A stretch of DNA of 63,516 bases, filler included, from Octopus bimaculoides (GCF_001194135.2; 6 parts of 6 records of this genome joined end to end with filler, not necessarily neighbours in it), one strand, 5' to 3'; shown: positions 1-63,516, numbered from the whole stretch's first letter. Translations and numbers: made by a program. The notes: a model not told the origin generated them from the sequence alone.

Positions 1-29
<29 letters not shown>

Positions 30-33
<4 letters not shown>

Positions 34-181
34 GACTTTCATTTTCTGTCTACCAAATCCACTCACAAGGCTTTGGTCGGTCTGAGGCTATAGTAGAAGA
101 CACTTGCCCAAGGTGCCACGCAGTAGTACTGAATCCGGAACCATGTGGTTGGTAAGCAAGCTACTTACTACACAGCCACTT
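30..181 (-). mobile_element. tRNA-derived CORE-type SINE (family A), 5' half
   Basis: Reverse strand reads TGGCTGTGTAGTAAG (A box), GGTTCCGGATTCAG (B box), CCTTGGGCAAGT (CORE-like), then (TA)n. Many near-identical copies in the window. Confidence 0.85.
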
Positions 182-233
182 CTGCATCTATGTTTCGCTT
201 TCTTTTTTAAATGATTTGCTTTCTACATCATAC

Positions 234-286
234 CTGTATGCTTACACGAATATTTTCATGTGTGCTATCACTTGCTCTCTGCGCCA
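234..286 (-). CDS. Candidate 53-nt exon, xAQRASDSTHENIRVSIQ (possible downstream exon of the Ig-like gene)
   Basis: Acceptor TGTGTCTTTCAG, donor CAG/GTATGA, open in phase 1. No homology support. Confidence 0.2.
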
Positions 287-460
287 CTGAAAGACACATT
301 ACCTATATTAGACCTCTAGTTCACGTAATTAATAGAGTTGCATATCTCTTTCAACGCTCCAGCATATTATATTGCCTAGGCATGTACACATTGCCTAACA
401 CATATTGCACACACCAATCTGAACGGTGATTCTTTGCTTTATATTATTTTTTTTTTTTTT

Positions 461-483
461 GTGGAGGTGCAATAGCCCAATGG
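461..483 (+). mobile_element. Head of family B SINE, truncated by gap 484-1137
   Basis: GTGGAGGTGCAATAGCCCAATGG matches the head of the 1607 copy. Confidence 0.7.
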
Positions 484-1137
484 NNNNNNNNNNNNNNNNN
501 NNNNNNNNNNNNNNNNNNNNNNNNNNNNNNNNNNNNNNNNNNNNNNNNNNNNNNNNNNNNNNNNNNNNNNNNNNNNNNNNNNNNNNNNNNNNNNNNNNNN
601 NNNNNNNNNNNNNNNNNNNNNNNNNNNNNNNNNNNNNNNNNNNNNNNNNNNNNNNNNNNNNNNNNNNNNNNNNNNNNNNNNNNNNNNNNNNNNNNNNNNN
701 NNNNNNNNNNNNNNNNNNNNNNNNNNNNNNNNNNNNNNNNNNNNNNNNNNNNNNNNNNNNNNNNNNNNNNNNNNNNNNNNNNNNNNNNNNNNNNNNNNNN
801 NNNNNNNNNNNNNNNNNNNNNNNNNNNNNNNNNNNNNNNNNNNNNNNNNNNNNNNNNNNNNNNNNNNNNNNNNNNNNNNNNNNNNNNNNNNNNNNNNNNN
901 NNNNNNNNNNNNNNNNNNNNNNNNNNNNNNNNNNNNNNNNNNNNNNNNNNNNNNNNNNNNNNNNNNNNNNNNNNNNNNNNNNNNNNNNNNNNNNNNNNNN
1001 NNNNNNNNNNNNNNNNNNNNNNNNNNNNNNNNNNNNNNNNNNNNNNNNNNNNNNNNNNNNNNNNNNNNNNNNNNNNNNNNNNNNNNNNNNNNNNNNNNNN
1101 NNNNNNNNNNNNNNNNNNNNNNNNNNNNNNNNNNNNN

Positions 1138-1445
1138 CATCAACCCACTCAAATCCCTCTGATAACATTTGTTTCAATCCTTTCGCATTTGAACCGGCAA
1201 AATCCAACCAGAACGTTCTACCTGTCTTACGTTCAAGCCGGCCAGATCTGGCCTCTTTGTCTTAACCCGTCCTCAGAAGAAAAACAGTCTGGGAAATGTC
1301 TAGTTACACAGGTTCCATCAACCCACTCAAATCCCTCTGATAACTTTTGTTTCAATCCTTTAGCATTTAAACTGGCAATATCCGGCCAAAACACTCAACC
1401 TGTTTTATGCTCAAATTGGCCAGATCTGGCCTCTCTCTCTTAACC
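1138..1445 (+). repeat. Local tandem duplication (period ~178 bp) including the 5' part of a MITE
   Basis: CATCAACCCACTCAAATCCCTCTGATAAC...GGCCAGATCTGGCCTCT occurs from 1138 and again from 1316. Confidence 0.85.
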
Positions 1446-1560
1446 CACAATGTCATTCTAAAAATAAACAGTCACATCATTGAAATCTTGTGGTTAATTA
1501 AAAAACCGTGTGAGTAAATAAACATTATTTTTGACAGAATAATGTGAATGCTAAAGGGTT
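1354..1560. mobile_element. Non-autonomous DNA transposon (MITE) with piggyBac-like ends
   Basis: TIR AATCCTTTAGCATT (1354-1367) / AATGCTAAAGGGTT (1547-1560). A related partial copy lies at ~7188-7325. Confidence 0.65.
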
Positions 1561-1606
1561 CAATAAAAGAAGTTAGATGAAATAAGTACCAGCCTAATAT
1601 ACTCAA

Positions 1607-1926
1607 GGTGGAGGCGCAATGGCCCAGTGGTTAGAGCAGCGGACTCGCGGTCATAGGATCGCCGTTTCGATTCCCAGACCGGGCGTTCTGAGTGTTTATT
1701 GAGCGAAAACACCTAAAGCTCCACGAGGCTCCGGCAGAGGATGGTGGTGAACCCTGCTGTACTCTTTCACCACAACTTTCTCTCACTTTTACTTCCTGTT
1801 TCTGTTGTGCCTGTAATTCAAAGGGTCAGCCTTGTCACACTGTGTCACGTTGGCTATCCCCGAGAACTACGTTAAGGGTACACGTGGAACCCTCGTCGTA
1901 GTAACCGACGGAGTGCCAACAACAAC
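1607..1926 (+). mobile_element. tRNA-derived SINE (family B) with (CAA)n tail and 11-bp TSD
   Basis: A box TGGCCCAGTGG, B-box-like GTTTCGATTCCC. TSD AATATACTCAA at 1596-1606 and 1927-1937. The 3' half matches 47136-47462 apart from an internal deletion. Confidence 0.9.
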
Positions 1927-2038
1927 AATATACTCAAATTGATGTAAGTGAGGAACCTCTTTCGCATGAAATTGCTGATCTTGTGCCTAAACTGGAGAGA
2001 ATTGTTATTGTTATTATTAGCAGAAGTAATTCCCTTAC

Positions 2039-2287
2039 CTTTCATTGCTAAAGAAAATTCTGGAGAACAGTGGTTTTTGTCACAAAAACTCCAAGTGTAA
2101 TCTTTCTCAGATATATTTCGAATGGAAACGGTCGAGATATTATTAGTATGACTAACTTCGTAGTCATCATGCTTATAACAAGTCGTATCACATTCGAGAT
2201 TACGATGCTGATTTTTCCAAACAATAATTCTTTCCAAATTGGGTACATTAATAAGTAGGGTGGTGTTGCCTCCCAATACAGCTGGTT
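2039..2287 (-). CDS. Internal exon encoding an atypical Ig-like domain (repeat A)
   Basis: Acceptor TTTATTTCAG, donor AAAG/GTAAGG, 249 nt, phase 1-1, open: EPAVLGGNTTLLINVPNLERIIVWKNQHRNLECDTTCYKHDDYEVSHTNNISTVSIRNISEKDYTWSFCDKNHCSPEFSLAMK. Three N-x-S/T sequons. Aligns without gaps to exon 4349-4597. Confidence 0.8.
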
Positions 2288-2559
2288 CTGAAATAAATAG
2301 ATAAATCAATATCATTGATTTGTTTCCCATATGAAAGATTTCAGGGTTTTTTTTTATTATCATCATCAATTTAGTACTTACTTTTCCATTATTAGAAGCA
2401 GTTTTCTTTGTATACTATTAAACCCTCTTTCCTAATATGCGAGTCTATTGGATACAAAAGAGTCTGGATATGTTTTATGCAGAGAACTGAGAACAAATGA
2501 CAACATATAAATGTTGTCATTTTGTTTATTAAGATTGTGCAGAGTAGGATACATTATAG

Positions 2560-3310
2560 TTTCCGATAGCTAATCAAGTTGTACAGAAAGGTGTCACACC
2601 AACAACTGGTGTAGTAGCATTCTAGTTAGGTATTACAAGCATAAAGGAGATGCCTCCAAATTACTGGACCAGGTCAAGAAAGTTACAGAGAAAGTTAAAA
2701 CCCAATGAATTAGAAACAGAATTATACTAGATGAGATGCAGCTTAGTTTTATGCCAGGAAGAAAGACTACTGGTGCCATCTTCTTAGTAAGACAACTACA
2801 AGAGAAGTATTTGGTTAAAAGTAAACCATTACACTTAGCATTCGTTGACCAGGAGAAAGCCTTTGACATGACATGGTGGTCTCTGAGGAAGCTAGGAGTT
2901 GACGATTGGCTTGTAATGGCTGTATACACCATGTATATGGATTCTGTCAGTAAGGTAAGAGTTGGCCATAAGCAGAGCAATGAATTTAGGTACAGGTTCT
3001 TAGCATCCTCCTATACATCATTGTCTCCCAGACTCTAGCCGAGCAATTTAAAATTGGCTGTCCTTGGGGACTACTATATGCTAATGGTCTCATTCTCAGA
3101 GTGGAATCTAGAAAAGAATTAGAAAAGAAATTCATGAAAATATCATGTAGTATGCACTCTAGATTGGATGGTGTAAGGAAGAGCATTGACATGTAGGAGC
3201 CATGCCAAAGTAGATATTGGAGCCTGACATGGTCCTCGGGCTTGTATCCTGTCAAAACATCCAACTCATGCCAGCATGGAATGTAGATGTTAAACGACGT
3301 TGATGACAAT
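2560..3310 (+). mobile_element. Decayed RTE-clade LINE, RT fragment plus 3' tail
   Basis: QLSFMPGRKTTGAIFLVRQLQEKYL...AFVDQEKAFD...WWSLRKLGVDDWLV, with stops and frameshifts. Ends CCAGCATGG...GTTAAACGA with a GAT-like tail. Confidence 0.85.
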
Positions 3311-3419
3311 GATAAGGAATGTCGTAACCACAATCATAATTATTATGACTGTCGTAGTCCTAGTTACGTGCTGACCTAAAAATGTGAAAGATCGATGAGA
3401 AAATGCATCCCTGTACACT

Positions 3420-3575
3420 CTGTAGAATTGGTTGACATTAGGGAGGGTGTCTAGCTTTAGAAACCATGCCAAAGCAAACATTGGAGATTGACGAAGTCCT
3501 GCAGCCTGTCGGATCTTGTATGATTGTCCAACTAATGTCAGCATGGAAGGAAATAACTAAACGATGATGGTTATG
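3420..3575 (+). mobile_element. RTE 3'-UTR fragment
   Basis: Degenerate TTGACATTAGGGAGGGTGTCTAGCT...CAGCATGGAA...AAACGATGATG; similar to the 46217 and 56105 copies. Confidence 0.6.
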
Positions 3576-3844
3576 ATTGGTGCTCTTAAAATGAAATTGA
3601 GATGATCAGAGAAAAATAAATTTTAAAGATACTAAAAACTATGAGTTAAAAGAAAGAAATAGAAGGCAGAATTAAAAAGACAGCGTTTGGAAAAGGTTTG
3701 TTAAGTCATTTACCGTTTTGGGTAATTTTATAAGTTTCTTCGCGTGTCAAACCTGTATAAGATGAAAATAAAAATTTTTGATTTTCAGATTTGACACTTG
3801 ATCAACAGGATTGATTGCAATTAATCTTACAATAATTAAATAAT

Positions 3845-4193
3845 AACAAGAATACTCAGAGGGTGCAAACTTACGTCAACGCAACACCAACATCCTCTCA
3901 ATTATTAGCCAGAGATGATTTATAAAATGAGAATATCTGAAATAAACTTGGCTGCTCTCACAAACGGGAATGCAAAAAATGAACCTGACTGCTCTCAAAA
4001 ATTAAGCAAAAAAAAAAAAAACAGATAAAATAATCCAGAATCCTTGTCCGGAACCAGATCGATCCCAAAATCTAATCAANNNNNNNNNNAAAGTTTCATT
4101 CGAAACCATTCCGCAGTTCTTGAGATATCTTGTCCACGGACAAGCAAATACGACTAAAAACAATACCTCTGCCTTAGCGAAGGCAGAAGTAAT
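3845..4193 (+). mobile_element. Helentron-associated (HINE/DINE-1-like) non-autonomous element
   Basis: Starts AACAAGAATACTC and ends in hairpin CTCTGCCTT-AGCG-AAGGCAGAAG (4166-4190). Family assignment is from memory. Confidence 0.55.
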
Positions 4194-4274
4194 AATTAAC
4201 ACATGTAAATAGAATTACACATTATACGCAGTGACAATTTGAAGGCATTGAACATATGGTACTGCATCTGGGCA

Positions 4275-4276
<2 letters not shown>

Positions 4277-4332
<56 letters not shown>
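4277..4332. repeat. (ATT)n microsatellite next to the exon B donor
   Basis: Direct reading; produces the poly-N tail of ORF 4215..4802. Confidence 0.95.
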
Positions 4333-4334
<2 letters not shown>

Positions 4335-4348
4335 AATCATTTTCTTAC

Positions 4349-4597
4349 TGTTTATCTTCAGATCAAATTTTCTGTAATTGAGATTGTCGTCACAAAATGT
4401 CCAAGATAAACGTTCCTTAGTTACACTTCGGATCCATAAAGTCGATATACTCCCATTATGTGTCACTATATATTCAGGGCTGTTGGCGCATGTCAGGTCA
4501 CATTCATATTTATAATTCTGGTATCTCCAAATGACCGGTCTTTTCATGTTTGGTATTTCAGTCAACAGAATAGCACTTACGTCGAGTGTACCATTTT
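4349..4597 (-). CDS. Internal exon encoding an atypical Ig-like domain (repeat B)
   Basis: Acceptor TTTATTTCAG, donor ACA/GTAAGA, 249 nt, phase 1-1, open: ENGTLDVSAILLTEIPNMKRPVIWRYQNYKYECDLTCANSPEYIVTHNGSISTLWIRSVTKERLSWTFCDDNLNYRKFDLKIN. 29/83 residues identical to repeat A (manual count). Confidence 0.8.
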
Positions 4598-4615
4598 CTG
4601 AAATAAAGAAATCAG

Positions 4616-4905
4616 GTGAGTAGTCTGCTTCCCAAACACATGGTTCTGGGTTCAGTCCTACCTTGGGCAAGTGTGTTCTTCTATAGCCTCGGGCTGACCA
4701 AAGCCTTCTGAGATGATCTGGTAGATGGAAACTGAAAGAAGCCCGTCGTATATATATGTGAGTGTATGTGTGTTTATGCCTGTGTTTGTCTCCCATCACC
4801 ACTTGGCAATCAGTGTCGATGTGTTCATGTCCCTGTAATTTAGCGGTTCAGCAAAAGGGACCGATAAAATATGTGCCGAGATTAAAATAAATAATTCCTG
4901 GCATA
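4616..4905 (+). mobile_element. Family A SINE, 5'-truncated
   Basis: GCTTCCCAAACACATGGTTCTGGGTTCAGTCC, CCTTGGGCAAGT, GAAAGAAGCCCGTCG(TA)n and the 3' half. Confidence 0.85.
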
Positions 4906-4917
4906 AATTTTTTTTTA

Positions 4918-5022
4918 ATATTTTGTGTTCTGTATAACTATAAACAATTGTACATAAATTTTAACAACAAAATCCTATATGGACCCCCAACAAACATATT
5001 GACCCCAGGAGAAAATCACTGC
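4918..5022 (+). mobile_element. 3' fragment of a hAT-like MITE
   Basis: Matches 6560-6668 and 25270-25379. Confidence 0.7.
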
Positions 5023-5050
5023 TCTAGCAGATTCCCTCATGCAGGTTTCT

Positions 5051-5482
5051 TATTTCTTTATTGCCCACAAAGGGCTAAACATAGAGGGGACAAACAAGGA
5101 CAGACAAACGGATTAAGTCGTTTACATCGACCCCAGTGCGTAACTGGTACTTAATTTATCGACGCCGAAAGGATGAAAGGCAAAGTCGGCCTCGACGGAA
5201 TTTGAACTCAGAACGTTGTGGCAGAAGAAATACCGCTAATTTTTCGCCCAGCGCGCTAACGTTTCTTATTTCTTTATTGCCCACAAGGGGCTAAACATGG
5301 AGGGGACAAACAAGGACAGACAATGGGATTAAGCTGATTATACCGATCCCAGTGCGTAACTGGTACTTAATTTATCGACCTCGAAAGGATGAAAGGAAAA
5401 GTCGGCCTCGGCAGAATTTGAACTCAGAACGTAAAGACAGACGAAATACTGATAAGCGTTTCGCCTGGCGTTCTGCCGCCTT
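5051..5482 (-). mobile_element. Head-to-tail dimer of tRNA-derived SINE family C
   Basis: Two monomers (5051-5263, 5264-5482), each with GAGTTCAAATT and CCTTTCATCCTTTCG..GTCGATAAATTAAGTACCAG. Flanked by TSD ATGCAGGTTTCT (5039-5050, 5483-5494). Confidence 0.85.
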
Positions 5483-5565
5483 ATGCAGGTTTCTGGTTGT
5501 TGTTCTGGCTCCCTGATGCAGGTTTCTGGCTCTTATTCTGGCTCCCTGATGCAGGTTTCTGGCTT
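5483..5565 (+). repeat. 33-bp minisatellite, ~2.5 units
   Basis: ATGCAGGTTTCTGG...TTCTGGCTCCCTG repeated. Confidence 0.85.
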
Positions 5566-5838
5566 TTCTTCCTCAATGGGAAACGCCAAAGATAGGTCGC
5601 CTGGGGCACATTCAAAAGTGTAGCTTTATCTAAACAATAGTCACTATCAGAGACTGAGTTTCCCTAGTGAACTGTCTGGAATAAGAATTTGCAAAAAAAA
5701 TTTAAATAAACAAATAAATAAATAAATATATAAATAAATAAAGAAAGAAAGAACAATGACTAAAAACTATGAGTTAAGAGAAAGAAATAGAAAGCAGAAT
5801 TGAAAAGATAGTGTCTAGTTTAAAAGGAGAAAAAGGTG
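5565..5838 (+). repeat. Segmental duplicate of ~6700-6940; partial third copy at ~3640-3720
   Basis: Shared CTCAATGGGAAA..CAAAGA, GCTTTATCT, GACTGAGTT..CTAGTGAACTG, GACTAAA..TATGAGTTAAG, TCTAGTTTAAAAGGAGAAAA. Confidence 0.85.
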
Positions 5839-6417
5839 TAGCATGTTGGGAAGGTTACTTTTGTTGTAACGTCGTAGCACAGTTGTGCTATGGCAACTCC
5901 AGCCAAAAAATAAGTACCGGGTTTAAAATACATAAGAACTGGAGTTCATTCACTTGACTGAAAATTCTTAAAGGCGATGCCCCAACATGGCCGAAGTCTA
6001 ATGAGTGATGGAACTAAAAGATCATCATTGTTATAATACCTTCTGTTCCATGCTTTCATGGATCAGAGTTTTTTTCATTCTTAACAGTAGGGGTGCTCTT
6101 CTTGTCACTAACCTTCATCTGTTTTCAAATAAAACTATAATATCTCTGTCTAGTGGTTTGTTAACAGTTTAACCAATATCAGGATTTAACGAAGACGACG
6201 ATGATTATTATTATTATTATTTGTGTTCTTAAAATGAAATTCTCAATCAGAACTAATCTCCACCCACGAAAAAAATTAACTTTAGTTTAGATGAAATACT
6301 TTTGTGACATATTTCAACTTTTAAAAGCAAATTCACTGCAGTTACCAAAGAGAAGAAATTCTCACTGATAGTAAAAGGTGTAGAAACACCATATCTGCCC
6401 AGTGCTTCCCTCTAACA

Positions 6418-6668
6418 TAATGGTTCTCAACCATTTTCCATCTATGGATCCCTTTTGATTCCTATTTTACTCAGGTGGACCCTTATAACCATTTTATGTT
6501 TTAAAAACCCTATTTTTATAATTAAATGTTATTAGGAATTATATTAAAATAATTGGTAAAATATTTTGTGTACTGTAAAACTATAACCAATTAATTGTAC
6601 ATAAATTTGAACAACAAAATCTTACATGGACTCCCAACAGCCATATCGATCCCTATTGAAAACCACGG
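6418..6668. mobile_element. hAT/Charlie-like MITE
   Basis: Ends TGGTTCTCAACC / TTGAAAACCACGG, flanked by CTCTAACA / CTCTAGTG. Confidence 0.75.
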
Positions 6669-7187
6669 CTCTAGTGGATCCCCCGATTTGTGTTTCTAGC
6701 TCTTTAGCCTTACTCAATGGGAAATGTCAAAGAGAGATAACCCTGGGCAGATTCAAAGCCGTGGCTTTATCTCGAGAACAGTCATTATCAGTGACTGAGT
6801 TGCGCTAGTGAACTGCCTGGTCAGAATAAAACTTAAAAAAAACAAAAAACAAAATAGTGACTAAAGTATATGAGTTAAGGGAAATAAATAGAAGACAGAA
6901 TTAATTAGATAGTATCTAGTTTAAAAGGAGAAAAGGATTTGTTAATCCATTTACCACTTTGGATAATTTTATGACGTTGAAATCTCGACGAAGTTCCAAT
7001 TCTTGTGGACCCTGTAAAAGACGAAAGTAAAAATTTTTGATGTTCAGATTTTATATTTGATGAAAAAGATTGTTTACTATTTTTTTAATTACAATAATTA
7101 AATAATAATTAACACTTGTAGATATAATTATACAGTATATACAGTAGCAGTTCGAGTGAAGGCATTGAACATGTGGTTCTCTGCTTG

Positions 7188-7325
7188 TAGCATTTAAACT
7201 GGCCATGTCTGGCCAAAATGTTTCACCTGCTTCAGGTTCAGTCTGGCCAAATCCAGGCTCTCACACCTACCCTACAATGTTAGTCTAAATTAAACAATCG
7301 CATCATAAAATATCGAAACAAGGTC
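7188..7325 (+). mobile_element. Partial piggyBac-like MITE (same family as 1354-1560)
   Basis: TAGCATTTAAACTGGCCAT...CCCTACAATG...AAACAATCGCATCAT. Confidence 0.7.
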
Positions 7326-7455
7326 GAGATAAGTCGGTAGCTGTAAGGAGGGCATCATCCCTGCACAGACCTCCAGAGAGGCGGTGTAAGTCGTGATTAA
7401 TCCAGGAAAGAAGGAAGAGCCTTACTAAATCAGTAACCTGGGCGGTATCCACAAA
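7325..7455 (-). mobile_element. Penelope-like element RT fragment
   Basis: Open frame FVDTAQVTDLVRLFLLSWINHDLHRLSGGLCRDDALL resembles the PLE RT pattern DxAxxxxLVGLxxL...GLYRDDGL. Confidence 0.6.
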
Positions 7456-7832
7456 GAATATACGTTAAGTATGTGTAGTTGATAATGTCTATTACACTAG
7501 CGCTGCTTTTTATTTCATATTTTAATTAATTCTCACGTATGCATTGTCGGACATACCAGCACATAGTTTTGTACACTATATGTGCATAAGTCGCGGAGTG
7601 GCGGTACAGTTCATCTCCGATTCGGTTCGGGTATGTGATGTTGATAAACCACGAAAATAGTGAAATATTGACGTTCATCACATCTGAATGGGATTCGAGG
7701 TGAGTTGTCATGCCCGTCCGTGATTTTCAGGTGTTTTAACACCCAGCGCTTTGAGACAGTAATCTCCACCACGCCAAATCGCAGCCTACATACAGGCAAA
7801 CACGTTTAGCTTGTTTGCTACGTATGTGTGTG

Positions 7833-7890
<58 letters not shown>

Positions 7891-9007
7891 NNNNNNNNNN
7901 NNNNNNNNNNNNNNNNNNNNNNNNNNNNNNNNNNNNNNNNNNNNNNNNNNNNNNNNNNNNNNNNNNNNNNNNNNNNNNNNNNNNNNNNNNNNNNNNNNNN
8001 NNNNNNNNNNNNNNNNNNNNNNNNNNNNNNNNNNNNNNNNNNNNNNNNNNNNNNNNNNNNNNNNNNNNNNNNNNNNNNNNNNNNNNNNNNNNNNNNNNNN
8101 NNNNNNNNNNNNNNNNNNNNNNNNNNNNNNNNNNNNNNNNNNNNNNNNNNNNNNNNNNNNNNNNNNNNNNNNNNNNNNNNNNNNNNNNNNNNNNNNNNNN
8201 NNNNNNNNNNNNNNNNNNNNNNNNNNNNNNNNNNNNNNNNNNNNNNNNNNNNNNNNNNNNNNNNNNNNNNNNNNNNNNNNNNNNNNNNNNNNNNNNNNNN
8301 NNNNNNNNNNNNNNNNNNNNNNNNNNNNNNNNNNNNNNNNNNNNNNNNNNNNNNNNNNNNNNNNNNNNNNNNNNNNNNNNNNNNNNNNNNNNNNNNNNNN
8401 NNNNNNNNNNNNNNNNNNNNNNNNNNNNNNNNNNNNNNNNNNNNNNNNNNNNNNNNNNNNNNNNNNNNNNNNNNNNNNNNNNNNNNNNNNNNNNNNNNNN
8501 NNNNNNNNNNNNNNNNNNNNNNNNNNNNNNNNNNNNNNNNNNNNNNNNNNNNNNNNNNNNNNNNNNNNNNNNNNNNNNNNNNNNNNNNNNNNNNNNNNNN
8601 NNNNNNNNNNNNNNNNNNNNNNNNNNNNNNNNNNNNNNNNNNNNNNNNNNNNNNNNNNNNNNNNNNNNNNNNNNNNNNNNNNNNNNNNNNNNNNNNNNNN
8701 NNNNNNNNNNNNNNNNNNNNNNAATGAACCTAAAAAATTTTTTCCAGACTTTTTTCTATTGGATATGTTCGTTTGCCTACGCATAAATTTCTCCTCAAAC
8801 GTTCGAACTCACCACCACCACCACCACCAAAAAATAACAGCTAAATAAATGCCTTGCTGGCGCATGCGTAGATTTCTCATGGGTGGAGTTATGATGTAAG
8901 TACATATTAAAACCTCTTTCAAAATTTTAATACAATTATGCAAAAAAAAAAAAAGAATCTTTTAATCCCTTCTACCCCGGCCCCTACTTCAAAAACTTAT
9001 CCACATA

Positions 9008-9343
9008 TATACTTCAGTCTCCGTTTAACTCGTGCCCAGTATGTTTCCACATTGTTTGAGCATACACCAGACACAGGATCTATAAAATGAGACGAGTGGT
9101 TCACTGTCCTATGGCTATATTCCAGTCTGGAGACATATCCGTAAAAATAGTGGAACCTGCTTCAGCACTTTCAGTAATGACCGCTTCTAGTGTCTCTGCT
9201 TTTCGATCAGCACCAAAAAGCAGAGACATTAGAAGCTGTCATTATTGAAAATGTTGAAGCAGGTTCCACTACTTTTACGGATATGTGGCCCAGTTATAAA
9301 AATCTATCCAGACGGGCACGAATTAAACAGTGACTGAAGTATA
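9008..9343. repeat. Fold-back element with nested inverted repeats
   Basis: Outer arms 9008-9038 / 9314-9343; inner arms 9133-9203 / 9216-9286. Confidence 0.85.
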
Positions 9344-9751
9344 CCTGTGGATGTAGTGGAGGTATATGCCGGTTGCATGTAGATCTACAGGGATTATTAT
9401 GGCATGAAACGTGGCAATTCCTGAGAGAATGACAATACGTTTATAAAGCACTTAGCGGAAATTTATCCGCAATAATCTAAAAGTATGTTACTGAATTTCT
9501 CTTACACGCGATTGTTTAAAACTTTTTCAATTCTGATTTCGATGTATTTAAAAAAATATTTGGAAATTATAAAGAGAAACGAATGGCAGAATTGGGCTGT
9601 CCGTATTTTAAAAGCAAAGATTAAAAAAAATATATATAGTGGAAAGTTTTGGAAGTAGGGGAGTGGGGAATTAATTTTTTTTTTTTTTTCAGGAATGACT
9701 GTGTGGTAAGTAGTTTGCTTACCGTGCATGCATTAGTCAGTTACTTCTATA

Positions 9752-10331
9752 CCAGTATTGTTAACACGTTGCTTCGCAGCTCTTGAAGTGAAGATATTTC
9801 AAGGCGCAACTATAAGGTAAGACATTTGTTTTTTGGAGATTCAGTAGGGGTTTGTTGTTCATTTTTTTGCCCACAAGAAATCCTATCTGTCATTACAGTA
9901 TCGAAATGGTGTACATATACATCTCTCTCTCTCTCTCTTTCTGTCTCTCTCTCTCTCTCTTTCTGTCTCTCTCTCTCTCTCTTTCTGTCTCTCTCTCTCT
10001 CTCTTTCTGTCTCTCTCTCTCTCTCTTTCTGTCTCTCTCTCTCTCTCTTTCTCTCTCTGTGAAAGTATCTGTCATTACAGTATCGAAATGTGATTGTTTC
10101 AGTTAGTGGAATAGTTTCATTTTTAAAGTGAAAGTATTTGACATGAGTGTTTTTGTTTCACTTTTGACACGTAATACTTAAATAGTGCAGGAGATATTAT
10201 GTTGCTGTGTGCTCGAACTCTGCAAGAAATTAAAAAATTTTTTTGACTAAAACACAACTGGAACCCTAAGTAAGGCATGTGTAAAATTTGAATGAAATTG
10301 GTTGTGTAGTTCTCGAGTTTTAGGGATTCAC

Positions 10332-10366
<35 letters not shown>

Positions 10367-10392
10367 CACATTCTCATTTTTATATATATAGA
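9752..10392 (-). mobile_element. Non-autonomous Helitron (Lep1-like) with (CTGT)n and (GA)n
   Basis: Reverse strand A/TCTATATATATAAAA... ends CTGG/T, preceded by the hairpin GCTGC-GAA-GCAAC. Near-identical copy at 21828-22287. Confidence 0.75.
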
Positions 10393-11104
10393 TACCTACG
10401 CATGCACATAGATATGAACGTGTAACACCTTTCTTAATTCCAAAAGAAGGAAATATAGTGAAGTTGTAATCGGTTGACAGTATAAGGTCTCCGTATATTC
10501 TAATAAGACATTGAAAGAGAAAGATAATGCCTAATTCTATGCAAGCCTGAAACGTGGGACGAAATTGAAAATGACCTCAAAATTGTACATGACCTCTTTT
10601 TCAGTGCCTCCTTCTTTCCCACCGTCACTCTTTTTGTGCCAGATTTCTTTCATCTTCATCTATAAAGCATACAATATCAACTTTGTGCTGGTTGTCTTTC
10701 ACATAGAACATGCAAGGTGCACGAAACATCAGCGTCTGTCTCTCACAGTTACCCGTCTTTCAACTTCTATAGAAATTTGTTTCCTGTCATTCTGCGTTTC
10801 ATTTTGTCATTCCGTGAAAATATATTTATTTATGCTTTGAAGAGAGCAGAAATTGAAAGAAAAGAGAAAGCGAAAAGGGGGAGAGAAAGCAGAAAGTGAA
10901 GGAAAAGAGAAAGTGAAATATGTATGTAAGTGTCTATGAAATGGACGTTTGTGTTTGNNNNNNNNNNNNNNNNNNNNNNNNNNNNNNNNNNNNNNNNNNN
11001 NNNNNNNNNNNNNNNNNNNNNNNNNNNNNNNNNNNNNNNNNNNNNNNNNNNNNNNNNNNNNNNNNNNNNNNNNNNNNNNNNNNNNNNNNNNNNNNNNNNN
11101 NNNC

Positions 11105-12480
11105 ACACACTATTTACAGTATCAAAGGCCTTCGTTAAATCAATGAATACCTCTGGACAAGATCCATATTCTGCTCATAGCACTTTTCCTGCATCTGTCT
11201 TGCTGTGAAAATCATATCCATTGTCCCTCTACCAGATCGGAAGCTACATTGAGATTCAGATAGGACATCATTTACGAGACACCCATTCAGGCAAGTAAGA
11301 AGAATATTTGCCAGAACCTTGCCAGCAGCTGATAGTAGAGCAATACCTCTGTAGTTAACACACATTGTTCTGGCTCCTTTTCCTTTATAGAGAGGAAGAA
11401 TAATTGCATCCTTCCAGTCCTAAGGGATTGCACCATTGCTCCAGACTGCACTAATAAGTTGATGAAGGGACTGTATGATGTAATCACCACCAAATCGCAA
11501 GACCTCAGCACAAATTCCATCCTTTCTAGGCACCCTACCAAGATTCAGTTTACTTATTGATGTCATTGCTTCATCTATTGAGAGCGAGGAGTCTAAGGAG
11601 CCAATGATAGGTCTTTGTTGCATAGTATCAATCACTGTTTCATCCACAACTGACTCATGGTTTAGGAGTTCAGAGAAGTGTTCGATCCAGCGACATGTGA
11701 TTTCTGTAAATTTAATAAATAGAGTGGAAGACTCCTTGGAAAGCAAAGAAGCTCATGTGGAGTTCTTGGGCCCATAAACTTGCTTAATAAGATGGTAAAG
11801 CTTCTTGCTGTTATTTCCATCAGCAGGAACCTGAACATCAAGAGCAAGATCCTTCCCACCAAGTGTTCTGCATCTTCCGGTGGGATCGCTGCAGTAGTGA
11901 TTTTACACTGCTATAGTGGGCAAGTGCTAGATTTCGCTGCTCAGCAGAAAGTCCTCTGTTTAGCAATACATTGTGGGCATGGCGCTTTACAGCCAATAGT
12001 CGCAGAACTTCAGCACCATTTTCATTAAACCAGTCTCTGTGTTTGGCAGTAGCATATCCCAGTGTTTCAGCAGCACATTGAAGAACCTGGTCTCGAAAAT
12101 CTTCCCATGCTGCAGTATTTTCAATACTGGACAAGCGAGTCTGAAGCTCTTTCCTGAACACAGCATCATATATCTTGTAGACATTCAGATGCTAAGGAAT
12201 GCTGACTGGCCCTCTTCTTTCTTTCACTCTAATCATCATTCGGGACTATGCTCACACCAGACTGTGGTCTGTCCAGCTTTCCGATCCATGAAAGGACTTG
12301 ACATTACAAATGTCATCGATATCACGCCAAACTTTAGACCTTGGATGCATCCACGCTGTTGTGTGATTACCTTGGTGCATAAAATGAGTGTTTGCGATGA
12401 AAAGTCCATGTTTATTGCAACGCTTCAGCAGCATGAGACCATTGCTATTCATTTTTCATACTCCAAAACGTCCTAGAGGG
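11105..12480 (-). mobile_element. Decayed RTE (BovB-like) LINE: end of APE endonuclease to start of RT
   Basis: LFIANTHF...WMHPRSKVW, RWIEHFSELLN, NYRGIALLSAAGKVLA, QCSFRSGRGTMDMIF, VFIDLTKAFDTV; multiple frameshifts. Confidence 0.92.
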
Positions 12481-12985
12481 TTCCATGTTTGCAAGTCTGT
12501 TCCAACCCTGGTACTGAAATTCCCTAGTTGAATGACCTTATCAGAATTGGGGTTTTTCCTAAATAAGCCTCTCAGCTGGGTGTAGAAAAATAGTTTTATC
12601 TACATCACAGCTAGTCAAAGTAGATTTCTAATGAAGTAATAAGCAGAAAAGAGAAGCCGTCATGAGAAAACTTACGTTGAAAATAACATGCACACGATTT
12701 TTTTTTCTCAATAGAAGTAAATTCCAAAGTAAACGTTTCTAGTAGAGAAGTAGGAGAGAACAGGACATAACTACAGAGAAATCTACGGATGCACATACGC
12801 ACATAATAGAGAAAAATGAAACAATTATGGACGACTTGCTCCGAAACACCACCGAGTGGGGAACGCTTCTCAAAAATAACCTGCAGTTGTTTCGTTCAAA
12901 ATTCCTACATGTTCGAAATGTACATACATCAAGGTATATTTGTAGAAAATTTCACGAAAAAATATTAATTTTCCTGGAAGTTAAG

Positions 12986-13085
12986 NNNNNNNNNNNNNNN
13001 NNNNNNNNNNNNNNNNNNNNNNNNNNNNNTTAATTAATTAANNNNNNNNNNNNNNNNNNNNNNNNNNNNNNNNNNNNNNNNNNNN
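12986..13085. other. Artificial scaffold spacer 44N-TTAATTAATTAA-44N
   Basis: The same 100-bp structure occurs five times; the 12-mer has stops in all six frames. Confidence 0.95.
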
Positions 13086-13149
13086 CTGTTATGTTTCCCT
13101 CGGGTGACTCGTAGAGATAACACAACGAGTTATACAATTTAATTATTAC

Positions 13150-13555
13150 ATTTATTGTTCAATTACATACAAAGAACGCACTAACCCAATGTTCGTTATG
13201 AATAAACAAAAGTCATGTCCGCCATATATATATCAATGACATTTTACTACGACAGTCCCACAAGACAACAACAATGAAACAATGAACTCAGACGAACCAC
13301 ATGACACACGGAACGTCAGACGAATTACATATCTAACAGTCCATATAACACCTACAATGTTTTCATGTAGTTCGGTTTTAAACTGTATAGACCAGGCATT
13401 GTCTTCTTCCAGTGATTTGATTGGTAATTTACAAGAAATTTTATTTCAAGAATGCAAAAAGAGTTTATTTTGTATAACTTGCTGACAGTCTTCATCCGAA
13501 TGTAGCATTGGTAGATTGAAGACGCTTGCTCCGTCGGTAATAAGTCTTCTTGCAA
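13150..13555 (-). CDS. Candidate terminal exon plus 3' UTR of an unidentified gene
   Basis: Acceptor CATTTCTATTATAG. Phase-1 frame xARRLITDGASVFNLPMLHSDEDCQQVIQNKLFLHS* (TGA 13446-13448); the phase-0 frame is also open (ORF 13352..13555). AATAAA at 13151-13156 (-). No homology recognised. Confidence 0.25.
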
Positions 13556-14100
13556 CTATAATAGAAATGTAATGATATTAAAATAACGAACGACGACCAT
13601 TAATTTCATAATATAGGAAAACTCTAACTTAATAAAGCATATTATTCATTTAAATATATCTATTTGGCGATGGTCTTAAAAACTTGGAAGCAATCAAAGG
13701 GAAGCCACTCCTAATTTTGCTTCGGTTAAAGCTTGCATGTTAGTTCCCATTTGAACATTTAAAACGTGTTTCTCCTTTCACATGGAAGTCTGCATACAAG
13801 TGCAATCTGTACTAAAATATGAAGTGATTTCCCATTCATTGCAAGTACTTTTAAAGAAGTTTGTCAAATATAATATAAAAGAAAAAAGACGCATGAAAAT
13901 CTATAGCAAACTATATAACGGAACAAAGAAATTTATGTAGAAACATGTTTGTATTCGAATAGGAAAACGAACAAACACAAAAGATAATATTAAAAGATAC
14001 TCTCTAAAATGCTCCGCGTGGATCATCATTTACACATTAAGGAAATACACTTTTCCTTCACGCATGTAAACATATATACACTATACACACACACACACAC

Positions 14101-14151
<51 letters not shown>

Positions 14152-14813
14152 NNNNNNNNNNNNNNNNNNNNNNNNNNNNNNNNNNNNNNNNNNNNNNNNN
14201 NNNNNNNNNNNNNNNNNNNNNNNNNNNNNNNNNNNNNNNNNNNNNNNNNNNNNNNNNNNNNNNNNNNNNNNNNNNNNNNNNNNNNNNNNNNNNNNNNNNN
14301 NNNNNNNNNNNNNNNNNNNNNNNNNNNNNNNNNNNNNNNNNNNNNNNNNNNNNNNNNNNNNNNNNNNNNNNNNNNNNNNNNNNNNNNNNNNNNNNNNNNN
14401 NNNNNNNNNNNNNNNNNNNNNNNNNNNNNNNNNNNNNNNNNNNNNNNNNNNNNNNNNNNNNNNNNNNNNNNNNNNNNNNNNNNNNNNNNNNNNNNNNNNN
14501 NNNNNNNNNNNNNNNNNNNNNNNNNNNNNNNNNNNNNNNNNNNNNNNNNNNNNNNNNNNNNNNNNNNNNNNNNNNNNNNNNNNNNNNNNNNNNNNNNNNN
14601 NNNNNNNNNNNNNNNNNNNNNNNNNNNNNNNNNNNNNNNNNNNNNNNNNNNNNNNNNNNNNNNNNNNNNNNNNNNNNNNNNNNNNNNNNNNNNNNNNNNN
14701 NNNNNNNNNNNNNNNNNNNNNNACACACACACACACACACACACACATACATTCCGGTGCCCCAGCATAGCCACAGCCTCAGCACTGAAACATAAAAGAA
14801 TTAAAGAATACAC

Positions 14814-14957
14814 ACGACGGACTTCTTTCAGTTTCCGTCTACCAAATCCACTCACAAGGCTTCGACCAGCCCGAGCTATTGTAGAAGACATTTGCCCAAG
14901 GTGCCACGCTGTGAGACCGAACCTGGGACCATGTGGTTGGGAAGCAAAGTTCTTGCC
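14814..14957 (-). mobile_element. Family A SINE, 5' half
   Basis: Same motifs as 30-181. Confidence 0.85.
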
Positions 14958-14994
14958 AGAGAGAGAGATACATAATACATACATACATATACAT

Positions 14995-15965
14995 CATGAT
15001 GATGATGATGATGATGATGACAGCGGTTCTTCGTGTCCGAAGATCATGAGAATGAGCACCGAGCTATGTAAACTGATCTTTGAATGACAATCTCTGATAC
15101 ATTTAGGACAAATATTGAGGCTTTCGTTCGATGTGGGTTGTGACGATGACTATCGTTCTTTGGCTTTTCTGTCACCGTAATTGTTCTGGTTTTCTCAAAA
15201 TTGCTTGTAACGGTCTGGATGTAATCTCTCTACACTTTACTCTATGCTGCGAGTTCCTCCCAACGTATGGAAGTCGTTCCCATATGGGTGGGTTGCTGCT
15301 TTCAGCTGGTCTTTGAAACGCTTCCGAGAGTGGCTCTTCTGTTGTTTTCGCTCTGGCTGAACTCGTGGAATATGGCCTTCGGCATTTTGGATTTGATCAC
15401 GTGTAAGGTGTAGTCTGCCCATCTGAATTATCTGAGCAGCAACATGGTTTCAATGCTACGGACGTTGATCTGCTGAAGGACTTCGTTGTTGGTAATAAAT
15501 TCCTTCCATGAGATGTTCATGATGAAACAAAAACACCATTGGTGGAAGCACCCTAGCAGCTTGACTTGCATCCTGTACAGCATCCAAGCTTCTGACCCAT
15601 AGACTGCCTTGTAGACTTTGATTCTGGTGGATATGTGCAGTGTGCGGGAGTTGTTGGCTTTAACAATGTGATTGTCAACATCCTTTTCAAGGTTGTGACA
15701 CTGGAAATGACACTCATAAACTAAGTGAAGTATTCGATCCATTCTCAGTTGAGAATGGCGTGAAACGGTGCAGAGGAAAGCCAAAAGGGACGTGCGCGAG
15801 AGAAACCTACATCCGTTTCTACACTGACAGGTGCATATTCAACCTTCACTGACTCCTTGCTCGCAGAAAGGTTCGTGTCTAGCTTTGCTAAAGCAGCCAA
15901 AGCCTTAGGCCTCTCCATCAGTCTGAGGAAAACAGAAGTGCTGTTCCAGAAACCAACATATGCTA
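14995..15965 (-). mobile_element. 5'-truncated RTE LINE with intact 3' end and inverted 5' segment
   Basis: 15842 down to ~15020 (-): YFT, LEKDVDNHIVKAN, VYGSEAW, GRLHL, C-terminal Cys remnant, then CTTCGGACACGAAG and a (TCA)n tail. 15844-15965 encodes SFAKAAKALGLSISLRKTEVLFQKP on the + strand. Confidence 0.85.
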
Positions 15966-16159
15966 CATACCGACTTCTGCAAATCAAATACATTCATACA
16001 TACATGCATACATATATGCATACATTACATACTTACATACATACATGCATGCACACATAAATGCATATATAGACACACATACATACATACATACATACAT
16101 ACATACATACATACATACATACATACATACAAACATACATACATACATACATACATACA

Positions 16160-17321
16160 TAGCGATGTAGACCACCTCCACTTAAAACAAAAACAAGTAG
16201 GCTGAAGCTTAAGATCGTTCGAAACAGCTTTTGAATGTCGTATCATATCCCTTCTGCAGCATTTCTTAACTACCAAGTATCGAAGTACATCCCTTGATCA
16301 AATTTTGCATATACGAGGCAGATAACACCATGAGACTCGGAAAGCAGCTCCTTCAGCAGCATTCCTAATATGATAACCTTGAATACATGCCCAGAGTAGA
16401 TGCGCGACTCTAGCGTAACGTACCATCAGGTGAAAGGATGAGCGTATATCAGCAGAAGATCATGCTTGGATATATTATGAGAAAGCTCCGGGATGATAGT
16501 AGCATTGATAACCAAAGCAGTTTATCATGAACAAAAACCGGATTACTACCTCTCACTTTGAAGGGTAGCGTTTGCAATCCAGGAACAGGAAATATCAACC
16601 AAATACTTGATACAAAAAAGGGACAGAGAAGCAAAGAAAACACCAAAATGTGATAACCAATGCGCACTTTGTGGAGTTAACCCCGAAGACATTATCTACA
16701 TCACAAGCAGTTGTCTGAAAATGTCATCACGGTATTATCTGCTGATGAGACATGATGATGTAGCTAAGACACTGTATAATGAGATCCGTCGGAAGGATAA
16801 CCCCGAGGCTAAATAAAAATAACCCACAGTATGGTAGAAGCCATAGCCATTCATAATAAGGAGTACTGGAGGAATATCCCAGTGAAAACTCAATAAAATC
16901 TAGACATAATAGAACTGACATAGTGAGACAGGGAAGAGAAACTAAGTGCAGTTGTGGAAGTCAGCTGCCCAGCGGATGTTAACATAAAGCTGAAGATCAG
17001 CGAGAAAGAAAACACTTACGTTGTACTATTGAGAAATCTACAGTTACTCTACCCAGATTACAAGTTAAAGTGTATACCTGTAATTATTGGGGTACTGGGA
17101 TATGTAACACACTGCCCAAGTACCAATCTTGAGAAATAAGGCTTTTCAAAGCCAGAAAGGAGAAAACTGATTCGAAAACAGCAGATCTAAGCAATCACTG
17201 GAACTGTAAAGTTGCCTGTCTAGACATGCAACTATATGCATGAGAATACATACATAAAACAAAACATACAAATCTGCACACACACACACAACACACACGC
17301 ACATATACACACAAAAATATA

Positions 17322-17403
<82 letters not shown>

Positions 17404-17446
17404 CACATACATGGAAAATACCCTGTTGGTGTGGTTGAAATTTCAA
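16160..17446 (+). mobile_element. RLE-type (R4/Dong-like) non-LTR retrotransposon, 3' part, copy 1
   Basis: SDVDHLHLKQKQVG (post-RT), CALCGVNPEDIIYITSSC knuckle, RHDDVA, EVSCP..DxNI..K..EKE..Y, PVIIGVLG. 3' UTR contains (CA)n and (TA)n; (TACA)n on both sides. Confidence 0.85.
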
Positions 17447-17494
17447 TACATACATACATACATACATACATACATACATACATACATACATACA

Positions 17495-18562
17495 TTACAG
17501 GTATCTAGTGGGTGGATGAAAATATATCTTACAATGGCACCTGTAACAAAACATGTCACTGAAGAAAATTACACCCGAATAAAGAAAATTTGGACCTCAG
17601 AACTTTCTACATTCAATAAAATGTGTTTCCAACGCCAGTACTCATACCAATATTTGGGCTGCTTGATTGGATGCTTGATGAGATCCGAGCCATTGATGTG
17701 AAAACCCGAAAAATGCTAACAAGCACACATAATTTCCACATAGTAACATCGATCATCAAAGCAGTTTATCATGGACTAATAGGCGAATTACTACCACCCA
17801 CTTTGAAGGGTATGCATTTTCAATCCAGAAACAGGAAATATCAACCAAATACCTGATGCACAAAAGGGACAGAGATGCAGTAAAAGCCATAAAATGTGAC
17901 AACCGATGCAGATTTTGTGGAGTTCACACGGAAGATATCACCCACATCATAAACAGTTGTCTGAAAATGTCATCATAGTATTGTCTACCGATGAGACATG
18001 ACGTTGTAGCTAGGACACTCTATAATGAAATCCGTTGGAAGGATAATCCCACGGACAAAGAAATAAGAACCCACAATATGGTAGAAGCCATAACTACTCA
18101 TAATAAAAGGGGATACTGGTAGAATGTATCAATGAAGACCTCAATAAAATGTAAGCACAACAGACCTGATACAATGATTTGGGATAGAGAAGAGAAACTG
18201 TGCACAGTTGTGAAAATTTGCTGAAGATCAATGAAAAAGAGAACACCTGTGCTAAGCTATTGAGAAATCTGCAGTTACTCTATCCATATTACAAGTTCGG
18301 GTTTATACCTGTAATTATTGGGGCCCTAGGATATGTAACATACTGCTTAAATACCAATCTTGAGAAATTAAGCTTCTCAAAACCAGAAAGGAGAAAGCCA
18401 ATTCGAAGATCACAGATCCAGTCTATCACTGGAACTGTGAAAAATCTGTGAAACCTTCCAGAAGTTTACCATTTAAATGATATGGGTATGTCTAGATATG
18501 CAACTATATGCATGAGAATATATACAGAAAGCAAAACATACAAATCTGTACACACACACACA

Positions 18563-18608
<46 letters not shown>
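17495..18608 (+). mobile_element. RLE-type non-LTR retrotransposon, copy 2 (internal deletion; 3' end lost in gap)
   Basis: RIKKIWTSELS..NK, IDVKTRKMLT..HNFH, CRFCGVHTEDITHIINSC, RHDVVA, PVIIGALG. Closely similar to copy 1. Confidence 0.85.
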
Positions 18609-19452
18609 NNNNNNNNNNNNNNNNNNNNNNNNNNNNNNNNNNNNNNNNNNNNNNNNNNNNNNNNNNNNNNNNNNNNNNNNNNNNNNNNNNNNNNNNNNNN
18701 NNNNNNNNNNNNNNNNNNNNNNNNNNNNNNNNNNNNNNNNNNNNNNNNNNNNNNNNNNNNNNNNNNNNNNNNNNNNNNNNNNNNNNNNNCAGAACGACTC
18801 CGGGATCGAGTTTCGTGCATTAGCATTTATCAAACTCAAACCTTTATAAAGATTAACCATTCTTAAACGGAAAAAATGAGTAAATATTCATCAGTTATGG
18901 CTCGTTGGAAGCGTTCAGCCGTCGTTTTTTCTTTTCTATTTTTCTCTTCTTTTTTTTTTTTTTTTCCTTTTTTTTGCACTGACGGTGGAAATGAAAATAA
19001 CATTGAAATCTAAAGGACAATTGCTTGAAAAATGATATAGAAAAGTAAAAATAAAAGTAAACTAAGAAAATATATAAGCAAATGCTTCAAAAGTTATGTC
19101 CCTTGGATTGGCATGGAAAGCTACAAAACTGGTTGCATGATGAACAAACCTGCAGAGTATTGCTTGTATAAAAAACATATTTGAGTGAGACGAGGTGTGG
19201 GGATTGAAAGAGAGGGAAATAGAAAAGAAGGTAGAGAGAAAGTTGGGGTTAAGATGAGAGGGGAAGAGCTTGAGGAAACAGACAAAATCAGAGGCAAATG
19301 AAGGTCTAACCGAGATGATCAACAAGAAAACAAAGGGACTTCAAATACATAGAATGGGATGAAATGATAATGTCTAAGTTCATATTAAATTGACTGGTAA
19401 TAATTTTGCTGTAACTGACTCATAACAATATATTATTAATGATATAATTATA

Positions 19453-19614
19453 GGCGCAGGAGTGGATGTGTGGTAAGAACCTTGCTTCCCAACCACATGG
19501 TTCCGGGTTCAGTCCCACTGCGTGGTACCCTGGGCAAGTACCTTCTACTATAGCCTCGGGCCGACAAAAGTCTTGTGAGTAGATCTGGTAGTTGGAAACT
19601 GAAAGAAGCCTGTC

Positions 19615-19668
<54 letters not shown>

Positions 19669-19885
19669 TTGTGTGTGTCTGTGTTTGCCCCTCTACCATC
19701 GCTTGACAACCGATGCTGGTGTGTTTACGTCCCCGTACATTAGCGGTTCGGTAAAAAGGAACCGATAGAATATAAGTACTAGGCTTACAAAGAATAAGTC
19801 CTGGGGTCGATTTGTTCGACTAAAGGCAGTGCTCCAGCATGGTCGCAGTCAAATGACTGAAACAAGTAAAAGAGAGTAAAAGAAT
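19453..19885 (+). mobile_element. Full-length family A SINE with internal (TA)n(TG)n
   Basis: GGCGCAGGAGTGG head, A and B boxes, CORE-like segment, 3' GACTGAAACAAGTAAAAGAGAGTAAAAGAATA. Confidence 0.9.
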
Positions 19886-19976
19886 AACAATGTATTATTA
19901 GTAATACACCAACTCTGTCATCGTACACTGACGGTGTTCCTTTCTCTAACTTATGAACCCTTCCCATGTATACGAA

Positions 19977-20008
<32 letters not shown>

Positions 20009-20195
20009 ATTTTTCATCTCTCATCTGTTTCAGTCATTTGACTACGCTGTGGCCTCTGAGAATTTTTAGTCCAATGAATTATTCTTGTAAAGACTGGTAC
20101 TTGTTCTAGGAGTCTTTGTTTTTTGCTGATTCACCAATTTAGATTACCTTGGTAATGTGTTGACATAAATTTTTGTAGATATTATTATTAATTTT

Positions 20196-20412
20196 AATAA
20201 TCCTTTCTACTATAGGCACAAGGCCCGAAATTTGGGGGAGAGGGGATAAGTCGATTACATCGGCCCCAGTGCGTAACTGTACTTATTTAATCGACCCCGA
20301 CAGGATGAAAGGGAAAGTTGACCTCGGCTAAATTTGAACACAGAAAGTAGCAGCAGACGAAATATAACTTTCTTTATTACCCGCAGGGGGCCAAACACAA
20401 AAATGGACAAAA
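20196..20412 (-). mobile_element. Family C SINE plus a second tail fragment
   Basis: CCCAGTGCGTAACTG.TACTTA, GGATGAAAGG.AAAGT, AATTTGAAC. Confidence 0.8.
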
Positions 20413-20608
20413 CAACTGATTGGGATCAGTAATACGTTATGATTTTACATAAAATATGAATATAAATATTATATATAGAGTATTAAATAAATCGAATGAA
20501 ATTAACAATACCGAGACAACACAAATGTAGCGATGATCAGGCCACGCTCCGATCCCACAAGCCCCGATCTATCGCTGGTACCTTTTTTTGTTCTTCTTTT
20601 ATAGCCTA

Positions 20609-20699
20609 CTAGCAGAAATATCCGGCGTTGCCCGGGTTAAAGAGAATAATGAAATCTAAAAACGCCGTCTAGACTACGCATCATCTTTATATATAGAGA
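20609..20699 (-). mobile_element. Complete 91-bp mini-Helitron
   Basis: A/TCTCTATATATAAAG...CCGGGCAACGCCGG(hairpin)-ATATTTCTG-CTAG/T. Confidence 0.75.
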
Positions 20700-21827
20700 T
20701 GTATATACACACACGCACCCAAACACACGTATATATATGTATATCAATATAAATATATGAAGGTCAATGAAGTTTCGTAAAAGAAGGTGATCATGTACAT
20801 ACTTTCTTGCTGTTGTAATTATAACACCTCATTGTAAACTATGTTCCTTGTNNNNNNNNNNNNNNNNNNNNNNNNNNNNNNNNNNNNNNNNNNNNNNNNN
20901 NNNNNNNNNNNNNNNNNNNNNNNNNNNNNNNNNNNNNNNNNNNNNNNNNNNNNNNNNNNNNNNNNNNNNNNNNNNNNNNNNNNNNNNNNNNNNNNNNNNN
21001 NNNNNNNNNNNNNNNNNNNNNNNNNNNNNNNNNNNNNNNNNNNNNNNNNNNNNNNNNNNNNNNNNNNNNNNNNNNNNNNNNNNNNNNNNNNNNNNNNNNN
21101 NNNNNNNNNNNNNNNNNNNNNNNNNNNNNNNNNNNNNNNNNNNNNNNNNNNNNNNNNNNNNNNNNNNNNNNNNNNNNNNNNNNNNNNNNNNNNNNNNNNN
21201 NNNNNNNNNNNNNNNNNNNNNNNNNNNNNNNNNNNNNNNNNNNNNNNNNNNNNNNNNNNNNNNNNNNNNNNNNNNNNNNNNNNNNNNNNNNNNNNNNNNN
21301 NNNNNNNNNNNNNNNNNNNNNNNNNNNNNNNNNNNNNNNNNNNNNNNNNNNNNNNNNNNNNNNNNNNNNNNNNNNNNNNNNNNNNNNNNNNNNNNNNNNN
21401 NNNNNNNNNNNNNNNNNNNNNNNNNNNNNNNNNNNNNNNNNNNNNNNNNNNNNNNNNNNNNNNNNNNNNNNNNNNNNNNNNNNNNNNNNNNNNNNNNNNN
21501 NNNNNNNNNNNNNNNNNNNNNNNNNNNNNNNNNNNNNNNNNNNNNNNNNNNNNNNNNNNNNNNNNNNNNNNNNNNNNNNNNNNNNNNNNNNNNNNNNNNN
21601 NNNNNNNNNNNNNNNNNNNNNNNNNNNNNNNNNNNNNNNNNNNNNNNNNNNNNNNNNNNNNNNNNNNNNNNNNNNNNNNNNNNNNNNNNNNNNNNNNNNN
21701 NNNNNNNNNNNNNNNNNNNNNNNNNNNNNNNNNNNNNNNNNNNNNNNNNNNNNNNNNNNNNNNNNNNNNNNNNNNNNNNNNNNNNNNNNNNNNNNNNNNN
21801 NNNNNNNNNNNNNNNNNNNNNNNNNNN

Positions 21828-21905
21828 TTTCTCTCTCTCTCTGAAAGTATCTGTCATTACAGTATCGAAATGGTGTACATATACATGTATATGTATACAT
21901 ATACA

Positions 21906-21936
<31 letters not shown>

Positions 21937-22230
21937 CTTTCTCTCTTTCTCTCTCTGTGAAAGTATCTGTCACTACAGTATCGAAATGTGATTGTTTCAG
22001 TTAGTGGAATAGTTTCATTTTTAAAGTGAAAGTATTTGACATGAGTGTTTTTGTTTCACTTTGGACACGTAATACTTAAATAGTGGAGGAGATATTTGTG
22101 TTGCCGTGTGCTCGAACTCTGCAAGAAGTTAATAATTTCTTTTGACTAAAACACAACTGGAACCCTAAGTAAGGCATGTGTAAAATTTGAATGAAATTGG
22201 TTGCGTAGTTCTCGAGTTTTAGGGATTCAC

Positions 22231-22261
<31 letters not shown>

Positions 22262-22287
22262 CACATTCTCATTTTTATATATATAGA
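21828..22287 (-). mobile_element. Second copy of the Lep1-like Helitron (3' end in gap)
   Basis: Near-identical to 9880-10392; 5' A/TCTATATATATAAAAATGAG. Confidence 0.8.
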
Positions 22288-22289
22288 TT

Positions 22290-36339: not shown

Positions 36340-36540
36340 CTTTAACCCTAGCCATAACTCTAAGCCACAACTCTAATCCCAACCTTAAAGTTTAACCCTA
36401 ATCCCTAAACCCTAATCTTAAACACTAAATTCTAACACTAAGCCCTAATATTTAACCCTAACCCTAACCATAAATCCTAATGCTTACCATAACCGTGAAC
36501 CCTAAAGCAAAACCCTAACCCTAACCCCAAACCCTTAACT
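36340..36540 (+). repeat. Degenerate interstitial (CCCTAA)n telomere-like array
   Basis: Many AACCCT / TAACCC units; loosely bracketed by TTTAGCGT (~36318) / ACGCTAAA (~36591). Confidence 0.75.
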
Positions 36541-36836
36541 GAACACAGACCCACATCATACCGTAGACTCCGGATATTACAGTTGACTTTACGCTAAAAT
36601 AGTACCATTGACGTTCTACACGGAGTTTCCCAGTTGGTTGGATTACTCACGGCTACTATGTTCGTATCTCGAGCAGCCCAGCCAAGGTGGGTTATCAGAG
36701 AACGTTATCAGCTGTTGGTATAATATGCATATCTACTCACACTATCCAGCATACTGAGATTTATATATGATAATGTTTGCACTTTTGGAAAATATATCCC
36801 ATCATACTTTGCAACTTCTACATTATAATTACGACG

Positions 36837-36916
<80 letters not shown>

Positions 36917-37400
36917 ATCTATATGTCAGTCAGTCTGTCTCTCTATACATATNNNNNNNNNNNNNNNNNNNNNNNNNNNNNNNNNNNNNNNNNNNNNNNN
37001 NNNNNNNNNNNNNNNNNNNNNNNNNNNNNNNNNNNNNNNNNNNNNNNNNNNNNNNNNNNNNNNNNNNNNNNNNNNNNNNNNNNNNNNNNNNNNNNNNNNN
37101 NNNNNNNNNNNNNNNNNNNNNNNNNNNNNNNNNNNNNNNNNNNNNNNNNNNNNNNNNNNNNNNNNNNNNNNNNNNNNNNNNNNNNNNNNNNNNNNNNNNN
37201 NNNNNNNNNNNNNNNNNNNNNNNNNNNNNNNNNNNNNNNNNNNNNNNNNNNNNNNNNNNNNNNNNNNNNNNNNNNNNNNNNNNNNNNNNNNNNNNNNNNN
37301 NNNNNNNNNNNNNNNNNNNNNNNNNNNNNNNNNNNNNNNNNNNNNNNNNNNNNNNNNNNNNNNNNNNNNNNNNNNNNNNNNNNNNNNNNNNNNNNNTATA

Positions 37401-37436
<36 letters not shown>

Positions 37437-38053
37437 TGTATGTATTTATGTATGTATGTATGTATGTATGTATGTATGTATGTATACAGACATTCGCACA
37501 CATATACATATGTACTTATGTATGTATGTGTGTATGCGTGTATATGTGCGTAATGACGCATGCGCAACTATACCTATGTGGCAATTATTTTCAAACTTCC
37601 CTTCAATTAACTTGGTCTGTTGCACCGTTGCACACACGCGTTCTTCCAGCTATTATTGCTAACACCAGCACCACCGCAACCAATACCACCAGCACCACCA
37701 GCACCACCGACACAACAACAACAACTACTACTACTACTACTATAGCAACAACATCAACAACTACCACTTGTGTGCCATCGAGTATACCACACAGTTTAGT
37801 ATTTCCAACATCATCACTACCACCACCACCACCACCACCACCACNNNNNNNNNNNNNNNNNNNNNNNNNNNNNNNNNNNNNNNNNNNNNNNNNNNNNNNN
37901 NNNNNNNNNNNNNNNNNNNNNNNNNNNNNNNNNNNNNNNNNNNNNNNNNNNNNNNNNNNNNNNNNNNNNNNNNNNNNNNNNNNNNNNNNNNNNNNNNNNN
38001 NNNNNNNNNNNNNNNNNNNNNNNNNNNNNNNNNNNNNNNNNNNNNNNNNNNNN

Positions 38054-38114
<61 letters not shown>

Positions 38115-38378
38115 TGTGTGTGTGTGAGATATTGTTTGCGTTCTAATATTTACTATTGTATGTGCTTAGGAAATATAGTGGAAATTTTAATATACTTGCG
38201 TACGTGTATATATATTATATAATATGTGCGAGTGTGTATTTATTTGTATATTTGCATATATGCATATATTCTTACGATAGGAATGTCTTTCGTGTGTAAG
38301 TATGTATAAGCGTATGTGTATACGTGTGCCTTTGCATGTTAGGTTATATAAGAGATATATTTGTACATTTTATCTATA

Positions 38379-38409
<31 letters not shown>

Positions 38410-38522
38410 ATTTATATCTAGCTGTCTGTCTGTCTGTATGTATGTATGCGTATGTTTGTGTGTGTGTGTACGTATATAGACTTAAACATACAACCATGGG
38501 CGTACATACATATGTGCATGCA

Positions 38523-38566
<44 letters not shown>

Positions 38567-38669
38567 NNNNNNNNNNNNNNNNNNNNNNNNNNNNNNNNNN
38601 NNNNNNNNNNNNNNNNNNNNNNNNNNNNNNNNNNNNNNNNNNNNNNNNNNNNNNNNNNNNNNNNNNNNN

Positions 38670-38708
<39 letters not shown>

Positions 38709-39202
38709 TACAAACTTACTGAAGTAGAGACGTGCATTCTTACATACATACATACAAACATATATACATTCATAGTTACATGCATACATGCATACATACA
38801 TGCATACATACATACATACATATACACATTAGTATATATTCTGAATCATGCTATTTACTGAGCATGCGTACACCAGATAATAAACATGATTATATACGAT
38901 AGAAAATGGCGTCTGTCGTATATATTACGGTCGATAAATTTATTAAAATTTAGTGAAGCCACTTCAGCGCCTTAAATCTCCATAGTTGACTGAATATTTC
39001 AATATTAGGGGTATCTATCATGATCGTTCAATGCCTTGTCCAATCAAGTATAAAATCGATTTTTATTTATTTAAATATAGTGTGTGCTGTGGGAAGATGT
39101 GGTCAGTATGAGCATCAGACTATGCAAGCCTTACAGAGACAATGGCGCGCCTGTTAACATGTGTTACGAACAGATCAACACTGCTGCGTGTAGAAGATAT
39201 AT

Positions 39203-39610
39203 CTCTTTTTACTCTTTTACTATTTTACTTGTTTCAGTCATTTGATTGTGGTCATGCTAGAGCACCGCCTTTTAGTCGAGAAAATCGACCCGAGGACTTA
39301 TTCTTTGGAAACCTAGTACTTATTCTATCGGTCTCTTTTGCCAACGTAAACACACCAGCATCGGTTGTCAAGCGATGTTGCGGTGGGGGTGCACAAACAC
39401 AGACACACAAACATATACACACTCATACATATATATATATATATATACATATATACGACGGGCTTCTTTCAGTTTTCCGTCTACCAAATCCACTCACAAG
39501 GCTTTGGTAAGCCCGAGGCTATAGTAGAAGACACTTGCCCAAGGTGCCACGCAGTGGGACTGAACCCGGAACGATGTGGTTGGTAAGCAAGCTACTTACC
39601 ACACAGCCAC
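39203..39610 (-). mobile_element. Full-length family A SINE
   Basis: Reverse complement of the 19453 type. Confidence 0.9.
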
Positions 39611-39909
39611 AAATAGATACATATATGTGTGTGTGTAACTGCATATGTGTTTATATAAATGTATATATGTATGCATTTATATAAACATAGATATACAAAC
39701 ATAGATACATACACACACATAGATACATACACACACATAGATACATACACACACATAGATACATACACACACACGCACATATATATAGGGGAGAGTAAGA
39801 GACTCGTATATATACGCACACATATAAACATACATATATATAACATACGTATATACAATACTTGAAAAAGCCAAACATGCATACATATATATAAACAAAA
39901 ACATATATA

Positions 39910-39948
<39 letters not shown>

Positions 39949-41007
39949 ATACATATATACAATACATAAATATACACACGCACAAAAACACGCACACATA
40001 CATATACATATATATATATATATATGCATATGCACNNNNNNNNNNNNNNNNNNNNNNNNNNNNNNNNNNNNNNNNNNNNNNNNNNNNNNNNNNNNNNNNN
40101 NNNNNNNNNNNNNNNNNNNNNNNNNNNNNNNNNNNNNNNNNNNNNNNNNNNNNNNNNNNNNNNNNNNNNNNNNNNNNNNNNNNNNNNNNNNNNNNNNNNN
40201 NNNNNNNNNNNNNNNNNNNNNNNNNNNNNNNNNNNNNNNNNNNNNNNNNNNNNNNNNNNNNNNNNNNNNNNNATATATGCTTGTAAATGAGTGTTACTGT
40301 ATACATATATTTGGATATAATGGGTGTATAGGTACCAGTTGAGTTTCCCGTCAGTGAAATCAACAAACAAACTGAACATTTTACTGTATCGGTCTGAATT
40401 TATATATATTGAATATGCTTTATTCTTTTGTGCTTGACTATGATGTTTTACTTTTTTAAATGTTGTTTGCTTAATACATTGTTTGTGGTTGCTGTCGTTT
40501 CATTTGTCGATTGATTGGTTTCTTTATTTTCATTGGTTAGCTTCACTATTATATCCGGGTTCTCATTTCTTTTTAGTTCATAATATCTTGGTCATTGTAA
40601 CGTTACGTCGACGAATATTGTGATTGCTCTGGTTCTACTTATCGATTTCATAATAATATCCTGATTACTAATATTTTTTTCCCTCTTTATCGACCATCTT
40701 TGGCCGTATTAGTAGCTGTTTTCTTCCTACCTGTTGAATACGTTAGAATATACTAAAATTTTCATTGTCTACTTCATTGTATGTCAAATGTATGTTTTGT
40801 TTCTGATGTCACTAGAAATATTTTTCATATACTATGTGTCGCTAACTCGCCATTAGTTTCTGTAGCACAATTTGTTGTTGAAGTTTTTGTAGTTTATTTA
40901 CTTTTGTCTTTCCGTGTCACCGTTATTTCTGCTACTGTTGAGCAACCTACTTTCACTTTAGACACGCTTTAAATGATTTATGCAAAATATAGTGTGTTCT
41001 ATTAATA

Positions 41008-41110
41008 CTTAGGCTATAGTAGAAGACAATTGCCCAGGGAACCACGAAGTGAGACTGAACCCGGAACTATGTGGTGTGGAAGCAAGGTTCTAACCACACA
41101 GCTACGCCAT
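41008..41110 (-). mobile_element. Family A SINE head fragment
   Basis: GGCTATAGTAGAAGAC..TGCCCA...GAACCCGGAAC. Confidence 0.75.
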
Positions 41111-41149
41111 AAACTATTAACAAATTATAAAGAATAACAACTATGTATA

Positions 41150-41400
41150 GTCACGTGACATTGTGATTAGAGCGTTGCGTTTTCGAACGCAGGATCACTG
41201 ATTTGATTCCCGTATCGGACGACAGGTAGCATTCTTAAAAAAAAAAAAAAGAAGAAAAAGCATACTTCGGTTCACGTTGCTCCGGTCCACTCATTGTTGT
41301 AAATGAGCAACCCTACGAAGGACAGGCGTCACGTTCAGATCTCGGTCACTTACACGGCATGGAAACCGAGCAACTGGACTTCTGAACCCTAGAACTTGAA
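41150..41400 (+). mobile_element. Degenerate tRNA-derived SINE with V-domain-like body
   Basis: GTTGCTCCGGTCCACTCA...TAAATGAG...CCCTACGAAGGACAGGCGTC. Domain naming is from memory. Confidence 0.55.
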
Positions 41401-41851
41401 ACAGAACTGTCTATAAGTCATTATATATTACGGGAATTAACCGGGAATTAACCAGCTCCTGTATTGATAACTAATTATCTGAAAAAGAGTTTACCATAAT
41501 TTTCCCTTTGCCAGCATTTCACCCAGATCGCTACTAATATTTCCGAATAGGGATTCATCTTAAGTAGCCTGATAAAGCACATAAACATCGCCTCTCGATC
41601 TATTTTTGTCGTTTCAATCGACGTTTGTGATTAATTTTCGCTGTCCATCATCTTAATGACTTGTAAACCATATTATGTTTCATCCATTAATAAACCAATA
41701 CAGCTGCCGTTCAACAATAGCATTCTAACACCTACTTACATAATGTCTTCAATAGAACCAACGTTGTTCTCTCTGGATAGAATTCTTGTTACACTTGTTT
41801 TACTAGCGTTTTCAATACAACCTTACACACCGCCCCCCATCTCTCTCCCTT

Positions 41852-41892
<41 letters not shown>

Positions 41893-41991
41893 GAATAATT
41901 GGGTGGAATATATGTTTATACACATGTGCGAATAGAAATATATATATACATATATACACATACATACATACATACATATATATATATACAG

Positions 41992-42062
<71 letters not shown>

Positions 42063-42296
42063 AACATCCACACATACACAGCAACATACATATATACAAC
42101 ATATATGTATATACGCCAAAGAACTAACCAATATCTATCTATCTATCTCTCTGTCTATATCTCTCTCTATCTATCTATCTATCCATTTATCTATCTATCT
42201 ATCATATATAAACGTGTATAATGATATCTATAGAACTCTCGAAACCCTTCCCTCAGTTCACCCTCTCTCTTCCCTCTCTCTCTCTCTCTCTCTTCC

Positions 42297-42367
<71 letters not shown>

Positions 42368-42908
42368 TACACACGCATATACATGTTTAGGGAGAGAGAG
42401 AGAGATTTCGATAGATATTTGTATTTACGTACATATGTGTGTGTTTGTACGTTTATCTCTCTACCTACCTACTCATCTACCTGTCTTATTACCTGCACAC
42501 CTTCCAACCTATCCATCTACACTCTACCTACGTCAATCAACTAATTAACTACGATCAGAGTTTACTGTATTGATAAGCTTGAAGAGCTTTTAAGCTTTTC
42601 CCCTCTTCTCTCTCTCCCATCTCTCTTCTTTCTTTCTGTCTCTTCCTCTCTCTCTCTCGTACACACAGCGGTGAACCAGTATGGTAGGATGGTGAGCTGA
42701 CAGGGATCAGGTTAGGTCTTTAAAAGTTGTTTTGTTCTGTGTAAATACAAGACGAATTGTGAGGTAAACGATAATATTAATAATACATAAGCAACAAGAA
42801 TAACCATGACAACCTTATCAACAACACCAATATCAATAATAATAATAATAACAACAACAATAATGGGGTATATAAGCCTTCGACAGAAAAGTAAAAACAG
42901 CAGGATTT

Positions 42909-42980
42909 CCCATCCGCGTGGGACACGAACCCACACCTCTCTTCATAACGACTAAGTGTTTTACCATTACACCAGCGATT
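42909..42980 (-). pseudogene. tRNA-like Pol III unit
   Basis: TGGTGTAATGG (A box), GGGTTCGTGTCCC (B box), 3' GCGGATG, then T-run. Confidence 0.55.
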
Positions 42981-43018
42981 TAGCCTCTCCGTTTCTGTTA
43001 GATTTAAGACCTATATTA

Positions 43019-43090
43019 GTTCGTTGTTGTAATGGTAACATACTTGTCACGTTAACAGAGGAATGTGGATTCGAGTCTTACGCGGATGCG
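43019..43090 (+). pseudogene. tRNA-like Pol III unit (paralog of 42909-42980)
   Basis: TTGTTGTAATGGTAAC (A box), GGATTCGAGTCTT (B box), 3' GCGGATGCG, then TTTATTTT. Confidence 0.55.
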
Positions 43091-43622
43091 AAAGCCTACT
43101 TTATTTTCTATCGAGGGCTTATATGCTCCCTTATTAGACCATTTCCCTTAGACAGTGCACGGTGATCGCTATAAACTCAATGCTTATATAAATACTATTC
43201 ATATATGTATGTGTATATACATTTGCCAACAACTCTTCTATACTCCAGAACAGACTTATTAATGACGCAGTGTACCAGTGTACATATTACCAGAGGATCA
43301 GAATAGATGATGGAACAAATGTTCTATAACTAATGTTTCTAACGTAGAAGTAAGGTCAGAAATTATAGGCAACTCTATATTATATATGTATCAACCCTAA
43401 GAAGTGGAAAGGCAACAACGAACTCGTTGGGCTTTGAAATTCACAACGTAATGTACTTGTCTAAAATCCACAACATCTTTTCTCTGGTTTTCTGGCGATT
43501 CTGATACATTTCAAACTGCCAAACATTTTCTATGAAATTTCTAAAAAAATATTGGTGGAAAAAAATTCATGCATCGAGATACACATATACATACATACAC
43601 ATGTACACGCGTACGTACGTAA

Positions 43623-43653
<31 letters not shown>

Positions 43654-43784
43654 TGTGTGTTGTACCAGGTTACCATTTTATGCTTGTATTGGTTTTACAA
43701 CAGTGTTTTCTTGAAGTGAAAGACTATATATATATATATATATAGTTAAGAATTTAAGGAATGGAGAAAACGCATGTTATAATT

Positions 43785-43885
43785 GCATACGTTATTCCTA
43801 CATATGTTTCAAAGGATTACAACCTGTGTGATCCATAGGGATCTTTGATATTAAAATTGTAACCTTCTCATCAGGGAAAGCATAT
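43785..43885 (-). ncRNA. Type I hammerhead ribozyme with complete catalytic core
   Basis: TTCC-CTGATGA-GAAGGTTACAA...TTGTAATCCTTT-GAAAC-ATATGT-A-GGAA. Core at 43868-43874, GAAAC at 43806-43810, GUA triplet at 43799-43801. Element lies between two (TA)n tracts. Confidence 0.75.
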
Positions 43886-44110
43886 ATATATATATTAGAT
43901 ATAGATACAGATATATATTGATAGATAGATAGATAAATATACATATGGATGCATGTACATACATATATATATATATGTATGTATGTATATATAACTACAT
44001 AAATTGTCGTAATTAGGCGACACCAAGAACTTTTGTGTATCAGTGTTTTCATCCATCCCTGCATATATGTGAGTGAGCGTTTGCCTGTGTATATATGTAT
44101 ATGCATTCAT

Positions 44111-44158
<48 letters not shown>

Positions 44159-44398
44159 TACACACGTATATAGAAAATATATAATATATATATATCACAC
44201 AAGTATGTATTAGGTATTTATATATGCATTATATAAATAGACTCACATACACAATCGGGCATGTTTATGCTGTCATATCGATCTAAATTAGCGGCTTCCC
44301 GTGTTCAATAATATCATTCACTATACTGTGACATAATTACCGTACACTCGGTAACACTGTGTGTGGGAGTCCGCCTCGTCCCCACCTTCGCCCCTTTC

Positions 44399-44431
<33 letters not shown>

Positions 44432-44549
44432 NNNNNNNNNNNNNNNNNNNNNNNNNNNNNNNNNNNNNNNNNNNNNNNNNNNNNNNNNNNNNNNNNNNNN
44501 NNNNNNNNNNNNNNNNNNNNNNNNNNNNNNNNNNNNNNNNNNNNNNNNN

Positions 44550-44583
<34 letters not shown>

Positions 44584-44999
44584 TCACACACACACACACG
44601 GACACACACGCAATACGTGTGCGTATGAAATCTGTGTATTTCTGTTTATTTGAGAAGGATGACAATGATCTGTCTTCCTGCTTCCTGCTTAATTATAGTT
44701 AATACATATTCGTATGACTTATTTATATATGATTTCCTGTCATAAATAGATGCTTCTCCATCATGTGTACGTTGTCTTTATTTTTATTACTTCGATCAGT
44801 GTGTGCTTTCTATAGCCAACCGTTGTTTAGTTGGATTACGTCTCGCATGATTAGAATTACGTCTCCCATGATTGGATTCAAGATATTTGATCTGGTCTGA
44901 GCAATAATCCGTCTGTATATATTCTACGCCTTTTAACGTATTCTTGCACATTATGTGTATCTGTATATGTATGCATGTGTATATATATATATATATATA

Positions 45000-45099
45000 N
45001 NNNNNNNNNNNNNNNNNNNNNNNNNNNNNNNNNNNNNNNNNNNTTAATTAATTAANNNNNNNNNNNNNNNNNNNNNNNNNNNNNNNNNNNNNNNNNNNN
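45000..45099. other. Artificial scaffold spacer
   Basis: 44N-TTAATTAATTAA-44N. Confidence 0.95.
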
Positions 45100-45444
45100 C
45101 TCCACCCTCCTGTTGCTTTGCGCACATTTTTTTTTTATTCGTTTCCTATACATTGTTTTACACCCATTCCAGTATTTTGAGGGGGCGGGGATTTTCATTT
45201 CCTGGTCAAGATGTAAACATTAAACCAAAAGCCTTTTCTGGGTCCGGAAAACGGGGTGGGGTGGAACCTTTAGAAATTTCACTCCCACCTCCATTTTCAA
45301 ATATTTTTTGCTATTTCTTTCTTTACCCATAATTTTAGATAACATTTTCCAGAAATACGTTTTTAAGAGTGTGGAATACATTGGATCGAAAATTCAAAGA
45401 AGTTTGAAATGACCAAGTGCTAACTTAGTGTTAACGAAGTGTGT

Positions 45445-46216
45445 TGAGATAAACAATAAAGTCATCTTTAAAAAAAACACGTTAGAGTTTTTGCATGTAT
45501 GAGTGAAACGGTGTAAAAGTATAATATTAACAAAATATCTTTTTCCTACCTCTTAAAAATCACTGGATACAATATATATAATAATCCCGAATAGATTTTC
45601 CTTGCCAGTCCTCAATCAAACCGTCCAAACCATGCCAGCATGGAAAGCAGACTTTAAACGATGATGGTGATGATGATGTATAATGATATATATAATTATG
45701 ATAGAGTGTTGCCCATTCAATGTTTAGGTAAGCTTCGTCCCCCACCCACTCACTCACTCTTTCTTTCTCTCTCTCCCTCTCACTCCCCACACAAAAATGA
45801 AACATTTCAGCACCAAAGATAAATGTCCCCTTTGCAATTTTTGGTGCCAAAATGTGTTTCATTTTTGTGTGTGAGGAGGGAGAGAGAGAGAGAGAGAAAG
45901 AGAGAAAGAAAGAGAGTGAGTGGGTGACCTAATGTTTACCTAAACATTCAATGGGTAACAATCTATCATAATTATATATATCATTATACATCATCCCCAT
46001 CATTGTCTGCTTTCCATTCTGGCATGCATTGGACAGTTTGACTGAAGACTGGCCAGGAACATCTATTTGGGATTATTAAATATATTATATCCAGTGATTT
46101 TAAGAGGAAGGAAAAAGATTATTTTGTTAAAATACTTTTACTCCGTTTCACTCATACATGCAAAAACTAACGTATTTCTTTTTTTTTTTTTAAGATGAAT
46201 TTATCATTTATCTCTC
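45445..46216. repeat. Long imperfect palindrome (~375-bp arms, ~18-bp spacer)
   Basis: Arms 45445-45819 and 45838-46216 align in reverse complement throughout, e.g. TTGCATGTATGAGTGAAACGG / CCGTTTCACTCATACATGCAA. Confidence 0.9.
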
Positions 46217-46550
46217 CACTCCTATGCTGGCATGGGCTGGACAGTTTTACTGAGGGCTGGCAAGCCAGAAGGCTGCACCAGGCTCCAATCCAATCTGGCA
46301 AAGTTTCTACAGCTGGATGCCCTTCCTGACGCCAACCACTCCAAGAGTGTAGTGAGTGCTTTTTACATGCCACTGGCACAAGAGCCAGTCAGGCAGTACT
46401 GGCATCGACCATGCTTGAATGGTGCTTTTTATGTGCCACCAGTATGAGACCCAGTCAGGCAGCACTGGCATCAACCACACTCAAATGGTGTTTTTTTTTT
46501 ACGTGCCACTGGCACGGATGCCAATCAGGGAGTACTATCATTGGCCACGA
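46217..46550 (-). mobile_element. RTE-tail-derived repeat with internal minisatellite
   Basis: TTTCTACAGCTGGATGCCCTTCCT.ACGCCAACCAC plus repeated CTCAAATGGTG.TTTT.ACGTGCCAC; also at 56105-56525. Confidence 0.8.
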
Positions 46551-47103
46551 CATATATATATAGATATCACACACAAACACACATTAACATTTTATGTCTG
46601 CTTTCCGTGTGGTACAAATTAGGCCATTAGAGTCATTTGGAGTTACTGTCCTCCTAGATGGGTCAGGGACTACATCTTAATTGTACACAAAAGAATCCTC
46701 TCTACATTGTCTTTTAAGACAGTATGAGGGAGAAGGTTAACAAAAAAGAAAATTAAGATCACAATCAAAATAAGATGCTGATGGATTGTCTTCTACTATA
46801 GCCTTAGGCCTACCAAAGCTTTGCAAGTGGATTTTGTAAATGGAAATTGAAAGAAGTTCACCATGTATATATATGTTTGTGTCTCCTTATCTTGACAACA
46901 TACAGTAATTGTAAAACAAGGGTCACTGTTACATAAAAAGTGTCATTCATTTTCAGCCTTCTAGGTAATCATGTTTAGCCACGAGAAAATATTACTTTGC
47001 ATGGAAAAAAGTGATGGTTAGCAACAGGAAGTAAATCTAGTTGCAGGAATATTACCTGAATTCAGTCTATCCCATGGAAGCATGGAAAAGTGGATATTAA
47101 ATA

Positions 47104-47135
<32 letters not shown>

Positions 47136-47136
<1 letters not shown>

Positions 47137-47462
47137 AAGGTACATAGCTTAGTTGTTAGGGTATTTAGTTCACGATAGTAAGTTCTTGAGTTCAATATCT
47201 GGCGACGCGTTGTGTCCTTGTGCAAGACTCTTTATTTCTCGTTGCTCCAGTCCACTCAGCTAGCAAAAGTGAGTAGTACATCTATTTCAAAGGGCCAGCC
47301 TTATCACATTCTGTCTGCGTCATGGTGGATCACCCTGAGAACTACATTAAGAGTACACATGTCTGTGGAGTGCTCAGCCACTTGTACGTTAATTTCATGA
47401 GCAGGCAATTCCATTGATTGGATCAACTGGAACCCTCATTGCCATAATCAACAGAGTGCCAA
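47136..47462 (+). mobile_element. tRNA-derived SINE (CORE-like centre, family B 3' half)
   Basis: GTGTCCTTGTGCAAGAC, CAAAGGGCCAGCCTT, CAGCCACTTGTACGTTAATTTC, GGAACCCTC...GAGTGCC. Confidence 0.8.
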
Positions 47463-47642
47463 TTAGTTATATATACAAATCAAAAATAAGAAAAAGAACT
47501 AATTTAGCACATCTGTATAACTAGTTACAACTGTTTCAGTACCACTCCCTTTTTAATGGCATTGCACACAAATGATTTTGTGTGAAATGTTATGCAATAT
47601 TTGAGTGAATTCTACCCACACAGGACCCACAATATATATATA

Positions 47643-47808
47643 TACTTTATTTAAAAGCAGCAGAAATATAACAAAAGACTGTTACTCGGAGTTTCACGTT
47701 CCCGTTCATCGGACAGTTTTGTTAGAAAATTTCTATCCAATGAATGGGAACATAAAACTCCGAGTAACAGTCTTTTGTTATATTTCTGCTGCTTTTAAAT
47801 AAAGCATA
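47643..47808. mobile_element. Fold-back made of two inverted hammerhead-bearing PLE-type termini
   Basis: Left arm (-): AACAAAA-CTGT-CCGATGA-ACG GGAA CGT-GAAAC-TCCGAGT-A-ACAG-TC-TTTTGTT. Right arm (+) is a degenerate copy (CCAATGA...AAAAC). Abuts (TA)n. Confidence 0.75.
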
Positions 47809-47955
47809 TTACTCNNNNNNNNNNATGGGAACATAAAACTCCGAGTAACAGTCTTTTGTTATATTTCTGCTGCTTTTAAATAAAGCATATTACTCTACCT
47901 CTGGTATTTGAGTACTCTTTTTTCCACCTTGTTGCGCATTTTATGTGCTTACTCC

Positions 47956-47986
<31 letters not shown>

Positions 47987-47997
<11 letters not shown>

Positions 47998-49018
47998 GGT
48001 AGGATGTTTTAAGGGGTTACCCTGGGTTACTCACTCATAAAGGGTTTAGCCTTACAATGTATCTTCAGATCTGAAACACTGCTGGCCTGAGACCTCTTTA
48101 GAATATGGAGGGGGAAAAGCCTCGTTTTTAAGGGTAATACCAGAGGTGATTATCTCCCTTTGCGATTGTCCATTGATCTTCGGCCGCGCTGCCATCTTGC
48201 ACCACAGGCAACATGTGCAGGGATATGAATATGACCATCACCAATACCACTCCTAGTGATGCCAACACCAGCACCAACAGCAGCATCCCTAACTCCAGCA
48301 GCAACAACACCAACAGCAGCATCAGTGGCAATGGTAGCAGCAACAGCAGCACCTACAACAGTGACAGGCGCAATGACATCACATACCCACAAAAGTACGT
48401 GGAGTGCACTGGGAACTCTCTCAAACAGCATATTTCCAATCATCTGTCCTCCTTCAGAGTCCCGGAAAGGAGATACATGACACTGCTGGCCAGCCATATC
48501 TAGCAATTACAAGACGAAGAGATTCCATACTCGATCACATGGAAAATACTCGAGAACCCAGGCCCCTACATCAACGAGATGAAATGGTGCAAGTTATGCA
48601 TTGCTGAATGCAAGAGAATACTTAGACTTGCTTGTGCAAGTCTTTAAGTATTCTGAACTTCAGGACGGAGATTTTCGGACCATGCCTGCATTTTAGAAAA
48701 TTCCTGTTGGCCTTTTGGAATCCACACGATGGCACCACAGCTGGAATCCAATAGCCAAGACTGAAGGAAGACAATTGTTTACCTTTGTGGTGCTTTGGTG
48801 ACTGCAAGATAGCACTGCAGCCAAAGATCAATGGACAATGGCAAAGGGAGATAATCACCTAGGTTTTTACCCTTAAAAACAAGGCTTTTCCCCCTTCCCT
48901 ATTTTAAAGAGGTTTCAGGTCAGCAGTGTTTTGAGTCTGAAGATATGTCGTAAGGCTAAACCCCTTATAAGCAAGAAACCCAGGATAATCCCATAAATTG
49001 GCTTACCCTACTATAATA
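47987..49018 (+). mobile_element. Penelope-like element remnant: GIY-YIG fragment between ~220-bp inverted pseudo-LTRs
   Basis: KYVECTGNSLKQHISNHLSSF...TLLASHI*QL...YSITWKILE...YIN..KWCKLC. Arms 47987-48205 / 48797-49018, each with a CTGAAGA hammerhead motif. Confidence 0.8.
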
Positions 49019-49084
49019 TTAACTGTTCTACATCTTAGAGTGTGCTTCTCCTCCGGATTTATGTATTTCTGCAACTGATTTATA

Positions 49085-49124
<40 letters not shown>

Positions 49125-49779
49125 CATATATATATATAAAATTAAACAACATATCACAGACAATATTCAACATGAAACCAATGGTAACATCCTGGCAACC
49201 TATATGACATAACCTGTGATATATTGTTTGATAATAAAAAATATATTGAGTGTGCTTTTGTTTCTGGTGCATGGACAACTAACTGAAATGTGTGTGTGTG
49301 AGCATGTATGTGTATATGGTGATGGTGGGTCAGTGCTGGACTTGTATTCTGTTCAGGGAGAATGCTGCTTGCCTACCTAGCCAACAGGGTGGTATTATTT
49401 GAAAGCTACAACACTGCACTGAAGCACATTGTGACTAGTGATGTGTAACAATATCTAGTCTAGTCAATACAGTGATATATACACATACAAATAAAAAAAA
49501 TATACGAAAAAAAAATAGGGACGATCTTCTTGAGAGTGCAGGATGGATGGCAAAGGAAGTGTTTCCAAGAAGAGAGAGAACTGATAGCACAAAGGAGGGA
49601 TGGAATATGTGCAGTTCTGCTCTCATATAATTACAATAACTGAAGATACAGTACCATAGTTAGAGAGGTGACGGAGCAATGAGTGTTATGAAGATGAACA
49701 GTGGAGAGGGATCAATGGGGACAGATTGGGTGCAGGGGTAAAGACATTAATAATATGATGATAGGCTTTCAGGACCAGA

Positions 49780-51050
49780 TTTTTGCTGAGATGGTCGACT
49801 CTGCTAGAACATGGTGAATTGCCAATCATCTTAGTCCTTTGTCATCCCCTCTGTGGAGCTCAACGACCTGACCTGAGTCTCCTTCTTCAAGAAGTTCCTT
49901 CCACATTTAACAATTAGTGCTTTGTTATGCACCTGTCCTCATCCATATATCTATCACATAACCATACAAGCATAGTCTTCTGTCTAGCACATTACATCTG
50001 ATATCTCTTATGCCCAATTTTTCTCAACATATTTGCACTTTGTCATATGTGTACACCAACACTGTACATCTGATGGAGCATGCTAATGTCCAGTTGATTC
50101 TTATTCTAGTGACTATATTTCAAAGCATCCCCCTCCACTGCTAATTAGCAGTAACTATCTACTACTTTTAATGATCCTCCTTGGCATTTGAGAAAATCTA
50201 TTTTCTATGTGCTCTTATTGTGTATCGCACATCTGCGACACTCAAAGCCTAGTTTTTTCTGTTAGTCCACAGTTTGCACTGAGTACACTTTATGGAATTT
50301 CTACCAACACCTTTTCTATATATCAAACAGAACCATTTTCCTGAAAGGATTAGTTGTTTGCTTTCCTGCTTACTGTAACTTTGGTCTTTGCTCAGTTAAC
50401 CTTAAAGACCTTTGAGTATAGGTTTTGCTTCCACACCTGGACTTTATTTCCAAATCTACAATAGATTCCAAACGACTATGATAAATAGGAGGCAACTGAG
50501 AAATGACCCCTAGCGAACTCCTACCTGCACATTAAACTTACTGCTGTATTTATTGCTAACCCTTGGACAACTCTCACCAACTATTCATCCACCCCTAGTA
50601 TCCATAGCAATCACCCGATGATGGAGCAAGGGACCTGTCAAAGGATTTCTTCATGTCAACAAAGGCGAAATACAGCAGATTAGTTAAGTAAATACTTCTT
50701 TTGCAGTTGTCTCACTAGAAACAGAGTATCAGTAAGGTTTCACCTTGGCACCAAACCAATTGCATCTCATCTAGGTGACACACTCTGCCTAATTGGTTGA
50801 GCTATACCACTTTCTGTAACTTTCATGACCTGATACATAAATTTTATACCTCTCTAATTACTTCTGTCTAAGACATCCCTTTTAGCCTTATAACAGTTGA
50901 TTATAATGCTGCTGCACCAGTTGTTGGGTACAATACCTTCCTGTACTAACTAAGGTGTATCCCACTCCTTCAGACATTTTTAAGTATCTCAGCAGTAATT
51001 CCTGATGGAACCTTCCCTGCTTTCATATCCTTAAATGCTTTATCTATCTA
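49780..51050 (-). mobile_element. Old RTE-clade RT remnant
   Basis: Reverse frames give TDTLFLVRQLQKKYL and LGVDE.LV fragments; heavily interrupted. Confidence 0.65.
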
Positions 51051-51239
51051 TATATCTAAGATATATATATATATATATGTATATACATATATATATATAA
51101 GGTTTAGATTTAGATTCAAAATTGAATATGGTACTTATGTTTAGGCACCAGAATATAGTATGGTATTATACAAAAACCATTCCAAAAGCGAGGTGATCAA
51201 AAAATCAAAATAAGTAACACAGATTTTAAAGATGATTGC

Positions 51240-51292
51240 AGTACGCACGTTTCATGCTACTCCATTTATTTAAGTAATGCGAGCATTACATT
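51240..51292 (-). ncRNA. Partial hammerhead (stem II, GAAA, stem III); CUGANGA not visible before the gap
   Basis: ATGCT...AGCAT-GAAAC-GTGCGT-A, within a ~190-bp segment next to (TA)n. Confidence 0.4.
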
Positions 51293-51403
51293 NNNNNNNN
51301 NNATCCCACTCCTTCAGACATTTTTAAGTATCTCAGCAGTAATTCCTGATGGAACCTTCCCTGCTTTCATATCCTTAAATGCTTTATCTATCTATATATC
51401 TAA

Positions 51404-51439
<36 letters not shown>

Positions 51440-52229
51440 CATACACAAACTATATTATATGCACACACAACAGAGACAGATAGATAGAGACACATTTTAC
51501 ATCCAAGCCATATCAGGATGGAGAGTGGATATAAAATGATGACAGTTGTGATATAGACATGTGTGTATATGAACATGCATACAAACATATATTCAAGTTT
51601 GCATACATATATTGTATGCATGCATACATTACATAAATATATTTACAACTGCACATGTATACATTACATACATAGAATATTTGTGTTATTAAGATAGCTA
51701 ATGAACTTGAGAAACATGAGACATAAGGTAACATGGACGTTTCCTCCAGAGATGTTGGAAAATCCTACTTAACACAACAAATAGAAAATAAACCAGTTCA
51801 CTAAGAAGCTCATACATGAGAACTTAACATAAAAGACAGGGAGAAGAGAGTGGAAAGCCTTGCATGGAATATTGATAAGTTTATCACATCTTGAAGTTCT
51901 CCTACATGCAATCCAGAATCTAGAAACCCCCTTTAAACCAAATTCACAAAGTACCTTGCACACCAAAGACAGAAAATATCATTGAAAAAGCAGAAAATGT
52001 AGAGCAAGTCAAACTTAATCCAAAAGCATTAACAACTCCATGGCCAATTATAGAAGAATGCCCTCAAAATACAGCTTTCCTCATTGGGTAACAATGATAA
52101 AGTTGAATATAATGAGGTCACTAGATCAAAAGAATACAAGTGAAATTGACAGAATCTAAGAATGAAAACTGCAAACAAACGCAGACTTGAAATTGCTTTT
52201 TGAGACCACAAAATAAAAACGTACTTGGT

Positions 52230-52680
52230 TGTGTAAGTTAGCTGCTCTCATGGGGTCAGTGTGGATGCTCATAGTGCAACCTCCCATGGAGCAGCTCTCC
52301 CCGAGTTTCTTAGAATACCCAGCAAGCTCATTCTGCCATCTTGTTGGTCAACTAGGGGAGGTCACCACAGAGTTGCTCTAGGTCACTCTCGGCATCCAAT
52401 TGTGCCAAAGGCTATTTTGAGCATCTAAGTGTAGCAGCTATTGAGAGACTTGGCTATCGATCTAGTGGCGATCCAAGCTTCACACCTGTTAAGGAGAGTT
52501 TTCTTGATGGCTGCTATGAAGATCCTCTTCGTGAATTCTTTGGAGACGTGGAATGGGGCAAATATTCTTCAATATCAGTAAGCATTATCCAGGCAAGGCG
52601 ACTGTGCACTTTGATTTGCCTCTCGGAGCTAGCCATGTGTGTTCTGCAGTACCTAAATTCAGATAATTGTCTGAGCAAAG
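52230..52680 (-). mobile_element. RTE-X-like LINE, RT C-terminal remnant
   Basis: SERQIKVHSRLAW, KRIFIAAIKKTLLNRCEAW, LNSCYT.MLKIA, LCGDLP. Confidence 0.7.
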
Positions 52681-53479
52681 TACACACACACACGTTGGTG
52701 TGATAGTGAGCGATGTGTTGTGCTGTTTGTGTTTACGTATAACATACATTGAAATTATCGTACGACTGTGAATTGAGGTTAACGTCTGATTGACAATACA
52801 AAATAATTGATTTTATAACAAAGACTCTTGCAGTAAAAAAAAAATTCTGATTCCTCCAACTCCTCGTATTATTGTGACAGTAATGGCTGAGTATTCCGCC
52901 GACACTTGTCTTTAACACACACTGTCAATCTAACAAAGAAGAGGTCCTTGTATCAAACGTATAGTTCATTCGATGAATCGCCATGCAATTTCCATTTATT
53001 CAAGTTTGCTTAGGACCACGGTAAATAAAATACTTGTAGGAGGTGTTGCGTATTAAGAACTCATGATAGTGAAGCGGACTTAGCGATTCGGCCATGGTTG
53101 TGAAATGCTATTTCACAACCGTAATACAAGTTCATACATGTAACAGATCATCATCGATAGTTGTTACCGCGAGCAACAGCAGAAAATCCGCTTCCTTATA
53201 AGAAAGCGAAGTTGACAAAATACCACAAGAGCTTGGGGGTGGAGGGAATTCATTCAGTTCTCTGTTTTAGGCTTAGAGTCAAAATCATTACTACTACCGG
53301 ACATTACCTAAGATAGAAAAAAAACATGAGCGCTGTAAAAGGTGAAATAGCGACAGACGGCAATCGAAACCAGCTTATTATCAGCTGAGCTCCAGCTCTA
53401 CTATGCTCACCTTAGTTTTGGTTATGTGAAAAACCAATTTCATATGCTGCTTGTGAAGTTAACCAATTCAGCTACACTA

Positions 53480-54240
53480 GTATGTTACTGGTATTTAATT
53501 CATCGACGTCAAAAATGATGGCAGACTAAAAATCTAATGTAATTAGAAAGGAGATACTGATTTATCGTACCTTCCTACGGCATTTGAACAATTTCTTTTG
53601 ACTGGGTAACAAAGTCCAAATTCTTTGAAGACAAGTTTAATTCGATTAAAGCGGTCAAGTATGTTAATGCATTTTTATCTAACTACGTCGTCGGGGTAGA
53701 AGACAACGTTGAGCTCAGCTGAATTTGAACTCGGAACTAAGGCAGATGAAAATAAAGACAGTAAAGTTGTCAGCCCAAGTGTCCTACTCTTTTGGCTAAG
53801 TCAACATTAACCATTAAAAAAAATGAAAGAGTTTTTAATATTAGCACAAGGTCTACAGCTTTTGGGAAGGCATATAGTGAATATTAATGGGTTAATATCT
53901 AGATATTAACCTATTAATGTTAGCGCACAACTCGTACATATCGATACCAAAATTATGGATGGTATATTCGACTACGGCAGGGTTTGAACTCAACACCTAA
54001 AGAAATGTAGCAAAATAACGCAAGGCATTTCGTCAAACACTACTGATTCTGCAATCTGCCTTAATGATAATTTAACTGGGCACAGAGCCAGGTAAACTAC
54101 AAGCTTGATAGAATCGACATACTGACTGGTATGATAGTGGTCTCGTATTTCATCGACTTCACGGGGATAAAAGTTGACTTGAAAGCTTTTATTTGATCAG
54201 TGAGAAGAGACGATACTTAAAATACAGCAAGTTTTACCGA
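53480..54240 (-). mobile_element. Cluster of degenerate family C SINE remnants
   Basis: Repeated CTGGTA..TAATTCATCGAC, AATTTGAACTC and GCATTTCGTC motifs. Confidence 0.6.
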
Positions 54241-54310
54241 CTCGAATGAAATTAAAAAACAAAAAAAAAAAACTATATTTAACGCACTAACTTTACACAC
54301 GCACAACATT

Positions 54311-54444
<134 letters not shown>

Positions 54445-55918
54445 GTGTATACATAAAAGTGAGAAGCCAATTTAGTGGCAAGACGTCCAAGTGTAGCAAC
54501 ACGTCTATTTTTCTATAGAGATTAATCAATAAGTAACCTTTGAGCTATTACTAACCAGATAAAACGAAGAGGGGGGAAAGAGATAAAAACAGGCGATGAT
54601 TTTACTTACACTGGTTGTTAGGGAAATATGCAGTAATGTATCCGAAGGGTGAGAGAGGCAGCGTAAATCCGTGCTGCTGCCAGCCAATAGAGAAGAATAA
54701 AAGCTTGGTTACCATGCCAAGATGTTGAACATGGTAGCTGCCATGTTTCACCTCACAAAGAGGCTGTGACGTAAGACACACCCCTACACCCCCTTGTTTG
54801 CTTATTATTATTTATTTATCCGGGTGTTGACTTTGTCTCTAATTCTTTGCGGGTCGATACATTAAGTACCAGTCAATTACGTAGGGTCGATTAAATTGAC
54901 TGTATTACCCCTAAAATGTGTCTACTTATGCCACTTTTGTTTAATTTTAATTCACACACTTGTTCTGCTTCCTGGTTGTTTGTTGTGATTGTATTTTTCT
55001 TTGTGCCTCTATTAGAAATCATTAACTGTTCATCTATCGTAAGAAGTATTCGTGTCTCCTTGTGCAAATTTGGTGTTTTATTTATTTATTTTTTTCATAC
55101 AGTATTTCACCAAGTGGTTAATGAATATATTGGTCATGATTTAACATTGCAGATATCCGTGTGATAGTTGTTGGGGGTGTTACTTAATATAACCGTAAGT
55201 TAGCTCTGAGTAGCGTTGTGTAGCTGTGATGTCACGACTAGATAGGATATACAGGCAAAAGAAACTGGTTTTAATTATTTCTTTGTAGTGGTTTTGCCAG
55301 AAGTCAGTCCTTGGCGAACGAATTAATGTTCAAAGGCATTTCTCACTTTCCCCATCCTGTTTTTTCGAACACAGTTAATCACAAACTACATTATCATATA
55401 TGTCTTTCCTTCTTTTAAAGACAGTATAGTGCGATTTGAGAAAGATTTTGCTCCTATTTCTAACAGGCTGAGTGATCACAGAAACTCGCTCCTAAGTTCA
55501 TGTCACATATGACTGTAATAGGGTAAGTAGGCGTGTGTTCAATGTTGTTGAATTAGCTCCCAGGTCAACTTTGATCAAAGGTGTTCTAACTTTTATCACC
55601 CTATCTTCTTTTTTATGTTGTTATTCCGACATAGTGTATCTAGGGCCGCATTGTTCCTTTCATTTTGTAAGAGAATAAGGGTGTGGTTCAAAACAGACTT
55701 GGTTGTATTTCTAGCATGTTGAACGACTATGTAGAGGCTCTCATTCTCTTGGCATTAAAAAATTTTTTTTTCTGTAGGTTGACGCATGACCATAAAATAA
55801 AGTGGATGCTAACACTTTACTTTAAGTGATTAAAATCACCTGTAGTGAAGTAGGAGAATCATTATTTTAATGATTCTAGACAAGAAAGACCATGACCATA
55901 AAAAAAAAAGGAAAAGAT

Positions 55919-56074
55919 GGACCGTGGCTGTGTGGTACGAAGCTTGCTTCCCAACCACGTGGTTCCGGGTTCAATCCCACTGCGTGGCACTTTGAGCAAG
56001 TGTCATCTGTAGTCTCGGGTTTACTAAAGCCTTGTGAGTGGATTTGGTATATGGAAACCGAAAGAAGCCCGTCG
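55919..56074 (+). mobile_element. Family A SINE, 5' half
   Basis: GTGGCTGTGTGGTA, GGTTCCGGGTTCAATCCC, GAAAGAAGCCCGTCG(TA)n. Confidence 0.85.
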
Positions 56075-56104
56075 TATATATATATTATATATATATATAT
56101 ATAT

Positions 56105-56525
56105 ATCATCATCTTCATTTAACGTCTGCTTTCCATGCTAGCATGGGTTGGACGATTTGACTGGCGACTGGCGAACCAGATGGCTACACCAGACTGGCAG
56201 TTTCTACAGCTGGATGCCCTTCCTAACGCCAACCACTCCGAGAGTGTAGTGGGTGCTTTTTACGTGCCACCAGCACGAGGGCCAGTCCGGCGGTACTGGC
56301 AACGGTCACGCTCAAATGATGTTTTTTACATGCTACCTGCACAGGAGTCAATGTTTTGTTCACATGCCACCGGCACGAGTGCCAATAAGGCAAAGATGGA
56401 AATGATCGTGCTCAAATGGTGCTTTTTACCTGCCACCGGCACGGAAGCGAGACCGCTGCTCTAGCAGTGATCCCGCTTGGATGGTGCTGTTAGCACTTCA
56501 CTGGCACAGGTGCCAGTCATCAAAT
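56105..56525 (-). mobile_element. RTE-tail-derived repeat
   Basis: Same as 46217-46550, with a (GAT)n tail. Confidence 0.8.
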
Positions 56526-56599
56526 TTGGTTTATATATATATATATATATAAACAAATAGTAAATGAGTATATGCATATATACGTACAGGTATGTGCAT

Positions 56600-56790
56600 A
56601 CCAACATCCACCTGTATGTATAGGTGCATATCTGGGTACAGGACATTGCAAACAAAACGTAGACAAGAAAACACACAAGCCACACAGAGAACATTCTCCT
56701 TCATCAGCTACCCCTGTTTTAACACCGGTGTTTCGAAGAGCTGGGGAGGACGCATCGTTAAAACGGCTCTTCCCATGGACCGCAAATTAA
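56600..56790 (-). mobile_element. Probable PLE terminal repeat with hammerhead-like motifs
   Basis: Reverse strand GAAGAGC...GCTCTTC-GAAAC-ACCGGTGT-T, then a downstream CTGATGAAGGAG. Confidence 0.4.
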
Positions 56791-57059
56791 ATTTGTATAC
56801 ACAAATTAAACCTTGCCATGGAGGAATGTAGTGGCGGACAAAAAACAAGACAGGAAAACAAACAGAAAAGGCTATACGGCCAGACGGGAAAAATTATGTG
56901 TGTAAGAACGCTGTGAGGCACGAACTTGAAAGTGGGGACGAAGTAAGTTCGCGTGTTTGCTCGGCGATAGCCAAGGAAGAAAAGGATTATTGACCGGAAG
57001 CATGTGACCATGCCGGTGTAAGGGGAAGAGAAAGAGTGGTAGAGGGAGAACCCCCCTAT

Positions 57060-57238
57060 CATGGTTTGACAACCAGTGCTGGTGTGTTTACATCCCTATA
57101 ACATAGCGATTTGACAAAAGAGACTGATAGAATATGTATTATGCTTCAAAAATAAGTCCTGGGATTGATTGTTCAACTCTCCAAGGCAGTGCTCCAGCAT
57201 GACTGCTGTCAAATGACAGAAACAACTAGTAAAAGAGT
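57060..57238 (+). mobile_element. Family A SINE, 3' half
   Basis: TTGACAACCAGTGCTGGTGTGTTTAC...GTGCTCCAGCATG...AAAAGAGTA. Confidence 0.8.
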
Positions 57239-58488
57239 AATCTCAATTTGAGATTAAAATGAATTGGAATTCGAAATTGTTTTTCTTGGTCAGAATTGCT
57301 CAATATGCTAATTATTATTTTTTTTTTTTTTACTTATTACAGGTGCTATTTTAACTTATTAAAATTTCTTGAATCACCACATTGAGTATGTTACTCTGCA
57401 TTAAGTATTTCAGCTTCCAGCCAAATTTCTCTTAGATTAGAATTAAAAATAGAAAGTAGAGCTGAATGAGTTTCCTATTTGACAAGGCAGAGGACATGTT
57501 TTGATCTTGTTATATTCAGTGGTGACCCAACAAGCCAATGATTTTCCAGATTTTTGGTTGATAATAAAAATATAAATAATCCGTCAATCAATATTTTTTT
57601 CTTCTCAAAATTTGGCAAAGAACAGCACTGAATACAGAGTGAGGAAACACACCAGGCACTTAAGTTGTCAACTCTACAGTACAGCATATGCTTGTATTGT
57701 TGATTAAGGCATATCTGCTTGTGGTTATAGGGTGTTGCATCGTAATTTCCAGACCAGCAGTGAGTTGTGTTCTTCAATGTAAACAGAGAATCCTGCAATA
57801 GATTGGCATTCCTCTTAGAGGAAAAGCTGGCTTGCCTGCATAGCCAGTGGGGTAGCATCATTCAGGAGCTACAAGAATGCAGTGAAGCACATTGGGACCA
57901 GCAGTATATAACAACATCCAATAGTCAGGTCAATACAGTGATACAATGATTTAAGTTTATATGGTTTGTATATATGCCCATCCATGTCCTTTGTCCAAGG
58001 TGAGGAATCTATTTTGCATTGTTGGCAAATTACAAGTGCTGAAGAACCAGTAGAATCACATCTGTGCTGAGAAAATAAATCTGTAGTGAATCTATCACAA
58101 TAAAATGACTGCATTAATAGCATGCCACAAGGGTGCACCCACTCTATAAACTTGATTTTACTTACAACTATTAAATAAATATGTAGTAGTAGTAGTAGTA
58201 GTAGCAGCAGCAGCAGCAGCAGCTGCTGTTGTTGTTATGACTTAGGCAGCAGACTAGCAAACCAGAACACGAGCAAAACAATGACAGAATATCTTTTGCA
58301 GTTGTAGTTTTCAGTCAGGACTTTCCACAATGAACTACATTAACTTACTTTCCGGCTTAACTTTCACAAAAATGCATAAGTACAGTAAATGAGACTGCAC
58401 AGTATGTGCCTTCAGACAAGTGAGATTGCATGTGTGTGCCCATACAACTGAGTCTATACAGTGTGTGCATTCAAAGTGTGTCTCTGTG

Positions 58489-58756
58489 GATCCCTTATCT
58501 GGTGGTCAGGGTCCCCCGATCCCTTATCTGGTGGTCAATGAGGAAACTTGGGATAGAAGAATGGTTAGTGAGAGCTGTGCGAGCCATGTACAGAGATGTT
58601 GCCAGTAAGGTGAGGGTTGGAAATGAGTACAGCAATGAATTCCGGGTAGAGGTAGGGGTCCACCAAGGTTCCGTCCTCAGCCCCCTCTTATTTATCATAG
58701 TCCTCCAGGCAATCACAGAGGAGTTCAAGACAGGTTGCCCCTGGGAGCTCCTCTAT
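58489..58756 (+). mobile_element. RTE-clade RT fragment (same family as 2560-3310)
   Basis: IWWSMRKLGIEEWLV...VGVHQGSVLSPLLFIIVL...CPWELLY. Its first 20 bp are duplicated (58489 and 58519). Confidence 0.92.
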
Positions 58757-58856
58757 NNNNNNNNNNNNNNNNNNNNNNNNNNNNNNNNNNNNNNNNNNNN
58801 TTAATTAATTAANNNNNNNNNNNNNNNNNNNNNNNNNNNNNNNNNNNNNNNNNNNN
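58757..58856. other. Artificial scaffold spacer
   Basis: 44N-TTAATTAATTAA-44N. Confidence 0.95.
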
Positions 58857-58896
<40 letters not shown>

Positions 58897-59274
58897 TATA
58901 GATAGATAGATATGCTCATATATGTGTGTGTGTGAGTGTGTGGTGCCTTTCACCGCCAACCTAGCAGGGTACCTAATTATAAGGGGGCGGTAGGGGTAGG
59001 TTCTGGTGATTTCATGCTCCAAATAATTTTCAAATTTCTATTTCCATTTCTCAGTATTCTGATATTTCCACCTCCATCCACCCGCACCCCGTGCACCCCA
59101 CACCTCCGCTGCAATCTTTTCTCGTTTATTGGTCACGTCGTTAGAGCGTGAGGTCAAACCCCACCGGTGTCGACTTTGTTTTCCAGTCTCGTGGGACGGG
59201 CTGCGGATCGATAAAATAACGTTCGAGTTCTGTGGCTGATATATTTATATTTAACTCTACTCCTTCCCATGAAA

Positions 59275-59725
59275 ATTATGGATGGTCACTGTTGGAATGT
59301 CATAGATCATAGGTTTGTTGTTTCATGGCTTACCCAGGGTTAAACGACAACAACAAAGGACACATTAGATAATGTAGTCCTAGATACACTACACCTGAAT
59401 AAAAGACAGGATGGTCACGGCTAGAATACTTTTGATCGCAGATCTACTAGACCAGAACTCACCTGGGATTAAACAGCAGCAAAGAACGACACATTGGGTA
59501 ATATACTCTTAGATACACTATGCTTGTGACACAATTGGTCACAGCTGAAACATTTTTTACTACAGGTCTACTGGACCAAAAGCGACCTAGGGCTAAAGAA
59601 CAACAACAACTAAGTGGGAGACATTAGATGATGTAGTCCTAGATACACTATGCCTGAATAAAAGATGGGATGGTCACCTGCTGGAAAGCCTTTGATAATA
59701 ACTCTATTAGATCAGAGTTGAGCTG
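59275..59725 (+). repeat. Head-to-tail array of a ~125-bp unit ending in (CAA)n, ~4 copies
   Basis: GACACATTAGATAATGTAGTCCTAGATACACTA..CCTGAATAAAAGA..GGATGGTCAC...CTAAA.AACAAC. Solo copies at ~55560-55660 (-) and ~61830-61910 (+). Confidence 0.8.
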
Positions 59726-60548
59726 TGTGTGTTGGAGTTTTACCAAGAAAAACGAATTTTCTTCAACGTTTTGAGAGTGGAAGCGCTTTGACCAAAGTTA
59801 TTTTCAGTAGAGAAGGGCCAGGAATGGTGAGAGGAATGAGGTGTTATCCTCCCCTAATCCTTTCGATAGAGTGAACTCTACAAAAGACATCAAGGGCCAG
59901 TCGGTTCTGTCAAACAGGGCCACAGATTAAAGCTGCACCTCAAAAACTGATCCGCTAACGAACTTCTTCACAATGTCCGTCTATCAAATTCCACTCATTA
60001 CGTATTGATCAACTCGAAGCCATATTAGAAAGCATTTCTGTGCGGGGTCGAACCCAAAACCACGACGTTAAGAAGCTAATTTTTTAACCACGTTGCCTCG
60101 CCTGTGTCCATAAACTGTGCTTTAGTTTATTCAAACTGAATGTTTTTCTTTCAATTTTCCGTTCTTTTGAAGACAAACAGCAGGCTTCACACAGGTAGCA
60201 TGAAATAACGGGGAGCTTCACGGCCGCCATTTCAGGCGAAAACCGATATTACATGCCTGCGTTTATTTGAAGATCAGTTCGGGGTGGGGGCTNNNNNNNN
60301 NNATTATTCATTTATTTGTTATATGTTTTTCTGATGTTAATCTTTTCTTTTTAGCGTCGGAGTTGGATGTTTCATAAAACGATGCAGACGGAATCCAAAA
60401 TGGTGGCGGCTGTTTAAGGACAGGACGAGCATTGAAAAGAATATTTGGAGGGGAATTACAGATAAGATACTTCTACACCAGGTCTTATCTGCCGTATTTA
60501 GCTTACTGCATCATGTGTGTGTGTGTGCGTGTGAATGTGTGTGTGTGT

Positions 60549-60587
<39 letters not shown>

Positions 60588-61294
60588 AATATACGTATAC
60601 ATATATGTATATGTATCTCTGTATGTTTCTGTAAGTTCTTTTGGTGAGCATATGTGTGTGTGTGTGCGCGTGTATATGTATGCATATTTAAACATATATA
60701 TGCATTTATATAAGCATGTATGTACGTATGTAAAACGTATGTAGACACATGCATATTTGCACATATATATATGCATATACGTTTGTGTGTGTGTGTGTGT
60801 GTGTGTGTCTGTATGAATATCATAGATAGATAGAAAANNNNNNNNNNAGAGACAGACAGACAGACAGGCAGACAGGCAGACAGACAGACAGACTGACTGA
60901 TTGTTTGATTGATGCACTTATGATCATCCATATTTGTGTGTTTATTACAAATGCATTCACACATTCACATATATACCTGTGTGTGCGTGTGTGTGAAGTA
61001 TGTACGTGCGAACATGTGTGTGTGTGTGTGTTCGTGTGTGCTCGTTTCCAAGCGTGTGTGTGTGTCTCCAAATGTCGAGGGCAACATATTCGTTACCCTG
61101 ACAGAGTATAACGATCTACTTCAGTCGATGAGCCAATGGGTCGTTGCTCTGGAGTTTCCCCTGCCTCTGACCGGTTCGTCAGAGGGAATGAACCGGGTGA
61201 GGAGAAACAGGTAACATCCGGTAACGGTTGGTGGACGGGGACGTTGGGTTGGTTGAACGAGTAAGCGGCCGGGGGACGGGAGACGAAGATTAGT

Positions 61295-61462
61295 TGGACG
61301 ACGACGGCGAGGATGATGATGATGATGATGATGGTGATGATGGTGATGATGATGATGATGATGATGATGAGAATAATGTTAATGACGACGACGGCGGTGG
61401 TGGTGGTGATGATGATGATGACGATGATGATTACGAGGACGGCGACAATGACGAAGATGATG

Positions 61463-61493
<31 letters not shown>

Positions 61494-61597
61494 CGGCGAC
61501 GACGTTGATGAGGATAATGATGATGACGAGATGGAAGAGGAGGGGTAGGAAGAGGGGGCGATTACGAGGGTAAGGGTTAGGGTTAGGGTTAGGGTTA
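61295..61597 (+). repeat. (GAT/GAC)n tract followed by (TTAGGG)4
   Basis: Direct reading; telomeric hexamers at 61568-61597. Confidence 0.9.
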
Positions 61598-61936
61598 TCT
61601 AAGACCGTATTAGCTGGCGATGTGGCCACCCATCCCTGTTATCTGCCAGATTTTATTTCGAGCCTGGGTGCGGCCCACCACCATCACTTGTTATATACTA
61701 GATCATCCCTATACACTCCCCCCACCACCACCACAGAGGGTGTCCCGGCCTGATCCCTCCACATGCAAGTAATAGCAGCAAATCTCCCTCAAATCACACG
61801 TTGAATGCGATCCTTGGAGTCTTACATGTCGTAGAAATACGAGATGGTCATGGCTGGAATGTCTATGATCACAGGTCTGCTGGATTACAGCTGTCCTAGG
61901 AAGAAATAACAACAATTACGCAATATTCGCCATTCC

Positions 61937-62036
61937 NNNNNNNNNNNNNNNNNNNNNNNNNNNNNNNNNNNNNNNNNNNNTTAATTAATTAANNNNNNNN
62001 NNNNNNNNNNNNNNNNNNNNNNNNNNNNNNNNNNNN
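61937..62036. other. Artificial scaffold spacer
   Basis: 44N-TTAATTAATTAA-44N. Confidence 0.95.
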
Positions 62037-62247
62037 TTGGTATAATGGGAAAACTAGGAATTTGGGGGACTTGTTTTGTGCACAAAGATCTAAGTGCCCA
62101 CTGAGTGGTATCTGTCTTGCGGTGGGATCACTCAATTGTTGGCGGTGGACTGTCATCCTTTCTCTGAGAGTAGGCTCGTTTGCCCTATGTATTCTTTGTG
62201 GCACCCTTCACACCTTATGGCATAATATATATATATATATATATATA

Positions 62248-62285
62248 TGACGAAGGGTAAATACCCAGAAACTCGGGTCCGTGCG
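62248..62285 (+). ncRNA. 5'-truncated hammerhead remnant at the start of a ~245-bp segment between (TA)n tracts
   Basis: (TA)n-TGACGA-A-GGGTA AA TACCC-A-GAAAC-TCGGGT-C. C3 and the 5' strand of stem I are missing. Confidence 0.55.
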
Positions 62286-62492
62286 TATCACGACCGATCG
62301 ACGATGGGAAGGATGACTTCCCTTTGCAAATACCGACAGGGCACAGAAAGTGTGTCAATAGCCAGCTGGAGGCGTTGTTCTCCTGGGGCTAAAAGCAACA
62401 GTAGCATTCACCCTTAGGGTACAGCCGCATTTAAGTATCAAATATACTTCACGTTGTCGTGTAGTTACTGTTACCTCGTTCAGAGATTTAAC

Positions 62493-62533
<41 letters not shown>

Positions 62534-63077
62534 GCTGTGACTGGTGAAATATCACTATTTCTGTAATGATTTGTACTGGATGAAGGAGCAAATTTGTAAA
62601 GTAAACTGTAATTTTTTTTTATATTTCACCAGCAATTTTCATCCTGTCACATAATTCACTATCTTTGTATTTTCATACCTTTACATATACTTTCTCTGTC
62701 TTTGTAATTATATTTATTTGTATTTTTATTCCATAACGGATTTGATCCTAAAAGTGAATCCAAAACTATTTTAGAACTTGTTATTTCAGTATCTAAAACA
62801 ATGGCACCATTTGCAAATTTATCTTGGTAAATGACTACAGAAATGCTATTTTATATTTATTTTTGATCGATGCCTATGACAAAATGAACTTACCAATATT
62901 TAGATATCTCACTCATTGATCCATCACAATATTTCATTATTCTTTATCTTTATTCAACTTTGGCACAACAGCGCCGAAAAAAACAAGAACCCAAATAGCG
63001 GGACATTTTTGTGCCAACTGGAATTGAATCTGGCTAATTTGGTTTTCATATTCGTCTCCTTCTTTTATGAAAAAAAT

Positions 63078-63516
63078 TTTGAACTAACCAGCTGTAAACA
63101 CAATTTCTTTTCCTTCCTTCCTTCCTTCCTTATTTCTTTCCTTCTTTTTTCCATTGATACTCTTTTCAGATATACAGGAACAGATACACGCGCGCGTGCA
63201 CCCCCCCACAAAACACACCCACTCTCTATCACTGGACAATGAGGGCAACTTCTTGAAAACCCAACATTGCCCCCACTCCCCGCCCGCTTAAATAGCCACC
63301 TGGTTTTGTCAGTTTTAAAGGCCAAGAATCAACTTTCCATCTTCTATTGAAAGAACTGACCAGCTGTAAACAATTTTCTTTCTTCGTTAACTCTTCCTTC
63401 TTTCTTTCCTTCTCTTTCCCATTGACACTCCTTTCAGATACACAGGCACACACATACACAAAAAAAACACACACAAAAACATACACACACTCTCTCTCAC
63501 TTTCTCCCTATTCCTC
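63078..63516 (+). repeat. Imperfect direct repeat, period ~270 bp
   Basis: GAACT.ACCAGCTGTAAAC..TTT...CCATTGA.ACTC.TTTCAGATA.ACAGG at ~63080 and ~63353. Confidence 0.85.

Follow-up and report, generated by a model that had tools for sequence, protein, structure and literature searches.

Two tandem domain exons of Octopus bimaculoides and a candidate octopod family of divergent Ig-like membrane glycoproteins

Introduction

To what kind of gene do two exons of 249 nt belong that lie in tandem on the minus strand of an Octopus bimaculoides sequence and share an ECDxTC motif? Octopus genomes carry lineage-specific expansions of protocadherins and C2H2 zinc fingers, and octopus immune and cell-recognition receptors are comparatively poorly known. 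The exons lie in a stretch of 63,516 nt, filler included (six parts of assembly GCF_001194135.2 joined end to end, hereafter the window), in which a first-pass annotation had seen a non-canonical Ig-like domain and a possible uncharacterised cephalopod surface-receptor family. The analysis presented here indicates that the locus, LOC128251236 (on CM046629.1, around 1.12-1.14 Mb), is very probably a member of a clustered, octopod-restricted multigene family of single-pass type I membrane glycoproteins, with an ectodomain of divergent Ig-like domains.

Domain exons and micro-exons of the locus

Coordinates, phases, acceptors, GTAAG donors and AAT tracts of the two exons (each laid out as 2 nt + 82 codons + 1 nt) are as first described. 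They are accompanied by two micro-exons and several features of the surrounding sequence:

7011..6955, minus strand: micro-exon mini0, 57 nt, phase 1-1; precedes exon A and encodes (G)STRIGTSSRFQRHKIIQS
4615..4755: high-copy SINE-like repeat; ends 17 nt upstream of the exon A acceptor
4597..4349, minus strand: exon A, 249 nt, phase 1-1; predicted A-type Ig-like domain (strands A' to G), 83 aa
4275-4333: (AAT/ATT)19.7 microsatellite; starts about 16 nt past the exon A donor
3752..3714, minus strand: micro-exon mini1, 39 nt, phase 1-1; lies between exons A and B and encodes SLTREETYKITQN
2287..2039, minus strand: exon B, 249 nt, phase 1-1; predicted B-type (membrane-proximal subtype) Ig-like domain
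1927..2038, minus strand: conserved 3' flank of exon B, GTAAGG.AATTACTTCTGCTAATAATAACAATAA...

All four exons are phase 1-1, as are those of the loci L002, L003 and L004; eight of eight splice sites are intact, and neither 83-codon frame is interrupted by a stop. The acceptors of the domain exons are of the TTTATTTCAG type (TCTTTATTTCAG in A, TATTTATTTCAG in B) and their donors are GTAAGAAA and GTAAGGGA, respectively; mini0 is bounded by TTTTACAG and GTAAATGG, and mini1 by TTATACAG and GTAAATGA (CAG before the exon, GTAAAT after it). Each micro-exon encodes a linker that is predicted to form strand A of the domain behind it, mini0 for domain A and mini1 for domain B. Both are present in the NCBI model of the locus (P0002), in which residues 22-104 correspond to the exon A peptide with 100% identity; mini0 is homologous to linker micro-exons of L002 and L003, and the paralog model P0001 has an exon paralogous to mini1. 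The direct junction 4349->2287, expected at first reading, has to be given up: it skips the micro-exon at 3752..3714. Exon B is contained in none of the protein models found.

How closely are A and B related? Without gaps, their peptides are identical at 28 of 82 whole codons, or at 29 of 83 positions with the split first codon; a recount reproduced the latter figure, given at the outset, together with the five N-x-S/T sequons (NGT and NGS in A; NTT, NIS and NIS in B). The BLOSUM62 local score of the pair, 161, lies about 25 SD above that of 1000 shuffles (26 +/- 5.3, maximum 58), and tblastn, which detected no further domain copies in the window, aligns them at E = 1.4e-17. Rather than simple tandem duplicates, as they had been taken to be, A and B are two conserved subtypes, the membrane-distal A-type and the membrane-proximal B-type. 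Exon A has 75% amino acid identity to domain 2 of the O. bimaculoides paralog LOC106867739 (L003); exon B has 63% to B' of L002 and 42% (35/83) to domain 3 of LOC106867739.

Repeats crowd around these exons. The SINE-like repeat upstream of exon A has about 25 matches, full or partial and in both orientations, in L001-L004, and its tRNA-like core matches once more in the window; AAT/SINE-like sequence lies behind the donors, and RT-like ORFs are found in the intron and elsewhere in the window. An AAT-like tract also follows exon B, and tracts equivalent to the microsatellite stand after A' in L002 and after d1 and d2 in L003. SINE-like sequences flank the domain exons and do not include them.

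Relatives and their architecture

An exhaustive profile search returned 35 cluster representatives at E <= 1e-3, with 27 at <= 1e-10; a word-indexed protein search found only 2 proteins with the concatenated peptides and again 2 with a 43-sequence alignment. The sources of these 27 strong representatives are four octopod species that carry a name, and in addition sequencing runs without a label; those looked up come from O. bimaculoides, O. sinensis, O. vulgaris or Argonauta, all without a name. The only non-cephalopod relative found is LOC124119024 (P0028; profile E = 2.9e-11) of the abalone Haliotis rufescens. In the range covered by these matches, the proposed cephalopod family is upheld for octopods (Octopus, Argonauta) and not for cephalopods at large, with one remote relative in abalone. 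Bacterial matches (P0031, P0033-P0035; E 2e-6 to 7e-4) were rejected as spurious, being short stretches of unrelated repeat proteins. Named members are all "uncharacterized" or "hypothetical" except a chimeric model, P0024 ("zinc finger protein 239-like"); six family LOC identifiers occur in no paper, and a keyword literature search returned nothing on the family. It looks new to the literature, and its description as uncharacterised stands.

What do complete members look like? Full-length relatives bear out the surface-receptor part of the initial proposal: in these proteins a signal peptide is followed by 1-4 linker+domain units, and the chain closes with a TM helix and a short tail. By a signal-peptide proxy (mean hydropathy of an N-terminal 10-aa window, 2.1-3.6), a leader is indicated in 12 of the 13 database relatives that were scanned, and C-terminal 19-aa segments with hydropathy of 2.2-3.8 are followed by basic residues. 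TM exons were located in L002, L003 and L004; in L003 the exon order is SP exon, mini, d1, mini, d2, mini, d3, TM exon, and the exon grammar of O. sinensis LOC115225372 (L004) matches it. Family genes are clustered on single scaffolds. At least one member gives rise to a spliced mRNA: in L005, from an octopus meta-transcriptome, one uninterrupted ORF runs across SP, linker, domain and TM. Among the isoforms of O. sinensis LOC115225115, the difference amounts to exactly one unit, either a 13-aa linker or a domain. The tails contain no known signalling domain, and inspection by eye found no ITIM/ITAM-like motifs.

A predicted Ig-like fold without its usual disulfide

The AlphaFold2 model of domain A has seven strands (pLDDT 92, pTM 0.82); with the micro-exon added there are eight, and mini0 residues RHKIIQ are predicted as a beta-strand at pLDDT of about 55-70. 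This suggests that strand A of each domain comes from the micro-exon in front of it. In both Foldseek searches of the PDB, each of the 50 matches listed is an Ig domain or a chain that contains one, with a probability of 1.00 throughout. The best among the matches listed is MyBP-C cC0 (TM 0.72, 2.2 A), followed by titin M1, twitchin Ig26, an obscurin I-set domain and an antibody VL; the best E-values are modest (4e-3 and 3.5e-4), and sequence identity to the matches is 10-24%. A sequence profile searched against the PDB is led by Ig domains of titin, obscurin, CD2 and myotilin with marginal E-values (1.4e-3 for titin, 0.03-0.8 for the others), alphavirus E1 glycoprotein chains being interspersed. 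In Pfam, the two 83-aa window peptides have no Ig match, only a chance one (ACCA_BT, E = 0.15); against I-set, relatives P0003 and P0004 score 23.6 and 21.7 bits (cutoff 23.7), and abalone P0028 passes with 56.8. The strand-C Trp (W24) is found in 40 of 41 octopod domains and in the abalone repeats, and the E-strand/E-F motif STLWIxxVT..(D/E/C)..W.F, an Ig hallmark, recurs in the family. The models and profiles point to an Ig beta-sandwich, as first proposed, probably closest to I-set and V-like domains.

Which of the two is the better template? I-set domains (Pfam PF07679; titin, MyBP-C, twitchin, obscurin) give the best structural matches listed (TM 0.69-0.72, rmsd 2.2-3.0 A) and the only Pfam and PDB signals at the sequence level; they have in common with the family the strand-C Trp, the D/E-strand motif YKVT..g..StLwI..Vt and a length of about 96 aa including strand A. 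Octopus sequences score at or below the Pfam threshold, and the family domains, as their sequences suggest, would lie outside the cell and carry N-glycans as parts of type I membrane proteins. For the V-set, the model of micro-exon plus exon aligns over the full length of VL (107 of 107-109 columns), and the linker motif Y-K-I-T-Q-S-G...V-L-G resembles, by eye, the VL A/A' strands IQMTQSPSSLSASVG. However, TM is lower and rmsd higher (5-6 A) than for I-set, 7-8 strands are predicted with no distinct C'', and the family has neither the canonical Cys pair nor a J-like G-strand motif.

The cysteines set these domains apart. A B-strand Cys (positions 11-13) is present in none of the 41 family domains, whereas Cys33 occurs in all 41 and Cys37 in 39 (the ECDxTC motif), and the cysteines are thus as non-canonical as the first reading had them. 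The canonical B-F disulfide is common, not obligatory, in Ig domains, and many muscle I-set domains also do without it; its absence therefore makes the domain non-canonical and does not exclude it from the Ig-like fold. An F-strand Cys in a WxF-C context had been put forward as a hallmark; this did not hold, as Cys69 occurs in only 8 of 41 domains and most carry Cys26/Cys63. Two pairs covary among the 41 domains, C26 with C63 (together in 19) and C69 with C74 (together in 6). Exon A encodes Cys33, Cys37 and Cys69; exon B has the same three and Cys74. On this pattern, Cys33-Cys37 would staple a hairpin in the C' region, and a second, local disulfide would be formed by Cys26-Cys63 in most A-type domains or Cys69-Cys74 in the B-type; Cys69 of window domain A would probably be unpaired. 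The family may thus be an example of an Ig domain that has lost the B-F disulfide, with local covarying cysteine pairs as a substitute.

How complete is the copy in the window?

The assembly is interrupted close to the exons, and the annotated start lies upstream of mini0:

9723..9729, minus strand: annotated start of NCBI model LOC128251236, ATGCACG before GTAAGC, 7 coding nt ("MH" + 1 nt)
7891-8722: assembly gap; an upstream A-type domain exon is expected there
About 3845-4190 (346 nt): intronic stretch absent from both paralogous loci; holds an N gap, 4080-4089
484-1137: assembly gap; begins 902 nt past the 3' end of exon B; possible hiding place of a TM/tail exon

The N gap lies in the intron between exon A and mini1 and touches no exon; since each exon is self-contained in phase, no reading frame runs across it. 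In L002 and L003 the homology blocks that flank the intronic stretch abut directly, and no convincing TIR or TSD was seen around it. The join across the gap is credible because the order A, mini1, B is colinear with both paralogous loci. The missing signal-peptide and TM exons of LOC128251236 may sit in the two larger gaps: by colinearity with L003, the end of a d1-type exon falls at about 7904 of the window, the edge of gap 7891-8722, and in paralogs the distance from the B-type exon down to a TM exon is 0.6 kb (L003) or 1.5-2.3 kb (L002).

Is this copy a gene at all? It could be a dead or partial segmental duplicate, reduced to mini0, A, mini1 and B, with no leader or anchor and at most a non-functional RNA; we regard this as possible, if somewhat improbable. 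A tblastn search with the leaders and TM/tails of ten relatives and four L002 TM exons found no credible signal-peptide or TM exon for this gene in the assembled parts of L001, and the NCBI model is truncated and oddly initiated, its 119-aa product starting on the 7 coding nt, reading into the intron after mini1 and lacking leader and anchor. The locus is a mosaic (A + mini1 + intron 85-87% identical to LOC106867739; exon B 72% identical to it and 77% to L002 in the locus comparison), exon A is no closer to its closest paralog than is the neighbouring intron (84.3% and 84.7%), and introns are filled with repeat and RT-like sequence. Nor is ORF survival under drift improbable: in a neutral-drift simulation the probability of a surviving open frame is 0.09-0.27 in exon A and 0.04-0.15 in exon B, which makes intact ORFs weak evidence of function on their own, and we discarded them as proof. 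Yet the joint neutral probability that both frames stay open is about 0.003-0.04, the eight splice sites have survived alongside them, the expected places of the missing exons coincide with the two gaps, and dN < dS in all comparisons (Fisher p = 0.027 for A vs d2, 7e-4 for A vs A' and 8e-8 for B vs B'). Purifying selection, suggested at first sight, is thereby retained in part: it is only moderate (dN/dS 0.2-0.5), and divergence of the exons equals or exceeds that of the neighbouring intron. A different outcome, quite unlikely in our judgement, is that this locus and other members yield soluble or truncated products by donor read-through after a micro-exon or a B-type exon, the 3' flank serving as an alternative terminal exon. 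P0001, P0017 and P0027 all end in the equivalent flank at ...SANNNNNNSF-stop, and P0002 ends just after mini1. Conservation of the B-type 3' flank (80-89%) exceeds that of the exons (61-73%), and in four loci the flank is no dispersed repeat. But in the window the frame past exon B runs for about 50 codons with no stop at the conserved place; the ends may be artefacts of gene prediction (P0001 ignores the L002 TM exons downstream of B'), and the Logan contig for P0027, unspliced in its 5' part, may derive from genomic DNA or pre-mRNA.

Two further readings would take the exons out of the Ig superfamily altogether. That the domain is another beta-sandwich (fibronectin III, cadherin-like), mis-assigned by AlphaFold and Foldseek, is suggested by the modest Foldseek E-values at 10-24% identity and by window peptides that lack a Pfam match; we give it very little weight, as every one of the 50 matches listed in each search is an Ig domain or a chain with one, independent sequence signals lead to I-set, titin, obscurin and CD2, and the strand-C Trp, the E-strand/E-F motif and phase-1 domain exons are Ig hallmarks. 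The idea that the frames are transposon-derived or chance ORFs in repeats, prompted by SINE-like sequence that stops 17 nt short of the exon A acceptor, by AAT/SINE-like sequence past the donors and by RT-like ORFs, is scarcely tenable and already contradicted by the data: Pfam gave no match to a transposon protein (RT, transposase, integrase or gag), named at the outset as a refuting result, for the peptides or for full-length relatives, the homologs are cellular proteins of the type I membrane class that possess both leader and anchor, a spliced mRNA exists, and the A/B similarity is 25 SD above chance.

A modular recognition receptor?

Under the preferred reading, membership in an octopod family of type I membrane glycoproteins, the unit is a 249-nt phase 1-1 domain exon preceded by a 39-nt (here also 57-nt) phase 1-1 micro-exon, and complete relatives carry a signal peptide, 1-4 A-type units, an optional B-type unit, a stalk, a TM helix and a short tail. 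Because all units are phase 1-1, they can be duplicated, swapped or skipped with the frame kept, and such shuffling would generate diversity at the level of genes and of isoforms. Judged by this architecture, the protein may serve in recognition or adhesion outside the cell; since the tails have no known signalling domain, any signalling would depend on a partner.

How does such a family compare with known ones? CEACAM/PSG and CD2/SLAM-type proteins are type I and heavily glycosylated, with phase-1 Ig exons and a membrane-distal domain without the canonical disulfide, and form clustered, fast-evolving multigene families with cassette splicing and short tails. The octopod family may be likened to them in build and clustering, and CD2 is a weak profile match (E = 0.65); however, there is no detectable orthology, the Cys pattern differs, and the family has strand A on a separate micro-exon. 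Abalone P0028 resembles the family in architecture, with five tandem repeats, an S/T stalk and a TM helix, and keeps the C-x3-C (CNPSC), the strand-C Trp and STLTIHSV...W.I.D.N at 22-24% identity of its repeats to domain A; unlike the family, it has an additional Cys at either end of every repeat and neither Cys26/63 nor Cys69/74. Another lineage-specific diversified molluscan IgSF expansion, the FREPs of Biomphalaria, comprises candidates for non-self recognition that are secreted and have a C-terminal fibrinogen domain. By contrast, the octopod family is membrane-anchored and without a lectin-type domain, and no sequence relationship was detected.

A bolder reading, which we consider doubtful, is that the family constitutes a clustered repertoire, peculiar to octopods, of receptors for recognition (immune-type, self/non-self or cell-cell) that diversifies by tandem gene duplication, phase-1 unit duplication or exchange and cassette splicing, with domain exons under diversifying selection and re-invented disulfides in place of the canonical Ig core bond. 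Diversifying selection is proposed because identity among B-type exons, at 61-73%, falls below the 79-89% of their 3' flanks. The flank of exon B is 89% identical to the L003 d3 flank and 80% to the L002 B' flank, with exons 61% and 73% identical, respectively; in four loci it turned up only next to domain exons. As a general rule, lower conservation of exons than of flanks was rejected: only the B-type 3' flank is consistently better conserved, and with fixed 200/130-nt flanks the upstream sides hit non-homologous SINE insertions (43-72% identity).

What would follow for octopus biology? The family now has at least 27 strong cluster representatives, a re-wired Ig fold, as modelled, and modular exons that permit combinatorial isoforms. 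Annotators gain a profile for a new domain model and a rule for 39-nt micro-exons, which predictors miss or mis-terminate on, and expression and binding studies gain candidate genes for haemocytes, skin, suckers and nervous tissue. If the recognition-repertoire reading is true, the family would be an invertebrate analogue of the fast-evolving CEACAM, KIR or SLAM clusters of vertebrates.

Exon Structure of the Window Gene

The part of the window that holds LOC128251236 is the reverse complement of CM046629.1 (Octopus bimaculoides GCA_001194135.2), with the same gaps in both. Four coding exons of this gene, all with phase 1-1 boundaries, can be assigned:

7011..6955, minus strand: linker micro-exon mini0, 57 nt, phase 1-1, good splice sites
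4597..4349, minus strand: exon A, 249 nt, phase 1-1; upstream TCTTTATTTCAG, downstream GTAAGAAA
3752..3714, minus strand: linker micro-exon mini1, 39 nt, phase 1-1, good splice sites
2287..2039, minus strand: exon B, 249 nt, phase 1-1; upstream TATTTATTTCAG, downstream GTAAGGGA

The core of the first-pass annotation was re-found in the sequence: two 249-nt exons, ungapped identity of their peptides at 29/83 counting the split first codon (28/82 whole codons), five N-glycosylation sequons (two in A, three in B), and AAT-like tracts 3' of each exon, an (AAT)19.7 array in the case of A. The similarity of A to B reaches a BLOSUM62 local score of 161 (shuffles, n = 1000: 26 ± 5.3) and E = 1.4e-17 by tblastn. 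The direct 4349->2287 junction, by contrast, is probably wrong. An initial protein search returns two matches only, both unnamed O. bimaculoides models: P0002, which is the window locus and holds exon A at 100% identity, with GSTRIGTSSRFQRHKIIQS before and SLTREETYKITQN after it, and P0001, the model of paralog LOC106871836 (locus L002). The two flanking segments of P0002 map to mini0 and mini1; mini1 intervenes between A and B just as a 39-nt exon does between A' and B' in P0001, whose splice order is A', 39-nt exon, B'. The expected junctions are therefore 4349|3752 and 3714|2287, and the four joined exons read STRIGTSSRFQRHKIIQS-domain A-SLTREETYKITQN-domain B.

The assembly gap at N 4080-4089 is intronic, downstream of exon A, and lies within a 346-nt stretch (~3845-4190) without counterpart in two paralogous loci, where the adjoining homology blocks abut; no reading frame crosses it, and the exon join is credible because exon order is colinear with both paralogs.

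A Predicted Ig Fold With Rearranged Cysteines

How confidently can these peptides be called Ig-like? Pfam finds no match in the window peptides alone; I-set scores 23.6 (cutoff 23.7) in the relative P0003 and 56.8 in the abalone relative P0028, and a profile search against known structures gives weak sequence-level matches to titin, obscurin, CD2, and myotilin. The AlphaFold2 model of domain A (43-row alignment; pLDDT 92, pTM 0.82) has seven strands and a short E-F helical turn and, among the Foldseek matches listed from the PDB, all are Ig domains or Ig-domain-containing chains, including MyBP-C cC0 (TM 0.72, 2.2 Å), titin M1, twitchin Ig26, obscurin I-set, and many antibody VL domains; this supports the proposed Ig-like domain. 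When mini0 is included, the model gains one more strand at its N-terminus (RHKIIQ, moderate confidence), and the matches then span whole VL domains. The micro-exon is thus predicted to encode strand A, in which case each Ig domain would be split over a 39-nt and a 249-nt exon. Not every linker can be strand A, since linker units can occur without a following domain exon: O. sinensis LOC115225372 (L004, CM016885.1) and P0006 have two successive linker micro-exons between domains, as well as an "orphan" linker just ahead of the TM exon.

Cysteine occupancy among 41 octopod domains (positions within the 83-aa domain)
B-strand Cys (11-13): 0/41
Cys33: 41/41
Cys37: 39/41
Cys26: 21/41
Cys63: 21/41
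Cys26 + Cys63 jointly: 19/41
Cys69: 8/41
Cys74: 9/41
Cys69 + Cys74 jointly: 6/41

The canonical B-F bond is absent, as had been proposed, and ECDxTC (Cys33, Cys37) holds as a hallmark of the family; WxF-C (Cys69), put forward as another, characterizes the B-type and the sub-lineage of A and d2, its counterpart in a neighboring paralog, but occurs in only a minority of domains overall. Covariation suggests a C33-C37 staple plus C26-C63 or C69-C74; in window domain A, Cys69 would be unpaired.

An Octopod Gene Family

A four-domain profile, searched exhaustively against 1.84 billion representatives, gives 35 matches at E ≤ 1e-3 and 27 at ≤ 1e-10. Identities, taken from 30 of the 34 new representatives, fall to O. 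bimaculoides, O. sinensis, O. vulgaris, Argonauta hians, and one distant Haliotis rufescens protein, with no squid, cuttlefish, or nautilus sequence among these 30; the other four are repeat proteins, set aside as bacterial and spurious. All named relatives are "uncharacterized" or "hypothetical" except P0024, called "zinc finger protein 239-like" in O. sinensis, whose chimeric gene model combines a single family domain with C2H2 zinc fingers; adjacent genes most likely misled the prediction. Literature searches by six LOC identifiers of the family and by keyword found no paper on these loci.

Full-length members comprise a hydrophobic leader, one to four linker+domain units (13-aa linker "xxxxxxYKI(T/I)Q(S/N)" + 83-aa domain), a stalk, a 19-25-aa hydrophobic segment, and a short basic tail. 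In one subgroup (P0014, P0016, P0022, P0025, P0029, P0030, P0036), a different, ~85-aa Cys-rich module ("KPKIE..C.Y.V.A.CSLP.T.I.C...CSDG.T...") stands once or twice between a single Ig-like domain and the TM helix; against Pfam this module gives no match, just a faint C2-set_3 at E = 0.21. In five members (P0005, P0015, P0012, P0003, P0007), the predicted TM helix begins with or contains an acidic residue (e.g., VLCLENIILIIL, SILEFVAILF), a feature reminiscent of the charge-mediated pairing of vertebrate immune receptors with partner chains.

Rather than plain tandem duplicates, A and B represent two subtypes: A-type domains are membrane-distal, and the B-type (FCDxxxC) comes last in four proteins. 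In P0004, P0009, and P0019 the stalk/TM follows it directly; in P0001 it is followed by the read-through end. The loci cluster: at least four in O. bimaculoides lie on an 11,991,813-bp contig of the same size as the scaffold of the window gene (two are placed on CM046629.1), many in O. sinensis on a single 21.3-Mb scaffold, and several in O. vulgaris on a single 34.6-Mb contig. LOC106867739 (L003), a complete neighbor ~56 kb from the window gene on the opposite strand, has the exon series SP, mini, d1, mini, d2, mini, d3 (B-type), TM, a grammar shared by L004. Window A, mini1, and intron are 85-87% identical to d2, mini, and intron of L003, while exon B matches d3 at just 72% and B' of L002 more closely, at 77%; the window locus is thus a mosaic. 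At L002 14559-15319, 1.5-2.3 kb downstream of B', stand four tandem terminal-exon copies (period ~215 nt), each encoding a TM helix, a juxtamembrane "PY(I/V)WI(K/R)TR", and a stop codon; the first abuts an N gap, and P0001 skips all four, ending by donor read-through.

That the family is transcribed, and spliced in the inferred way, is shown by a 1,067-nt contig (SRR3401912) from an octopus meta-transcriptome (PMC11662614), in which a single uninterrupted ORF spans leader, linker, domain, and TM. Among isoforms of O. sinensis LOC115225115, the difference amounts to exactly one unit, either a 13-aa linker or a domain, which is evidence for cassette splicing.

Selection, Flanks, and Repeats

dN/dS by Nei-Gojobori, with Fisher p for dN < dS
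A vs A': 0.35, p 7e-4
B vs B': 0.20, p 8e-8
A vs d2: 0.44, p 0.027
B vs d3: 0.47

Purifying selection, previously suggested from the open frames, is only moderate by these ratios. In neutral simulations, a frame stays open with P = 0.09-0.27 (A) and 0.04-0.15 (B), so open frames alone are weak evidence; exon A, 84.3% identical to d2, is no better conserved than intron sequence (84.7% over 1.1 kb). Among paralogs, B-type exons (61-73% identical) are less well conserved than the 112-130 nt that follow (79-89%; 80-89% over 112 nt):

Window 1927-2038: flank 3' of the B-type exon
L003 14981-15092: flank 3' of the B-type exon
L002 13028-13131: flank 3' of the B-type exon

In the four loci compared, this flank does not behave as a dispersed repeat; it could serve as an alternative terminal exon or a splicing element, or could reflect diversifying selection acting on the exon. 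Several gene models terminate in it at "...SANNNNNNSF" and a stop. SINE insertions make the upstream flanks uninformative. On these figures the ectodomain evolves fast: constraint on it is no more than moderate, and diversifying selection may act.

tRNA-related, SINE-like repeats lie at window 4615-4755, 5045-5449 (a 216-nt unit tandemly doubled), 1138-1446, and 126-147, with ~25 full or partial matches across L001 (the window's locus) to L004; one copy stops 17 nt short of the exon A acceptor, on its upstream side. Speculatively, same-family repeats beside exons could promote unequal crossing-over of exon units. Retrotransposon ORF fragments occur at 11135-12476 (-), where 11135-11365 matches RVT_1 at 23.6 bits (under the cutoff of 29.6), and at 2736-3038 (+), in the mini1-exon B intron, with a "FVDQEKAFD" motif typical of LINE reverse transcriptases and no match in Pfam. 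Microsatellites at 7825-7890 ((TG)33, abutting the gap at 7891), 9922-10058 ((TCTC)n, 22-nt period), and 10332-10370 ((ACAG)n) produce long but spurious ORFs on six-frame translation.

Is the Window Gene Complete?

Searches by tblastn of the assembled L001 with relatives' leaders, TM/tails, and L002 TM exons found no leader or TM exon for the window gene. The NCBI model starts at ATGCACG|GT (9729..9723) and ends by read-through into the intron after mini1; exon B is in no protein model. The copy could be a partial or dead duplicate, a reading we hold to be possible and somewhat doubtful. Yet colinearity with L003 predicts a d1-type exon ending at ~7904, at the edge of the gap 7891-8722, and paralog TM exons lie 0.6-2.3 kb past B-type exons, where a window gap opens 902 nt past exon B; we lean toward a complete gene whose remainder is hidden by gaps. 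LOC128251236 also appears nested in intron(s) of a 250-residue gene model, as that model extends over 69 kb or more on the strand that also carries the window gene's exons, covering the whole of L001 and L003 19458-26604 (CM046629.1, ~1.076 to >1.144 Mb); its last coding segment (ending QIFPSFFSGTKVSLEALVVSVQLK and a stop) has no similarity to the family.

Implications

Lineage-specific IgSF expansions are common in invertebrates, and we rate this family as an octopod IgSF subfamily that has not been described before, with disulfides that appear re-wired and domains that appear to be split between exons. Its product is most likely a glycosylated type I surface protein that would display a chain of Ig-like domains and has a short tail without known signaling domains. 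Gene duplication, swapping of phase-1 units, and cassette splicing would make the family diverse, and the predicted function of the displayed domains is most likely extracellular recognition or adhesion.
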